DNA from: a virus
Taxonomy: Duplodnaviria > Caudoviricetes
DNA length: 64,000 nucleotides
Virus record (IMG/VR): IMGVR_UViG_3300032246_000346
Span: 1,823-65,822 of that record
Direction: 5' to 3' (one strand)
In this document: positions 1 to 64,000 of the stretch, piece by piece
Numbering within the stretch: position 1 is the first letter of the stretch
Layout of the letters: each line of letters begins with the position of its first letter
Translations under genes and position numbers: made by a program
Notes under the pieces: model-generated
Database searches by the model: none
What the model saw: the letters and a program-made list of their open reading frames with translations, nothing else
Told to the model about the DNA's origin: nothing

Positions 1-1
1 A

Positions 2-199
2 CCACCTCGTAATATAAACCCTTACTATTTAGTAATGGCAGAAATGATTATGAAGCAGTCCGTCAAAGACTATTCATATGGTGCAACACACTTCCATGAT
101 GATAGCATTAAGAACCCATGGAAAATGAAACCCATTGTAAAATGGAGTCATATGATTTTTTATAAACAAGAGGAGAGTAGATATGCAAGTAACTATTAA
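2..199 (+). CDS. Cell wall hydrolase SleB/Hydrolase_2-like, C-terminal part (truncated by window edge)
   Basis: Manual frame-2 translation ...KDYSYGATHFHDDSIKNPWKMKPIVKWSHMIFY..., matching the SleB C-terminal pattern GA-x-hFH...P-W...H-x-FY; stop TAA 197-199. Confidence 0.75.
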   Translation, partial: PPRNINPYYLVMAEMIMKQSVKDYSYGATHFHDDSIKNPWKMKPIVKWSHMIFYKQEESRYASNY

Positions 200-425
200 C
201 TTAACAGACGACCAAGTAGATGAGGTATTACTTCATGGATTGAAAGATGGGTTTAGAATAAACCTTGAGTTCAAAGATGAATCTAACTTCTATGAGATTA
301 ATCAAGCGTTCAGAACTTTGCTTGAGTATTACATGGGAGAAAAAGAATTTAATAAATTTATTAAACACTATCAAAAGAAAATTTACGATAGTAAGCGTTT
401 AGTTGAGGCTAATAATGGACTTTGA
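183..425 (+). CDS. Hypothetical phage protein
   Basis: 80-aa ORF with GAGGAG RBS upstream. Confidence 0.65.
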   Translation: MQVTINLTDDQVDEVLLHGLKDGFRINLEFKDESNFYEINQAFRTLLEYYMGEKEFNKFIKHYQKKIYDSKRLVEANNGL

Positions 426-534
426 TAGAGCAATAGAATTAGTAGTTAACATCACGACCATTGTATGTATCATGTGGTTAGCTAAAGGTATGGTTATAGG
501 TGCGATATGGCTACACCATTCACTCATGCAATAG
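415..534 (+). CDS. Small membrane protein (39 aa)
   Basis: Manual translation MDFDRAIELVVNITTIVCIMWLAKGMVIGAIWLHHSLMQ; GAGG upstream; fills the gap in a tightly packed + strand operon. Confidence 0.45.
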   Translation: MDFDRAIELVVNITTIVCIMWLAKGMVIGAIWLHHSLMQ

Positions 535-686
535 TTGACGATATGGGCGACATCATACGCAAGTATAGGTGGAGTGCCAAAGAGGCTAAGTGGCATAAAG
601 AACAAGGGAGTAATGTCATTAAGCTAGAGGTAGTTAAAGAAGTTAAAGAAGATGTATTTGAATTAGTTGGGGAGTGTTTGTTTTAA
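507..686 (+). CDS. Hypothetical protein (59 aa)
   Basis: Manual translation MATPFTHAIVDDMGDIIRKYRW...GECLF; AGGT RBS; stop overlaps the next ATG (TAATG). Confidence 0.55.
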   Translation: MATPFTHAIVDDMGDIIRKYRWSAKEAKWHKEQGSNVIKLEVVKEVKEDVFELVGECLF

Positions 687-874
687 TGTATTCCAAGTTA
701 GATGATAATAAGTTAGCCCACAAAGTTAACGAATTGCTACGGAGTAATCCGTCTATCACACAGAAAGATGTGTGTAGTAAATTGATTACTAATTGGCATA
801 GACTTAAATACTTAGAACAACAAGGACTCATTAAACTTAACAGGAGGTTTGCAGATGTCGCAAAAAGTATTTAA
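686..874 (+). CDS. Small winged-HTH-like DNA-binding protein
   Basis: LRSNPSITQKDVCSKL...LKYLEQQGLI resembles a winged HTH; start at the ATG coupled to the previous stop. Confidence 0.5.
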   Translation: MYSKLDDNKLAHKVNELLRSNPSITQKDVCSKLITNWHRLKYLEQQGLIKLNRRFADVAKSI

Positions 875-1091
875 TGCGTTTGCAGATAGCGCAAATTTAT
901 TATGCGTTAAATGTGGTAGTGATGTAGATATAAAGAGATGGACTCTTGGCTATCATGTATGTCTTGAGTGTGGCGAGGCAGAGGCTCGGTCATACAAGCA
1001 TACGATTGTGCCAATGCCGAAGTCAAATTATATTGTCGTGACGGATTTAGAATTGTTGAAAGGTCTAAATTCATCGCACAAAAGTAAATAA
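855..1091 (+). CDS. C4 zinc-finger protein (DksA/TraR-like finger)
   Basis: CVKCG-x16-CLEC; GGAGG RBS. Confidence 0.55.
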   Translation: MSQKVFNAFADSANLLCVKCGSDVDIKRWTLGYHVCLECGEAEARSYKHTIVPMPKSNYIVVTDLELLKGLNSSHKSK

Positions 1092-1108
1092 TTTTTTTGC
1101 ACAATAAC

Positions 1109-1137
1109 TTGACATTGTCAATTCGTTATGCTATACT
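1109..1137 (+). promoter_or_regulatory. Sigma70 promoter
   Basis: TTGACA (1109-1114), 17 nt spacer, TATACT (1132-1137) with extended TG. Confidence 0.85.
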
Positions 1138-1176
1138 ATTATTTCAGTAGTAGAAGTTATGTAGTTTTTATCAACC

Positions 1177-1204
1177 GACAAACTTACCACTTGGTAAGAA
1201 TGTC
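1177..1204. repeat. 28-bp palindromic early-region motif, copy 1
   Basis: GACAAACTTAC CACTTG GTAAGAATGTC. Confidence 0.9.
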
Positions 1205-1226
1205 TTTTTAACTGAGGAGAAACATC

Positions 1227-1655
1227 GTGAAAGAAATATTTGCAAACGAACAAGAAAAGGCAACATTACTGACGCAGTTAAATCTGCTAGGTGCAAAGAG
1301 AGTGGTAGTAGAGTTTCAAGGTGGTGGTGATGATGGACAAGTTGATGGTGTTTATCTATACGACCAAAATGATGATGATATTGATGTGCCTAACGATATG
1401 ATTGCATGGACAACCCAAACATATGGTGGACAAGAGGCAGAGTCAAAACAAACCAAGTTAGTAGATGCCCTAGAGGACTTATGCAGTCGTGCATTAGATA
1501 ACACAGGGCTTGATTGGTATAACAATGACGGAGGTCAAGGTAATCTAACGATTGACTTTAAAGAAAATCCACCAAGCATTAAGTTAAATGTGGGTATCAA
1601 TCATAGAACCACAGAAGACTATGAATATGATTTGAATGATGAGGAGGACGAATAA
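1227..1655 (+). CDS. DUF6878-like acidic protein
   Basis: VVVEFQGGGDDGQVD...DWYNNDGGQG pattern; GAGGAG RBS, GTG start. Confidence 0.65.
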   Translation: MKEIFANEQEKATLLTQLNLLGAKRVVVEFQGGGDDGQVDGVYLYDQNDDDIDVPNDMIAWTTQTYGGQEAESKQTKLVDALEDLCSRALDNTGLDWYNNDGGQGNLTIDFKENPPSIKLNVGINHRTTEDYEYDLNDEEDE

Positions 1656-1996
1656 TGAATACTCATTACCATTCTAAAACATCTGTAAAGAAGTGGGGAG
1701 GTGTTGAAGCTGACTATCAACCTATCCACGATTGGTTTGATGCAACCAAAGAATGTTTTGCTGATGCAAGACACAGGGCAATTCGTCATCACTCACAAGG
1801 TATCTTTGAATGTGAAAGACAATTTGGATTATTTATTGTGAATAGTGATGGCAGAGAAGTTCCTGTAAGACTTATAGGTGAACAACATGTTAAAGAGGAT
1901 TGTGGTGGGTGGATACCTAGCCTACAAGATTGGCTTGAAAACATGAAGTTTGTTAGTTGGATGAACAGAGGTTATGACTTGAAAGAGGGAGAATAA
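1655..1996 (+). CDS. DUF6915-like His-rich protein
   Basis: HYHSKTSVKKWGG..DY..IHDWFD..K...D.RHRAIRHH...EQHVKEDCG pattern. Confidence 0.7.
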   Translation: MNTHYHSKTSVKKWGGVEADYQPIHDWFDATKECFADARHRAIRHHSQGIFECERQFGLFIVNSDGREVPVRLIGEQHVKEDCGGWIPSLQDWLENMKFVSWMNRGYDLKEGE

Positions 1997-1998
1997 AA

Positions 1999-2868
1999 AT
2001 GGGATTTCATATCAATGTTTATAATATGCGCCGTATAGGTAATTATACTGAGGCGCAAGAGTATTTTAAAAATACTAAAGCAGTTCGTGGAGAGAACCAA
2101 TCAGTTCGTAGATTAGGTGATAGATACGAGAAAGAGAAATGGTTAAGACAAGAAATACAAGATGGTGTTGAAGTATATGTTGCAGGATATTATGACACCG
2201 ACTTGGTTAGATATTATCCAACACACAAAGAGATAACGCTAGGTGGTTACCCATCTATAAGCACAGAATACTTTGTTGGTTATATGGGTAATGTGACAAT
2301 GTATTCATTTGAACATAAGAAGTATGTTCCTACACCATTCACAAGACACCCTATGGTTAAGAACAATCAGATTGAATGTTACATATGGTTAGAAGGACAA
2401 CCAAGACATATGAATTCACGCGATTGGTATGCTATTGGTTATGATAACAAACCTTTATATCCCGAGCAGTTTGAAGAGCCTGTTAAGTATAAGTTTGATG
2501 CTAGTCAAATGCGTGAATTGCGTAAGCCTTACAAAACATTTTTAAAATACGCAGACACTATGTTAAAACTAACTAACAATGAAGGTGTAGAAAATGATGA
2601 TAAGTTAAATCAAGAGACACTACCATATACTCAATACAAAGAGTATGAAGGTGTGCTTAACTTACTATCTGATGAAAGTAAAACCTATCAAGCATACTAC
2701 TATGCAATAAAACGAACACAGCATAGACATTGGGTCTCAGGTGGTGGACATAAGTATCATGTCAACATAGGTATGGTTAAGAGATGGCTAGACAAAATGA
2801 TTAAGTTAGAAAATCCACAAGTTTTAGTAGAAGTAATTAAACCAACCGACAAACTTACCAATCAGTAG
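1999..2868 (+). CDS. Hypothetical phage protein
   Basis: 289-aa ORF with GGAG RBS. Confidence 0.75.
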   Translation: MGFHINVYNMRRIGNYTEAQEYFKNTKAVRGENQSVRRLGDRYEKEKWLRQEIQDGVEVYVAGYYDTDLVRYYPTHKEITLGGYPSISTEYFVGYMGNVTMYSFEHKKYVPTPFTRHPMVKNNQIECYIWLEGQPRHMNSRDWYAIGYDNKPLYPEQFEEPVKYKFDASQMRELRKPYKTFLKYADTMLKLTNNEGVENDDKLNQETLPYTQYKEYEGVLNLLSDESKTYQAYYYAIKRTQHRHWVSGGGHKYHVNIGMVKRWLDKMIKLENPQVLVEVIKPTDKLTNQ

Positions 2869-2875
2869 GAATGTC
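2848..2875. repeat. 28-bp palindromic motif, copy 2
   Basis: GACAAACTTAC CAATCA GTAGGAATGTC, followed by TTTTTTAAGGAGAGAG. Confidence 0.9.
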
Positions 2876-2895
2876 TTTTTTAAGGAGAGAGTAAA

Positions 2896-3942
2896 ATGCA
2901 ACAAGAAATTAGTTTGAAACAAGCAGAAGAGTTAATTGCAACAATAGGTCGTGATGTAACAGTTCATATGCGTGGACAACCTGGAATTGGTAAGTCATCT
3001 ATCCTCAAGTCTTTGAGTGCAAGATTTCCTACCCACATACCTGTGTATATTGACTGCGCAGACTTAGATTTAGGTGACTTAGCTATGCCTGCCATGAACC
3101 ATGAAACAAAGACCACAACATTCTATCCGAATGAAAGGTTTGCAATACATGATGATAAGCCTGTCATCATTATGCTTGACGAGATTACGAAAGCTAGTGA
3201 GCCTGTCAAGAATATGTTATTGCCTGTCATGTTAGAGAGACGACTAGGTGCAGTTAAGTTTCACCCAGACTCTATCGTCTATTCAACAGGCAACCTAACA
3301 ACAGATGGTGTCGGCGATACAATGAAAGCCCATGCCAAGAATAGATTGACTTCCGTTACCATACGCAATCCTAATGATGACGAGTGGATTAATTGGGGTG
3401 TAGACAACGGCATAGCGCCAGAGGTATTGGCTTGGGTTAAACAATTCCCCCATGCACTAGCGTGTTATACAGATGACTCACAGAAAGAAAATATGTATAT
3501 CTACAATCCTCGTAAGCAACAAGATGCGTTTGTATCACCTCGTTCGTTAGAGAAGGCATCACATATCGTTAAGAATAGACACACACTTGGTGAGGATACT
3601 ACTATGGTCGCACTCACAGGCACGATTGGTGAGTCAGCCTCGCGTGATATGTCTGCATACTTCAGTCTAGCTGATGGCTTACCAACTAAGGAGAGTATCT
3701 ATAACAAACCTAATGAAGCCAATGTCCCTAGCGACCCGTCAGCAAGAGTTATCTTAGTAATGCGAGAACTCATGACAATCACAGAGCAACATATGGACGC
3801 GTGGTTAACATACTTACAACGACTACCTATGGAAATCCAAGCGTTGTTTGCAGTTAACATCATGGCATCATCACGCAAACAGGTAGCCGCGACCAATAAA
3901 ACATTCATTGATTGGGCAGTTAAGAATAACCAATACTTCTAG
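2896..3942 (+). CDS. MoxR-type AAA+ ATPase
   Basis: Walker A GQPGIGKS, Walker B IIMLDE, sensor STGN, SPRS motif. Confidence 0.9.
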   Translation: MQQEISLKQAEELIATIGRDVTVHMRGQPGIGKSSILKSLSARFPTHIPVYIDCADLDLGDLAMPAMNHETKTTTFYPNERFAIHDDKPVIIMLDEITKASEPVKNMLLPVMLERRLGAVKFHPDSIVYSTGNLTTDGVGDTMKAHAKNRLTSVTIRNPNDDEWINWGVDNGIAPEVLAWVKQFPHALACYTDDSQKENMYIYNPRKQQDAFVSPRSLEKASHIVKNRHTLGEDTTMVALTGTIGESASRDMSAYFSLADGLPTKESIYNKPNEANVPSDPSARVILVMRELMTITEQHMDAWLTYLQRLPMEIQALFAVNIMASSRKQVAATNKTFIDWAVKNNQYF

Positions 3943-3950
3943 GAGGGTAT

Positions 3951-5102
3951 ATGGCACTAACAAGTGAACAAAGAGTCACGAAGTCCCACATAGCGATAAT
4001 GCGTAGCAAAGAATTCTGTATGTTTGCAGGCGTGTTATCGGTGGGCAAGGTAATGTTTTCAGATGAGATACCTACGGCATGCACCAATGGTCGTGATGTT
4101 ATCTACAATACTGACTTCATTAAAACATTAGACGATAGAGAATTAAACTTTGTCGTCTTACATGAAGCGTTGCATAAAGTCTATCAGCATATGCACCTAT
4201 GGAAAAAGCTATGGAAAGAAAATCCTATGCTTGCGAACATGGCGGCTGACTATGTTGTTAACTATGCAATACATGAAGCTGATGAACATAATAATATTAC
4301 CAAACGACCAGACTCAGCATTGTTTGACTTAGCATACAAAGGTATGACTACAAAACAAATCTTTGATATGCTCAAGAAGGATAGTGATTATGTCAAACAA
4401 CAAGGTGGTCATGACTCACATGATTGGGAAGGCGCTGAACAATTATCTGATGAGGAAGTTAAAGAGACTGCCAAGCAGATAGACCAAGCGTTGCGACAAG
4501 GTGAGATTATTCGTGGCAAGATGAATGGTAATAAGAATAGAAGTGTTACCGAGATACTTGAACCTAAGGTAGATTGGCGCGAGCAGTTGCGTGAGTTTGT
4601 TAATTCGACTTGTTGTAACAAAGATAAGACTACATGGAAACGACCACACAAGCGTTTCTTAGGTCAAGACATCTACATGCCTAGCATGATAGGTGAGTCA
4701 ATAGGCAAAGTTGTTGTCGGTATAGATACATCGGGGTCTATTGGAGATAGAGAGTTATCGGAGTTTTTAACCGAAGTTGTAGCTATATGTGATGAGGTAT
4801 CCCCATCTAGTATAGAGTTGTTGTATTGGGATACTCATGTTGCAGGACATGAGACATACAATCAAGGTGATTACAAAGCCTTAGTTCAGTCAACCAAACC
4901 TGCAGGGGGTGGTGGCACTCATGTTGGGTGTGTTAATCAGTATATCAAAGATAAACGCATTGAACCCGAAGCTATCATCATATTAACAGATGGTTATGTG
5001 GAAAATGATTTTGGTGGTAGTTGGGATTACCCTACACTATGGGCTATCACAACCAAACATATCACATCACCACATGGTAAGACTATACATATTGTAGATT
5101 AA
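3951..5102 (+). CDS. DUF2201-type metallopeptidase + vWA domain protein
   Basis: HEALH zinc motif, N-x-AADY, MIDAS DTSGS, GGGT, ILTDG. Confidence 0.9.
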   Translation: MALTSEQRVTKSHIAIMRSKEFCMFAGVLSVGKVMFSDEIPTACTNGRDVIYNTDFIKTLDDRELNFVVLHEALHKVYQHMHLWKKLWKENPMLANMAADYVVNYAIHEADEHNNITKRPDSALFDLAYKGMTTKQIFDMLKKDSDYVKQQGGHDSHDWEGAEQLSDEEVKETAKQIDQALRQGEIIRGKMNGNKNRSVTEILEPKVDWREQLREFVNSTCCNKDKTTWKRPHKRFLGQDIYMPSMIGESIGKVVVGIDTSGSIGDRELSEFLTEVVAICDEVSPSSIELLYWDTHVAGHETYNQGDYKALVQSTKPAGGGGTHVGCVNQYIKDKRIEPEAIIILTDGYVENDFGGSWDYPTLWAITTKHITSPHGKTIHIVD

Positions 5103-5108
5103 TAACCC

Positions 5109-5136
5109 GACATTCCTACCATTCGGTAGGATTGTC
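5109..5136. repeat. 28-bp palindromic motif, copy 3
   Basis: GACATTCCTAC CATTCG GTAGGATTGTC. Confidence 0.9.
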
Positions 5137-5157
5137 TTAACTTTGAGGATAAATAAA

Positions 5158-5688
5158 ATGGCAACATATATTAGAAATGAAATAGCACAGTATTCAGATA
5201 TAACAATGAAGATAAATTTTAATAAGTTTAGCGATAGACAGATTAAAAACATTCTTAAGCAAATGAGAAATGGGGCAATATCTTATGGGCATTCGGCTAC
5301 AACAACTGTAGCGAAATGGTTGCTTGGAAAATACCCTATGCCTCACTTTAGATACGATAGTTATTATATCAAATGGGTAAATTTGCCCAACGGTCATCCT
5401 TTCTTTTCTAAACTTAAAGAAGCAGCGGCGTTAACAAAATTAAAGTCTGATTTATCTAAATGGGAAGTAGATAATTTAGATTTAGCAATTAAATCAGCTG
5501 ATGAAAGCAGAACAACAGATGAGGTAAGAATATATAACTTTGATAAACATAATATTAAGACGCTTAAAAAACACATAAAAATAGATGTTGTAATAGATGG
5601 TGAACTCAAAGACTTTTTAGATAAGCTGGAAAGACGAGAGATAGGCGCAATAGATGTAGACTTTAAAGATTTTGCAGACAGGTATTAA
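5158..5688 (+). CDS. Hypothetical protein
   Basis: ORF 5143..5688; start moved to the ATG after GAGG RBS. Confidence 0.65.
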   Translation: MATYIRNEIAQYSDITMKINFNKFSDRQIKNILKQMRNGAISYGHSATTTVAKWLLGKYPMPHFRYDSYYIKWVNLPNGHPFFSKLKEAAALTKLKSDLSKWEVDNLDLAIKSADESRTTDEVRIYNFDKHNIKTLKKHIKIDVVIDGELKDFLDKLERREIGAIDVDFKDFADRY

Positions 5689-5705
5689 ACTAAAGGAGAA
5701 ATAAC

Positions 5706-5960
5706 ATGGCTAAACCTAAAAGCGTAACAATATTATCTTGTAAATTTAGCACGGTTATATCAGTCCGTGACCACAATAATGAAGAGTATCGCATGGATTA
5801 TGGGGCTTTTCACGATGTATTGATGGAATTGGTAGATACCGATTGGTTTAAAGATAAGAAAGTGAAATGGAAATACAAGCGTTTGAATTATGAGGAGACA
5901 TACAAGCACTTATTGTATCACCCTGCAATACATAAGCTTATTAACATAAAGGAGAACTAA
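5706..5960 (+). CDS. Hypothetical protein
   Basis: 84 aa, AAGGAG RBS. Confidence 0.65.
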   Translation: MAKPKSVTILSCKFSTVISVRDHNNEEYRMDYGAFHDVLMELVDTDWFKDKKVKWKYKRLNYEETYKHLLYHPAIHKLINIKEN

Positions 5961-5961
5961 A

Positions 5962-6144
5962 ATGAGTATGAAAACATATGTAATTAGAGCATCAGTAACA
6001 ACAGGTATAGAAGTAGAAGTAGAAGCTACAAACGAAGCAGAAGCTTTGAAGAAAGCTAACAGAATTAGCATCAACGATTGGGTCTCAGTCGAAGATGAAG
6101 GTTTTGAAATACAATCAATCGAGGAGGTAACACAAGATGAGTAA
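5962..6144 (+). CDS. Small acidic protein (VEVEA-x-N-x-x-EA motif common in phages)
   Basis: 60 aa, AAGGAG RBS. Confidence 0.6.
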   Translation: MSMKTYVIRASVTTGIEVEVEATNEAEALKKANRISINDWVSVEDEGFEIQSIEEVTQDE

Positions 6145-6982
6145 TATTAGTATAGCAAGCAGTGCAGTATTAATTGATTTAAACATATCAGTATGGACGG
6201 CTAGGAAACTAGATAAGAATGTGTCCAAAGAAATTGATATAAACAAAAACACAACCATCAAGGCAGGTAACTATAACAAACATATCCTTGCAGGTTCAAA
6301 TCAACTCGAGACAATCACCAAGTTAGCAGGTGAAATCCGTGATTGGCATGGGAGACAAACTCTGCCTTGGTCTGACACAGGCACAAGATTGTTACCTATG
6401 ACTAACTTTTTTGATTACAAACATCAGCTAGGTATTTATGAAGCCGAGTTTCAATCTCGTATAAATACATTTATACAAGAATATCCTAATATCATTTTAG
6501 GTATGGCATTTAAACTAGGTAAATTGTTTGATAGGTCTGAGTATCCCGAAGCAGATAAGATATCATCTAAGTTTAATTTAAGATATACTATTATGCCTGT
6601 GCCTGAAACAAATGATTTTCGTGTTAACATAGCTGATGATATTAGGGAAGAGATGCAACAAGAATATCAGAAAGCATACGAGAGTCGTGTTGAAGTAGCA
6701 ATGTCTGACGCATGGTCTAGATTGCATACAACACTAGAACATATGGTAGATAGACTTAGTGGTGAGGATAAAAAGATATTTAGAAATAGTTTAGTTGATA
6801 ACGCATTAGAGTTGACAAACTTATTAACTAAGCTTAATGTAACAAAAGACCCTAAGTTAGAACAAGCAAGACAAGCATTAGAGAAATCTTTAGTAGGAGT
6901 ATCAGCAGATGACTTACGAGAAAGCCAAGGCACAAGAAGTATGGTATTATCTAAGGTCAATGCAATTATGGAGACAATATGA
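6137..6982 (+). CDS. DUF3150-like protein
   Basis: LIDLNISVWTARKLD...TLPWSDTG.RLLP...LNVTKDP.L pattern; GGAGG RBS. Confidence 0.65.
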   Translation: MSNISIASSAVLIDLNISVWTARKLDKNVSKEIDINKNTTIKAGNYNKHILAGSNQLETITKLAGEIRDWHGRQTLPWSDTGTRLLPMTNFFDYKHQLGIYEAEFQSRINTFIQEYPNIILGMAFKLGKLFDRSEYPEADKISSKFNLRYTIMPVPETNDFRVNIADDIREEMQQEYQKAYESRVEVAMSDAWSRLHTTLEHMVDRLSGEDKKIFRNSLVDNALELTNLLTKLNVTKDPKLEQARQALEKSLVGVSADDLRESQGTRSMVLSKVNAIMETI

Positions 6983-7290
6983 AAATATACCACGCAATAG
7001 ATGAGAACTCACCTGACATACCTGATAAGGACAAAGAAAAGATTGCCGTCCTTAAACTTGTAGATGTGGGTAAGTATATCAAGAATGTAGGTATTAGAGA
7101 TGGACAGTTTTATGTTTTAGCTGATGATGCAACAGATGAAGTTTATCTAGAGTATAAAGAGGCTATGAATAATATAAACAATGCTATGTTGGAACGCATA
7201 GACTTTAGAGTGATAGCACAGAAAGGTTTGGAGTATAACACCAAGAAAGCTAACGCTATGAAAAGATATATGGAGATGCCAAGTGGCTGA
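6979..7290 (+). CDS. Hypothetical protein
   Basis: 103 aa, ATGA overlap. Confidence 0.65.
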   Translation: MKIYHAIDENSPDIPDKDKEKIAVLKLVDVGKYIKNVGIRDGQFYVLADDATDEVYLEYKEAMNNINNAMLERIDFRVIAQKGLEYNTKKANAMKRYMEMPSG

Positions 7291-7579
7291 GAAAAAAGTT
7301 ACAGAGAAATGGGTTAAGCAACAAGTAGTTAAACTTCTTAAAGAAAAAGGTGTATACTATTTCTTTCCTGTAGCAAGTGGTTATATGAGTATTGGTGTGC
7401 CCGATATTGTAGCGTGTATCAATGGGTTATTTGTAGCAATAGAATGTAAGACAGGTAAAAATCGCCCTACTGAATTGCAATATAGAAACCTAGAAAATAT
7501 ACGAGACCATGGCGGGCTTGCCATGCTTGTAAATGAAAATGATTTAGATGCATTAAAAAACAGATTGGAAACTTTATGA
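7283..7579 (+). CDS. VRR-NUC (PD-(D/E)XK) nuclease / resolvase-like
   Basis: EK.V...GVPDI...G.FVAIECK....PTELQ. Confidence 0.85.
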   Translation: MAEKKVTEKWVKQQVVKLLKEKGVYYFFPVASGYMSIGVPDIVACINGLFVAIECKTGKNRPTELQYRNLENIRDHGGLAMLVNENDLDALKNRLETL

Positions 7580-7851
7580 GAATGTTAAAAAAGATATTAA
7601 GTAAATATAAGAAGTTTGTAGATGTGGTCAATCACCCTCCTCACTATACACATGGTGGGATAGAGACTATAGACTACATGGAGGCTAAGTCTACACCCGA
7701 AGAGTTTACAGGGCATCTACGACTGACGGCTCTAAAGTATTTATCTAGGTCTGGATATAAAGATAATGCCCTACAAGATTTAAAGAAAGCACAATGGTAT
7801 ATTAATAAGTTAGTTAAATATAGTGAAAAAAAGATTGTGAATTCTAAATAA
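7576..7851 (+). CDS. DUF3310 family protein (T7 gp1.7-like nucleotide kinase)
   Basis: VNHPPHY..GGIETID...KY..R.G.K...QDLKKAQWY. Confidence 0.85.
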   Translation: MRMLKKILSKYKKFVDVVNHPPHYTHGGIETIDYMEAKSTPEEFTGHLRLTALKYLSRSGYKDNALQDLKKAQWYINKLVKYSEKKIVNSK

Positions 7852-8000
7852 TGTGGATAATTAAGCTTGCACTAATCTCTGGAGTTATGGTAGGATTAGA
7901 ATTAAAGTTTCTAGAGGAAGAAGAATACTATGATTTTTCTCTAGTAATTGACCTATTTATAATTAGATTAGTGGTGCAAAAGCTGAAAAATGTCAGATGA
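7851..8000 (+). CDS. Small hypothetical protein (49 aa)
   Basis: Manual translation MWIIKLALISGVMVGLEL...LVIDLFIIRLVVQKLKNVR; TAATG coupling. Confidence 0.5.
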   Translation: MWIIKLALISGVMVGLELKFLEEEEYYDFSLVIDLFIIRLVVQKLKNVR

Positions 8001-8187
8001 TGCAGATAAAACGCAGGATAGAATAGAACTTGAAGATGCCATTCGCCGTAAGGAAATGGGTAATATAAAGTATCTTGAAGGGACAGGCAACTGCTTAAAT
8101 TGTGGTGAGAAGTTAAATGACTCAAGACGTTGGTGTGATAAAGATTGCGCTGATGATTGGGATTACCACGTCAATAAACGTAAGTAA
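7990..8187 (+). CDS. DksA/TraR-related C4 zinc-finger protein
   Basis: MSDDAD..Q...E N-terminus and CLNCGE...WCDKDC. Confidence 0.65.
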   Translation: MSDDADKTQDRIELEDAIRRKEMGNIKYLEGTGNCLNCGEKLNDSRRWCDKDCADDWDYHVNKRK

Positions 8188-8188
8188 C

Positions 8189-8216
8189 GACATTCCTACC
8201 AATTGGTAGGATTGTC
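8189..8216. repeat. 28-bp palindromic motif, copy 4
   Basis: GACATTCCTAC CAATTG GTAGGATTGTC, followed by TTTTTTAAGGAGAGAG. Confidence 0.9.
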
Positions 8217-8233
8217 TTTTTTAAGGAGAGAGC

Positions 8234-8428
8234 ATGGCAACAACATCAATTAAACCGACTATTCGGGAAACATCTGCTACGACATTCGATCGTGGCGAAA
8301 GAAATTTAATCGTAACCATACATCATGGTGTAATTAAAATCAGACCTAAAGGATTAAAGTCAGAAGAAGTTATTGACATCGCGGCTATCTATGAGCAAGC
8401 AGTCAAGGCTCGTGTTAGGGGCAAGTAA
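8234..8428 (+). CDS. Hypothetical protein
   Basis: 64 aa, AAGGAG RBS, coupled to the polymerase gene. Confidence 0.65.
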   Translation: MATTSIKPTIRETSATTFDRGERNLIVTIHHGVIKIRPKGLKSEEVIDIAAIYEQAVKARVRGK

Positions 8429-10254
8429 TGCCTAAACTTATAACGCTAGACTTTGAAACATACTATGATAAAGAGTATGGGTTAAAGAAGTATACAACGG
8501 AAGAATATATTCGTGACGATAAGTTTGAAGTTATTGGCGTAGCAGTCAATGATGGAACTACAACCTATTGGAACACAGGCACACATGATGAAATCAAAAC
8601 GTTCCTACAAGGGTTTGACTTAGAAGGTAGTTTTGTATTGGGGCATAACATGCGTTTCGATGCGGCTATTCTGTCATGGATATTTGACATACACCCACTA
8701 GGTCTATTCGATACCATGAGTATGGGACAAATCTTACATGGTCTTACTGAGTCTGTATCATTAGCTAATCTATCCACCTTTTACGGTATTGGAGTCAAAG
8801 GCACAGAAGTAGGCGATGCATTAGGTAAGCATAGACTAGACTTTACATCTACTGAGATGGCATCTTATGCAAGGTATTGTATTAATGATGTGGAGTTAAC
8901 TCGTCAGTTGTTTTATAAAATGAAAGATAAATTAACTGCACCAGAGATGCGCCTAATAGATTTAACTATCCGTATGTTTACAGAACCTAAGTTAGAACTT
9001 AATAAAGGTTTATTAATACGACACCTCCACGAAGTTAAAGAAGTTAAAGAAAAGCTACTCGCTTCAGTATCCGTAGATAAAGAATTGTTAATGAGTAACC
9101 CTAAGTTTGCTGAGTTACTTGTTGAACAAGGTGTAGAACCACCAATGAAAATTAGTCAAACAACAGGAAAGGAAACATATGCTTTTGCAAAAACCGATGA
9201 AGGATTTAAGGACTTACTTGAACATGAAAATCAATACGTTCAAGCTTTGGCTACTGCTCGTATTGGCAACAAGTCGACAATTGAAGAGACGCGCACAGAA
9301 AACTTTATTCAAATAGCCAACAGGGGAACATTACCTGTCCCTTTGAAGTATTCAGGTGCAGTGGTATCCCATCGATGGTCAGGCGTTGATGGGATTAATC
9401 TGCAAAACTTACCTCGGTCATCAGAGCTAAGACGAGCTATTTGTGCACCCAAAGGTTACAAGATTGTAGCGTCTGATTTAAGTAACATTGAGTTGCGTTT
9501 AGCCTATTGGTTTGCTCAGTCACATAGTAAAATAGAACAGATTAGGCAAGGTATTGATTTATATAAACAATCAGCCGCAGAAATTACAGGCATAGGTTAT
9601 GACGAAGTTGATAAAGACTTACGATTTATTTTTAAAGTTGTTAACTTGTCTGGTATTTATGGTGTTGGTGCTAACAAGATGCACTCTATCTTAAAACAAG
9701 GTGGTGTTAAGAAAGACTTAAACGAAGTTAAAAATATTGTTTATGCTTATAGAAAAGCTAATCCAGAATTAGTTAAAGCTTGGGCAGACGCAGGTAAAAT
9801 GTTAGAGGCGGTCAAAGCAGGTCAACATTATACTATGGGTAATGGTCAGATTATATCAAGCATTCCTCATGAAGGCATGATGAAACCTAACGGCATGTTG
9901 TTAGGACTACCTAATCTAAGAAAGTTAAAGACAGATATAGGTGAGTCATGGGTATATGATAAGTTAATGGGACGTAGTTTAATCCCTGAATATATACACC
10001 CATCTAAAACATTTCAGCGTTGCATACAATCATTGGCTCGTGATATAATAGGAGCACAATTAATTCAGGTAGCTAAAGTATATGATGTCGTTATGACTGT
10101 GCATGATGAGTTAGTCATGTTGTGTCATGAAGATGATGTAGACGAATGCGTAGAGTATGTAAAGAAATGTATGACTACTGCGCCTGAATGGTGTAAAGAC
10201 CTGCCGTTAGGTTGTGAGGTAGGTGTAGGTGATAACTATATGGATGCTAAGTAG
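8428..10254 (+). CDS. polA: Family A DNA polymerase with 3'-5' exonuclease
   Basis: Exo I DFETY, Exo II HN..FD, Exo III YCIND; motif A DLSNIELR, motif B R...K..NL...YG, motif C VHDE. Confidence 0.95.
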   Translation: MPKLITLDFETYYDKEYGLKKYTTEEYIRDDKFEVIGVAVNDGTTTYWNTGTHDEIKTFLQGFDLEGSFVLGHNMRFDAAILSWIFDIHPLGLFDTMSMGQILHGLTESVSLANLSTFYGIGVKGTEVGDALGKHRLDFTSTEMASYARYCINDVELTRQLFYKMKDKLTAPEMRLIDLTIRMFTEPKLELNKGLLIRHLHEVKEVKEKLLASVSVDKELLMSNPKFAELLVEQGVEPPMKISQTTGKETYAFAKTDEGFKDLLEHENQYVQALATARIGNKSTIEETRTENFIQIANRGTLPVPLKYSGAVVSHRWSGVDGINLQNLPRSSELRRAICAPKGYKIVASDLSNIELRLAYWFAQSHSKIEQIRQGIDLYKQSAAEITGIGYDEVDKDLRFIFKVVNLSGIYGVGANKMHSILKQGGVKKDLNEVKNIVYAYRKANPELVKAWADAGKMLEAVKAGQHYTMGNGQIISSIPHEGMMKPNGMLLGLPNLRKLKTDIGESWVYDKLMGRSLIPEYIHPSKTFQRCIQSLARDIIGAQLIQVAKVYDVVMTVHDELVMLCHEDDVDECVEYVKKCMTTAPEWCKDLPLGCEVGVGDNYMDAK

Positions 10255-10958
10255 TGCCAAGGACATATAAAAAGATAGAGTGGGTAAGAAAGTATTTAGT
10301 AAATAAAGCCCTCACCGAGTGTAGAAAATATACTAGATGTATAGAAAGAGAACTATTACATGATGAACGAAAACTAAAAAGAAATGCAAGAGATGCTGTG
10401 TGGAGAGAAAAGAATAGACAAAAAATAAGAGATAGAACTAATAAATGGTTTAAAGATAATAAAGAACATGCGTCTCAATGGAAAAGAAATTGGTATGCAA
10501 AAAACAAAGAGCATGTAAAACAAAAAGAAATTGAAAGATATCAACGCAGAAAAGATTACTTTAAAAACAAATATGCTACATATAAAGAATTTATAAATAC
10601 TAAAAGCAAAGAGTATAGAGAAAAAAATAGAGAAAAGATTAGAAAAAAAGCTATGGAAATGTATCATAGAATAAAACATACTGAAAAATATATTGCTCAA
10701 ATGAGAGCCAATGGTATGAAAAGATACACTTCTAAAAAGAAACGATGTCCTACTTGGTTATCTAATGATGATTTATGGTTAATAAAAGAAGCGTATGCGT
10801 TAGCTACTATTAGGAGTAAACTGTTTGGGTTTACATGGCATGTAGATCACATTATTCCATTACAAGGTAAAACAGTTTCAGGGTTACATGTACCAATAAA
10901 TATACAAGTAATACCAGGCGTAATTAATCAAAGAAAAAGTAATTTATACACAATATAA
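10254..10958 (+). CDS. HNH (homing) endonuclease with basic helical N-terminus
   Basis: WHVDHIIPLQG..VSGLHV..N.Q.I....N..KSN. Confidence 0.85.
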   Translation: MPRTYKKIEWVRKYLVNKALTECRKYTRCIERELLHDERKLKRNARDAVWREKNRQKIRDRTNKWFKDNKEHASQWKRNWYAKNKEHVKQKEIERYQRRKDYFKNKYATYKEFINTKSKEYREKNREKIRKKAMEMYHRIKHTEKYIAQMRANGMKRYTSKKKRCPTWLSNDDLWLIKEAYALATIRSKLFGFTWHVDHIIPLQGKTVSGLHVPINIQVIPGVINQRKSNLYTI

Positions 10959-10966
10959 GGGGGCGT

Positions 10967-11203
10967 ATGAAAAAGACCGCACAAAACGATGTAACAGGTG
11001 CATGGATAGTAAGTAAGCCTAACACCGAACAGTTTGAAAAGAACTTTGACCTTATATTTGGTAAGAAAAAGAAAGAGTCTCGTATTGATGTTATTGGACA
11101 GAATGGTAACGAAGGTATACACTACGAGATAGAACTCAATAAGTCTACAGGTGAACCTGAGAAAAAAGAATGTTGCCCTTGTGGCGTGAAAGGATGTGAA
11201 TAA
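10967..11203 (+). CDS. Hypothetical protein
   Basis: NDVTG..I.SK...E.F..NFD.IFGKK, a pattern often seen in small phage proteins. Confidence 0.65.
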   Translation: MKKTAQNDVTGAWIVSKPNTEQFEKNFDLIFGKKKKESRIDVIGQNGNEGIHYEIELNKSTGEPEKKECCPCGVKGCE

Positions 11204-11385
11204 TGGCTCAACCCGCAGTGCATAAAAGTAAAAGACATGCTAACCCATTCAAGACAAGAACAGGTAAGGATAAACTTAAAGCCTTACCTATGAAAAAGCT
11301 ATATGAGTTACTAGATAAAGCTGAAGAAGGTAAAAAGAAATCAAAGATTGCTAAAGAGATTGCAAGGAGAACTCCAATTGGCTGA
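11203..11385 (+). CDS. Small basic protein
   Basis: 60 aa, TAATG coupling. Confidence 0.6.
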   Translation: MAQPAVHKSKRHANPFKTRTGKDKLKALPMKKLYELLDKAEEGKKKSKIAKEIARRTPIG

Positions 11386-12052
11386 ACTTAAAACGTGGTC
11401 TTACTCAAGTGCTACAACATTCGAGAAATGTCCTAAGCAGTATTATCATCTATATGTAGCTAAGGATATAAAGCAAGACCCAAATACAGAACATTTCTTA
11501 TATGGCAACGAAGTTCACAAAGCTTGTGAGTTATACGTTAAGAACGCAACACCTCTGCCAGAGAAATTTAATATGTTTCAACCTACATTGGATAAGTTAA
11601 TAGCAATCCCAGGTGATAAGTATTGTGAGTATAAGTTAGGATTAACTAAAGACTTACAGCCCTGTGATTTCTTTGCTAAAGATGTATGGTGGCGTGGGGT
11701 TATTGACTTACTTGTTGTAAACCCTGAGACTAAGTTAGCTACCTTAATTGATTATAAGACAGGTAAGTCTAGTCAATATGCAGATACTAGACAGTTATCT
11801 TTGTTTAGCGTAGCCATATTTAAACACTTCCCTGATATGCAAAAAGTTAAGTCAGGCTTGGTATTCTTGGTAAGTAAAGAGATACTAAAAGAAGATTATA
11901 CAAGTGATAAAGTAGATGACATGTTTGCAGAATGGGGTAAAATAACGCATAGGATAGATACTGCCCATCAGACAGGCGTTTTCAACGCAAGCCCTAATTT
12001 TGCCTGCCGCAAGTTTTGTCCTGTTCAATCATGTTCACATTACGGGAAATAA
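11378..12052 (+). CDS. PD-(D/E)XK (Cas4/RecB-like) exonuclease
   Basis: WSYS...CP..Y, G..VH, E, RGVID, IDYKTG, C..CP...C Fe-S pattern; TTG start after AAGGAG. Confidence 0.9.
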   Translation: MAELKTWSYSSATTFEKCPKQYYHLYVAKDIKQDPNTEHFLYGNEVHKACELYVKNATPLPEKFNMFQPTLDKLIAIPGDKYCEYKLGLTKDLQPCDFFAKDVWWRGVIDLLVVNPETKLATLIDYKTGKSSQYADTRQLSLFSVAIFKHFPDMQKVKSGLVFLVSKEILKEDYTSDKVDDMFAEWGKITHRIDTAHQTGVFNASPNFACRKFCPVQSCSHYGK

Positions 12053-12053
12053 T

Positions 12054-12374
12054 ATGCCAAGCAAAAAAAGAGATTATCAAAAAGAAAATTTATACAAAGC
12101 TAAGCCAGAGCAAATTAAAATGCGTGTTGAGCGAAATAAAGCTAGACGAATTATGATGAAAGCTGGTAAAGTTCATAAGGGTGATGGACTAGCAGTAGAT
12201 CACATTGTCCCTTTAAGTAAGGGAGGTAAGACTGTATTAAGCAACTTGAGAGTGGTTGATGCTAATCTTAATGATTCTTACTCACGCAATAAAGATAGTT
12301 CATTAAAAGAAAACAAACCTAGTAAAAAGATTGTAGCTAAAGAAGCTAAAGAAGGAAAACGTAACAAAACGTAA
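12054..12374 (+). CDS. HNH endonuclease
   Basis: GDG.AVDHIVPLSKGG....SNLRV....LN. Confidence 0.8.
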   Translation: MPSKKRDYQKENLYKAKPEQIKMRVERNKARRIMMKAGKVHKGDGLAVDHIVPLSKGGKTVLSNLRVVDANLNDSYSRNKDSSLKENKPSKKIVAKEAKEGKRNKT

Positions 12375-12528
12375 TTTTGGTCCGCAAGGCGTGAGTGCGG
12401 TAAAACCACGTCAGTTAACAGTAAAGGATACCTCAATAAATATAAAACCTTTAAGTGTTAACATGTTGTAAATAGACGCGTCGCTACCTCTCTCGGTGAC
12501 GCGTTTATCTTTTAAAATAGGAGATTGC

Positions 12529-14085
12529 ATGGAAGTATATAAAGATAAAGCGTTGATTGTAAATACAAAACGCCCACAAATAATTTTAGATAAGATACCT
12601 AAAAGTAAGGTAGTTAAGACTTATGATAATGGTGTAACACAAGTTGCCGTTAATTGGGGTATAGATGAAGTCATAACTTTATCTGACATGAAAGTTAAAA
12701 ACCCACCTTCACCAATCACAAGAGATTACAATTGGCCTGGCATTCATAAACCCTTTGACCATCAAAGAACGACTGCTCAATTCTTATCAGCACATAGACG
12801 TGCATACTGTTTAAGTGAAGCAGGCACAGGTAAAACATCTGCCGTTATATGGGCAGCAGATTATCTAATGAACATAGGTAAGATTAAGCGTATGCTTGTA
12901 GTATGTCCCTTATCTATTATGCAGGCAGCATGGCAATCAGACTTCTTTAAAACTGCTATGCACAGATCAGTAGGTATTGCTCATGGCTCTGCTGAAAAAA
13001 GAAAGAAAGTATTTGCCGAGAATACAGATGTAGTTATTATTAATTACGATGGTATAGAAATTGTAGAGAAAGAAATCAAATCTGGCGGTTTTGATTTAAT
13101 AGTTGTCGATGAGGCAAACTATGTCAAGACTGTCACGACACGTCGCTGGAAGTCATTAAATCGTGTGGTAACACCTAATACATGGTTATGGCTTATGACA
13201 GGAACACCCGCTGCTCAATCACCAGCTGACGCATATGGACTGGCTAGACTTGTGAACCCCGCATCTGTCCCTAAATACGCAGGAACATTTAAGGATATGG
13301 TTATGCAGAAAGTTAGCCAGTTCACCTGGGTGCCTAGATTTAATGCTCAAGATATTGTATTTAAAACATTACAACCCGCCGTTCGTTATACTAAAGATGA
13401 ATGTCTGGACCTACCTGATGTTTTATATACAACACGAGAAGTCCCTCTTACACCACAACAAGATAAGTATTACAAAAAGTTAAAGAAAGATATGTATCTT
13501 GAAACGGCAGGTGAGGAAATTACAGTAGTCAATGCAGGTGTCATGCTCACTAAACTTTTACAAGTAAGTGCAGGCGCTATCTATTCAGATACTCAAGAAG
13601 TTATTGAGTTTGATATATCCAATCGCATGACTGCTCTAAAAGAAATCATAGAAGAAGCAAGCCACAAAGTTTTAATCTTTTGTCCGTTTAGACATAGCAT
13701 AGAAAAGATTATGGCTGAGTTACATAAAGACCATATAACTTGTGAGGCTATACATGGCGATGTATCTATGAATAAACGTTCAGAAATTTTCAAGAATTTT
13801 CAAGAAAGAAAAGACCCTCAAGTATTAGTTATTCAACCACAAGCTGCATCACATGGTGTAACACTCCACGCAGCTAACGTAGTTGTCTTTTGGTCACCTG
13901 TTATGTCTGTAGAAACATACATACAATGTTGCGCTCGTGTTGATCGTGCAGGACAAAAGAATAAGATGACTGTAGTTCATCTACAAGGTAGCCCTGTAGA
14001 ACAAAAGATTTATAAAATGCTACAAGGTAAGATAGAGAACCATGTAAAACTAGTTGACCTATATAAAGAGGAGTTTGAAGAATGA
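12529..14085 (+). CDS. SNF2-family (SF2) helicase
   Basis: GTGKT, VVDEA, MTGTP, HGVTL, Q..ARVDR.GQ; ATG after AGGAG. Confidence 0.92.
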   Translation: MEVYKDKALIVNTKRPQIILDKIPKSKVVKTYDNGVTQVAVNWGIDEVITLSDMKVKNPPSPITRDYNWPGIHKPFDHQRTTAQFLSAHRRAYCLSEAGTGKTSAVIWAADYLMNIGKIKRMLVVCPLSIMQAAWQSDFFKTAMHRSVGIAHGSAEKRKKVFAENTDVVIINYDGIEIVEKEIKSGGFDLIVVDEANYVKTVTTRRWKSLNRVVTPNTWLWLMTGTPAAQSPADAYGLARLVNPASVPKYAGTFKDMVMQKVSQFTWVPRFNAQDIVFKTLQPAVRYTKDECLDLPDVLYTTREVPLTPQQDKYYKKLKKDMYLETAGEEITVVNAGVMLTKLLQVSAGAIYSDTQEVIEFDISNRMTALKEIIEEASHKVLIFCPFRHSIEKIMAELHKDHITCEAIHGDVSMNKRSEIFKNFQERKDPQVLVIQPQAASHGVTLHAANVVVFWSPVMSVETYIQCCARVDRAGQKNKMTVVHLQGSPVEQKIYKMLQGKIENHVKLVDLYKEEFEE

Positions 14086-14474
14086 GTAATTGGTCACCTA
14101 AATATCAAAAAAAGCAGAATGAATATAGGGCTAACCATCCTGAATGGTATATGCATCTTAAAGCTAGAAGAAGAGCAAGAGACAACGGTATTGATTTTAA
14201 TATAGATGTGTCTGATGTTATTATGCCTAAAAATTGTCCTGTATTTAAACAATATGAATTAAAAAAAATACCTGATATTAAATCAGGGCCTAAGCCTTGG
14301 TCTCCATCATTAGATAGAATAGATAATACTAAAGGATATGTTAAAGGTAATGTGCAAGTTATAAGCCACAAAGCTAACACCATGAAAGGTAATGCCACAC
14401 CTGATGAATTATTACAGTTTGCGTTTTGGATAATATTTACTTATGGACATATGATTGATAAAGAAATTAGTTGA
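14082..14474 (+). CDS. HNH-type endonuclease
   Basis: CP...PSLDRIDNTKGYVKGNVQVIS..AN.MK. Confidence 0.8.
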   Translation: MSNWSPKYQKKQNEYRANHPEWYMHLKARRRARDNGIDFNIDVSDVIMPKNCPVFKQYELKKIPDIKSGPKPWSPSLDRIDNTKGYVKGNVQVISHKANTMKGNATPDELLQFAFWIIFTYGHMIDKEIS

Positions 14475-14498
14475 CATTGTAAATAGTTGTGATATACT
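14471..14498 (+). promoter_or_regulatory. Sigma70 promoter
   Basis: TTGACA, 16 nt spacer, TG-A-TATACT; shares TTGACATTGT with the early promoters. Confidence 0.7.
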
Positions 14499-14527
14499 GT
14501 TATTCTTAATAGATGAAAGGAGAGAAT

Positions 14528-14935
14528 GTGGAATTAGATGATAATAAGATAGAAAAACTTATGCAAGCATCTGTCAATATGCGTGACAAGATAGATGAAC
14601 TTGAAAAGCAAATATCTGATATTAAAGTTCAACGTGATAAAGTTGATATGGCTTTGAATGAAGCATGTAGAACATTAAATGTAACTAGTTTGAAAACTAA
14701 AATTGGAACACTATCTAGAACATTGAAGACACGCTATTGGTCAAGTGATTGGCCACAGATGTATGACTTTATTCTAGAAAATAGATTGCCTGAATTCTTT
14801 GAGAAACGTTTGGTGCAATCAGCAATTAAAGAATACTTAGAGCAGAACCCTGACAAAGCACCACCAGGACTACAAGCAACAAGTGAATATACAGTAAGAA
14901 TAACTAAAAGCAAAGACAATAAGGAGGAAGTATGA
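14528..14935 (+). CDS. Coiled-coil replication/recombination-associated protein
   Basis: SLKT..GT...DW..YDFI....FEKR...PPG pattern; GTG after AGGAG. Confidence 0.65.
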   Translation: MELDDNKIEKLMQASVNMRDKIDELEKQISDIKVQRDKVDMALNEACRTLNVTSLKTKIGTLSRTLKTRYWSSDWPQMYDFILENRLPEFFEKRLVQSAIKEYLEQNPDKAPPGLQATSEYTVRITKSKDNKEEV

Positions 14936-15855
14936 GTAATGAATTAGACGTATTTGGTAGCACCGCAGTAGCAACACATACCCGTAGAGATGATGGCTTT
15001 ACTGCAAACATCACAGGTAGTTCATCTACTGCTAAACGTATATCTATACGAGGTGGTAAGTTTAGATTAATGGTTAATGGTAAAGAAGTTGAGAAGTCAA
15101 ACCAAGACGCTCTTGATGTAGTTATTGTTAACGCATCACCACACGTTCATAGAATGTATTTCTCTAAAGCATACACGCCAGGTGAGAAAATGCCACCACC
15201 TACATGTTGGACATCTGATAGCCAAACACCTGACCCAGCAGTTGTAGAAAAACAAGCAGAGTCATGTTTAGCATGTCCACAAAACATTAAAGGTTCAGGC
15301 GCTAATGGAACTAAGGCATGTCGTTTTAGTAGACGTATTGCAGTCGTTCGTGCTGATGATTTAAATGGTGATGTATATCAAATGACATTACCTGCACAAT
15401 CAATCTTTGGTAACGGAACTAAAGACTGTAAACCTTTACATGAATACACAGATTATGTTAGAGCCAATGGTCAGAACTTAATGTCTGTTGTATCACGCGT
15501 ATCTTTTGATGAAGACTCATCAAGCACTAAGATTGGATTTAAACCAATCAGAATTCTTAATGATGAAGAGTATGCAGTATGCACAACTAAGTCAACATCA
15601 GATGAAGCTAAACGCGCTATTACATTATCTGTAAACATAAATAGAGAAGACGATGGTGAAGAATTTGAAACTAAGAAACAACAACCAATTCAACGCCCTC
15701 AAGTATCTGCGCCTAAAGTAGAAGATGATATTCCTGAACCTACTGTAAGAGCAACAGAGAAACCTACTCCACCACCAGCGCCTAAACCTGCAGCACCAAA
15801 AGCAGATCAAGGTGATGTTAGTTTAGATGATTTGGTATCTGATTGGACTTCATAA
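14932..15855 (+). CDS. Putative ssDNA-binding/annealing protein
   Basis: RISIRGGKF, C..CP.N..GS....KAC, Pro-rich linker and acidic-aromatic C-terminal tail (LDDLVSDW); position in the replication module. Confidence 0.6.
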   Translation: MSNELDVFGSTAVATHTRRDDGFTANITGSSSTAKRISIRGGKFRLMVNGKEVEKSNQDALDVVIVNASPHVHRMYFSKAYTPGEKMPPPTCWTSDSQTPDPAVVEKQAESCLACPQNIKGSGANGTKACRFSRRIAVVRADDLNGDVYQMTLPAQSIFGNGTKDCKPLHEYTDYVRANGQNLMSVVSRVSFDEDSSSTKIGFKPIRILNDEEYAVCTTKSTSDEAKRAITLSVNINREDDGEEFETKKQQPIQRPQVSAPKVEDDIPEPTVRATEKPTPPPAPKPAAPKADQGDVSLDDLVSDWTS

Positions 15856-16085
15856 TGCGTGGATATTCACAAGGATTTATTGAGTTAAATCAAAAAGCAA
15901 AAGAAAGTTCAGGGACGCTATTAGGTGCTATGTGCATAGCACTTAAATACCCTGTATGTCAAGTATCGAAAGAGCTTCGCGTTTCGAGACAAACAGTGTA
16001 TGATTGGTTTTCTGGCAGAGCAAGACCATCTAGAAGAATGGATATAAGAATCAAAGAGTTAGCTACAAGGCTACAAAGACAATAA
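15855..16085 (+). CDS. Cro-like HTH protein
   Basis: VSKELRVSRQTVYDWFSG..P. Confidence 0.75.
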   Translation: MRGYSQGFIELNQKAKESSGTLLGAMCIALKYPVCQVSKELRVSRQTVYDWFSGRARPSRRMDIRIKELATRLQRQ

Positions 16086-16215
16086 GAATTGCCTCAATGC
16101 AAGAGGTTGACTAAGCCTATAAGTCTCCAAACGAAATACTTAGTCAGTCAGTAATACGGCACCGCTATCTGTCGTTTGCATACGATAGCCCTAATAACTT
16201 TATTTCGAGAGAATA

Positions 16216-19065
16216 ATGCAAACAATTGAATTTTTACAGAGCATATGGTCTGAGACAGGATACTACTGTATCTGTGGTAAAGATCAGAAAAATATAGTCA
16301 CTCCCAAATTTGTAAATTCTATAGAAGAAGCCATAAAAACATCCAAAACATTTTTAGATGATAAACAAGATGTATACTTTGCTTGCTCAACATGGAATGA
16401 ACCTACTGAACGTAAAGCAATTAATGCTAAAGAACAACGTGTTTTTTGGTTAGACATTGATTGTGGTTTTGATGCTAAGAAACGTAAGTGGAAAGATTAC
16501 GAAACTAAAGATGCTGCACTCGTAGCACTTAGAGAATTTACAGATACCACGAAGTTGCCTGCGCCTACTATTGTTGACTCAGGTAATGGCATACATTGTT
16601 ATTGGACTTTGACAGAACCTGTAGCTTCGGCTATATGGAAACCTGTAGCAGAAGGCTTAAAGTTTTTATGTGTTAAACATAGTTTTAAAGCTGACCCTGC
16701 CTGCACTGCTGATATGTCTCGTATCTTACGAGTTCCAGGCACAAAGAACTTTAAAGATGTTGCTAACCCTGTTGACGTTGTGGTATTGAATATAGGAACT
16801 CCAACTCCGTTTGATGAGATAGCAAGCCTCATCCCTATACATCTTACAGATAAACCTAAAGCTAAACGTCCATTAGATGAAGCTACTAAAGCTATCTTAG
16901 GTAATAACTCATCTAAGTTCATGAAGATTATTGAACGTTGCCGTAAAGATGATGGATGCTCACAACTTACACACATCATAACAAAACAAGCTACGATTGA
17001 AGAACCATTATGGAGATCAGGATTATCTATCGCTGCATATTGTGAAGACTCATCAGTAGCTATACACAGTATATCTAAACACCACCCTGATTATGATTAC
17101 GCTAGGACAGAGGCTAAAGCTGATGCAATCCCAGGACCTCATACTTGCAGACAGTTTGAAAATCTAAGACCTACAGGATGTGAAGGATGTAAACATAAAG
17201 GTAAGATTACATCACCTATTGAATTAGGACGTGTTATCCTACGCGCTAAAGGTGCAGATAATGTTATCCAAGCTAAGTCTGAAGCATTAGGTGAGACAGT
17301 TACATACCATGTGCCTGACTTTCCCTTTCCCTACTTTAGAGGAAAGAATGGTGGTGTCTATAAAACCGTAGCGGAAGAAGAGGAAGAAGCTGTCTTAATA
17401 TATGACTATGACTTTTACCTTGTTGAAATTCTAAACGATAAAGATGCAGCAGGGTTCTGTGCATGGTTTAAGATACACCTTCCACAAGATGGCGTTCAAG
17501 AATTTATTGCTCCACTTACACAACTATTATCTCGTGATGAAGCACGTAAGATTTTAGCAGCCAAAGGTATTGTTAGAAATGGTAAACGACTTGATGCTGT
17601 TATTGATTACATCATGGCAGTTATTGAAGCACAACAAAAACAAAAACCTTCTACACCTATGTATAAACAATATGGTTGGACAGAAGATTACAAAAAGATA
17701 CTTATAGGTAATAGAGAAATTAGCGCCTTTGGTATTAAGTTTGTTCCTGTATCTGATGATTTAAAAGATATTAATCCTGCATTAAGTAAGAAGGGTTCAT
17801 ATGAACTATGGAAGAAAGCTATATCTGTATATGAACGGCCAGGTATGGAATTACGAGCCTTTGGTTTCTTTTGTGCCTTTGGTTCTTTCCTCATGCCCTT
17901 CTTTAAATCTAAAGAAAAGTCAGCAGTTATAAATCTATATAACCCTGAGTCAGGTCAAGGTAAATCAACTATTCTACAAGCTATGACTAGTGTTGTAGGT
18001 AACCCTGCTATGAATGCAAATTTAATTCAAGTATGGGGTGATACAGGTAATGCCGTTATTAATCGTATGGGTTATATGAATAACGTAGCTGCAGCCGTAG
18101 ATGAATTTACAAAAGTTACTGCAGACCAACTACATGACTATCTAAAGTTTATGACTACAGGTCGTGGTAAAAATCGTATGGATAGTAGTGGTAAAAACAA
18201 AGAACGACATAACGATACAATCTTTAACTTAATATCTGTAGTATCAAGTAACAAAGATTTCAGGACGGTCATATTCTCAGAAAACGCTAAAGCTTCAGGG
18301 GAGATGGCACGCTTTTTACAAATCAGAATTGATGAAGATAAAACTTTAACTAAAGAAGAAGCTGATGAATACTTTGAATTGTTACCTGATAACTATGGAC
18401 ATGCTATTGAAATATATGCTCAATGGTTGATAGCTAACTTAGACTCAGTTAAGGTTGCACTCAAAGAAACACAACTAGCTATAGACAAAGCATGGAATAT
18501 TACAGGACGTGAACGTAAATATTCAGCTACCTTAGCTGCAGTATTTTTAGGTGCTAAGATTTCAAGACAACTAGGCATACATAATATAGACCCTGTGCCT
18601 GTGCAAGAAGCAGTTAGAAAAGCTTTAGTATCATCACGTGAAGAGTTAACTACACGAGACTTTGATGCTATGGAAACCCTAACATCATTTTTACATGAGA
18701 ATTTAAAGAATACTTTAGTTATTAATAGTAAGACAGATTCTCGTTCAGGATTATTAGAAGCACCATTATTGAAACCAATCAATGAGTTACGTGTCAGAAT
18801 TGAGCCAGATACTAACACAATATTCATAGGACTTGATACAATACGCGCATATCTAAAAGACCTTGGTAACGTAGAGTATGAAGATTTTGTTAGGAAGTTA
18901 AGGGAAGCTAATGTTCTTAGACCTAAATCAGGAGAATCTAAATTGTTACATAAAGGTTTAGATATTACAGGTGCAGGCAAACGATGCTTGTGGATTGATA
19001 GTTCATCATTTGATGACATCAATATTGATAAATTACCATTGGATATACCAAAAAGTGTTAACTAA
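16216..19065 (+). CDS. Primase (RepB/AEP-like) fused to DUF927 helicase
   Basis: WLDID, SGNGIH.YW, D.SRILRVPGT.N; C-terminal P-loop SGQGKST, VDE. Confidence 0.88.
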   Translation: MQTIEFLQSIWSETGYYCICGKDQKNIVTPKFVNSIEEAIKTSKTFLDDKQDVYFACSTWNEPTERKAINAKEQRVFWLDIDCGFDAKKRKWKDYETKDAALVALREFTDTTKLPAPTIVDSGNGIHCYWTLTEPVASAIWKPVAEGLKFLCVKHSFKADPACTADMSRILRVPGTKNFKDVANPVDVVVLNIGTPTPFDEIASLIPIHLTDKPKAKRPLDEATKAILGNNSSKFMKIIERCRKDDGCSQLTHIITKQATIEEPLWRSGLSIAAYCEDSSVAIHSISKHHPDYDYARTEAKADAIPGPHTCRQFENLRPTGCEGCKHKGKITSPIELGRVILRAKGADNVIQAKSEALGETVTYHVPDFPFPYFRGKNGGVYKTVAEEEEEAVLIYDYDFYLVEILNDKDAAGFCAWFKIHLPQDGVQEFIAPLTQLLSRDEARKILAAKGIVRNGKRLDAVIDYIMAVIEAQQKQKPSTPMYKQYGWTEDYKKILIGNREISAFGIKFVPVSDDLKDINPALSKKGSYELWKKAISVYERPGMELRAFGFFCAFGSFLMPFFKSKEKSAVINLYNPESGQGKSTILQAMTSVVGNPAMNANLIQVWGDTGNAVINRMGYMNNVAAAVDEFTKVTADQLHDYLKFMTTGRGKNRMDSSGKNKERHNDTIFNLISVVSSNKDFRTVIFSENAKASGEMARFLQIRIDEDKTLTKEEADEYFELLPDNYGHAIEIYAQWLIANLDSVKVALKETQLAIDKAWNITGRERKYSATLAAVFLGAKISRQLGIHNIDPVPVQEAVRKALVSSREELTTRDFDAMETLTSFLHENLKNTLVINSKTDSRSGLLEAPLLKPINELRVRIEPDTNTIFIGLDTIRAYLKDLGNVEYEDFVRKLREANVLRPKSGESKLLHKGLDITGAGKRCLWIDSSSFDDINIDKLPLDIPKSVN

Positions 19066-19249
19066 CGGCGTAGATTACCAAATATTATGGCCTGAATTTA
19101 AACCAGGCTCGAGTATCTTTATACCCTCTATTGATACAGATGCAGCTAGTGCAGCTATAGAACGCGAAAGCAAACGCTTAGAGTTTGAATATGTGCTTAA
19201 AGTTGTAGTAGAAGATGGAGTTAAAGGTATTCGAGTCTGGCGATTATAA
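19055..19249 (+). CDS. Hypothetical protein
   Basis: W..FKPG.SIFIP...G..GIRVWR; last + strand gene, converging on the structural module. Confidence 0.65.
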   Translation: MLTNGVDYQILWPEFKPGSSIFIPSIDTDAASAAIERESKRLEFEYVLKVVVEDGVKGIRVWRL

Positions 19250-22200
19250 GCCACCACGATAACGTAGTTGTTGTATATATCGATCAGTTCGGTCTTTAAG
19301 TTGTAGTTGATGACCTAACATAGTCTGACGCATTTCTTCAATACGATCAAGTTCAGCTTTCTTAGAAGCAGGAGTCCATCTAACAGTATCTTTAGAAGCA
19401 TAGATTTGATTTTCATATGTTCGTAAGGTTTGTAATTCTTTACTAATTGAAGCCATTTCACGCTGCATATTAACAATTTCTGCATTGTGATCTTCTTTAA
19501 GATACTCTTGATATTTCTTATAGTCTAATTGTTTATAACGGTTAGCTGATGAAACAATTTTTTGCACAACATCATTTAATTCATAGTAATCGTTTATATT
19601 ACGTGCGCCATGTTCTTTAGCTACAAAAGCATTCATACTAGGAAGTTGTAATAAATAATCTCTTATTGATTGCTCAGGAAGTATTTCACCTCTCATAGAA
19701 GCTATTAAGTGATTGGATATTAAGCCTAATAATACAGATGTAGTTCCAAAGTATCTATCAAAGAAATGCTGTATTGTTGCTGGTGACGTTCCTGTAGTAT
19801 CACCCATTAATCTAGATAACTGCATAGTATATTTATTACTATATTGTAAATCTTCTTCTAGATTTTCTTGCCCTCTACCTACAATAGGACGACCTGTATT
19901 TAAATCGATATTATAAGCACTCTCAACCATAGGTGAGATTAAAGTAGGAATAGCTGAAGGTAATGCAATAGCTCTAGTTAGACCAACCTTTAATGAATGA
20001 AGCATCTTTTCAGAATCTTCACTTTCTAAAATAAACTTATTAACAAGATGCTCAGGTAGTGTCTTAAATAGTAATGTAATTATATCGTTACGTAATGGAA
20101 GTTTAAAACCATTGGTGCCAGGAATAAATAGGTATCTATCTTTTTCTGATGTATCTGCTTTTTTATACTTATCATCATCAGCATTTAATACTGCATAGAT
20201 CATAGCTAGCGCAAACATTTGAGCGCCTGTAGTAATTAGACGTTTGAAAGCTTTACCATGAGCATCAGGACCTATACCTGAATCAAGCAATGTGCTAAAG
20301 GCTACATGTAATGATTGTAAGTTAGCATTAACGAATGGAGCATTTTGTCTTAATGTATTAACAATACCTGATGAACCTGTTCTACGGAAGTTAATAATTT
20401 CTTCTGCCATATGAACTGCACGAGCTCTATCGTTTGTTTCGAGCATGACTTGAGAGTATACTGCTTGACGAATGACGTTATCAGATGCCATAGCTAACAT
20501 ACCTAACGGATGGGCTACCATTTTAATAAGTTTAGTTAATGAACCTGCTTGTTTAGCTTCTTTCATAGCATCAATATCAATGCGTTCATATTCAGAACTG
20601 AAATCATGTTTACCTACAGTGCCTGTAGTTTTTAAATAGTTACGTGCAGCACTTTTACCAAACGGAGTTAACATAATTTCTTTAAGAACTTGAACAGGGA
20701 TTGCTAATGGAAATCTAACTTGAGATGTAAACATCGCATTATAAGCGTCCATAGGAATCTGTGCTATAGAGAATATAGGTTGAAGCACAATGTTCATACG
20801 TAAGAAGTTAGCATAAGGACGTAAAGCACCTCGTAAGAATGGAGTCATTACTGGTTCTAATCCAGTAAAGCCATCAACCATACTAGCACCATCAGTGCCT
20901 TGGAACTCATACTTAACAAGCTTACCATTTTGCCAAACGTTTACAACGTTACCTGCTTTAGAACGTTCTTTGACACCAAGAATTTTAATATCGTCAGGAA
21001 CCCATTTAGAGTATAGTTTAATCTTTTCTTGCGCTGCACGATTATTAATAGCTTTTCTAGTCATATAACGTGTCCAACGTTCCATGTTATCAAACACATT
21101 ATTAACAGGTTGGTAACTACCTTTTAATCGTTTATCTGCTGCAGCATCAAGTAAACCTCTTGCATATTCTTTAGGTCCTTTACCTGCTTCGATTTGTTCG
21201 TCTCTATAAAAAGGCACATAGTCCATAACATTTAATAATTCTTCTACATCTTCCTTGCTATAAAGACCTTGTTTTTCAGCAAAGTTTAATACACGTTGAC
21301 GATTTTTATTCCATGAACTAAATAGTTTTTCTAGTTCTGAATTACCATGTGTATCTTTAAAATCAGTAAAGAATTTTTCACCAGCTTTAATTTCTGCAGG
21401 AGTTAAATGAACAAGTTTATATTGACGTTTCATTAATGTTTGTGCTTGTGCTTTTTTACCATCTTGCAATAATTTTAATACACGTTTTTTAAGTGTTTTA
21501 TTTGCAGCAATTAAACCTTGTGATCTACGTGCTATAAATGCAGCGCTTGCAGCTTGATACATTTTATGTTCAGGAATATTATGTTTTTTAGCTAACATTG
21601 CTAACTTATCTCTAATAGATGTCATGCTATCTTTAACATCTTTAACTACAAATTTAAATGAATCACTGTCGTATTCTAAATCGCCATGAAGCATAAACAA
21701 GTCAGCCATTTGATCTGACTTAACAGCTTGAGATATTTGCATTTGATAGAATGACTTAGCTAATTCTTCTACGGATAACCCTGCTTTACGCATAGCTGCC
21801 ATAATCTTTTGATTAATTGCATGGTCAAATGAGAACCCTGCTTTTCTAAAGTTGCGAACCATTTCACCAATTGTTTGTATTGGATGAGCCATTAAGTTGT
21901 CTTTAAAGGAAGGTGGAGTTACTTTAGGACGTGATTTATTTCCTGATGCAGCTAATTGACGATCAAGTTCTTCTTCACTCATACGAGCAAATAAAGGTTG
22001 GCCTTGTAAAGCTTTATTAGCCATTTCTTGAGTAACAGTGAAACCCATTTGGTCACCAATACGTTGTTCTGGTGGAGCATCAATATTAGGGGGTTCAAAG
22101 CTAATTGTTTCTAATTTACCGCCACCTAATTTTTTAAGTAGTTTAGATAAATATCTAGGAATATAATTATCATAAAATTCAGTCATACCTTTACTAGGGA

Positions 22201-25200
22201 ATCTAATGAGATCAGCTCTCCAATTATCTGCTTCTCCTGGTTTTAACTCTCTAACTTTATCAGCTATACTACCTAAGTATTCTTCTAATTGTTCATCAGG
22301 AACATTAGGTATAGTTCGTGTATCTTCACCATTATCTAATATACCATTTATATCAAAAGTCCCATCAGTATTATGCATTACATGTACTGAATGAAATTGT
22401 TCTAATCTACCACCTTTCCAAGCCGCTTGCGTTCCATTAACAAAAGCAACTTTATCAACACCTTGATCTACTGCAAAACGAATGATATTTTTAAGTATTA
22501 AATTACTCCATGCTTCTGTATCTTGAACCCATGGACCACGTTCAAGTTTACCGCTTTGTTTTATACCCTCTAGTTGTAATTTAACTTCATCATGTTTAAT
22601 TTGAGTTTCTTCTATTTTTAAACTATACTCTCTAACACGCTTAGAAGCTTCTAAATAATCTTCACGCCAGTTATTAATATGTTCATTATTTATATACTTT
22701 TCAACAACAGGTTTAATAGACTCATAATTAGCCATAGAAGTAGGACGTGTTAATTCTTCTTTAAAAAATTCAGGCTCTAATAAATATTGAGTTATATCAT
22801 GAAGAAACGAAGTTGTATAATTTTGTTTAATAGCTTCAAATATAGCAGCATATGCAGTTTGTTTATCATTTGATGCTTCACGATATTTAACTCTTATATC
22901 ATGAACAGCATTATCTAACATGTGTTCTTTTTTCTGTAAAGCCTCTATAGCTGCTTTTTCGTCGTTAGAAAGATTTTTTTTAAAACCCCAATTTCCAGGA
23001 ACAAAATCAGTTAAATGTTCTTGTTTAATGTTATATTGTTTAGCTAGTTTTCTTAAATGACGTTTACGTATTGTTTTAGCTCCTTGAGCCCAATCTGATT
23101 GAATTTCTTCAACAAATAAAACTCGATTGCCTTTATTATCCATACGAATGTTAACGCGATAATGAGCAATAGGATTAGTAACATCAGGCCAATGAAATGT
23201 GTCAAATAAAGATTCACCCCCGTATCCTGCAGGCACTTTAATAGAAGTTCCAATATATTCTTGTGCTGCTTCATAAGCAGAGGCTTCTGAATTATATATA
23301 GTATTATTAAGTACAATACCTGTATCTACATCAGAAATATGCCAACCATCACCCATATCAAAAACATCTACTTTTCTTACAGTAAATTCTTTTGCAGGGC
23401 CTTTAAGACGTAAAATAATTTCAGCATAGTCATTAGTTCCGCCTGGTAATATATATGAACCATGTCCATATTTTGTACCTTTAGGACCTCTAGTTTCATT
23501 CCAGTCATCTATAAGTTGTTCTCTAGCATTATCTACTTCAATGTCAAAATCATGACGTAAAGATCTATAAATTTCATCCGCTATATCATCTAAACCACTA
23601 GTATTATAATCATTAGCTACATCTAAAGCGTCATTTTCATTAAAGTAATAAGTATCATCTACAGGTCCAGTTTTCCACTCTTCACTGTAAACTCTATATC
23701 CTTTATTACCATCAGCATCAGTTACATTTTCTTCTTTAACATAATAAGGGAAAGGATATTCATCTGCAGCTTGTTCATTAGCATCTTGCGACATTTGACC
23801 TGCAGGATCATCACCATAATTAGAAGTAATCCAATCTTCTAAATGTGCTTCAACAAAAGCGTTTCTAGCATCTTCATCATCTTCTGCGGCTTCATCAACA
23901 CCATATTTAATTTCTTCAACTTGTGGGCCATTATCTGCAAGATAGTTAACAAGTTCTTGTTTTTCAATCTTATCTTTACCACGCATTTTCAAGTAGTCCA
24001 TAATGCCTGAAAATTCTATTTCATCATCTTTAATTCCTTCTGATTTTCTACCCTTAATCCAATCAATCCATTGGTCAGCATTTTGAGATGTAGCACCTTT
24101 ATGGAAGGTTGCATTAGTTATAATACGAGATAGCTGTGAATAGTATGTAGGTTTAGCAACACCTTCTTCTTCACCCTTCATAGTAATACCGGGCGTAGCT
24201 TCTTTAACTTTACCTGCAAGTGATACACGAACAGAGTGTTGCACCATATCACGAATGTCATCAGCAGTAATATTATCTACATTCCAACCATAACCTAATT
24301 TAGATAAGAACTGTTTAATATAACCTACGATTTGACGGAATATAGAATTGTTAGGAGCAGTTTCACCAATACGTGCAATAACTTCTTGCATGAAGTAATC
24401 ACTACCTTCAGGATATTCAGGATATGTTTTAACTGTATTTTCCCAAGCAGCTTTAATATCTTTATCTGTTATTTTGTTTTGTTTAATAGAACGCACAACA
24501 CGTTTGTAATTATTAGTTCCTAACATACCTTCTAGGCCATAGTGTGCACCGATCTCATGTAATAGCATGCGAGGAGCATCTTCTTTAGTAATACGGTTAG
24601 CAATAAAGTAACCTTTGCCTTTATGAAATACAGCTTTAGTGCCAGGAGTTACAGGACCTATTTCAGGAGGTAGTTCAGATACATCGTTAAGGAAGTTAAG
24701 TAAACCACGTTTTTTAGCTAAGTTTACATTCTTGCCATATTGTTGTTGGAACGCACTTTCAATAGACGCAGGTGTTTCACCTGTATTTTGAATCTCACCA
24801 CGAGCTTCTTGTGGTAGTCCTTTTTCTTCTTCAGATACTTTTGTTAAGTCAACCTTCTTAGATTTACGTGCAGCTTTTAAAGACTCAATAGTATCGTGTG
24901 CTTCTACAATATCATCGTTAGATGCTATGCCGTTATCTAAAGCTTCAATAAGACTATTAGTAGGATCTAATGTGCGTAACAGACTAGCCATCTTCTTCAT
25001 GGCTTTTGTTTCTTTTGTTTCTGTTAACTCTTCTTCGCTTTTTAAAACTTCTGTAGTTTTAGGAGCTTTTGCTTCTTTTGTTTCAGTTTCAACAGGAACA
25101 TTCTCATCTCTTACCCAACCTGATGTTATTGTGCCATCTGCATTAGTTGTTTCTGCCCAAACAAATCCTGGGATAGGTGACTTCTTAGTTGTATCAATTA

Positions 25201-27238
25201 CTGTCTTAGGTTCAATAGGTTTCTTTGTTTCTGCTTCTTCTGCTTTATTAATTGATTTAATTTGGAAAGGGCCCAAATAATATTCAATCATTTTTTGAAC
25301 TGAACCCAATATTTTAGCATGTTCAGCATTTACTTTAATAATACCTTTATCATGAATAAGTGCATAAGAACCATCTTGATTCTCCATGACATCAACATTA
25401 ATAGGTCCAACATCTTCAGTATCAACACTATAAGTGCCCTCACGTTTAGATGTAGCACTGGCATCTCTTTCAGCTCTAGTACGTTTTAATGGAGCGTTGA
25501 CTGCGCCTTTTCCCTTTTTAGTGAGTTCAGCAGCACTTCCGCTGATATTAGTTGCAGCTCGGTTAGGTCCTTCAGTTCCTCCGGTAGTTCCATCTTCGGA
25601 TTGTCCAAGAACTTCATCGTTAACTCCAGTTGCTCCAGTGTTAGTTCTGGTTCCATCGGTTGCCTCGGCTTTCTGTTGATCTAATAATGATTTATAGGTT
25701 TCTACTGCTTGCTCATTAATCTTGCCAGTATGAGAATTTAAAGTGTCGTCTAATAATACACGACCTTCAGGTGTTCCTACATCCTGCCCAAGAAGAGTTT
25801 TAAATGCTTTAGAATTCTTACTTAATCCCCACGAAGTTAACGTAGTTTCAGTAAGTGCTGTTGGGTTGACTGGTTCCATGGATTCGAGATCAGTGGCCTC
25901 AGATACAACTTGTTTTTGTTGAGCGGCTTTAAGTCTAGCTGCTTCAGCGGCTTTAGCTTGGTTAACTTGGTTAGCTTTGTCCTCTAAATCTTTTAGTGTA
26001 GATTTAATAATAGCTTCACGACTACCACGCTTTTCTTCTGCAGGTGGTTCATTATCTATTTCTTTTTCAGCTTCTTTTTGACCTCTAGCTTGTATAGAAC
26101 CTCTGATACCACCATATGTTCCAGGAACTATAGACATACCAAATGATGCTGCTGCAGTATTAATATAATCATTAATAGCTTCTTTATCACCTATAGGCAT
26201 ATCAGCACCGAAACGTTCTAGCGCTGTTTGAAGTAATTCAGGTGGAACTTCTTTAGCACCTGTAATAGCCCAGTTTTTAACTACACTCATTACAAAGTTT
26301 TTAGTAGGAGTAGCTAAATTATCTAGAGCATCTAAGCCAATCTTTGTAGCAAAGAAATCACCTAGTGCATGACCAGCAGCTGCAGTAGTTAATCTACCAG
26401 TGCTTAAATCGTCAACTGCTTTTATTCTTTCTTCAGGATCTTCTATATTTTGTGTAGCATGGTCAATAGCTTGGCTCATAACTTCACCTTCACCATGAAT
26501 ACCAGCCATAGCACCAATACCTATACGGCTACCTATTTCTTTCTGAACAGCTTTCTTACCAGCTTCAGAAGACATAAACTTAGTAGCTTCTTTTTCAATA
26601 TAAGCTTTAGCAGCATCATCACCTTTTTCTTTGGCAATTTTTTCTACTGCTTCTTTTAAACCTTTTCTAACTAAACTCTTACTTACTAAACCTGTAATAG
26701 CACCTGCTGCTGTACCGCCACCAGGTTCAACTAAAGTACCGCCTAATCCACCTACAGCTGAAAAGGCAAGACCTTCTCCAACCATACCAATACTTTTACC
26801 CATCCAATATGGTATAAAATCTGTAACTACTGAACCAATACCTTTATTAATAGCACCTTGAATAGTATCTGTTTCTTTTGCTAAAGGAGCTAATTCTTTA
26901 GAAGCTTCTTCATAGCCTTTAACACCAGCACGCATTAATTTTTCAGAACCGATTTGCTTACCTAATAAAGCTTCAGCTCCAGATAAAGTAGCTTTTGTTT
27001 CAGGTAGATATGTGCGTAAACCTCTAATAAAATCACTAGAGTTATCAGCAGGCTTAGCAGTGGGGGCTTGAGTTAAATCTTTTTGAGGTTGTTGAGCAGC
27101 AACTACTGGCTCTTCAGGCGTAGCTTCTTCTTCAGCAGGTAGAGATTGAATGTATTTAGTTAATGCTTTTGCTGATTCAACATCACCCGCCGCATCTGCC
27201 TTTTCCAAAGCAGAGTATAAGGCGTTTAAATCTTCCAT
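19244..27238 (-). CDS. Giant (~2660 aa) internal virion / large polyvalent protein (metallopeptidase-like, EEIQSD domain, LPD38-like C-terminus)
   Basis: Start reassigned to MEDLNAL (27238, TAATG coupling); LLHEIGAHYGL; VLFVEEIQSDW; C-terminal INFRRTG...PF.NA.LQ...DDKY....EKD.YLFIP. Confidence 0.8.
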   Translation of the reverse strand: MEDLNALYSALEKADAAGDVESAKALTKYIQSLPAEEEATPEEPVVAAQQPQKDLTQAPTAKPADNSSDFIRGLRTYLPETKATLSGAEALLGKQIGSEKLMRAGVKGYEEASKELAPLAKETDTIQGAINKGIGSVVTDFIPYWMGKSIGMVGEGLAFSAVGGLGGTLVEPGGGTAAGAITGLVSKSLVRKGLKEAVEKIAKEKGDDAAKAYIEKEATKFMSSEAGKKAVQKEIGSRIGIGAMAGIHGEGEVMSQAIDHATQNIEDPEERIKAVDDLSTGRLTTAAAGHALGDFFATKIGLDALDNLATPTKNFVMSVVKNWAITGAKEVPPELLQTALERFGADMPIGDKEAINDYINTAAASFGMSIVPGTYGGIRGSIQARGQKEAEKEIDNEPPAEEKRGSREAIIKSTLKDLEDKANQVNQAKAAEAARLKAAQQKQVVSEATDLESMEPVNPTALTETTLTSWGLSKNSKAFKTLLGQDVGTPEGRVLLDDTLNSHTGKINEQAVETYKSLLDQQKAEATDGTRTNTGATGVNDEVLGQSEDGTTGGTEGPNRAATNISGSAAELTKKGKGAVNAPLKRTRAERDASATSKREGTYSVDTEDVGPINVDVMENQDGSYALIHDKGIIKVNAEHAKILGSVQKMIEYYLGPFQIKSINKAEEAETKKPIEPKTVIDTTKKSPIPGFVWAETTNADGTITSGWVRDENVPVETETKEAKAPKTTEVLKSEEELTETKETKAMKKMASLLRTLDPTNSLIEALDNGIASNDDIVEAHDTIESLKAARKSKKVDLTKVSEEEKGLPQEARGEIQNTGETPASIESAFQQQYGKNVNLAKKRGLLNFLNDVSELPPEIGPVTPGTKAVFHKGKGYFIANRITKEDAPRMLLHEIGAHYGLEGMLGTNNYKRVVRSIKQNKITDKDIKAAWENTVKTYPEYPEGSDYFMQEVIARIGETAPNNSIFRQIVGYIKQFLSKLGYGWNVDNITADDIRDMVQHSVRVSLAGKVKEATPGITMKGEEEGVAKPTYYSQLSRIITNATFHKGATSQNADQWIDWIKGRKSEGIKDDEIEFSGIMDYLKMRGKDKIEKQELVNYLADNGPQVEEIKYGVDEAAEDDEDARNAFVEAHLEDWITSNYGDDPAGQMSQDANEQAADEYPFPYYVKEENVTDADGNKGYRVYSEEWKTGPVDDTYYFNENDALDVANDYNTSGLDDIADEIYRSLRHDFDIEVDNAREQLIDDWNETRGPKGTKYGHGSYILPGGTNDYAEIILRLKGPAKEFTVRKVDVFDMGDGWHISDVDTGIVLNNTIYNSEASAYEAAQEYIGTSIKVPAGYGGESLFDTFHWPDVTNPIAHYRVNIRMDNKGNRVLFVEEIQSDWAQGAKTIRKRHLRKLAKQYNIKQEHLTDFVPGNWGFKKNLSNDEKAAIEALQKKEHMLDNAVHDIRVKYREASNDKQTAYAAIFEAIKQNYTTSFLHDITQYLLEPEFFKEELTRPTSMANYESIKPVVEKYINNEHINNWREDYLEASKRVREYSLKIEETQIKHDEVKLQLEGIKQSGKLERGPWVQDTEAWSNLILKNIIRFAVDQGVDKVAFVNGTQAAWKGGRLEQFHSVHVMHNTDGTFDINGILDNGEDTRTIPNVPDEQLEEYLGSIADKVRELKPGEADNWRADLIRFPSKGMTEFYDNYIPRYLSKLLKKLGGGKLETISFEPPNIDAPPEQRIGDQMGFTVTQEMANKALQGQPLFARMSEEELDRQLAASGNKSRPKVTPPSFKDNLMAHPIQTIGEMVRNFRKAGFSFDHAINQKIMAAMRKAGLSVEELAKSFYQMQISQAVKSDQMADLFMLHGDLEYDSDSFKFVVKDVKDSMTSIRDKLAMLAKKHNIPEHKMYQAASAAFIARRSQGLIAANKTLKKRVLKLLQDGKKAQAQTLMKRQYKLVHLTPAEIKAGEKFFTDFKDTHGNSELEKLFSSWNKNRQRVLNFAEKQGLYSKEDVEELLNVMDYVPFYRDEQIEAGKGPKEYARGLLDAAADKRLKGSYQPVNNVFDNMERWTRYMTRKAINNRAAQEKIKLYSKWVPDDIKILGVKERSKAGNVVNVWQNGKLVKYEFQGTDGASMVDGFTGLEPVMTPFLRGALRPYANFLRMNIVLQPIFSIAQIPMDAYNAMFTSQVRFPLAIPVQVLKEIMLTPFGKSAARNYLKTTGTVGKHDFSSEYERIDIDAMKEAKQAGSLTKLIKMVAHPLGMLAMASDNVIRQAVYSQVMLETNDRARAVHMAEEIINFRRTGSSGIVNTLRQNAPFVNANLQSLHVAFSTLLDSGIGPDAHGKAFKRLITTGAQMFALAMIYAVLNADDDKYKKADTSEKDRYLFIPGTNGFKLPLRNDIITLLFKTLPEHLVNKFILESEDSEKMLHSLKVGLTRAIALPSAIPTLISPMVESAYNIDLNTGRPIVGRGQENLEEDLQYSNKYTMQLSRLMGDTTGTSPATIQHFFDRYFGTTSVLLGLISNHLIASMRGEILPEQSIRDYLLQLPSMNAFVAKEHGARNINDYYELNDVVQKIVSSANRYKQLDYKKYQEYLKEDHNAEIVNMQREMASISKELQTLRTYENQIYASKDTVRWTPASKKAELDRIEEMRQTMLGHQLQLKDRTDRYIQQLRYRGGL

Positions 27239-28590
27239 TATTCTTCGTCTAGTCCAGTACCAGCAGAATCCCAATTAGTATCTAATTCATCTTGGGTATT
27301 TGTATTTCTAATTTTTTTATTTGTATTATCACTATACTTATTCATTATAGCATCAATATGTGCTGGACGATTAGCATTAAGTTTATTGGTTGTAGTATTA
27401 GCCGCAGGTTTAGCACCAGCTCCTTTTCTATAGTCATCATACATAGTTCTTAATTGAGATGCTGTAGGAATAGATGGCATTTGATCGTTCATAATAAACT
27501 CTTTAGCATTTTTAATGTAGTTATTTTTAACATATTGGAAGAAACCAGGATCTCCACCAAATACGGTTTCTTGTGCTCCATTAGGGAATGCATTTGCAAA
27601 ATCTTTTAATGCATTACCATAAACACTACTTTGTACTTTAGCTCTAGCGCCACCTGTTGTAGCTGCATTTTTAGCTTTAGCAATGTTAGAAGCATTAACA
27701 AGTTCAGCATTTTTAAGCTCAACATTAGTGATAATATTCTTTCTTTCATCCATAGCTTTAATAGCCGTAGCAGCATCACCACGAGCTTGAGCATTTTTTG
27801 CTTCTTTAAGTTTCATATCAGCTTGTTTGAGTAACTTATCTTCTTTTTGAATATCTTTAAGGTCAACACCAAGTTCTTTAGCCGCATTCAATGCACTACC
27901 ACCCCAAGTACTTAATGTATTTTGAGCTTTACCATACTCTGGTTTAGCTGAAGCAGCACCAAAACCTAAGTTAGCTAAAGCCATCCAACCAGCTTGAGCT
28001 TTATCATCTTTTAATTCGTCTCTTTGTTTTTGTAATTCAGCAGCTTGTTTTTTATAAAACTCAGGATCAACACCAAATTGATTTTGAGCTTGTTGCATTT
28101 GTAAAGCTTCATCATCTAAAGTTAATTCTTTAGGGACACGTGCTAATACAGCCTCAGGACTATTATAATACCAAGGATCATATGCTGATGTATCAGTAGC
28201 TTTTCCACCCTTAGCAAATGCTACAATACCACCACCAGCGTAATTATGTTCATTAAACATATCACCTGTATCTAATTCAGCTAAACCACCTTGTGCCATC
28301 ATTTGTGGTGTAGGTTCTTGTTCTGGTTGTGCTTGTTGCATCATAGCTTGTTGTTGCTGAGCCATCATAGGATTAATACTACCAATACCTTGATGTGGAA
28401 CAGATTGAGATATAACTTGTTGAGCTACAGTAGGAACTTGTTGAGGAGCTTCTTGTTTAGGTTGATTCATCTCTTGTAGTTGAACCATAGCTTTATATGA
28501 AGGAATACCTACTGAAGCAGCATACACAGGATCTTGCATAACTCTAATAAGTTGTTCTTTAGTAGCTAATACTGGTGTTGAAATGCTCAT
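27238..28590 (-). CDS. Putative internal virion/ejection protein
   Basis: Gln/Ala-rich, helical; AxGG motifs; position upstream of the giant protein. Confidence 0.6.
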   Translation of the reverse strand: MSISTPVLATKEQLIRVMQDPVYAASVGIPSYKAMVQLQEMNQPKQEAPQQVPTVAQQVISQSVPHQGIGSINPMMAQQQQAMMQQAQPEQEPTPQMMAQGGLAELDTGDMFNEHNYAGGGIVAFAKGGKATDTSAYDPWYYNSPEAVLARVPKELTLDDEALQMQQAQNQFGVDPEFYKKQAAELQKQRDELKDDKAQAGWMALANLGFGAASAKPEYGKAQNTLSTWGGSALNAAKELGVDLKDIQKEDKLLKQADMKLKEAKNAQARGDAATAIKAMDERKNIITNVELKNAELVNASNIAKAKNAATTGGARAKVQSSVYGNALKDFANAFPNGAQETVFGGDPGFFQYVKNNYIKNAKEFIMNDQMPSIPTASQLRTMYDDYRKGAGAKPAANTTTNKLNANRPAHIDAIMNKYSDNTNKKIRNTNTQDELDTNWDSAGTGLDEE

Positions 28591-28593
28591 TAA

Positions 28594-29703
28594 TTATCCT
28601 CCAAAAGCTTTTGCTAGACCAAGTCCACCTAAACCCAAACCAGCTATTTGGGAAATACCTGATGGTGAAGGCGCATATTGAACTTGAGAACCTGCAATAC
28701 CTTGAGTACCGTGAATAATAGAGTTGATCCATTCCAATTGTTTCTTTTCCCAATCTCTTTTTTCCATAGCAGTTTGGTAGTTAACATCATCAATTTTTTG
28801 TTGTATATCTTGTTTTTCTCTAGCTGATGATGCTTGAGCTTTAAGTCTTTCAAGTTTAGCTGTTTGTTGTGCTGTTGCTAAATCTGCAAGGCCTTTAGAT
28901 GATGAAATTTGAGATGATAATCCAGTTGTACCAATATCCCGACCTAAATTAGCACCAAATTGTTTACTAGCTTCACGAGCTTTATAAGCATTAAGTCGTT
29001 GATCTTGATATGCTTTATACATATTTTGTGCATTTTCATATGCAGATTGTGAACCTTTAGCTTGAATATCAGAAGCATTTGCCATTTGATCGCGCAATAA
29101 ACTACCTTGCATAACATCACTTCTACCACCGCCACGAGTACCACGTCCAATAGAAGATAACATAGCATTTTTTTTAGCTAACGCTGCTTGTCTATTATTC
29201 TCACGTAAGGCCATATCAGTTACACGTTGTTGATATGGTGACATATATTTATCAGCCATAGCACCAGTAAAATCTTCAGCTTGATAATCTTCTGGTTTAT
29301 AAGCAAAAGCTTGGTCAAAACCACGTTTAGCTAAATCACCACTCATAGTAGCGGCTTGATTCATCATTTCATTAGCTTTATCGTATTGACCTGAATCTTG
29401 TAATGCCTTAATTTGATTTTGAATAGCTATTTGAGCATCATTAAATCCTGCTACACGTTCACCACTATATTCAGGCATACCTTTAACACCAGTTACATTA
29501 CCGCTAGAATCAGTAGTAAATATATTTTTACCAGCACTTTTAGCTACTTGCTCAAAATAAGGCTGCATATATTCAGGTACATTGGTTGTGTAAGTAGTTC
29601 CTGTAGATGTTTGTGAACCACCACCTCCACCCCATAGGGTAAAGAATTTATCCATAATCCATACTGGATTTAAAAACCAACTAAACCCATTTAATAATTT
29701 CAT
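28594..29703 (-). CDS. Putative DNA transfer/pilot (ejection) protein
   Basis: GGGGG-S/T-rich N-terminus, YMSPYQQ.V, C-terminal PS...QIAGLGLGGLGL. Confidence 0.65.
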   Translation of the reverse strand: MKLLNGFSWFLNPVWIMDKFFTLWGGGGGSQTSTGTTYTTNVPEYMQPYFEQVAKSAGKNIFTTDSSGNVTGVKGMPEYSGERVAGFNDAQIAIQNQIKALQDSGQYDKANEMMNQAATMSGDLAKRGFDQAFAYKPEDYQAEDFTGAMADKYMSPYQQRVTDMALRENNRQAALAKKNAMLSSIGRGTRGGGRSDVMQGSLLRDQMANASDIQAKGSQSAYENAQNMYKAYQDQRLNAYKAREASKQFGANLGRDIGTTGLSSQISSSKGLADLATAQQTAKLERLKAQASSAREKQDIQQKIDDVNYQTAMEKRDWEKKQLEWINSIIHGTQGIAGSQVQYAPSPSGISQIAGLGLGGLGLAKAFGG

Positions 29704-30113
29704 AGCTTCTTCTCCACAATAATATATCGCTGTTCAAACTGAAAGGCTCTACGCCATAATCTAGCAATTGATTCTCTAGCAGCACCTCTAACCATAGTGC
29801 CACCGTTTTGTTTAATCCAATTTTCAAACTGTTTATAAATCTCTTTATTTGCTAACATTTTACCACCAATTGCTGTAATAAAAGCAATTCTTTCATTAGG
29901 ATAATTACCCCATTCTACAGTAGCTGCGCCGTGAATAGATTTATTTTCATCAACAGCAATTAACAATGTTTGATTACCCTGTACTAAATATTGTTTTAAA
30001 TGTTCAACATCGTATTCACCACCAGAATAAATCAATGCATCGGATAAAAACTTCTCTACTTTATCCCATATCTGCTGAATATAAATAGTTGGTACTACTT
30101 GTACTTCGCTCAA
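29700..30113 (-). CDS. GNAT-fold-like virion-module protein
   Basis: 137 aa with I.AIGG...G...RG.AR..IARLW pattern, in the usual slot before ejection proteins. Confidence 0.5.
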   Translation of the reverse strand: MSEVQVVPTIYIQQIWDKVEKFLSDALIYSGGEYDVEHLKQYLVQGNQTLLIAVDENKSIHGAATVEWGNYPNERIAFITAIGGKMLANKEIYKQFENWIKQNGGTMVRGAARESIARLWRRAFQFEQRYIIVEKKL

Positions 30114-31030
30114 TTTCTTAATAATCCCATAAGACCACCTGCACTAAACTTAGCAGGGGTTTGAAAATTAGTTGTTGGATTGGTTGTTACTGCAGCTGGA
30201 TTAGTTGTTGTGTTTGTAGCAGTTGTTGCAGCTTTAGGCGCAAACGGTACAAAGAACGGATTCTTATTTTGAGCCGCGTAATCAGCAAATTGATTTGCAG
30301 TTTTATCCAAACCAAAATTAACATATTGAATTGGTGAATAAGTATATGGCGTTGTTGGTCTAACTGCATTTGGCCCAGTAGGATTATAATATGCTCTAGC
30401 AGCATTTGCTTGATTATTAACTGTAAATCTTAAATCATTTCTTACATCACCTGGTAAACGTAAACCATGAAAAGCACTATTATCAATATTATTATTGTGT
30501 GCGCCTAAACTAGGTAAACCAAAAGCATTCATAGATCCATTACCATTTCCCATACTATGATCAGGTAAACCATAAGCATTGTATTGAACTGGCGGAGGTG
30601 TATATGTATAAGATTGTGGAGCATAAGCCTTAGCAAAAGCTGCTTGAGCCGCAGCATCACCTGCCATTTTGTCATAAATAGTTTGGTAAGTATTATAACT
30701 ACCTGTAGTCATATCTTTTTTATTAGGATCATTATAGGCATCACCTAGCATAGGTAGTAAGTTATAGACCCCTTTATCACCTGTGATAAAATATTTTGAA
30801 GCATCGTAAGGATTACCACCATAGGTATAAGTCTTAGCACCATAGTTATATTCAGGTAATGCATATTGTGGTGTTGTACCACCACCTGCTGAAGGTGAAC
30901 TTCCACCACCACCTGCAAATGCATTTTGTAATGCAGATCCAGCTATAGTTGATCCTACAGCTAAAAGCGGATTAGTACCCATAGCTATACTTCCTACTGT
31001 GCCTAATGCTTTTCCTACTATTCCACCCAT
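30110..31030 (-). CDS. Putative internal virion protein
   Basis: Gly/Ala hydrophobic N-terminus; ends in FSAGGLMGL. Confidence 0.55.
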   Translation of the reverse strand: MGGIVGKALGTVGSIAMGTNPLLAVGSTIAGSALQNAFAGGGGSSPSAGGGTTPQYALPEYNYGAKTYTYGGNPYDASKYFITGDKGVYNLLPMLGDAYNDPNKKDMTTGSYNTYQTIYDKMAGDAAAQAAFAKAYAPQSYTYTPPPVQYNAYGLPDHSMGNGNGSMNAFGLPSLGAHNNNIDNSAFHGLRLPGDVRNDLRFTVNNQANAARAYYNPTGPNAVRPTTPYTYSPIQYVNFGLDKTANQFADYAAQNKNPFFVPFAPKAATTATNTTTNPAAVTTNPTTNFQTPAKFSAGGLMGLLRN

Positions 31031-31039
31031 AATTAGTCC

Positions 31040-32368
31040 TTACGTTGGTAAATATTTATTTGGATTAATTTGTTTGCCCTGTTTAGGTGTACCTGTTCGG
31101 GCTTGTCTTACTTTATGCAACATACTGTATAAACGTTGTGCACCTGCTTTAGATGAGCCATTACCAATATGACTTACTACATCTGCAGGAACTACAAACT
31201 CACCATCCGCTAATCTAGCAGGTTGTTTACCATCAATAGAAGCATGAATAGAATCACTCATACCATCACCTTCTCCATCTAAGTATCCACCATGAGCATA
31301 GATTGAACCTAGACCACCTTCTGAATATTCAACAGGACCGCCAACAGCATAGAATTCATTGGCAGCTTTAGCATTAGCACCTTGATTCATTAAATTATCT
31401 AATCTACCAAGTCCATATGATTCTGAAGGTGTATTTTGAGCTGTTGTACCATCAGGTTTACTGAAAGCATTAGTACTATCTTGATTGTATGCTTGAGTAC
31501 CAAATACAGTACCTGAACCTGGAACTGCTCCACCAGACGCTAAACGTAATCCTGAATCAGGACTTAAATTTAATATATAGTCAGGATCTTTACTTCTATA
31601 TTTATTAGCTAAAGCTTTACGTTTTTCTTCTTCAGCTTGGTCTGCTTCAGGATATAAATCTTCTTGTGCACCAGATAGCGCCGCCATACCTACAGGAGCA
31701 GCTAATTGAAATGCTGAGCCACCAGCACCACCTTGTGCTATAGGAGTTGTAAATTTATCAAAGCCTCCAGGTTTTAGTGTTTCCATTAAACCACGACCTG
31801 TTTGACTTAAACCTTGTGAAAAAGTTGTAGCTGGTGCTGCTTGTTTAGCTAACGTAGCAGCCATACCTTGACCTGATCCAGCTGATGAAAGCCCACCTTC
31901 AGCTGTAAGTTGAGGACCAACTATATTTTTTGAAGCTTCATAACCACCTTGAGCTCCCATGTTTCCAAAACTACCTGCTAAATTACCACCACCATAACCA
32001 CCAAGACCGCCCATTAAACCACCGGTTAATACATCGTCACCTTTAGCGCCAGCTACTGCAGCACCTGTAGCCATACCAGCAGCAATAGGAGCAATTGTAG
32101 CAGCTGTAGTTCCAGCTTCAAGTCCTAGACCAGCACCCATTGGACCACCAACCATAAAACCAGCAACAGTTGGTAATAAAGAAGTAATAAAACTACCAAA
32201 GTCAAAAGCTTCTGGCATACCTGTATGTGGGTTAGTATGTAGTTTATGGCCTGTCATTTGGCCAATAGCCTGTAACCCAGCTACTTCTCTAGGGCTTACG
32301 TGCATAAGCATAGTATCGCCATTGCGACCTAACGAAGCTAAACCGTGGGAAAGGGCATGAGTAATCAT
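31040..32368 (-). CDS. Putative internal virion protein
   Basis: N-terminal LA..GR.GDT.L.H..P.EV...NP.TG.PE; C-terminal GDGMSDSI.A...ARLADGEFVVPADVV. Confidence 0.65.
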   Translation of the reverse strand: MITHALSHGLASLGRNGDTMLMHVSPREVAGLQAIGQMTGHKLHTNPHTGMPEAFDFGSFITSLLPTVAGFMVGGPMGAGLGLEAGTTAATIAPIAAGMATGAAVAGAKGDDVLTGGLMGGLGGYGGGNLAGSFGNMGAQGGYEASKNIVGPQLTAEGGLSSAGSGQGMAATLAKQAAPATTFSQGLSQTGRGLMETLKPGGFDKFTTPIAQGGAGGSAFQLAAPVGMAALSGAQEDLYPEADQAEEEKRKALANKYRSKDPDYILNLSPDSGLRLASGGAVPGSGTVFGTQAYNQDSTNAFSKPDGTTAQNTPSESYGLGRLDNLMNQGANAKAANEFYAVGGPVEYSEGGLGSIYAHGGYLDGEGDGMSDSIHASIDGKQPARLADGEFVVPADVVSHIGNGSSKAGAQRLYSMLHKVRQARTGTPKQGKQINPNKYLPT

Positions 32369-32404
32369 AAAAAGTCCTTATTGAGATAATCAAATTGTAT
32401 CATA

Positions 32405-33181
32405 TTATGCTGCTGTATTGGATATTAAAACACCTTGCAAAATCAATCCTACAATATGCGTTCCGCTTGCTGTGGAAAACTGCCATTGAATATCTACTTT
32501 TTGAGTATAGGGAAAAGGATTATTTCTTATTACTTGATATCTTTGATCCCAAGCTGTTTGTAATACAGTTAATGTTACTGGATTGGTTTGAGCATTATTT
32601 GTAATTTTTACTTGATAGTTAATAGCATTACCTGCCGCAGCGTCACCGTTAAAAGCATTAATTGAAGTAAGATACATGGTATAGCCATTAGGTACTGAAT
32701 ATACCCCAGCTTGAGACCTACCTATCCCTATATTAATTTGAGAGTATGTAATACCACCATTTTTTGCTGTAATTGTACCTACGTTGGTAGTTTGACCTGT
32801 TCCTGTGCTAGTCATAATCATGCTATTAATACGAAGAAATTGATTGGTTGTAGTTACACCTGTTACACCATTTAAAGTTACAGTTTCAGTTATTAAGTTC
32901 CAACTTGAATCAAGACCACTAACAAGAATTGTTGCTCTTGTATTATCAGAGGCAGAAGTGCTGGCAAGGGTCATTGTTACCGCAGATGCAGGAAATGCGT
33001 ATTGTGTAGTGCCAGTTAGCTCCCACAAAGTATAAAAAGTGGTTTTAACAGTATCCGAATAAGCAAAAATATTAAGTTGATTAACACCAGAAACTAGACC
33101 ACGAGCCACTTGCATTTCCCAAGGCGCTGCAGAACTAAGTGATGTAGTAGCTGCAACAGGCGGAAAATATTGAATACTCAT
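32405..33181 (-). CDS. Virion structural protein
   Basis: 258 aa, Thr-rich, beta-strand character. Confidence 0.6.
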   Translation of the reverse strand: MSIQYFPPVAATTSLSSAAPWEMQVARGLVSGVNQLNIFAYSDTVKTTFYTLWELTGTTQYAFPASAVTMTLASTSASDNTRATILVSGLDSSWNLITETVTLNGVTGVTTTNQFLRINSMIMTSTGTGQTTNVGTITAKNGGITYSQINIGIGRSQAGVYSVPNGYTMYLTSINAFNGDAAAGNAINYQVKITNNAQTNPVTLTVLQTAWDQRYQVIRNNPFPYTQKVDIQWQFSTASGTHIVGLILQGVLISNTAA

Positions 33182-33513
33182 AGTGCTTCACCTCCAGTAA
33201 CAGTTGCAGTACATCCAGTAGCTGATGCTTTAACTTGTATAGTATCACTTACATTTAAAATTTGGCTTCCAGTCCATTGAACTGTTGTATATGCAGGTAA
33301 TGGTGTATTATAAAAAATAGCATTATCTGTACCTACTGTAGCTCCTGCAGGAACTAAACTAACATATATATTAATAGAAGATGCTGTAGTGTTACATATA
33401 GTAATATCTTTAACATAAGTTCTTGTATTAACAGGTACATTATAGATAGATAAATACGATGTTGTCATCGCTGCTTGACCAATTTTGACACCAGTTATAT
33501 TTTGATATGCCAT
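33178..33513 (-). CDS. Virion structural protein
   Basis: Y.VP......K.I.ICN...L...DTIQ pattern typical of small tail proteins. Confidence 0.6.
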   Translation of the reverse strand: MAYQNITGVKIGQAAMTTSYLSIYNVPVNTRTYVKDITICNTTASSINIYVSLVPAGATVGTDNAIFYNTPLPAYTTVQWTGSQILNVSDTIQVKASATGCTATVTGGEAL

Positions 33514-33720
33514 TTAAAAACTTCCTGTTCCTAACCAATTAAGAGTATTTAAGCTATTGATTTGATTAATAGTATCTACGTTAGCTTTATCAAGTTGATT
33601 ATGATAGTTACGTAATGTATTATTAGAAACTTCTTGCGTTTGTTGACTATACTCAACAGATGGGGCTGGAATAGCTGGTGCTTTAGTTTGTGTAATATTA
33701 TTATGTACTGAACTAGCCAT
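33514..33720 (-). CDS. Small virion protein
   Basis: P.P..EY......LR.Y.NQLD. Confidence 0.6.
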   Translation of the reverse strand: MASSVHNNITQTKAPAIPAPSVEYSQQTQEVSNNTLRNYHNQLDKANVDTINQINSLNTLNWLGTGSF

Positions 33721-33721
33721 A

Positions 33722-35911
33722 TTATCCTCTTAATCCATCAGCACGTGCATCAACACGAGTTAAACCTAATTGCCATTGCGTATTTAATGTATCAGAACCA
33801 ATTCTAAAATTCATCTGACGACCACGGCATCTTACATATACTTGGTTAGTATATGGCGTAAATACAGCAGAAGAGGTATAAGTACCTTGTACTGTATTAG
33901 CTGTAGACTGTCCTTCTTCATTAGTTGTAGATTCAGCAGCACCAGGGAAATTACGTACACCTACAGTCAATGTTACTTCTGGTGTAGTACTATTAACAGA
34001 GCCATCAAAATTAACATCAGGTATTAAACGGCGTACTAACATAAATTTCTCACCATCACCAATATCAATATCAGCTGATTGGATATATGATTCTATAGGT
34101 AATGCAGCTGCATTTCCTGGTTGACCATCATTTACACCATCTTCATGTTGATAAACATAACCATTATTAGTAGCTAATGGATTTTTAAATACGCCTGTAT
34201 CAAGCCATGTAGTTCTTGATAAATCACCATAATACCAAATTTGTTCTAAGTAGTTATAGATAACATATCGATTTAGTGTATTTGAATCAGCCGTTGCATA
34301 AAACCATATAATCTCATTAAATTTATTATTAACCCCTGCTACAATAACAGAGTCTTGTTCTTGGTTAATATTATTAAATATATATTGACGTAAAGTACAT
34401 GGTAGAGTATCTACTCGACCTGAGTAGCTATAAAATCTATCAGTACCCATCCAGTAAACAATATTATTAGTACTTGTTACTGCATTTGGACCCATAATAG
34501 AAATGTTACTTGATAACTGTTGTATACCAAATACATCTCCAGTACCTAAAAATTGTAAGGAATGTAATGTATTATTAGTAAAAATTACTGTTTCTTGTTT
34601 TGTATTTACTGCGGTGACAATCTTAGAACCCGCTTGAATACGTAAGTATCCTGAACTATTTTGTTCTGTTGGGTTCCACACTTGTGGTTGAGCGCCATAA
34701 ACAGGATCTACATTTGACCATCTAATTAATAATGGATCATAATATAAACTTAAACTAGGTGGTGTATAATTATTATATGTATATGTACCTACTGTTGTAG
34801 CAGAGGAACCTGGATTATATGTTAATTGATAGGTAAATGTATTTGCTCCTGTAACTGTAATTTGAACTTGATCTGGATAAGATGCATAATCAGCAGGAGC
34901 TTGACCTATTAAAGTAATCCAATCACCTGTAGCCCTACCATGCGATCCTGAGGTTGTAACTGTTGCAACTAAAGTAGTTACGTTATAAGTAATACTTGTT
35001 ATTGCTGCACCAGCTGTTGATTGATCGTAATATTCAGTACATCCTAGTGCTAATAAATATCCACTTGGTGTAAATAAAATCTTATTAATTTGTTGAGGAA
35101 CTGCAACTGCGCCTGTTATAGAAGATAATAATACTGCACGAGTAGTAAATGAACTATCATAAGCCCAATAATAAATAGCAGATTTATTAATATTAAAGTA
35201 TAAGTCATCAACATAGTTATCAGCAAATATAAGTCTAGCAGGTGTATAAATAGGTGTAGTAGCAGCAGCACCCCAAGCTGATGTACCCCACGTACCAGCA
35301 CCCCAACCATAACCAGCAGTTGTATAATCGTAACCAATATTAATTTGAAAAGCCGCTGTGATATTTGTTCCTCCCACATTAGATGCGGCTGTAATAGTAC
35401 TAGCTGTAGTAGATACTGTAATATAAAAACTACCACCAATAAGCTTTAATTCAAATTCTTTATTTAAATCTGCGTTGGGAATACTTCCTGGATTGCCTGT
35501 AACGCCACTAAATGTAACATAATCTCCATCAGTAGCACCTGAAGTAATTGTAGAACTAACTAATACATTTTGAGATCCAGCAAACGTAGTGAAGCAATTA
35601 TTTGTAGTAGGAGATGTATAAGTAACACGAAGAGGAGTGATGTCTTTTAATGTAGAACCTACTAAGATATACATCTTTTTATTAGTACCAATAAGCGCTA
35701 ATTGGTTACCATCAGTAACATTCCAAGTAAATAAAGTTCTAGCAGTACCTACATATGGTGAAAAGGGATTAGCAACAGTCCAACCACCCATCTTTTCAGG
35801 AAAGCCTGAACGGAAACGAGCCAACTGAATATCATACCATCCACCTTCGGAAGCATAATTAGTTTGGTCTTTATTTAAACCTGATTTAAAGGTTAGTTTA
35901 CTTAGTGACAT
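33722..35911 (-). CDS. Tail nozzle / head-stabilisation-like protein
   Basis: 729 aa; RFRSG.PEK.GGW, IRWS, YWMG, EIIWFY, DG.R; beta-propeller-like character. Confidence 0.7.
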   Translation of the reverse strand: MSLSKLTFKSGLNKDQTNYASEGGWYDIQLARFRSGFPEKMGGWTVANPFSPYVGTARTLFTWNVTDGNQLALIGTNKKMYILVGSTLKDITPLRVTYTSPTTNNCFTTFAGSQNVLVSSTITSGATDGDYVTFSGVTGNPGSIPNADLNKEFELKLIGGSFYITVSTTASTITAASNVGGTNITAAFQINIGYDYTTAGYGWGAGTWGTSAWGAAATTPIYTPARLIFADNYVDDLYFNINKSAIYYWAYDSSFTTRAVLLSSITGAVAVPQQINKILFTPSGYLLALGCTEYYDQSTAGAAITSITYNVTTLVATVTTSGSHGRATGDWITLIGQAPADYASYPDQVQITVTGANTFTYQLTYNPGSSATTVGTYTYNNYTPPSLSLYYDPLLIRWSNVDPVYGAQPQVWNPTEQNSSGYLRIQAGSKIVTAVNTKQETVIFTNNTLHSLQFLGTGDVFGIQQLSSNISIMGPNAVTSTNNIVYWMGTDRFYSYSGRVDTLPCTLRQYIFNNINQEQDSVIVAGVNNKFNEIIWFYATADSNTLNRYVIYNYLEQIWYYGDLSRTTWLDTGVFKNPLATNNGYVYQHEDGVNDGQPGNAAALPIESYIQSADIDIGDGEKFMLVRRLIPDVNFDGSVNSTTPEVTLTVGVRNFPGAAESTTNEEGQSTANTVQGTYTSSAVFTPYTNQVYVRCRGRQMNFRIGSDTLNTQWQLGLTRVDARADGLRG

Positions 35912-36291
35912 ATAGTTATAGTTGCTTGTTTAGCTTCTTTTAGTTTAGGTAAAAATGCATTAAATGCTTCTTTAGATCGTGATATAAAATTGCCTTTAAC
36001 CCAATCTAGTCCTACTAAAACGCATCCTTCTGTATCAGAATCTGTATTACCTGAATGAATACGTACACCTTCAAAACCTGGTACATTTAAAATATGTGGC
36101 ATGTCTTTGCCAAACCTAATTGACTTATCGATAATGACATTATATGTACCTTCAGGGATAGCTGTATTACCATCCACTTTTTTGTCTCTAACTTTATCTT
36201 CTAATGTATAACAAAAGAATATTCCATCTATTGACATTTTGCCTATGGTATATTTATCACCGAATTCAAAACGTTTAACATCTATCTTCAC
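35902..36291 (-). CDS. Putative endolysin (DUF5675, L,D-peptidase-like)
   Basis: CYTLED, AIPEG.Y, VP.FEG.RIHSGN...DTEGC.LVG; adjacent to holin. Confidence 0.75.
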   Translation of the reverse strand: MKIDVKRFEFGDKYTIGKMSIDGIFFCYTLEDKVRDKKVDGNTAIPEGTYNVIIDKSIRFGKDMPHILNVPGFEGVRIHSGNTDSDTEGCVLVGLDWVKGNFISRSKEAFNAFLPKLKEAKQATITICH

Positions 36292-36692
36292 TTACTTGTT
36301 CCGTTCTTTTTGTCCCATGATCGTAACCCAGCTAAACCTAGTAAACCAAGTAAAACTTGAAGTGTTAAATCAGTATCAATGATAGGAAAAGCACCGTTAT
36401 AATGAAATATAACTACTGCAACAAAACGAATAAATGGTTCTAATATAGCTGCATATAGTAATGCAAAGCCACAACCCCAACCAATAAATGGTCTCCATCG
36501 GCTAGTAAATTTATCATTGTTTGCAGCTTCAATAGCGTTAACTTTAATCTGTTCTATAGCTAGTTGAAATTCATTAGATGCAAGCGCTAGTTCTAATGCT
36601 TCTTGAGCTTCTGCTCGTTTATTTTTGTCAGGTATAACTCGGTCTAAAACATTACCAATCGTACCTAATATAGTTCCAATAATGTCACCCAT
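36288..36692 (-). CDS. 3TM holin family
   Basis: IPD...EA...F..RWRPFIGW...LLGL.GLRS.DK. Confidence 0.8.
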   Translation of the reverse strand: MGDIIGTILGTIGNVLDRVIPDKNKRAEAQEALELALASNEFQLAIEQIKVNAIEAANNDKFTSRWRPFIGWGCGFALLYAAILEPFIRFVAVVIFHYNGAFPIIDTDLTLQVLLGLLGLAGLRSWDKKNGTSK

Positions 36693-36701
36693 AGTTTTTC
36701 C

Positions 36702-37439
36702 TTACATGTATTGAATAGTTACAGTGCCTGACATTGTTCCAGCACTAGGTGTAAGAGTAATACCTGATATTGCTGCAGATAAAGGTTGTGAGCCATTCCA
36801 CATAGTTGATCTTAAAGATGTTCCTCCTGCATCATTACCTGAAAATCCTGAAACTGCCCATAGATTAGTAGAAGAATTTATTAACGAGAATATAAACTGC
36901 CCAGAAGCAAGAGTTCCAGTATTATCATCCCATATTCTATATGTAGTAGATAAAGAGGAACCGGCTGTAGTAACAGTATTACCACCAGTAAATTTATAAC
37001 TAGCACCAAGAGTACTACCACCGCCAGAAGCATTAACAAGTCCTAAAGTAATATTTCCACTTGATGTTGAAGTAATAGAACTATAGTTAACAACAACATA
37101 TTTAGCTGTTGCCGAAATGCCTGTAATTGTTTGTGCCGTTGTACCTGTAATTGTTGTAGGTCCAATTGTAGTAAAGCCTGTTGTAGCAGGCGCAGTACTA
37201 GACCAAGTTGTACCATTTGATGTTAATACATTACCTGCCGTACCTGGAGCTACAACTTGAACTGCACTTGTACCATTACCAAGCAAAACGTTATTAGCAG
37301 TAAGTGTTGCTGCGCCTGTACCACCTTGAGCTACGCCCAACTGTGTTGTTAATGTAGTAGTACCTGCAACACTCAAATTACCTGAATCGGTTAAACCTGG
37401 TGTTGATATTCCGCTTGTTCCGTCAATTGTTATTGCCAT
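36702..37439 (-). CDS. Tail fibre-like protein
   Basis: VAQGGTG and PGTAGNVLTSNG modules. Confidence 0.65.
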   Translation of the reverse strand: MAITIDGTSGISTPGLTDSGNLSVAGTTTLTTQLGVAQGGTGAATLTANNVLLGNGTSAVQVVAPGTAGNVLTSNGTTWSSTAPATTGFTTIGPTTITGTTAQTITGISATAKYVVVNYSSITSTSSGNITLGLVNASGGGSTLGASYKFTGGNTVTTAGSSLSTTYRIWDDNTGTLASGQFIFSLINSSTNLWAVSGFSGNDAGGTSLRSTMWNGSQPLSAAISGITLTPSAGTMSGTVTIQYM

Positions 37440-37454
37440 AATTAATCCTTTTAT

Positions 37455-38399
37455 TTAGAATACTAAAAACATGTTGCTAGTACTTGCATTATATGTAAGT
37501 ACAATAATACCTTGTCCGCCAGCAAGATTAGAACCGCCATTTGTGCCTCCAGCGCCACCACCATAAAGTCCAGCAGCGCCTGCGGTTGATAAACTTGCAG
37601 AACCACCGCCACCACCACCAGAACCTGCCGTTGCACTATTAGAAGTTTGTGTCCAGTAATTTCCATTAGAACCAGCACCGCCATCATTATTACTTCCAGT
37701 ACCAGTACCACCACCGCCACCACCGCCATTTGTTGGAGCGGTATTATTTGCAATTAATATTGAAGTAGCACCTGAACCACCTGTTTGTCCTGTAGATGCA
37801 CCACCTGCACCACCTGCAGGGGCTTGACCTGCTTGTCCGGCAGTCCCTGCCGCAGTTAATGTCGCACCGCTACCGCCGCCACCAGATCCATTTCCTACTG
37901 TTCCGTTACCATTTCCGCCAGCTCCACCTACTCCACCTGGTCCTGCAGCTCCGCCACCGCCACCTTCAAGTTTACCTGTAGACGATCCGTTATCGCCACC
38001 TTTACCGCCTGAATATACAGTAGTACCCACACATGAAGCACTAGCACCACCAGCTCCACCAGCTCCACCACCGGTAGCTCCTACTACACCAGCTTTAGCT
38101 AAAACACCTTGAGTTGCTAATGTGGGTGCTGCATTAGAAGCATTATTAAACCAAGTATCACTACCTGTAGCACCAGCTGAACCAGCGCCTACACTAACAT
38201 AAACATTTGTACCTGCAGTTAAAGAAACAGTTGTAGATTTAGCATAAGCTCCACCGCCACCGCCAGATGATTGTTGAGCTCCTACAGATCCACCACCAGC
38301 ACCAATAGCTTCAACAGAAACAAGAGATAAAAAATCACCTGGTATAGGGTATAAATTACCTGATGGTGTTGAAGTTATAAATACGGTTTTAACTGGCAT
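37455..38399 (-). CDS. Glycine-rich tail-associated protein
   Basis: VEAIGAGGG...GGGGG.Y...GGQGIIVL.Y; start MPVKTV. Confidence 0.7.
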   Translation of the reverse strand: MPVKTVFITSTPSGNLYPIPGDFLSLVSVEAIGAGGGSVGAQQSSGGGGGAYAKSTTVSLTAGTNVYVSVGAGSAGATGSDTWFNNASNAAPTLATQGVLAKAGVVGATGGGAGGAGGASASCVGTTVYSGGKGGDNGSSTGKLEGGGGGAAGPGGVGGAGGNGNGTVGNGSGGGGSGATLTAAGTAGQAGQAPAGGAGGASTGQTGGSGATSILIANNTAPTNGGGGGGGTGTGSNNDGGAGSNGNYWTQTSNSATAGSGGGGGGSASLSTAGAAGLYGGGAGGTNGGSNLAGGQGIIVLTYNASTSNMFLVF

Positions 38400-38830
38400 T
38401 ATACTTGTGTAGTTACCGCTACAACATCCCAACGAGTATTATTTGCATTATAAACACATCCTACATACACTGTTTTAGATACTGTAGTTGATGTTGGAAG
38501 AGTTACACCAATTGCAGTATAAGTAGCATTCCATGTTAATGTTCTTGAAGTACTATTATCTAGTAATCTAAATGTTAATTTTTGACCATCATATGGTGTG
38601 CCAGTAGGTGCATTGATAGTAAGGTTAGCCGCTAATGCAGTTAAGTTATATTGGCTATATGTATTAATATCAGGTGTTATACTTGATGCAGAAGCTTGTG
38701 TATTTGAACTAGGATTTAAATTTACAGTTCCTGATATGGTAGGCAGAGTTAATGTAGTAGACCCTGAAACTGCCTGAGCTTGTAGGGTTACGGTACCTGA
38801 GGTATCGCCTGAGATGACTATTGATGACAT
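38399..38830 (-). CDS. Tail fibre-associated protein
   Basis: ISGDTSG N-terminal module; APTGTP.DGQ...RTLTWNA...WDVVA. Confidence 0.65.
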   Translation of the reverse strand: MSSIVISGDTSGTVTLQAQAVSGSTTLTLPTISGTVNLNPSSNTQASASSITPDINTYSQYNLTALAANLTINAPTGTPYDGQKLTFRLLDNSTSRTLTWNATYTAIGVTLPTSTTVSKTVYVGCVYNANNTRWDVVAVTTQV

Positions 38831-38845
38831 ATTATTTTCCTTTAA

Positions 38846-39754
38846 TTAAGCCCATGAACCTATATTAATATTAGCACCGGAAGCACCTAATGGAGTAAGT
38901 TTTGCATAACTACCAATTTGAGTTGTATATGCGCCGCCTGGAGCTGCTGAAAGTGTGTATTGTGGGATAAATGTACCACCAGCGTTTACTGATACCGTTC
39001 CTTTTAAGATCGCAGTAAAATTATTACTTGCATTTGTAAATGCTCCTGTTAATACTGTTGCACTTGCTGTATTTACATAGTAATTATATGCATTTTGATT
39101 ACCATTAACGCTAGGTGCAGACGAAGAATATCCAATATTATTTAATGTAGCTGTTCCACCAAATCCAATAGCAATTGTATAAGATGTTGTTCCTGCAGAT
39201 TTAGATAATGTAAATACTATTTCAAATTCATATATAGTAGAACCAGCTAAAGTAACACCTACGCCAAAAATAGATTGAGCAGTTGTAACGTTTGCACCTG
39301 CTACTGCAGAGTTTAAAGCATAATATAAACTAGCACCTAAAGAAGTAGACCAAGTAGGAACTCCGTTACCTGATGATGTTAATACTTGACCTGATGTACC
39401 ATAGTTTGCTGTGCCTGTACCTAATACTAAAGCACCTGTAGTTGTTACTGATAAGCGTTGTGTATTATTAGTATATATGCCTAATGGAAGATAAGTTCCT
39501 GAACCATTTATACCTGATATAATTTCTGTGTCAGTAGAGCCATTTACAAGCATTTGTATTACAGATGAATTTGTAGGATCTGAGTTATTAGCTGCTCCTA
39601 ATCCTGCAATAGTACCAGAACCATTAGGAAGTGCATATACGCCTGTATTTCCATTCAAGGTACTTGTTTGTAATGCAGTTCTGTTATTTACTGTTGCGGT
39701 ACTAAAATCACCTTGCAGTCTATTGGTACCAGAATCTAATATAATTGACGCCAT
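38846..39754 (-). CDS. Tail fibre-like protein
   Basis: NYGTSGQVLTS.G module. Confidence 0.65.
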   Translation of the reverse strand: MASIILDSGTNRLQGDFSTATVNNRTALQTSTLNGNTGVYALPNGSGTIAGLGAANNSDPTNSSVIQMLVNGSTDTEIISGINGSGTYLPLGIYTNNTQRLSVTTTGALVLGTGTANYGTSGQVLTSSGNGVPTWSTSLGASLYYALNSAVAGANVTTAQSIFGVGVTLAGSTIYEFEIVFTLSKSAGTTSYTIAIGFGGTATLNNIGYSSSAPSVNGNQNAYNYYVNTASATVLTGAFTNASNNFTAILKGTVSVNAGGTFIPQYTLSAAPGGAYTTQIGSYAKLTPLGASGANINIGSWA

Positions 39755-39763
39755 TTAATGCTC

Positions 39764-41119
39764 CTATAAAACAACCCAACGTTGACCAGATGGAACTGTA
39801 ACTACTGCACCACCGCTAATTGTAATTGGTCCTGTTGACATTGCATTTTTATTTGTAGATAACGTATAACTTGTTGTAACTGTTTTTGAGTTTTCGTAAA
39901 ATACTTGGTCACCACCTGCACCTGTAGCACCACCACCAATTGTACCCCATGAACCTGCTATACCTGTAATTGTAGTACCTGCTGGGATTAATTGAGTTGT
40001 ATCTACTGTATATGTACCTGTACTACCTGTACCTGTACCAAGTGCTGTAATTTTAGTACCAGCAGTAATAAAGAAATACCCCATCATTGACTCACTTGCT
40101 ATGGTTTGTGAGTTGTTAACAGTGTATGTACCTACACCACCTGTACCTGTACCAAGTGCTGTAATTGTTGTACCTGATGTAACACCTATACCTGAAATAA
40201 CTGTACCTACTTTTAAATTACTTGTTGATGCAACTGTAACTGTTAGTGTAGTACCTGAAATGGAAGCTGTTAAAGTAGATGATATATAACCTGACACAGT
40301 CATACCTACTGCAATAGTACCTGATGTAACTGCGCTTACATCTAATGTAGTTCCTGCAATACCTGAACCGTTATCAATTTTACCTGTAAATACAGCAGTA
40401 GAAGTAGCTAAGAAGCCTTCATATTGATTAATAGTTGAGTTATAACGCATCATACCTGAATATACATCAGCTGGTCTTTGTGCTGTTGTACCTGCTGGTA
40501 CTGCTACAGAACCTGTACCAACAAACTGTAAGTTATTAGGAACGTTAACAACCGTACCATTAATAGTCATGCTATCTAGTTTATAGTCACCTAAAGTAGT
40601 ATTATTGTAAGTATTTAAAGATGTAGCATTAATAGCCGCAGTTACTGTACCAGCTGTAATAGTAGCATTTGAAGAAATAATAGTTCCATTAAAATAGTTT
40701 GATGGTGTAGATACATTTGTACCATCGCTATAAACAAAACCTGAAGTGCCTGCTGGAATAGTTACAGTAGTGCCTGGTGTTCCAACAACTGATACAATAA
40801 CATCATTAGCTAAATTATTATTAACAATGTAAAACTTAGTAAAAGTATATGCGCCTGAAGTAGCTGGAATAAATAATGTTCGTGTAGATCCACCTGCAGT
40901 ACCTGTTAAATTAAGTCTAAGATTTCTTGCAGCTTGAGTAGTATATGTATCAGATAAAGTTAAAGTAACATTAGCACTAGAAAATCCAACATCAGTAGTA
41001 CCAATAATAGACTCTTGGATACAAGTACCTAAAGAAGCATTAGTAATATCACCCCATGTGGTAGCTTCGGTACCTGTGGTAATTTGAGGTATTTTTAGTG
41101 CTGAATATGCAACGGTCAT
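39764..41119 (-). CDS. Tail fibre/base protein with nested repeat
   Basis: GE..TWG..TN, P.GTTAQRP...G.MRYNS, C-terminal [13 protein letters not shown]...VP.G.RWVVL. Confidence 0.7.
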
Positions 41120-41131
41120 AATTTATCTCTT

Positions 41132-41332
41132 TTAAGTTGATTCGCCAATAGCAGGAACGCTTGTTGCATGTACTGCTACATGTTTAATTTCATCCCAAAC
41201 TTCTCCGCAATCATTACATGTTTTTTGGTTGTATTCTACATCATCTACGACCATACCGCAATTAGAACATTGTAGTTCAACCTCTTGTTTACATATAATA
41301 ATTCCATCTATTTCTTGTGCTTCTATAATCAT
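41132..41332 (-). CDS. Small zinc-ribbon protein
   Basis: CSNCG...CNDCG; start MIIEAQ. Confidence 0.55.
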   Translation of the reverse strand: MIIEAQEIDGIIICKQEVELQCSNCGMVVDDVEYNQKTCNDCGEVWDEIKHVAVHATSVPAIGEST

Positions 41333-41739
41333 GGTAATATTCCTGTCCAATTTGCTGTTTGGGTAGTACTTACTACTGTCCATCCTGCTGTATTTGAGTC
41401 ATCAATATCAGCCCAATTAGCTGTTTGATTATCATCAATTTGACTCCATAAATACACTGTTCCAATAGATCCTGTAGCGTATAAACCTGATACTGTAACA
41501 GAATTATTGTATATTATTTGCCCTAACTGAGATGTTCCACTAACACCAGTTATAGATATACGTTGTACAACTAAACTAACATTACCTACAGATCCAGTAG
41601 CGGAAACACCTGTTACTGGAATAGACAAACTACCAACTGCTGTACCTAACCCAGTAGTAGCTTGTATACCTGTTAAAGTTGCATAAGCCTGTGGTAAAGC
41701 CGATATTGGAACTTGGCTTAATGCATCAAATGCTAACAT
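41329..41739 (-). CDS. Virion protein with TG..ATG..G repeats
   Basis: Repeated TG(V/I).(A/G)T motifs; W..IDD.Q..NW tail. Confidence 0.6.
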   Translation of the reverse strand: MLAFDALSQVPISALPQAYATLTGIQATTGLGTAVGSLSIPVTGVSATGSVGNVSLVVQRISITGVSGTSQLGQIIYNNSVTVSGLYATGSIGTVYLWSQIDDNQTANWADIDDSNTAGWTVVSTTQTANWTGILP

Positions 41740-42857
41740 TATGCAACTACTGCTTTAAGCACCAAATATTTTAAAACAGGTGCTTCTGTTAATGAGCCTC
41801 CAGATATATTTCTAAGCGTTATAGTTGCAGAACCAGAAGCTGGAGTTACAGTAATATTATAAGCACCTAATGTACCTGCACTAATATGGTTAACAATTAC
41901 AAGATCAGTTGAAGCAATTGATGTATTAGTAAACGTAAATGCTACGTTAGTTTGGTTAGCCCTAGCGCCTGAAAATAGCGTTATTGTACCTGTCATTTTG
42001 TTACCTGAAGTAACACCTGTTGTAGTAGATGTTAATTGAGTTAAAGCTTCACCTGCACCTGTTGCATAACCTATACCTGCACTAGCACTTGATGATGAAA
42101 TAGCGCCTGTAAGAACTACTGAAGTACCTGTTGCAGCACCAATATTAGGAGTAGTTAAAGTGGGTGTATTAGAACCAACTAAACTATATGTAGATGTATT
42201 GCCAGTAATACCAGCAAAAGCATAGCCTGTAATATTATTTAATGATGTAACAGATGCTGTAGATGCATTAGTACCACCGTTAGCAATAGGTAATATGCCT
42301 GAAACATCAGCTGTTAAAGATACGGCTCCAAATGTAGGAGCCCCCGCTGCATTACCATGTAATACTGTTGTAGATGTACCAGCTGCTGTAGTTGCCATAG
42401 CAGTAGTAGTTGAGCCATACACAACACCATATTGAGTAAGCGCACTAGATTGGCCTGTACCACCATAAGCAGTACCAATTAAAGTACCTTGCCAAACACC
42501 TGAAGCTACTGTGCCTAAAGCTGATACATTACCTGAAGCATCTAAATAAACACCTTTTGTAGCTGCATATGTACAAAATACATTTTTAGTACCCGCTGAA
42601 AAAGAAACTGCAGAACCAGCATTAGAAGATGCTAAAACTGTAGTACGTGTTAAATTAGCTGATGTACCATCAAGTGTACCAAGACCTACTTCCCATTCAG
42701 AAGTACTTTGACCTGCTATAGTATAGTAAGTAGTATTACTGTTACCAATACCGGAACCAAAGGTTCTATAGCCTGTAGGAGCTCCACCAAGAGCAACTGC
42801 GCCTGTACCTGTGGTTGTGGTAGTTTCAAGTACTCTATCCGCTATTACAAGAGCCAT
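41739..42857 (-). CDS. Tail fibre protein
   Basis: ADRV.ETTTTTGTG...WEVG.GT...FSAGTKNVF N-terminal anchor; GGTG modules. Confidence 0.7.
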   Translation of the reverse strand: MALVIADRVLETTTTTGTGAVALGGAPTGYRTFGSGIGNSNTTYYTIAGQSTSEWEVGLGTLDGTSANLTRTTVLASSNAGSAVSFSAGTKNVFCTYAATKGVYLDASGNVSALGTVASGVWQGTLIGTAYGGTGQSSALTQYGVVYGSTTTAMATTAAGTSTTVLHGNAAGAPTFGAVSLTADVSGILPIANGGTNASTASVTSLNNITGYAFAGITGNTSTYSLVGSNTPTLTTPNIGAATGTSVVLTGAISSSSASAGIGYATGAGEALTQLTSTTTGVTSGNKMTGTITLFSGARANQTNVAFTFTNTSIASTDLVIVNHISAGTLGAYNITVTPASGSATITLRNISGGSLTEAPVLKYLVLKAVVA

Positions 42858-42869
42858 TATAGACTCCTA

Positions 42870-43328
42870 TTAAGCGATACGAATAATTGCTGAAGTATTA
42901 TTTGCAGTGGGCATTACAACAGTAAAGTTACCTGCTGTAGAAGTAATTGTGCCACCAAATGATAATACTGCTACTGAATTTTTACCTGCTAATGAGTTAT
43001 TATAAATCATAGCCCCTGCAGCAGATAACGTAGCTGAAGTCCAAGTAATATTAGAAAAACTTAACCATGCTGTTGTTCCTGTAGCACTATTAGGTACATT
43101 TGATATTGTTAACGCTTGACCCCCAGCAGTATAACCAGAACCTGAAGATTCATTAGATGCCGTATAAGCACCTGTAGTTGAGTCTAAAGTAGCTGCTGAT
43201 GTATATAATGCCATGTAAAACGTATCTTGTGTATTAACCGTTTTAGCAGGATTAGTTGTATTAAAATTATGATACGCGCTAAGTATTTCTACTTTAAAGC
43301 TCGTAGTCATTGCTTGGGTAATTGCCAT
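42870..43328 (-). CDS. Tail/fibre-attachment structural protein
   Basis: TSFK.E.L...F..ALYT...NE.SG.GYTAGG...A.IYN...VL.FG. Confidence 0.65.
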   Translation of the reverse strand: MAITQAMTTSFKVEILSAYHNFNTTNPAKTVNTQDTFYMALYTSAATLDSTTGAYTASNESSGSGYTAGGQALTISNVPNSATGTTAWLSFSNITWTSATLSAAGAMIYNNSLAGKNSVAVLSFGGTITSTAGNFTVVMPTANNTSAIIRIA

Positions 43329-43329
43329 T

Positions 43330-43605
43330 CTAGTTCTCCAATAATTTAGTTAGTTCTGGGTGTCCTGCATCGGAAAACCGATGTTTCAATGTTAATCTAT
43401 CTGATTCTACTGCTTGTTTTAATGATTTAATAAGTTCAGCATGGATATGTTCTTTAAATGCTAAAGCTTGATCTCTAATTGCAGGATGTGACTCTTTACC
43501 TACATAAATAATTCTATCAATCGTTTGTTCTGCGATTTCTTCAGGGGTAAAACCTCTATAGTTTGTACCATATGCTTTAACATTATCACCTAAAATAAGA
43601 TCCAT
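43330..43605 (-). CDS. Hypothetical virion-module protein
   Basis: RGFTPEE.AE...I.DQA.AFK. Confidence 0.65.
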   Translation of the reverse strand: MDLILGDNVKAYGTNYRGFTPEEIAEQTIDRIIYVGKESHPAIRDQALAFKEHIHAELIKSLKQAVESDRLTLKHRFSDAGHPELTKLLEN

Positions 43606-43615
43606 TTATTTTCCT

Positions 43616-44251
43616 TTATTGAACTGGGTTTCTAACTTGCCCATTTCTGTAAGCATCTTGACGATCTTTACCATCACCAAGTTGTTTCAATAGAGCTAAT
43701 GCTTCATCATAACGTTTTTGATATTGATTTAATACGTCTTGTTCACCCTTCATATACGTATATGCTTCTAATAAAGAACCATAAAGAAGAGTAGAATCAA
43801 AATTATTTCCAAGCCAAGTAGTACCAGCAGTAACAATAGACTCAGGATAATAGAAATAATGCAATTCAATATTATAGTTAGCATCAGGTGTAGGACCTAA
43901 TATAAATGTATTATTGTCAAAAACAGCATAATATTGAGGCTGACCATAAAAAGTTGAATCAGTATCAGGAAATGACTCTCTAATAAAGTTAACGTCTTTA
44001 TTTAAAAGATACGAATACTCATTAGCATTATTAATTATTGCCATACTAAATGTAGATAACCAATCAGAAGGCATAGATAAATATTTATTAGTTGAAGTAG
44101 TATGCCCAGTCACGTTTTTACGCAACGCAGGCAATTGCACAACGTTATAAATACGTTGTTCAGCTTCTTTAATAAAGGTATTAACTACATCAGTTGTAAA
44201 GTCATTCTCTGTGTAATTCTTTATCTGTGCTACTAATTGGGTATAAGTCAT
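43616..44251 (-). CDS. Head-tail adaptor-like protein
   Basis: FI..AEQRI...P.D...G.P.YY...GPTPD...LLYG.L.EA. Confidence 0.7.
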   Translation of the reverse strand: MTYTQLVAQIKNYTENDFTTDVVNTFIKEAEQRIYNVVQLPALRKNVTGHTTSTNKYLSMPSDWLSTFSMAIINNANEYSYLLNKDVNFIRESFPDTDSTFYGQPQYYAVFDNNTFILGPTPDANYNIELHYFYYPESIVTAGTTWLGNNFDSTLLYGSLLEAYTYMKGEQDVLNQYQKRYDEALALLKQLGDGKDRQDAYRNGQVRNPVQ

Positions 44252-44254
44252 TTA

Positions 44255-44476
44255 TTACGCCATTGGACCACTTGAAGTAAATCCTTTTGTTGCTGCACCT
44301 TTACCACGTTGTACTGTATCACCATTCTTGTTAACTTCATTAGCACCTGGATCACCTGCGCTCACGCGTGGTGTACCTGTTTTTCTACCCATATCACTTG
44401 CTTTTAAAGTGTTAGGATCAGTTTGATAACTAATATCAGGTGTTGGTACAATTTGAGGCTGTTTATATTCTGCCAT
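44255..44476 (-). CDS. Small virion-region protein
   Basis: Ends RGKGAATKGFTSSGPMA. Confidence 0.6.
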   Translation of the reverse strand: MAEYKQPQIVPTPDISYQTDPNTLKASDMGRKTGTPRVSAGDPGANEVNKNGDTVQRGKGAATKGFTSSGPMA

Positions 44477-44481
44477 AATTA

Positions 44482-44670
44482 TTATCCTTTTTGATTTTTA
44501 ACTTTAGCTAAGTTACGGCCCATAGTCTTCATATCAGCATTCTTTTTACCGCCACCAGATTTAGTAGCTGGTCCTTTTTCAACGCCAATTGATGGTCCTG
44601 TATTACCTAAGTTTTTACCCTTAGTTTTACCTTTTTGATTAACGCCTTGAGCGCCTGCTTTAAAACCCAT
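44482..44670 (-). CDS. Small basic virion-region protein
   Basis: KGKTKGKNLG...MKTMGRNLAK. Confidence 0.6.
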   Translation of the reverse strand: MGFKAGAQGVNQKGKTKGKNLGNTGPSIGVEKGPATKSGGGKKNADMKTMGRNLAKVKNQKG

Positions 44671-44681
44671 TTTATTACTCC

Positions 44682-45062
44682 TTATGTTATTGTTACAGTT
44701 ACCGTGCCTACTTCACCTGTTGGAGCAAGATCATTAGGTATATCTGGTAAATTTAATACGTTGTTAAGACCAACTGGATCCCAACCCCATTGTATAACTC
44801 TACTACCACCATCACCGCCAGGTCCAGATTGATAATAGCTTGGACTATCAGGTCTTGGATTTCTTACTGCTTGCGGATCATTTACTGGGTATAAGCCTAG
44901 TGATAACTGCGGTTGATCCGGTTCCCAACATGATGGGCATACGAGTATATTAACATTTTTTGTCTTTATAACCAACCGTTTTAATTGCTTTAGCTTGTAT
45001 CTAAAGTTACAACGATCGCATTGGGCAATTGCATGTTTACCGCTAGAGAATTTACTTGGCAT
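44682..45062 (-). CDS. Zn-binding hypothetical virion-region protein
   Basis: GK.A.A.CDRC...VCP.CWE.D.PQL. Confidence 0.65.
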   Translation of the reverse strand: MPSKFSSGKHAIAQCDRCNFRYKLKQLKRLVIKTKNVNILVCPSCWEPDQPQLSLGLYPVNDPQAVRNPRPDSPSYYQSGPGGDGGSRVIQWGWDPVGLNNVLNLPDIPNDLAPTGEVGTVTVTIT

Positions 45063-45066
45063 TTAA

Positions 45067-45795
45067 TTACCCGTGATAAAACATTTCTCTAGGTACAAAT
45101 CGTACTGATGCTTTTTCTCTATCTTCTTCAGCAGCAAACTGATATTGTTGTTCGTAATCAGCTTTTAATTCTGCACGTCTATTAGGATCAACATTAGGTA
45201 TTTTCATAGCTAAATAATAAGCTAATCCTGCTACCATAGCATTTAAAAAACGGAATGGAATATCTTGTGTGAACGTACCACTTGTGCCAGCATCTTGAAT
45301 ACGGCGTAATCTGTAGTAAACAAATGTATAAAAATTAGATTGGTCAGGTGCAGGCCATACATTAATTTGTGGGTTTTGAACAGTTAAATTAGGTTGTGTA
45401 GCACCACTTTGTCTATTAATCCATACTTGAATAGGACGACCTTGTGCATTTTTATTAGGGATTGTGATATATGTTGATTCACTAATACGGCTAATATTAA
45501 TATCTGTTTGATTTTGTGCGGTACCAGTACGTACTACTTGATCTAATAAATCAATAGTATCAATAGGCAAATCATAAGCAATAGTGCCTTGAACTAATGG
45601 AATTGAACCTTGTTCAATAGTCCATAAGTTAATACCACGATTAGCCCACTCAACAGTAAGTAGATTTAAACTGCGTCTAGCTGTTCTTAAATCATAACCT
45701 GTACGTAGTTCAGCACCACATCTTTCAAATGCTTCTTCTACAATAGTATTAAGATCTAGGTTAAAACTAGAGGTGCCTGATGTTGTTGCTACCAT
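45067..45795 (-). CDS. Head-tail connector / tail tubular A-like protein
   Basis: EEAFERCG...ARRSLNL...W.NRG.NLW...NK...GRP...WP.PD...P.RF. Confidence 0.7.
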   Translation of the reverse strand: MVATTSGTSSFNLDLNTIVEEAFERCGAELRTGYDLRTARRSLNLLTVEWANRGINLWTIEQGSIPLVQGTIAYDLPIDTIDLLDQVVRTGTAQNQTDINISRISESTYITIPNKNAQGRPIQVWINRQSGATQPNLTVQNPQINVWPAPDQSNFYTFVYYRLRRIQDAGTSGTFTQDIPFRFLNAMVAGLAYYLAMKIPNVDPNRRAELKADYEQQYQFAAEEDREKASVRFVPREMFYHG

Positions 45796-45804
45796 TTATT
45801 TCCC

Positions 45805-46041
45805 TTATTTTGGAAAACCAGCTTTCATATTTGCATATGATTTTGCTGATATTGTGGATTTTGATTTAGGTCTTGAAATACCTTTTTTCTTCCTAGCATT
45901 AATGTTGGCATATAATCCAACAGGTCCACCTTTTTTATAGACATCTACTTTATTAGGATCGTCTTTACGAGTAATAACCTTAGGTTTTCTACCTGGCATC
46001 TTAGACTCGTTAATATCACCCATTCCGCGACTTGGTCTCAT
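45805..46041 (-). CDS. Small basic protein
   Basis: SRGMG.IN, YKKGG, GLYANINA.KK. Confidence 0.65.
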   Translation of the reverse strand: MRPSRGMGDINESKMPGRKPKVITRKDDPNKVDVYKKGGPVGLYANINARKKKGISRPKSKSTISAKSYANMKAGFPK

Positions 46042-46541
46042 TATCTTCTTAATCCACCTAAACCTTGTTGTAATGTACCAGGTTGCATATCTCTTGGTGC
46101 TGGACCGCGTTGAGGACCTTTAGTAAGTAATGGACCTAAACCTGGAATTTGTGGATAAACTCCTTTAAGTGGTCCAAGATCTTGTTTTTGTTGTGGGTTT
46201 AGCGTACTACCTTGTTGTAGTTGGTTATACATAGGATTTAAGTTTGATACCGTTTGGCCAAAACCCAAAGGTTGTTGGTTTTGCATACCTTGTTGCAGTG
46301 ATCTCATATTATTAAACATATTTGATCCGTTTTGAAACATATTTAACATACCTTGCGATTGTTCAGGCGTTACTTGTCCTGGCTGTGGAACTGTGCCATT
46401 AAATAACGTACTGCCTGGTTGTGCTTGTATATAAGGGTTTTGAGGTTGTTGTTGCATTAATTGAGCAAACCCAGAATACATTTGCAATTCTTTTAGTTGT
46501 TCTGGGGTTAATTGTCCACCTTGTCCTGCTGCGCCTGCCAT
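46041..46541 (-). CDS. Gln/Pro/Gly-rich low-complexity protein
   Basis: 166 aa, translationally coupled at both ends. Confidence 0.6.
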   Translation of the reverse strand: MAGAAGQGGQLTPEQLKELQMYSGFAQLMQQQPQNPYIQAQPGSTLFNGTVPQPGQVTPEQSQGMLNMFQNGSNMFNNMRSLQQGMQNQQPLGFGQTVSNLNPMYNQLQQGSTLNPQQKQDLGPLKGVYPQIPGLGPLLTKGPQRGPAPRDMQPGTLQQGLGGLRR

Positions 46542-46861
46542 TATACTATCCTTCCTTTTGTTTTACCGCGAATTGCACATCCATTAGCTTTGGCTACGAA
46601 GCCTCCACCTTCCATTTTTTTACAGCCACAGCCAACAGAACCACCTTTTTTCATAACTTTAGGATTTAAATCTGTCGGTTTATCTTTATTAGTAGGGCCT
46701 AATTTTAATTGAACACCTTTAGCCATGTTTTCATTATCCATACCAAGTTTTTCTCTTACAAGTTTTCTAATCTCAGTACCTGGACTCCACTCTGCTTTAT
46801 CAGCTTCAATAGCTGAATCATATTTTTCTTTAGGTGACATATCTTTATATGATTTAGCCAT
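46541..46861 (-). CDS. Small protein with GCAIRGKTKGRIV C-terminus
   Basis: ORF translation. Confidence 0.7.
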   Translation of the reverse strand: MAKSYKDMSPKEKYDSAIEADKAEWSPGTEIRKLVREKLGMDNENMAKGVQLKLGPTNKDKPTDLNPKVMKKGGSVGCGCKKMEGGGFVAKANGCAIRGKTKGRIV

Positions 46862-47364
46862 TATACAATCCTTCCTCTTGTTTTTCCTCTGATTGCACAG
46901 CCATTAGCTTTAGTAACAAAACCACCACCAGCCATCTTTTTAGCTTTAACTTTACCGCCTTTTTTAAAACCCATTGAACGTCTAGCTTGTTCTAAAGGAT
47001 CCATCCATTTTTCTTCAGCAACAGCTTTGTTTACTTTAGACATATCAGGTGCAGATTCCATAACATCTTTTGTTCTATCAACACTACCAATATCACCTGG
47101 AGCTGTTTCTACAGAAGTTTCTTTTTTAGTTACTTTAATAGGTTTTTTAACATTATTAAAGTTAGGACCCATTTTATCGTTACTAAAATCAACACGTGAT
47201 CCAATATTACCAGTAGGAGTATTACGACCCATAGCAGTATCTATTTTATCTTTTCTAGCAGCTCTATCTGCAGCACGTTCTGCAATACCGCGTTGTTGTC
47301 TTAACTCGTTTTCATCAAGCATATCCTTGATGTCACTAAATAAATTACCTGTGTATTTAGCCAT
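46861..47364 (-). CDS. Protein with GCAIRGKTRGRIV C-terminus
   Basis: ORF translation. Confidence 0.7.
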   Translation of the reverse strand: MAKYTGNLFSDIKDMLDENELRQQRGIAERAADRAARKDKIDTAMGRNTPTGNIGSRVDFSNDKMGPNFNNVKKPIKVTKKETSVETAPGDIGSVDRTKDVMESAPDMSKVNKAVAEEKWMDPLEQARRSMGFKKGGKVKAKKMAGGGFVTKANGCAIRGKTRGRIV

Positions 47365-47366
47365 GA

Positions 47367-47750
47367 TTAAACAATCTTTCCTTTAGTTTTACCGCGAATA
47401 GCAACACCATTAATAGAACCACCAACAGCATATTTTTTGCCTTTAGTCATTCCACCACCACACATACCACCTTTTTTAAGTTCTAATTGAGTACCTTTAC
47501 CACCTTTATGTTCTTGTGCATCGTGTTGTTTAAATGCTTTTTTAATCATAGCTTTATCTTGAGCCATGTCCATCTTTGTATCTTCTTTCATATCTGATTT
47601 AGCCATACCGCCTCCTTTAAAAGTTTTACCTTTATCAGCGGCAGCAAAATCTTTACCTACTGATTGTTTAATTCCTACCTTCTTAGCAAAAGCTGGGCTA
47701 TGAGCTACAGCTTCCATTAAGTTATGTTGTTTTTTAGATACACTAGGCAT
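47367..47750 (-). CDS. Protein with GVAIRGKTKGKIV C-terminus
   Basis: Start MPSVSKKQHN; ORF translation. Confidence 0.7.
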   Translation of the reverse strand: MPSVSKKQHNLMEAVAHSPAFAKKVGIKQSVGKDFAAADKGKTFKGGGMAKSDMKEDTKMDMAQDKAMIKKAFKQHDAQEHKGGKGTQLELKKGGMCGGGMTKGKKYAVGGSINGVAIRGKTKGKIV

Positions 47751-47988
47751 TTTTTTCAGCCTCTCTCCAGCGTTCACATTTAAAACATGTGCAATCAGGA
47801 TGATGTAAAGGTCTTGTCCATGGATTAGGTACTTTAACCTTTTCTACTACAGGTTCTAATTTATATGGAGCTTCTTCTTTAATTGATTCTACCATAGCTT
47901 CAGTAGCCACTTCTACAACAGGTTCTTCAATATTAACTTCTTTTTTAACAGCCTTTTTAGGCTTTAGTATTTTGTGTAATATATCCAT
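47743..47988 (-). CDS. Hypothetical protein
   Basis: 81 aa; HPDC.CFKC. Confidence 0.55.
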   Translation of the reverse strand: MDILHKILKPKKAVKKEVNIEEPVVEVATEAMVESIKEEAPYKLEPVVEKVKVPNPWTRPLHHPDCTCFKCERWREAEKNA

Positions 47989-47989
47989 A

Positions 47990-48211
47990 TTATTTTCCTA
48001 ACCAATGAGTTACCATCCAACTAATAATACCTGAAATAACTGTAGCGATTGCAATAAATACTTTCCAACCACCTTTAATTTCTTCAAGTGTTTTTTCAAT
48101 ACCATCTAAGCGAGCTTTTAGTTGGTCCATGTCTTCCATAATTCTATCTACATCCGTTTGAATATGTTTAATTTCTACACCATGTTCAATAACTTCACGT
48201 TCTGCACTCAT
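47990..48211 (-). CDS. Coiled-coil + single TM protein (XhlA/holin-like)
   Basis: Coiled coil followed by KGGWKVFIAIATVISG TM segment. Confidence 0.6.
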   Translation of the reverse strand: MSAEREVIEHGVEIKHIQTDVDRIMEDMDQLKARLDGIEKTLEEIKGGWKVFIAIATVISGIISWMVTHWLGK

Positions 48212-48465
48212 TTGCAATTCCACCTTTTTAAACTTGCAGCTTTTCTTGTAGGACGCCCTTTTTCGTCTTTCATTGGACCTGGCATTCCTGACATTCTAGC
48301 ACAAAAAGACTTTTTACGAGGTCCACCTTGTGGTTGAGGGGCTTTTAAATGACTACCTGTAGCTGCGTTATATTTGGCACGACCCTTAGCAGTAAGTCCT
48401 GCTCCCTTAGATACTGGGAGCTTTTCACCACGTCCGACAGCTAAGGATACGCCTTTCTTAGCCAT
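48208..48465 (-). CDS. DUF6321-like small basic protein
   Basis: GLTAKGRAKYN..TGS.LKAP...RKKSFCARM.G...W.C. Confidence 0.7.
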   Translation of the reverse strand: MAKKGVSLAVGRGEKLPVSKGAGLTAKGRAKYNAATGSHLKAPQPQGGPRKKSFCARMSGMPGPMKDEKGRPTRKAASLKRWNCK

Positions 48466-51074
48466 TATGCTTGAGCTTCTTTCCAGCTTAGACGTGCTAA
48501 GATAGTTGAAGAAGTACTTGTTAATGGGGTTGCTACTACGTATAGAATATCTGGACCATCAGGATAGAACCCAGCTTGCGATATTGGAACTGTATTAGAT
48601 GTACCACCACCTAAGATTGAGTTACCTAAGTCACGTACTTGAGATAAATCTAGTGTTGTTTGACCAGAAGTATTTGTATACGCTGCAGCTACTGATTCAC
48701 CACCTGTAACTGTTACTGCATTTGTGTTTGTAGCAACTTGAGCTAATGATGATGTAATACCGTTAGCTTGTTGAACTGGAGCTACGAAAGAACCTGTTGT
48801 AGCACCACTTGCATAACCATTAAGAATCAAGTTAATTAAATAACCTGTACCTGTAGTATATAAACCTAACTCAGTTAATTGTAATTGCATACGATTGATA
48901 ATCTCTTTAGAACCTAATAAACCGGTTGTACCATTATCAACTGCAGGAGCAACACGAATCGCTAATAACACAATTGGATTTGTATTAGTAGTTGTTACAA
49001 CTGATGTTGTACCATAGTTAAAAATAAGTGATTTATCATCATTGAACTGACCATCCATAATTACAGATGAACCCCAGTGTGATAACGAAGCTACTGTATC
49101 AGGTACAGCTAACTCAACACTAATTGGAGCAGATGCAGAGTATGTAAATAATTGAGAACTACCAGCACCGCCTGTTTGAGCACGTCCCTGTACAGTCAAT
49201 GTTGTTGATGTTTTAGCTGAGTAACTAATATACTCTACAACACCTGAAGTACCTGCTGCTGTAACTTTAACAGTACCAGATGAAGGAAACTTAGATGTAT
49301 CTGCTACGTTAATTGTACCGCCAACGGTTGTTCCCATTGTTAGAGTAGATGTTAATGTTGTTGCTGGAGATAAGCCACTTGATTCATAATGCGCTGACAT
49401 ATTACCTGAACGCATGTATGCTTCAAATCTTTGGTTATTGTTAGTTTGTTGATATACATAAGTAATTTGACCTTTAGATGTTCTTAAACCCCATCTAATA
49501 AAGCCAGCACCGTACCATGAATAATCGATATACCACATTTGCATACGAGTTAAATCAAGGTTATAACCTGAAGGACCTGTACCATCTAATGGATCAGACC
49601 ATGATGATTGTGGAACTTTAGTATCAACTGTTTTAGATACAATTGCATTAGAAATAGTAGTACCACGATATTCAGGACTAATAAATAGTGATGTATCACT
49701 AGCAATAGTTAGAACTCTGTATGATTGACCTCGGATAACAATAAAGTCACCTGGTATCAATTGACTACTAAATAATGTTCCTGTACCTGTAACTGTGCCA
49801 GAACCTTGTGTTACTGCAACGGATCCGTTAATTTGTTGTACGCTATTACGCCATACTGCATATAATGTTTGGCCATCATATTCGAAAAACATACCATTTT
49901 GTTGGTCGTAAAAACCAACTCTGTTTTGTGAACCATACCAACTTGTAGGACATACTTTAACAAATCCAGTAGCTGTAGCTGCTGAAGGAGTACTATTTGC
50001 TGTATACGTTAACGTTGTTGCTGTTGGAGCTGTTGCAATAGTGAAGTTACCATTATATGCGGTTTGGTCTGCACCTGATACTTGAATTATAGTACCTGCT
50101 ACTAGATTATGTGCATACTTAGTTGTTACTGTTACAGTGGTTCCAGCTGAGGTTACTGATGTTACAAATAATGCTGGTTTTAATGACGTACCTGTAGAAA
50201 ACTGAATACCTTTACCTGATTGATAACGGAAGTATCTACGTGTTTGTCTAATTAATTGTTGATTAGGTATTGCTGCGCCAGCTGAGAATGCTACACCACC
50301 ATCAAATGATCTTGGTTCTACATATCCTGCAGGACGTGCATATAAAAATGTATTACCAGCAGCGTTGGTTGGAGAACCTGAAGCGCCAGCTGTTGTATAT
50401 GTAAATGTACTAGCTGTAGGCACTGTAGCAACAATAAATGCCCCCATAACTGCAACTGGGGAACCACCTAAACCTTTAACATATATTAAACTACCTTTAG
50501 ATAGACCATGAGGTCCTGTAGTTGTTACTGTAATTGTAGTACCGCTTGTTACTGTAAAAGCATTTGAACCTACTGCAATACCACAACCTGAATAGAAGTA
50601 TCCTTGATATACATATGTCAAAGCAGCACTATATTTTTCACCAGCAGCTGCAGCTGTAGTAGGAATTACTGTAAATGTTGTACCAGCAGAAACGCCAGTA
50701 TCTGTATACCACCAACCGTTTGCATTAGAATCAGTTGAATTTTGAATATAAATTGGTGTACTAGCAGCGATAGTAATTGCAGATGCCACTGTGATTGTAA
50801 GTGTTGTAGTACCTGTAATACTTGTTACGTTTAATGGTTGTTGAGCAATATAATATACACTTTGTCTACTATTTTGAAGTGCAATAGTTTCCCATTTAGT
50901 AGGTTGTGTACCATACTCAAAGTCTGTATCAATTAAAGCTTGTGGTTGGGAAACACGGAACTTTCCCACTGGGTCTTGTGCTTGTGGTCCGGGAGTAATA
51001 TAAGCAGTGTTATTTGTTCCCGTCCATGGCATAGACTTATTATTATTTCCGTCAACTAAGGTCCATCCTGACAT
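48465..51074 (-). CDS. Large virion (head fibre/tail-associated) protein with repeated beta-domains
   Basis: RVS.PQ.LIDTDFEYG.Q..KW, RQTRRYFRYQSGK, repeated TVTT...H.L..G..I.V.G......NG.F.V modules. Confidence 0.7.
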   Translation of the reverse strand: MSGWTLVDGNNNKSMPWTGTNNTAYITPGPQAQDPVGKFRVSQPQALIDTDFEYGTQPTKWETIALQNSRQSVYYIAQQPLNVTSITGTTTLTITVASAITIAASTPIYIQNSTDSNANGWWYTDTGVSAGTTFTVIPTTAAAAGEKYSAALTYVYQGYFYSGCGIAVGSNAFTVTSGTTITVTTTGPHGLSKGSLIYVKGLGGSPVAVMGAFIVATVPTASTFTYTTAGASGSPTNAAGNTFLYARPAGYVEPRSFDGGVAFSAGAAIPNQQLIRQTRRYFRYQSGKGIQFSTGTSLKPALFVTSVTSAGTTVTVTTKYAHNLVAGTIIQVSGADQTAYNGNFTIATAPTATTLTYTANSTPSAATATGFVKVCPTSWYGSQNRVGFYDQQNGMFFEYDGQTLYAVWRNSVQQINGSVAVTQGSGTVTGTGTLFSSQLIPGDFIVIRGQSYRVLTIASDTSLFISPEYRGTTISNAIVSKTVDTKVPQSSWSDPLDGTGPSGYNLDLTRMQMWYIDYSWYGAGFIRWGLRTSKGQITYVYQQTNNNQRFEAYMRSGNMSAHYESSGLSPATTLTSTLTMGTTVGGTINVADTSKFPSSGTVKVTAAGTSGVVEYISYSAKTSTTLTVQGRAQTGGAGSSQLFTYSASAPISVELAVPDTVASLSHWGSSVIMDGQFNDDKSLIFNYGTTSVVTTTNTNPIVLLAIRVAPAVDNGTTGLLGSKEIINRMQLQLTELGLYTTGTGYLINLILNGYASGATTGSFVAPVQQANGITSSLAQVATNTNAVTVTGGESVAAAYTNTSGQTTLDLSQVRDLGNSILGGGTSNTVPISQAGFYPDGPDILYVVATPLTSTSSTILARLSWKEAQA

Positions 51075-51093
51075 ATAAAATCCCTTTACAAAG

Positions 51094-51112
51094 AGGGGGC
51101 TAGGCGCCCCCT
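51094..51112 (-). terminator. GC-rich hairpin (weak terminator or processing site)
   Basis: AGGGGGC-TAGGC-GCCCCCT; short U-tract. Confidence 0.45.
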
Positions 51113-51119
51113 AAGTTAA

Positions 51120-51605
51120 TTATTGTGTACCGAATGATGAGCGATCATCAGGTTGGATGTATAAGACAGTAACAAAACCTGTACCTGCTGTAGGTTGACC
51201 TACTGAAGTAACTGTAGCAACAATTGTAGAAACAGAACTTTGAGTTGTCGTTTGAGCAGATACATCTACTGGAGTAGCTTGCATGTTTGTTAATTGTGTT
51301 GTTGTAAATGTAGGTGTTGTACGACCTGATGTCTTAGCATTTACACCTGATGCATATTCTGTACCACCAGAAGTTTTACCAACTGTTAATGTAGCTGAAG
51401 TAGCTGAATCATATGCAGTGATAATATCAATAACAATGTTAAGAATTTTACAGCCTGATGGGATATAAAATGTAGCATTTTGAGTTAATGTAGCATTAAA
51501 TGTAATAGGCACTTGTTGTGTTAAAACAGTTGTACCTACGTTAAAATATGGAGCATAGCGGTTAGTACCAGATTTAATTGGGCCGCTAAAGGTGGATCTT
51601 GACAT
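51120..51605 (-). CDS. Virion structural protein (M.RSTFSGP..SG family)
   Basis: 161 aa; AAGGA RBS. Confidence 0.7.
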   Translation of the reverse strand: MSRSTFSGPIKSGTNRYAPYFNVGTTVLTQQVPITFNATLTQNATFYIPSGCKILNIVIDIITAYDSATSATLTVGKTSGGTEYASGVNAKTSGRTTPTFTTTQLTNMQATPVDVSAQTTTQSSVSTIVATVTSVGQPTAGTGFVTVLYIQPDDRSSFGTQ

Positions 51606-51630
51606 AATGATGTTCCTTCATAAAAAGTTA

Positions 51631-51687
51631 GGCTTATTAGTCGTTTATGCGTCTTCCGGAAAGTCTAATAAACCGGATTAACCGGAT
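51631..51687 (-). ncRNA. Candidate cis-regulatory pseudoknot leader RNA
   Basis: 10-bp stem GGUUUAUUAG/CUAAUAAGCC whose loop CCGGA can pair with upstream UCCGG; lies between a putative promoter and the RBS. Confidence 0.45.
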
Positions 51688-51693
51688 AAGTGA

Positions 51694-51721
51694 ATAATAC
51701 TACAAAAATATATAAAAGCAA
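51694..51721 (-). promoter_or_regulatory. Putative sigma70 promoter
   Basis: TTGCTT, 16 nt spacer, TATTAT on the - strand. Confidence 0.5.
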
Positions 51722-51733
51722 GTAATTATTATT

Positions 51734-51755
51734 AAAAAAGGGGCCGAAGCCCCTT
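51734..51755 (-). terminator. Rho-independent terminator after pqqA
   Basis: - strand AAGGGGC-TTCG-GCCCC-TTTTTT. Confidence 0.9.
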
Positions 51756-51761
51756 AGTTTA

Positions 51762-51839
51762 TTACTTATTCATAACGTACATAGTTACTTCAAAGCCAAA
51801 TCTCATTTCAGTTGCTGCTGGTTTAGACCATGATTTCAT
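51762..51839 (-). CDS. pqqA: Pyrroloquinoline quinone precursor peptide PqqA (25 aa)
   Basis: Manual translation MKSWSKPAATEMRFGFEVTMYVMNK: W-x-x-P...R-x-GFEVT-x-Y with the E-x3-Y pair; AGGAG RBS upstream. Confidence 0.93.
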   Translation of the reverse strand: MKSWSKPAATEMRFGFEVTMYVMNK

Positions 51840-51922
51840 ATTATTCTCCTAAAATTTATACACACCATGTGTATAGTTGTCAATATATTACTTTTTTGAC
51901 TTTAATTCTTACGTAAAACCAT

Positions 51923-51955
51923 GAAAAAAGGGCCTGCGTTTTAAGCAAGCCCCTT
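51923..51955 (-). terminator. Rho-independent terminator after major capsid gene
   Basis: - strand GGGCTTGC-TTAAAAC-GCAGGCCC-TTTTTT. Confidence 0.8.
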
Positions 51956-51977
51956 AGTAGTACGTAGCAAGGAACGA

Positions 51978-52892
51978 TTAAGCGCCTTGTGAACCCCACA
52001 TACCGAGAGGATCTGACCAACCGAATGAATAACGTTCACGAGCTTTGTAACGTACATTGCCTGTGTCGAAGTCACCATCCATAGAAGTAGTTAATGGTGC
52101 ACGAACAAAGTGTTTAAGTCCGTTAGGTACATCAGTAACTAAGAAGTATGCATTTGTATCAGTCAAGAAGTGATTGATTGCATAACCTTCTGGGATAGAA
52201 CCATTGTTCTTCAATGCATTGATATCGTTGTCAGTAGTACCAACACGAAGTTCAGTTTCGAGCAAACGAGTTGCAACGAATTGTAATGCAGGTGGAACAA
52301 TAAGTTTCTTAGGTTTAGCAGCAATTAAAAGACCACGCTCATCAGTCCAAGCTGCGATTTGAATAACTGCATTTTCCAATGAAGTTTCATTCAAGTCAGC
52401 TGCTGTTGATTGAGTGTTGCTGTTTGTACCGCCAGTAACAAGAGGATGGTTAGTAGCAAACAATGGCACACCGTCACCGCCGTAATAAGCAGCAGAGTTA
52501 GTGAAACCGTTGTTAAGTACGTTTGCAGCCTTAACTTGTTTTGTGTAAGCCATACCGCGAGCAAGTGCTTTAGTGTAGCGTGATGATAAAGTGTCATACA
52601 AGTTATCTTCAATTGCTTCTTCAGTTAAGCTGAAGCCTAAAGCGATTGTTTCGTGGTTGTATCGAGCTGTCCAAGCTTCTTGAGCATTGTCGTAAGCGAT
52701 GGCATTGCCTTCGTTTTTAACAGGTGCTGCAGAGAAACCAGAAAGCTTTGTTTCTTCTTCGAAGCTACGTTCTGAAGTTTCAGTTTCGTAGATTTCTTTG
52801 TGCTCTTCGCCGTAACGTTTGTATTCGAGACCGAATAGCGCATTAAGACCAGGTAAGAGCTCTTTTAGTAGCTGAGCGCGTGAAATAGCCAT
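51978..52892 (-). CDS. Major capsid protein (HK97 fold, Mu gpT-like family)
   Basis: ISRAQL.KEL.PGLNALFG.EY, S.RSFEE, EEAIEDNLY, DFDTGN.RYKARERYSFG.SD; strong RBS. Confidence 0.9.
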   Translation of the reverse strand: MAISRAQLLKELLPGLNALFGLEYKRYGEEHKEIYETETSERSFEEETKLSGFSAAPVKNEGNAIAYDNAQEAWTARYNHETIALGFSLTEEAIEDNLYDTLSSRYTKALARGMAYTKQVKAANVLNNGFTNSAAYYGGDGVPLFATNHPLVTGGTNSNTQSTAADLNETSLENAVIQIAAWTDERGLLIAAKPKKLIVPPALQFVATRLLETELRVGTTDNDINALKNNGSIPEGYAINHFLTDTNAYFLVTDVPNGLKHFVRAPLTTSMDGDFDTGNVRYKARERYSFGWSDPLGMWGSQGA

Positions 52893-52904
52893 GTGTTATT
52901 CTCC

Positions 52905-53507
52905 TTATACACCGGTAGCATTGTAATACGCATGCTGTCCGAAATTAAATTTAACGATACAATCTGTATAAGCATCATTTACTGTCGAGAATGGACCATT
53001 TACAAAGTCAACTAAACGTAAACCAATAGTTGAAGTAGTAGCGCCACCTGAAGCATTTAATGCAACTTTTGAATCGCCTGTTGTTGTTGATCCAGCAGTT
53101 TGAACCACTGGGAAGTTCGCACCCAATGCTGTTTGTGGAACTTGACCATTTGCTTGGATTTGGAACAATGTATCAGGATCATCACACACATAAGCATATG
53201 CATCAGAAGCCACTGTTGAAGCTGGCCAGTATTGATTGTTTAGCTTATATTTCATGTTTGGATCTGTGTAAGTACAACCTAAAAACACACCAACTACACC
53301 GCCTGTTGGGAATGGATCAGCGTTTGAACCTACGTTTGTTACTTTTACAATGGTACCGTTTGTCGCATCAATAGCTACAATATCACCAAAAAAGATGTTT
53401 GTAGCATATCCTGAAGTAATCGCGATTTGACGAGTAGAACCCGCAAATACTTGACCACCGATCAAGTTGATAGGACGAAGACCATATGGGGCAGCTGTTG
53501 TTGCCAT
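52905..53507 (-). CDS. Capsid decoration/minor capsid protein
   Basis: APYGLRP...IFFGD.V...GVF.GC.YTDP...V.DDP..LF.IQ; directly upstream of the MCP gene. Confidence 0.7.
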   Translation of the reverse strand: MATTAAPYGLRPINLIGGQVFAGSTRQIAITSGYATNIFFGDIVAIDATNGTIVKVTNVGSNADPFPTGGVVGVFLGCTYTDPNMKYKLNNQYWPASTVASDAYAYVCDDPDTLFQIQANGQVPQTALGANFPVVQTAGSTTTGDSKVALNASGGATTSTIGLRLVDFVNGPFSTVNDAYTDCIVKFNFGQHAYYNATGV

Positions 53508-53525
53508 ATTATTTCTCCTTTGTTA

Positions 53526-53975
53526 TTATTTACCCTTGCCGAACGAGGTTGTAGATTTTTTATCTGCAAACTTGCCCATGCGAGGATCATTGTCTTTCAT
53601 AAAGCTATTGTCAACGGCATCGGTTTGAGCCTGTGTTTGCTTATTCATATAAGCAGTACGTTGAGCAATAAACTCTTCTGGTATTTTGCATAGTAAAAGA
53701 CCGCCAATTTCAATGCCATCTTTATATTTAGCATTTGGGTCTGATACCATACGAATTTCAGGATGGTCCGCTAACTTAACGGGTTCCCAACCTTCACGCA
53801 TTTTGGAGGAAACATTAAGGTTATCAGCTTGATTGGTTAGACTAACTCGAACCCAACGATATGCCCAACCAGGGACTTTTTTAAACTCAGGAAGTAATGA
53901 TGCTGGGCTCCATGAATCTGCTCGTTGAAATGTATCTTGCGTAGTTAAATCTCTATCTATTCTGTTTTGTTCCAT
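53526..53975 (-). CDS. Conserved head-module protein
   Basis: YRWVR...N......REGWEPV...GGLLLCKIP. Confidence 0.7.
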   Translation of the reverse strand: MEQNRIDRDLTTQDTFQRADSWSPASLLPEFKKVPGWAYRWVRVSLTNQADNLNVSSKMREGWEPVKLADHPEIRMVSDPNAKYKDGIEIGGLLLCKIPEEFIAQRTAYMNKQTQAQTDAVDNSFMKDNDPRMGKFADKKSTTSFGKGK

Positions 53976-54970
53976 TATCTTTTCTCCAATTTTAAAGTTT
54001 CAAGTGCATATTGTTCGGGTGATATACCAAGTTTTTTGGCAAGTGCTGCCGCAGTACTTGTTATCTTGACTTTTTTAGGCGCGGTCGAACGCGAAGCCGA
54101 AGCAACAACAGTTGAAGGTTTAGTAGTGCGCTGAGCGGGTGTTACCTCGTCTAGCGTATCATCCCCAAAGTATTCAGGGAATCGTTTTCGCATCGTATCA
54201 TCAATACGACGATAGTAATTATCAGATGTAGGGTCAATTCCTGACCTAACTAGTTTTTCATGCAGCCCCAAAGCTAAACTAGTCATTTCCTCATCTGAAC
54301 CGAACCATTTATTACTTTTTTGCCAATTTAAGGCTTTATTGTCCGGTTTTGGTACCTGAGGCTGTGTTTGTTGTATATATACCTCATTCTCTTGCTCTTG
54401 TAAAGCATTATTGTATTGAGGTGTATAATTATTAGCTTGTGATAATCTTAATTGAGCATCGTTCATTTTTTGTTGAGCTTCAATTATTCTATCAGTATCG
54501 CCAGAATCATAAGCTTCACGATATTCTCGTTTAGCCATATGTAATTGTTGTTCTACTGCTGATTTAATAGCTTGAATATATTCAACTTCACCAGTACTTA
54601 ATGTAGTTTTGAGTTTTTTATTCTCAATGGCAATTTGTTGAGCATATCTAATAGCTTCTTGTCTTTCACGATCAGCAGCTTCTTTAGCACGTCTTTCGTC
54701 ATGCCAAACTTTTTTCATCTGAGCTAAACGTTGTTTTACTCGTTCTGAATAATCTTCAAGATTATCATTTTCAAGTTCGTCTACTATTTCTTTAGGTAAA
54801 GGATCACGTCCTTTATCTTGCTCAGGAGTATCATCTTCAATCTCAATATCAACTTCTGTTTCCGGAGCTTTTACTTTTACTTCTTTTTCTTCAGTAGTAA
54901 TTTCTACTTTGTTATCAATATCCTCTAATTCTTTAGGGATCTCAAAAACAATTTCTTCTTGTTCAGCCAT
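53975..54970 (-). CDS. Capsid scaffolding protein
   Basis: Acidic coiled coil, W...N.WFG.D..MT, C-terminal AKKLG...EQYA. Confidence 0.7.
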   Translation of the reverse strand: MAEQEEIVFEIPKELEDIDNKVEITTEEKEVKVKAPETEVDIEIEDDTPEQDKGRDPLPKEIVDELENDNLEDYSERVKQRLAQMKKVWHDERRAKEAADRERQEAIRYAQQIAIENKKLKTTLSTGEVEYIQAIKSAVEQQLHMAKREYREAYDSGDTDRIIEAQQKMNDAQLRLSQANNYTPQYNNALQEQENEVYIQQTQPQVPKPDNKALNWQKSNKWFGSDEEMTSLALGLHEKLVRSGIDPTSDNYYRRIDDTMRKRFPEYFGDDTLDEVTPAQRTTKPSTVVASASRSTAPKKVKITSTAAALAKKLGISPEQYALETLKLEKR

Positions 54971-54980
54971 TTAGTTCTCC

Positions 54981-55418
54981 TTATGCGCGTGAATAACCGC
55001 GAGGATCCATTACGATTCCTTCGACAGTATCATCGTTAATAATGCGGAATTCTCTTCCGTGGATTTTAAATCGAGTACCTGCATACGCACGTGTCAAAAT
55101 AAAATCACCCTCTTTACACCATGGACCTGTAGGAAATCTTGTTTCATCCCTATAAGCCATATCTCCTACTTTTAACACAAATAAGATTACTGTTGAATGT
55201 TGCTCAATATTCTTAGTTGCATCAGCCTTTAAAAGGCCGCTTTCATACTTATCACCCATGTCAGGAATTGCACATAGGATTCTGTATCCTTTTGGGTCTG
55301 GTAGTTGCAACCCACGTTCTTCAATAGGAATATCTTCTACATCTACATCATTTACTTTAGGAATGTTTAATGGCATTCCATTTGCCGAAACAAGTCCTTC
55401 ATTTAATGTTTCAATCAT
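54981..55418 (-). CDS. groES: GroES-like co-chaperonin
   Basis: P.GYRIL, SGLL, VLKVG..AY....G.WCKEGD.I...YAG.....G.E.RIINDD.V. Confidence 0.8.
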   Translation of the reverse strand: MIETLNEGLVSANGMPLNIPKVNDVDVEDIPIEERGLQLPDPKGYRILCAIPDMGDKYESGLLKADATKNIEQHSTVILFVLKVGDMAYRDETRFPTGPWCKEGDFILTRAYAGTRFKIHGREFRIINDDTVEGIVMDPRGYSRA

Positions 55419-55605
55419 CTGCTGTCTCCATACGTTTTGCGAGATCTGCAAGCATACTTTGCACAGTGAGTAGACCTCGAATATACCCAGCTGCATTTTG
55501 GTACGAAGCGTAATCTTTCGCTGCTCCGTCTCCCAATCCTTCTAAAACTTGTTTGCGCCTGTCTTCTATCTGAGACATTAATAGTTCAAGCGTTTGGTCA
55601 ATCAT
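55411..55605 (-). CDS. Small head-module protein
   Basis: G.AKDY..Y....G.IRGL. Confidence 0.65.
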   Translation of the reverse strand: MIDQTLELLMSQIEDRRKQVLEGLGDGAAKDYASYQNAAGYIRGLLTVQSMLADLAKRMETADD

Positions 55606-55608
55606 GTA

Positions 55609-58215
55609 TTACTCCTTTTTACGTGGTTTAACTTCCTTTTTATTAGCTTGTTGTTCTGACATTGATGCTTGTTGAGCATGAGATAAACCGGCCATACCTG
55701 CTGCATGTACACGATCTAAATGTTGCTGTGTATGTCCTGCAAGTTTATCTATTGCATCAATACCTTGTTGATTCTCTTTATGTCCATGCTCTTTACGTCT
55801 AAACTCAGCTTCCATACCAATTTGAATACCTTTTTCAACTTGGCTTGCTTGTAGTTTTTGTTTATCCATAGTTACTTTAGAACCAATTTCAGCGCCTTTA
55901 ATCTTCTCATTAGATTCCATCTTAGCTTTTTCTAACTCAAGTCTTTGTTGTTCAAGTTGAATCTTAGCTTGTGATTCTTGTGCTTTAATCTGAACTTCTT
56001 GTTGTTTAATTTGAATTTCAGCTTGTTGCATTTGAATCAATGGATCTTGAGCTTGTTGTTGAGCTTGTTGTTGTTGAGCTTCTGCTTGGTTCTTTTGTAA
56101 TAGTTGTTGTGCTGCTTGAGCAATAAGTTTAGATAATTCAACTTCTAACTCAGGAGCTAACTCATCTTTCTCACTAGGTAATGATGTACCTAATTGATCT
56201 TGGATTTGTTTTCTATATTCAAAAGCTAAGTGCTCATTAATATGTGCCATAGCTGCAGCTTGAATCATCTGAGCTTGTGGATTTTGACTCATCATTTGCA
56301 TTAACTTAGGGTCTTGCATAGCTGCCATATGAACACCAATATGTGCTTGATGATCTTGATGAATAAACGCTTTAACAGGTTTACCATTAATAATAGCCAT
56401 ATTTTCTGTTACAGGATCTTTTGGTTTTTGATCTTCTGCAGCTGGTATTAACTTACCAATATTCTTAACACCTAATACTTCTAGCATTTGTTTGTTAAGT
56501 TCTACTTGATCGTAGATTTGTGGTGATTGTGCTGCCATTTGCATAACAGCTTGATACTGAACAACTTTTTGTGACATTGTTGCAGCATTAGGATCAGATA
56601 CAGGAATAACTTCACAACAATCATAATCAGATTTTTTAGCTTTTCTATCACCTACTTCTGGATCATAGTTATAATCTTCAGGTGTATAGTCTCTAATAAT
56701 TCCGGCTAATAATTTAAATTCTTGTTTCATTGCATAGTGTATGCGAGCCTGAACTGCTGACATAACCTTCAATGTTCTTTCAAGAATAGCTAGTGTTGTA
56801 CCTACTGGAGAGTTAGCAGACATATCAGATACTTTCATATCTGCAGCATTAGCAAATGCACGTCCTTCTTCAATAATCTTATCCATTAGCGCTGCTAATG
56901 TTTGACTAGGTTCTTTATATGGTAATGGTAAAATGTTATCTCGGATAGCACCTGATGGTACATCTACGTCTCTCCATTCACCTGGAGCAATAGGAGTGTC
57001 ATCACCTTTAATACGTAAGCCACGTGACTTCATACCACCTGGTAAATTAGATAATGTACCTGCATCTACTAACTGACGTAGGATCATTGTACCTGATTTA
57101 GCAAACGCACCTATTAAGTGAATTAAACCAAAGCAATAGAAACCAAAACCAGGAATGTAGCCATAGTGAACAAAGTGTTGACGTTTAGTCATACGTTCAT
57201 CTTCTGGGTCCCAGTTACGGCGAATAGATAATATAATGTTTGTGCCTCTTTCTAATGTAACTACATAAGGTAAGGCTATACCTGTTGGGTGTCCTTTTTC
57301 ATCTACATCTTCAAACCCTTCTAAATCTAGGTTGACATGCATCTCAAGGATTTTATATCTATCATCAGATGTAGCATTAAAGCCCATCTTTTCTGCAATC
57401 TTTTGTTCTACTTCATCTACATCATTAAGTGGTTCACCTAAATCTATATCTCTATAGAAGCCCCCTACTTGAAGTTTACGCATCTCATTTTTAGTCTTAC
57501 GCATCACATGAGTTACACGATCAGCTACTTCTAAACTTGATGCACCATATGGAACTACAATATCTTCAGCAGGTACAAATAGAGCTACTTGACGATCAAG
57601 TGCTGGATCAAAATATACTTTCTTGAACGCGTTACCAGCTAAACCTAGACCCCATAACATACGTTCATGTTCTGGACGATACTCAGGCATTTCTTCTGTT
57701 AACTGATAGTTCATATCATCTTTAACACGAAGTGCTGATTCTTCTTTTTCAGGAGTTTGCTTACCTATGATCTGAGTTTTAACAGGACCCATAGCTGGGA
57801 ACGTCTCCATCATAGTTTCTGCTTGGAATTTAACTAACGCTTCAGATAGTATCGGATGATATACGTTACATGCGCCTGGCCATGGTTCAGTTCTATCTTC
57901 TGTCTTTAGACCTAATAATTCTAGACCATCTACATAAGTATCTAGCCAATCTTTACGTGATGAAATATCCGCATCAAAGTCACCCATTAGTTCACCAGCT
58001 AGTTCAGCTAGTGCACCTTCATCCATGTGCTCAGCTAAGTTATCATTAAAGTCTTCTGATGTTTCTTTTTGATGGCCAATCTCAATCTCCATGCCGTCCA
58101 TACCAATATGCACTGATTCTGGATCTTCAATTTGAATCTCCATAGCCGGTGTTGTTTGTGCGGTCTGTTCCATGCCTAGTGGAGCTTGGTATAACCCTTT
58201 ATCTATATCTGCCAT
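55609..58215 (-). CDS. Portal protein
   Basis: 868 aa after terminase; PWPGAC.V.HP, G.AFKKVY, LRQLVDAGTL.NLP, Q-rich C-terminal barrel as in podovirus portals. Confidence 0.88.
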   Translation of the reverse strand: MADIDKGLYQAPLGMEQTAQTTPAMEIQIEDPESVHIGMDGMEIEIGHQKETSEDFNDNLAEHMDEGALAELAGELMGDFDADISSRKDWLDTYVDGLELLGLKTEDRTEPWPGACNVYHPILSEALVKFQAETMMETFPAMGPVKTQIIGKQTPEKEESALRVKDDMNYQLTEEMPEYRPEHERMLWGLGLAGNAFKKVYFDPALDRQVALFVPAEDIVVPYGASSLEVADRVTHVMRKTKNEMRKLQVGGFYRDIDLGEPLNDVDEVEQKIAEKMGFNATSDDRYKILEMHVNLDLEGFEDVDEKGHPTGIALPYVVTLERGTNIILSIRRNWDPEDERMTKRQHFVHYGYIPGFGFYCFGLIHLIGAFAKSGTMILRQLVDAGTLSNLPGGMKSRGLRIKGDDTPIAPGEWRDVDVPSGAIRDNILPLPYKEPSQTLAALMDKIIEEGRAFANAADMKVSDMSANSPVGTTLAILERTLKVMSAVQARIHYAMKQEFKLLAGIIRDYTPEDYNYDPEVGDRKAKKSDYDCCEVIPVSDPNAATMSQKVVQYQAVMQMAAQSPQIYDQVELNKQMLEVLGVKNIGKLIPAAEDQKPKDPVTENMAIINGKPVKAFIHQDHQAHIGVHMAAMQDPKLMQMMSQNPQAQMIQAAAMAHINEHLAFEYRKQIQDQLGTSLPSEKDELAPELEVELSKLIAQAAQQLLQKNQAEAQQQQAQQQAQDPLIQMQQAEIQIKQQEVQIKAQESQAKIQLEQQRLELEKAKMESNEKIKGAEIGSKVTMDKQKLQASQVEKGIQIGMEAEFRRKEHGHKENQQGIDAIDKLAGHTQQHLDRVHAAGMAGLSHAQQASMSEQQANKKEVKPRKKE

Positions 58216-58224
58216 ATGTATCCT

Positions 58225-58371
58225 TTATTTTAACCAGTACCTTGAGTTGCGTTTTATTAGTTTGTTAAGTCTTTCGTATCTTCTTTTGTCTTTATCAGAG
58301 CTTCTTCTTTTACTCATTGGAGCATCCCACATTAACTTCCCATTAAGCGTTTTGACTCTGTAAGTTATCAT
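58225..58371 (-). CDS. Small basic protein (48 aa)
   Basis: Manual translation MITYRVKTLNGKLMWDAPMSKRR...YWLK; ATGA overlap with the terL stop. Confidence 0.4.
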   Translation of the reverse strand: MITYRVKTLNGKLMWDAPMSKRRSSDKDKRRYERLNKLIKRNSRYWLK

Positions 58372-59912
58372 ACCATGTATAGTTTTTTTCTACTGCTCTT
58401 AAACCCATATACTTCATCAGGCTCATCATTAGGTAATCTAATGAACCCTCCTTGCCTAAAGCGCATGAGTGCCATAGTTGTTGAGTCCACTTGGTCATCA
58501 TTAGCGCCTGATGGAAAGTCATTACATTCTTCAATCAGTTCATGAGCCCAACGTTTATCTGGTGCCCATACAATTCCTGATCTAAACAAGTCTGCCACGG
58601 AGTTAACGCGGCTAATCTTGTCTTGTCCTTTTCCAGGAGTAAACTCTCCCACCGGAACGCCCATCCTTCTTAGCTCTTGGTATAAAGCCGCTCCGTTAGA
58701 TTTCTTTTCTACTATGAAAGCGTCGGGTTCCCACTCTTTGTACTCACGTAATACTAACTCTTTGAGCTCTGGAAACTCTAGCCGTTCCTTAATAGCATTT
58801 AGTAGTATTATATTATAATTATTGACTTCTTCGTTAAAAAAGACACCCCACGTAGTTAACGAATTGTAGTCAGCTCTATTATTAGCTTCTTGTGCAGCAT
58901 CGAGAGACATAATGGTAAACTCACAACTTGGTGGGACTTCGTGATCCCATATCTTCCACCACTCTCTTTTTATCAGAGCTCCCTCTTCCGAAACTGGGTT
59001 TTGGAGGTATTGAGCATTCCAATAACGTACATCTAGTGCAGCCTTCTTAGCTCTTAATTCTTCGAGCGGCCAAAACTCTGGCCATAAACTTTTCTCTTCT
59101 CCGGTCTTTTTATCTTCGATAATTGCTGGAAATTCAACAACTTCCCAATCATCTACCCCGTCTTGCTTAACCATTTGGTTAACTATTTGTCCGGTCAAAT
59201 CTAACTTTGACCATCTAGTCATTACTACAATGATCGCTCCACCAGGCATAAGACGCTGAATAGGACCAGACTGAAACCACTCCCAAGCAGGTAGAAAAAC
59301 ATCCGCTCGTCCAAGCTTGGCGTCTTGCTCTGAATGAGGATCGTCAATAATAAAAAGATCAGCGCCCCGACCAGCAAGAGCACCCCCCACACCGATAGCA
59401 AAGTACTCGCCATTGTGATTAGTACCCCATCGTGATGCACTTTTACTATCCGCCTGTAATGTTACTTCTGGAAATACGTCTTTATACGCGTCACTACCCA
59501 CAAGATTACGGACGCGACGGCCAAAATTAACTGCAAGATCAGCTGTGTGAGATGCCATAATGATTTTTTTGTGTGGGTACTTACCCAGAAACCACGCTGG
59601 CGCCAAGTAAGAGATAAGCTCAGATTTTCCATGTCTTGGTGCAATATTGACGATAACGCGTTTCTTTTTTCCATTAGCAATGTCTTCAAAAATTTGAGCC
59701 AAGTGTTTATGATGGGCACCAACTTTATATCCGGGATATACATGATCTATAAACTCCAAAAATGTTTCTTGTCTTTTCTCAACTGTCTGAGTTTTTTCTA
59801 ACTCTTCTAGTTCTAATAGTAATTGCTTCTGCTCATTGGCAGGTAATAACGATATATTAGCTAAAGCTTTATCTATATCAGCATCGCTGAATCCTGCTAT
59901 ATCAATTGCCAT
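58368..59912 (-). CDS. terL: Terminase large subunit
   Basis: APRHGKS, IIDDP, MTRW, YLQ.P; nuclease SLD...DY...E.KSNG...DDQVD. Confidence 0.95.
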   Translation of the reverse strand: MAIDIAGFSDADIDKALANISLLPANEQKQLLLELEELEKTQTVEKRQETFLEFIDHVYPGYKVGAHHKHLAQIFEDIANGKKKRVIVNIAPRHGKSELISYLAPAWFLGKYPHKKIIMASHTADLAVNFGRRVRNLVGSDAYKDVFPEVTLQADSKSASRWGTNHNGEYFAIGVGGALAGRGADLFIIDDPHSEQDAKLGRADVFLPAWEWFQSGPIQRLMPGGAIIVVMTRWSKLDLTGQIVNQMVKQDGVDDWEVVEFPAIIEDKKTGEEKSLWPEFWPLEELRAKKAALDVRYWNAQYLQNPVSEEGALIKREWWKIWDHEVPPSCEFTIMSLDAAQEANNRADYNSLTTWGVFFNEEVNNYNIILLNAIKERLEFPELKELVLREYKEWEPDAFIVEKKSNGAALYQELRRMGVPVGEFTPGKGQDKISRVNSVADLFRSGIVWAPDKRWAHELIEECNDFPSGANDDQVDSTTMALMRFRQGGFIRLPNDEPDEVYGFKSSRKKLYMV

Positions 59913-59913
59913 A

Positions 59914-60495
59914 CTATATATCTGGTGTTACATCTTTAGCTTCAACAACTTCAAAGGTAGTATCTATAACTGCAGTCTTTCCTAAGATTTTGTAAAGCTT
60001 TGATTTAATTTGTGTTTCTAAATCCTCAGGACTTAAATGTTTAACTGTAATTTCTGTCTTCTCTGAGAATAAACCTACGTCACTTATCTTACCTAATAGC
60101 TCTAATGCTTTTAATCTATGTCTAGCATCGGTATGACCTGCATCTTCTATTAGTTTATTAGTAACAAACCTTCTTAACTGCACAGCTTCATCAACAACTT
60201 GATGGTCGTAGTCAGATAACATCGCTAATAGATGCTGAACTGTAGCTGGAGTATTCAATGCTTTGTTAGTTGCTGCATTTAATGGTGCAGTAATGTCAGG
60301 ATTAGTAACTGTTTCAAATATTTCTGCGGCTTTTATCTTTTCTGCAGTAGAAACTGGGATTTCTGCCCCTGCATCAAGCAAAACTTTAGCAGTAGCGGCT
60401 GAAACTTTGACTTTGGAATCTAAAGTTGTGGGTTCTTCCGACTCAAAATCGTCAGGAAGGGGCTTATTAGTATCAGGTATGATCTTTATGGCCAT
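59914..60495 (-). CDS. terS: Terminase small subunit (putative)
   Basis: Directly upstream of terL; RLKALELLGK...VGLF motif. Confidence 0.7.
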   Translation of the reverse strand: MAIKIIPDTNKPLPDDFESEEPTTLDSKVKVSAATAKVLLDAGAEIPVSTAEKIKAAEIFETVTNPDITAPLNAATNKALNTPATVQHLLAMLSDYDHQVVDEAVQLRRFVTNKLIEDAGHTDARHRLKALELLGKISDVGLFSEKTEITVKHLSPEDLETQIKSKLYKILGKTAVIDTTFEVVEAKDVTPDI

Positions 60496-60671
60496 AAAAT
60501 GTCGCTGTTTACATCCTAGAAATTATTTTTGCAGCTATTGGGCGCAATATATACCAAAATATTATATAAATCAAGTGTTTTTTGAGTATAATGAACACAT
60601 GAAAGATCTAGTCGCCATTACAATTTCTGGAATACTACTCTACTGGGTCATGATATGGCCTGATCCCTCAT

Positions 60672-61016
60672 ATGCCTACTACCTTATCTAAGAAAAACCT
60701 AGAGATTCTTTATAATATGGCATGTCAAATGGCACCATTTAATAAACTTCCTATGCCTAAATCATCTAAAGTTAAGTTCAAAGTAATAAAGAACCCTAAT
60801 ATCTATGGTTGTTTTGATGAAATAGAAATGGAAATACAAATAAGTTCTAATGCCTGTGGTCATTTCACCACTATATTCCAAACCTTGCTTCATGAAATGG
60901 TACATCTTGCCTTATATGTCAGAGGTGATAAAGACTTCCATGAGCACGGAGCTAAGTTCCTTCGCATTAAAAACGTCTACTCGGAGTTATATAACTTCGA
61001 TCCCAAAGCAATCTAG
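60672..61016 (+). CDS. SprT-like zinc metalloprotease
   Basis: TLLHEMVH...H..HG..F. Confidence 0.8.
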   Translation: MPTTLSKKNLEILYNMACQMAPFNKLPMPKSSKVKFKVIKNPNIYGCFDEIEMEIQISSNACGHFTTIFQTLLHEMVHLALYVRGDKDFHEHGAKFLRIKNVYSELYNFDPKAI

Positions 61017-61333
61017 GCGGTTAAGCCACCATCAGAGGATGTAGTAAGTTAGGAGTTTTGTGGCTTTCTGCCTAACATGCAATAACTACCAAATCTGCGC
61101 CTACCCTATATATCACTTTTTTCGTTTTAATTTCCTGTAAGTCCCTGATTTTTTTAAATTTTTTATAAAAATTTTTTTGAAATGCCTTTTATTTAAGTGA
61201 CGGGGGGTGTTTCCTATATCGATTTTATAAATATATCCTATTATTTGTGCAAGTCTCACTGTAGCCGCGTGTGTGAGAGGCTCATTTTAAAAATGGGGGA
61301 TACTATATATGGGGGGGTTATGGTGCTAAAAAG

Positions 61334-61361
61334 TTGACATTGTCAGCTATTCATGTATAAT
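61334..61361 (+). promoter_or_regulatory. Strong sigma70 early promoter
   Basis: TTGACA, 16 nt spacer, TATAAT. Confidence 0.8.
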
Positions 61362-61399
61362 AAGCGTATGGATTGAAACTAATCAATTCATAACAGAGG

Positions 61400-61427
61400 G
61401 ACAAAGTTACAAAATAGTAAGATTGTC
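61400..61427. repeat. 28-bp palindromic motif, copy 5
   Basis: GACAAAGTTAC AAAATA GTAAGATTGTC (extends to GGGACA...TGTCCC). Confidence 0.85.
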
Positions 61428-61460
61428 CCATAATTAAAAACTTAAACGAGGATACAAAAA

Positions 61461-62081
61461 ATGTCACAAGAAAATAAAAATGTTAACGAGTTAGAATTAT
61501 CAGCTGGACAAGTAGAACAATTAGACAATATCACAAGCGCGATTGAAAGCGTTATTGATATGGATAATATCTACACTAAAGACCGAGCAAGTTTAGTTGA
61601 CCATGTATTAAAATTGGTTGCTGAATTATTAGGAATTAAACCTAGTTATGCTTTGTGGTTAAAAGTCCATGCTTACTTAAGAACGGCTATTTGCAAAGCG
61701 CGTGGTATGTCTGATGATAGCTTTGAAACTCATATTTGGAATATGATTACAACGCGCCTTGAAAAAGATTTTGCGCTAGTTAAGCCTTCAAGCGAAAATC
61801 CTGAGAGCATTAAAAAGCAAGAACAGCGCAAAGCAAAACAAGCCGAGTTAGACGCGCTAACCGATGCCGAACTTGAGGCAAAGGGTTTTCACAAAGAGTT
61901 AGGCGCAAGAAAAGAAAAGCGCGATAAAAACGAAAAAGAATTAATCAAAAAAGCGCATGATAAATTCGTCAAAGATTTTAGCGATAACATGAAAGAGTTA
62001 GCAAAAACCGAGTATGATTTTGCTATGTATCTTTCTAAAAACCTTGACGCTATTAAAAAGCAATTCAATAGCAAAAAATAA
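61461..62081 (+). CDS. Monocistronic early protein, unknown function
   Basis: 206 aa, GAGG RBS, own promoter and terminator. Confidence 0.8.
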   Translation: MSQENKNVNELELSAGQVEQLDNITSAIESVIDMDNIYTKDRASLVDHVLKLVAELLGIKPSYALWLKVHAYLRTAICKARGMSDDSFETHIWNMITTRLEKDFALVKPSSENPESIKKQEQRKAKQAELDALTDAELEAKGFHKELGARKEKRDKNEKELIKKAHDKFVKDFSDNMKELAKTEYDFAMYLSKNLDAIKKQFNSKK

Positions 62082-62101
62082 CTAAGTTAACTTAGTTAAC
62101 T

Positions 62102-62131
62102 AAGCCCTGTATTTATACAGGGCTTTTTTTT
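62102..62131 (+). terminator. Rho-independent terminator
   Basis: AGCCCTGTA-TTTA-TACAGGGCT plus T-run. Confidence 0.9.
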
Positions 62132-62213
62132 GTCCAGACATTTCGTCACAAAGTCACTTTGTGACCGTCCCTAAATAGTAAGTGAGTGAGGATAACTAAG
62201 TTAACTTCGTGAG

Positions 62214-62241
62214 GACATTTCTACCATTTGGTAAGGTTGTC
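62214..62241. repeat. 28-bp palindromic motif, copy 6
   Basis: GACATTTCTAC CATTTG GTAAGGTTGTC. Confidence 0.85.
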
Positions 62242-62264
62242 CAAACTTGACATTGTCAGAACCA

Positions 62265-62755
62265 ATTTTACAAGCAATCGTTGTAATTTTACAAGCCCTG
62301 TAAAAAAATAATATAATCAATGACTTACAAACTTTACATTGTCCAACCTATGTAAAATTACTGCAAAATCAATGACTTAGAAATGCATGGTTAAAAATAC
62401 AAAATCCTTATAAATCAATAACTTAGTATAATTTTACAATTTTACAAGGTTTTCTCAAAATCGTTTCGCCAGAAAAATTTAGTTAGCTTTGTTAACTTTG
62501 TGTTTATCCATTTTTTATTTCGTGGTGCTTCGTTCGTCCAGACGCGCAAGTGCCGATTTCTGTGTAAAATTGTAAAATTACTGAATAATCAATGACTTAT
62601 GATGTAAAATTTACATGGACAATGTAAAGACTTCTGTAAAATTACTGAATAATCAATGACTTATGTTGTAAAATTTACAATAAAACATGTAGCCACAAAG
62701 TTAACAAAGTTAACAAAATCAATGACTTAGTAATTTTACATGACAATGTAAAGAG
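62265..62755. repeat. Non-coding array of six IHF-consensus sites with TGTAAAAT/ATTTTACA repeats
   Basis: AATCAATGACTTA at 62315, 62367, 62587, 62651, 62717 and AATCAATAACTTA at 62413 (WATCAA-N4-TTR); 45-bp direct repeat 62571-62615 / 62635-62679. Confidence 0.85.
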
Positions 62756-62836
62756 TCAAGACAAATCTAGACAAAGTCCACCTCTGACCGTCCCTCCCGA
62801 GAAGTCGGTGAGGCTAAAATATTTTAGGACAACAAC

Positions 62837-62865
62837 TTGACATTGTTAACTTAGTGTGCTATACT
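62837..62865 (+). promoter_or_regulatory. Sigma70 early promoter
   Basis: TTGACA, 17 nt spacer, TG-C-TATACT. Confidence 0.85.
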
Positions 62866-62904
62866 TTTAAAACTACATAAACAAATGTGTAGTTTTATTA
62901 ATCC

Positions 62905-62932
62905 GACAATCCTACCGATTGGTAAGATTGTC
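62905..62932. repeat. 28-bp palindromic motif, copy 7
   Basis: GACAATCCTAC CGATTG GTAAGATTGTC. Confidence 0.9.
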
Positions 62933-62948
62933 CACTTTGGAGGTTATT

Positions 62949-63299
62949 ATGAACAAGAAAGAAAAACATCAATACATCATTGATAAGCAAAAATGGATTG
63001 CAAAGCAGAATGATGAAGCCGAGTTTATATGGGGTCACTTCTTTAAATACTGCAAGGCGTTTTATGCAGAAGGTGGTGTTTATGGTGATGAGGTTCATGC
63101 ATCAGACTTTGAATTAGAAGTTGCCATCTGTGATGTATTAGATAGGTTTGACCATGAGTTTGAGGGCGATAGTTATGACAGGGAATTGGTAAGGCATTAT
63201 ATAGAACAGAACAGAGCCGAGGATAATGCAAGGTTAATATTCAGAGCCGTTCATCAATCAATGGAACATGACTTAATTAAAGAGAAGGAGTTAGTATGA
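62949..63299 (+). CDS. Hypothetical early protein
   Basis: ATG after GGAGG; FY..GG.Y...FEGDS.DRE.VR. Confidence 0.7.
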   Translation: MNKKEKHQYIIDKQKWIAKQNDEAEFIWGHFFKYCKAFYAEGGVYGDEVHASDFELEVAICDVLDRFDHEFEGDSYDRELVRHYIEQNRAEDNARLIFRAVHQSMEHDLIKEKELV

Positions 63300-63399
63300 G
63301 TGATATTACTTATTTAGCAATACAGGCAGTTATACTTATATGTTATGGCAGTTGGATTGCCTATCGTGTAGGTAAGATACATGGTCGCAGAGAGATGGA

Positions 63400-63427
63400 G
63401 ACAAACTTACCAAGTAGTAGGAATGTC
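63400..63427. repeat. 28-bp palindromic motif, copy 8
   Basis: GACAAACTTAC CAAGTA GTAGGAATGTC. Confidence 0.9.
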
Positions 63428-63464
63428 TCAAATCATTATTTAAACTTAAAGAAGGGAAAGTAAA

Positions 63465-63719
63465 ATGGAACAGAACATCAACATGGTTCACAAAGTTAAC
63501 GAAGCTAACCACACCTACCGAGATATGCGTATGAAAGCAAGTAAGCGAATTAACAAACGCGCTAGTCTTTATGAGATAGAAAGACGCAGACAAGAACTTG
63601 AAATTCAGAAGTCACTAGGTGTGGAAAGTTATTTCGGTGACAATGAAACATTAATTTGGGGCGTGATTACGGCAGTATTTTACGCAGTCTTAGCTTACTA
63701 TTTATGGGTGTCACTATGA
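63465..63719 (+). CDS. Early protein with C-terminal TM helix
   Basis: 84 aa; hydrophobic C-terminus. Confidence 0.65.
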   Translation: MEQNINMVHKVNEANHTYRDMRMKASKRINKRASLYEIERRRQELEIQKSLGVESYFGDNETLIWGVITAVFYAVLAYYLWVSL

Positions 63720-64000
63720 AAGATAAACTATATAAACTAGCATACATGCTATTTCATTTCATGATAGGTCTAGGCATATTCTTTTTAATATGTTTCTTTG
63801 GGGCTATGTTAATACTATGAGAAAAGACCAAATCAGAGAGTATGTGGCTAATCAGCTAAAGAACTATCGCGTCAGAGATTTACTTGAGGTGATGGACGAT
63901 GGCGAGATAGCCTCACTCTATCAGCAGATAACAAAGACTAAGTCTTGGGAAACTGAGCGCAGACTTATTGATTATGCAGTCATGGAGTTAGATAAGTTTA

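Follow-up and report, generated by a model that had tools for sequence, protein, structure and literature searches.

A pqqA gene behind the major capsid gene of a complete phage genome

The window analyzed here, a stretch of 64,000 nucleotides, comprises bases 1823-65822 of a 65,822-bp IMG/VR virus record (IMGVR_UViG_3300032246_000346), the completeness of which was given as 100% by CheckV. On the minus strand, at 51762..51839, lies an open reading frame of 25 codons plus stop with an ATG start, which was assigned to pqqA on the basis of the ORF list and of two HMMs that scored it above their cut-offs. The original prediction had described a 25-amino-acid ORF below the cutoff of its ORF track, had identified it as pqqA and had named searches with TIGR02107 and PF08042 as a check. 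The same peptide was listed at these coordinates, and both models recognized it, with scores of 39.3 bits for PF08042 (Pfam PqqA; cut-off, 21.1) and 39.2 bits for TIGR02107 (NCBIfam; cut-off, 20), the latter match covering model positions 1-21 of 21. The open frame between stop codons is just 28 codons long and therefore cannot represent the tail of a longer gene. The peptide contains W4-S-K-P7 in its leader and the cross-link residues E17 and Y21 at the spacing E-x3-Y. Its N-terminus reads M-K-S-W-S, while the usual host start is M-W-T. This ORF is a genuine, intact pqqA gene. Among solved structures in the Protein Data Bank, no match for the pqqA region was found at E <= 10, and the only Rfam match to the region, RsaF, was dismissed as chance, since its 18 bits fall below the gathering score of 60.

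The gene occupies a 372-bp intergenic space among minus-strand late genes. Directly upstream of the pqqA unit is the major capsid protein gene (51978..52892, minus strand), which matches the major head protein family phrog_371 with an E value of 3e-23, in agreement with the placement first proposed. The other edge of the space is formed by the next late gene (51120..51605, minus strand), which encodes a 161-aa protein without an assigned family. The order of the minus-strand late genes is large terminase, portal, a GroES-like gene, three conserved genes, major capsid, pqqA, the 161-aa gene and an 869-aa virion protein, and the early region on the plus strand includes DNA polymerase A, an SNF2 helicase and a DUF927 primase-like gene. 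Thus, pqqA is a host-type metabolic gene in a bona fide viral genome, with capsid, portal, terminase and virion proteins on both sides of it. No tRNA was found within the window.

Profile searches of the whole 65,822-bp record detected no pqqB, pqqC, pqqD or pqqE and no PQQ_2 dehydrogenase at E <= 1, so that the lack of pqqB-E first noted for the window extends to the entire record. The pqqC model, when checked on Methylophilaceae host genomes, was positive in 5/5, and it gave 0 matches in 14 control genomes. Among annotated capsids of cultured phages, those nearest to the window capsid belong to MinM2/Pag-Yong1 (72% identical) and Pelagibacter phage HTVC023P (66% identical). The order of the genes flanking the capsid is the same in the window, HTVC023P and Pag-Yong1. 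HTVC023P and Pag-Yong1 have no pqqA at this position, and the space between their capsid gene and the next gene measures 154 bp and 104 bp, respectively, as compared to 372 bp in the window.

The pqqA unit is bounded by terminators and has a structured leader

A Shine-Dalgarno sequence, AGGAG, was read at 51846..51850 on the minus strand, 6 nt 5' of the pqqA ATG, as had been noted. Two terminators had been proposed to bracket the gene, at 51923-51955 and 51734-51755, and both were recovered by RNA folding and by a separate terminator scan. The intrinsic terminator of pqqA itself (51731..51755, minus strand) consists of a 7-bp G+C-rich stem (51755..51738) with a 4-nt loop, followed by a T run, and was also detected by the consensus scan. 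The terminator behind the capsid gene (51924..51955, minus strand) has a 10-bp stem that includes one G-T pair, a 7-nt loop and a T run; although seen in the fold and in the separate scan, it is absent from the list of the consensus scan.

RNA folding further revealed a leader hairpin at 51857..51875 (minus strand), with an 8-bp stem and a 3-nt loop, which ends 17 nt before the pqqA ATG. A stem of at least 5 bp within -58..-10 was present in 20/20 syntenic units, as compared to 5.9 expected from shuffles, and the stems of these units differ in sequence and are too unlike to align. Leaders were more stably folded than shuffled sequences, with a mean z of -1.37 for viral units and -1.16 for bacterial units. 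The ribosome site was kept in 194 of 196 unique viral pqqA units, and an own terminator was present in 84 of the 196, versus 2 in shuffled sequence.

The spacer between the capsid terminator and the leader hairpin (51876..51923, minus strand), examined in the sequence and by comparison with relatives, contains a -10-like TAATAT at 51890..51885 and a TTGACA at 51883..51878. A -10-like box is frequent a few bases 5' of the leader hairpin in relatives and constitutes a putative promoter; the consensus scan listed no promoter between the capsid terminator and the pqqA ORF. The layout suggests a transcript that would run from the 5' stem-loop to the terminator, a design that would give a stable short message, and the leader hairpin may act as a 5' stabilizer of this short transcript. 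Read-through transcription of pqqA from the capsid gene is equally possible. A search for sequencing runs that contain this stretch listed 20 DNA runs and no RNA run.

Two additional features of the spacer were observed. At 51855-51883 (minus strand), the TTGACA is followed, after a 17-nt spacer, by a TATAAA, and the whole arrangement overlaps the leader hairpin; it is nearly reproduced in the contig L090 and is absent from other relatives, and a transcript initiated here would have hardly any leader ahead of the ribosome site. Right after the capsid terminator, at 51910-51924 (minus strand), there is a conserved stretch of approximately C-A-T-G-R-T-T-T-T-M-Y-G-T-A, which has a matching stretch at the same place in the pqqA-carrying contigs L090, L058, L042, L084, L105, L106, L050 and L075. 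We considered it as a dispersed late-promoter motif and rejected this idea, because the 15-nt stretch occurs as a single exact copy in the window; allowing up to 3 mismatches, there were 3 matches versus 2.96 expected. This stretch may be part of the inserted cassette.

Lone pqqA genes are the normal arrangement in Methylophilaceae

Bacterial copies were sought with the back-translated motif E-M-R-F-G-F-E-V-T-M-Y in one genome per species, which yielded at least 120 loci. The source labels of 91 of the 120 listed loci name Methylophilaceae, Methylophilales, OM43 or their genera, and 25 give a higher rank only; the remaining 4 are metagenome-assembled genomes with other names, namely Acidovorax caeni (twice), Rhodocyclaceae and Pseudomonadales. 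The two commonest chromosomal PqqA variants, which account for 48 and 26 of the 128 bacterial copies listed, are identical to the window peptide over residues 6-25. A likeness to Methylophilaceae PqqA, which had been suggested, was thus borne out. With residues 6-25 being those of host PqqA, the window peptide may be accepted by PqqD and PqqE and converted to PQQ.

In five Methylophilaceae genomes, we counted 3, 7, 5, 6 and 5 dispersed pqqA copies and one pqqC each; in the genome of Ca. Methylopumilus, each of the 3 copies is more than 100 kb from pqqC. Genes pqqB-E were nearby in 27 of the 120 listed bacterial loci and in none of the other 93, and 98 of 112 unique bacterial pqqA units have their own terminator. 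These counts are in line with those in the available part of one report, which gives 3-12 pqqA copies per genome for Methylophilaceae (PMC4109929), and the accessible text of another describes an orphan pqqA copy of Hyphomicrobium as highly expressed (PMC9851590). A lone, terminator-closed pqqA is the normal arrangement of the precursor gene in these hosts, and host enzymes must therefore act on PqqA in trans. Linkage to pqqB-E, which is typical of pqqA but not defining in Methylophilaceae, is lacking in the phage.

The G+C content of the window is 36.6%, similar to that of the Ca. Methylopumilus universalis locus (34.4%) and of the locus in an OM43 single-cell genome (34.9%), while ten other Methylophilaceae loci have values of 42-59%. 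As weak evidence, this fits a streamlined planktonic member of the family. A methylotrophic host such as Methylopumilus or OM43 had been proposed; the likeness of the peptide and, weakly, the G+C content favor this host at the level of the family rather than of the genus.

Phages of methylotrophs carry pqqA in several families

A tblastn search of 50,697 GenBank phage records with the window peptide matched 13 records. Nine of these are phages isolated on Methylophilales or Methylophilaceae, namely Venkman, P19250A, MEP301, MEP401, MEP402 and four Melnitz records; these nine are not all of the cultured methylophages, as the taxonomy also names MEP431-434, HIM624-A, phiMB624-A and Venkman EXVC038S. 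No paper on MEP431-434 was found in the literature. The other matches were the uncultured podovirus MW202481, two contigs labeled 'Acinetobacter phage MD-2021a' and one chance match (E = 10). A full-length pqqA ORF was present in seven phage loci (P19250A, Venkman, MEP301, MEP401, MEP402, Melnitz-1 and MW202481), and an identical tblastn match of 22 residues was obtained for the three other Melnitz records.

Most of the matched phage records have no annotation at pqqA. In P19250A, an unannotated full-length pqqA is found between the annotated genes 0029 and 0030 (L002; KX815270.1:28085-28150). The plus-strand pqqA of the myovirus Melnitz-1 (L007; MZ577095.1:74888-74953) is flanked by a hypothetical gene and a tRNA-Leu, and the record annotates an opposite-strand 'hypothetical protein' across the same bases. 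The 'Acinetobacter phage MD-2021a' records were rejected as phage carriers of pqqA: CAKLQF020000010.1 bears a chromosome-like pqqBCDE operon and ppk. Its locus (L009; CAKLQF020000010.1:105207-111263), which contains ppk and the full pqqA-B-C-D-E operon, looks like a bacterial chromosome deposited under a phage name or like a prophage record that includes long flanking stretches of host DNA; the second record is CAKLQH020000055.1.

Uncultured viruses were searched in IMG/VR with a degenerate G-F-E-V-T-M-Y pattern, which matched at least 120 stretches, and then with a sub-pattern of it (11 of the first 120 matches). All 120 matches listed in the first scan and all 109 new contigs listed in the second contained PqqA ORFs, which brings the pqqA-bearing contigs to at least 229 distinct ones. 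An extrapolation to more than 1,000 viral carriers presumes that the first 120 IMG/VR matches are a random sample. Within the flanking DNA examined, pqqB-E were found in 0 of the 229 listed contigs, with L009 as the positive control.

In one capsid lineage, pqqA is an accessory insert that follows G+C content

Among the 229 listed pqqA-bearing contigs, 21 encode a capsid at least 74% identical to that of the window. The pqqA gene of all 21 is downstream of the capsid gene and shares its strand, with a distance of about 85-303 nt in 15 of them. The converse search of IMG/VR with the capsid protein gave at least 600 stretches, the best 80 of which were 85-94% identical. With at least 400 nt of downstream sequence considered, pqqA was found in only 2 of 69 closest relatives from these best 80 and was absent from the remaining 67. 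PF08042 had no match anywhere in four of four relatives with a completeness of 99-100% (62-67 kb) or in one fragment, while the same search recovered the pqqA of the window. In most non-carriers, about 43-195 nt separate the capsid gene from the following ORF of at least 80 aa, as compared to a median of 392 nt in 12 carriers. These results show that pqqA is an accessory insert in the HTVC023P-like capsid lineage and not a lineage-wide trait, which is new here.

The carriers and non-carriers differ in base composition and are clustered on the capsid tree; because carriers were found via pqqA and non-carriers via the capsid, the two sets were differently ascertained in both of these comparisons. 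Median G+C was 39.1% in carriers (n = 15) and 49.4% in non-carriers (n = 67), with a Mann-Whitney p of 6e-8 on rows that are not independent, and only 3 of the 67 non-carriers had a G+C content below 42%. Approximately 6 changes of the carrier state were required on a tree of 95 capsid rows, versus a mean of 14.0 in shuffles, and none of 500 shuffles gave a value as low; at least 2 changes are forced by well-supported branches, many forks of the tree being unresolved. It is the low-G+C members of the capsid lineage that carry the pqqA cassette, the distribution of which tracks host type rather than capsid lineage.

We also observed that the capsids of the IMG/VR relatives L363-L441 are 85-94% identical even though the G+C content of these contigs spans 39%-59%. 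An unusually conserved capsid module is therefore common to phages of evidently very different-G+C hosts.

Viral pqqA sequences diverge mainly at synonymous sites

The 110 viral copies of 23 codons comprise 101 unique nucleotide sequences. Entropy in these copies was 0.85 at the third codon position versus 0.28 and 0.24 at the first two, and pN/pS was 0.27 when calculated over the 15 codons that the search pattern left free. The 20 copies that accompany the capsid type of the window all differ in nucleotides, with a pS of 0.50, a pN of 0.09 and a pN/pS of 0.18, and E11-Y21 is invariant in these 20 syntenic copies. Only one nucleotide sequence was common to the 101 viral and 106 bacterial unique sequences. 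The best bacterial match to the window pqqA DNA was 88% identical over 69 nt, as compared to 94% for viral copies with the same capsid type. Together, these values point to purifying selection on viral pqqA, and they argue against both an attachment-site remnant and a decaying passenger. Part of the low pN/pS could nevertheless reflect selection that acted in hosts before repeated capture and not in phages.

A proposed role in supplying the PQQ precursor

We consider it probable that the gene is a functional pqqA captured from a Methylophilaceae host, which an HTVC023P-like phage carries behind its capsid gene as a self-contained 'moron' and which serves as an auxiliary gene supplying the consumed precursor of PQQ. 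The identity and intactness of the gene, its host-type sequence, the lack of the enzymes in the phage, purifying selection and the accessory distribution that follows low G+C are observations, whereas expression, processing of the peptide by host enzymes and a benefit to the phage are inferred. According to this model, pqqA would be transcribed during infection as a short, hairpin-bounded message and translated from its strong ribosome site. The 25-aa peptide would then be taken up by PqqD, PqqE, PqqB and PqqC of the host, none of which is encoded by the phage, and each peptide would give rise to one molecule of PQQ, the cofactor of periplasmic methanol dehydrogenase. The phage would in this way keep up or raise the supply of the sole consumed component of the pathway, and methanol-derived energy would be sustained while host transcription fades. 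PQQ is a cofactor and not a consumed substrate in methanol oxidation, and therefore the need for new synthesis within one infection is an assumption of the model. Further points against the model are that only 84 of the 196 unique viral units have an own terminator and that the N-terminus of the peptide, M-K-S-W-S, departs from the usual M-W-T.

It is conceivable, although unlikely, that the gene is a neutral hitch-hiker, which would be picked up frequently by illegitimate recombination, because hosts carry many dispersed, hairpin-flanked units, and would persist temporarily without benefit to the phage. Such an origin would be consistent with the 3-7 mostly stand-alone copies in hosts, with the absence of pqqA from 67 of the 69 listed close capsid relatives and from the four complete ones, and with the approximately 6 state changes on the capsid tree. 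However, the same tree shows that carriage is clustered, with 6 changes versus a mean of 14.0 in shuffles and none of 500 shuffles as low, and carriage tracks low G+C. In addition, a passenger without function would not be expected to combine nucleotide differences among all 20 syntenic copies with an invariant E11-Y21 and a pN/pS of 0.18, or to retain a ribosome site in 194 of 196 viral units, and the nine cultured methylophage records found, which belong to several families, all contain pqqA. The retention of the start codon, the ribosome site (in the same 194 of 196 unique units) and the stop likewise makes it scarcely credible that pqqA-like DNA is kept as a recombination or attachment site, that is, as homology for integration into host pqqA in the manner of tRNA genes. 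The gene is indeed of the size of a tRNA, and recombinases are encoded nearby in P19250A, MEP301, Venkman and MW202481. The complete genome described here, in contrast, contains no tyrosine integrase (PF00589), the homology to bacterial DNA does not exceed 88% over 69 nt, and viral and bacterial copies, with a single sequence in common between the 101 and 106 unique ones, diverge mainly at third codon positions.

The two other alternatives concern the peptide itself. As a decoy or inhibitor, it might bind PqqD/PqqE unproductively, or drain S-adenosylmethionine, and so stop PQQ synthesis in the host. The variable N-terminal leader, M-K-S-W-S, is unlike the host consensus M-W-T, as might be expected of a decoy, but residues 6-25, including both cross-link residues, are those of the host peptide, and 21 and 17 of the 120 viral copies listed in the first IMG/VR scan are identical to host peptides over their full length. 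Moreover, a lower energy supply in the infected cell would bring no evident gain, and we regard this alternative as very unlikely. We give equally little credence to a PqqA peptide with a role other than in PQQ synthesis, such as signaling or serving a different modifying enzyme as its substrate, since the phage genome has no radical-SAM or PqqD-like gene and the peptide has the sequence of the precursor from which the host itself makes PQQ. The supply of PQQ precursor thus appears to be the probable function of the gene.

Relation to known systems and wider implications

The autonomous units that are found inserted between the late genes of phages are known as 'morons'. The window unit resembles them in having a terminator on each side, in occupying a gap that is 104-154 bp in cultured relatives and in being absent from most close relatives, where presence and absence alternate between the same flanking genes. 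It differs in that its own promoter is putative, being suggested by -10-like boxes 5' of the leader hairpin in relatives. In cyanophages, psbA, which encodes the D1 protein, provides a fast-turnover part of a host energy pathway, the rest of which is provided by the host. The proposed role of pqqA is similar in that the phage would supply a fast-turnover or consumed component and lean on the host for the remainder. However, D1 is a structural protein of the reaction center, whereas the window gene encodes a ribosomal peptide that is itself destroyed when the small-molecule cofactor is formed from it.

Compared with the orphan pqqA units of Methylophilaceae chromosomes, the window unit encodes the same peptide from residue 6 and shares the single-gene layout, the ribosome site, the structured leader and the own terminator. 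It differs in its location between the capsid gene and a virion gene, in its N-terminus (M-K-S-W-S) and in its DNA sequence, which is 88% identical to the nearest bacterial copy. The cultured methylophages P19250A, Venkman, MEP301, MEP401, MEP402 and Melnitz likewise carry an intact PqqA of 23-24 codons with E-M-R-F-G-F-E-V-T-M-Y and without pqqB-E nearby. In contrast to the window, they belong to other families and have pqqA in the early or recombination region, near tRNAs (Melnitz) or at the genome end, and no cultured methylophage with pqqA has the capsid type of the window.

PqqA was reported in 2020 for the viral population VP_266 from Lake Baikal (Coutinho et al., Microbiome 8:163, PMC7678222). 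In the available part of that report, VP_266, similar to the phage described here, is predicted to infect Methylophilaceae, and its pqqA is interpreted as an auxiliary gene by which methanol oxidation is boosted; VP_266 differs in being T4-like and in also encoding a methanol dehydrogenase (PMC7678222). The present phage is a 65.8-kb HTVC023P-like virus, in which pqqA was the sole gene found among the PQQ and methanol-oxidation genes searched. The same portion of the report states that P19250A encodes none of these methylotrophy auxiliary genes (PMC7678222), a statement contradicted, as it stands there, by the unannotated full-length pqqA of this phage. According to the accessible text of a 2026 paper, virus-encoded pqqA, pqqE and pqqD are among phosphate-solubilization genes (PMC13188868). 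The main texts describing Venkman, MEP301, MEP401/402 and Melnitz, supplements apart, make no mention of pqq as a phage gene, and PQQ is named in the Melnitz paper solely as a medium supplement; the published medium for OM43 has a PQQ concentration of 1 nM. A general pattern of stand-alone phage pqqA was not found in the literature searched, which was available in part and the supplements of which may list such genes. Thus, viral pqqA is already in print, and what is new here is its status as an accessory insert in the HTVC023P-like lineage, the carriers of which have a low G+C content. The window also gives a clear view of the hairpin-bounded layout of a single-gene unit.

A broader proposal, to which we give slightly less than even weight, is that a stand-alone pqqA, which tracks the host and has been gained repeatedly, is a hallmark of the phages that infect PQQ-dependent methylotrophs; it would occur as a self-contained, hairpin-bounded cassette in unrelated families and, within one capsid lineage, almost only in low-G+C members. 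If so, the supply of precursor peptide, and not enzyme capacity, would be what fails first in the methylotrophic energy metabolism of an infected cell, and a pqqA of 23-25 codons would be a practical marker for linking uncultured phages to Methylophilaceae. Members of this family (OM43 and LD28/Methylopumilus) are major consumers of methanol in seas and lakes, and if a phage gene sustains their supply of PQQ, viral infection would be tied to C1 turnover. With both carriers and non-carriers in it, the capsid lineage provides a natural experiment on whether an auxiliary gene follows the host. Gene callers miss pqqA because of its small size; the gene is skipped and mostly unannotated in the GenBank records of methylophages, and censuses of viral auxiliary genes therefore undercount it.

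A second type of PqqA ([23 protein letters not shown] and near variants; [15 protein letters not shown]...) was observed in the IMG/VR contigs L032 (5945-6016) and L026 and also in L012, L021, L036, L288 and L321. A pattern search for its bacterial owner gave no match among 401 genomes sampled from the class of G001. The capsids of L032 and L026 are 78-80% identical to that of the window, and their second-type pqqA is located between coding regions, at a distance of 1.4-1.9 kb downstream from the capsid gene. If stand-alone pqqA is indeed a hallmark that tracks the host, this second type would mark a different PQQ-making host for L032 and L026.
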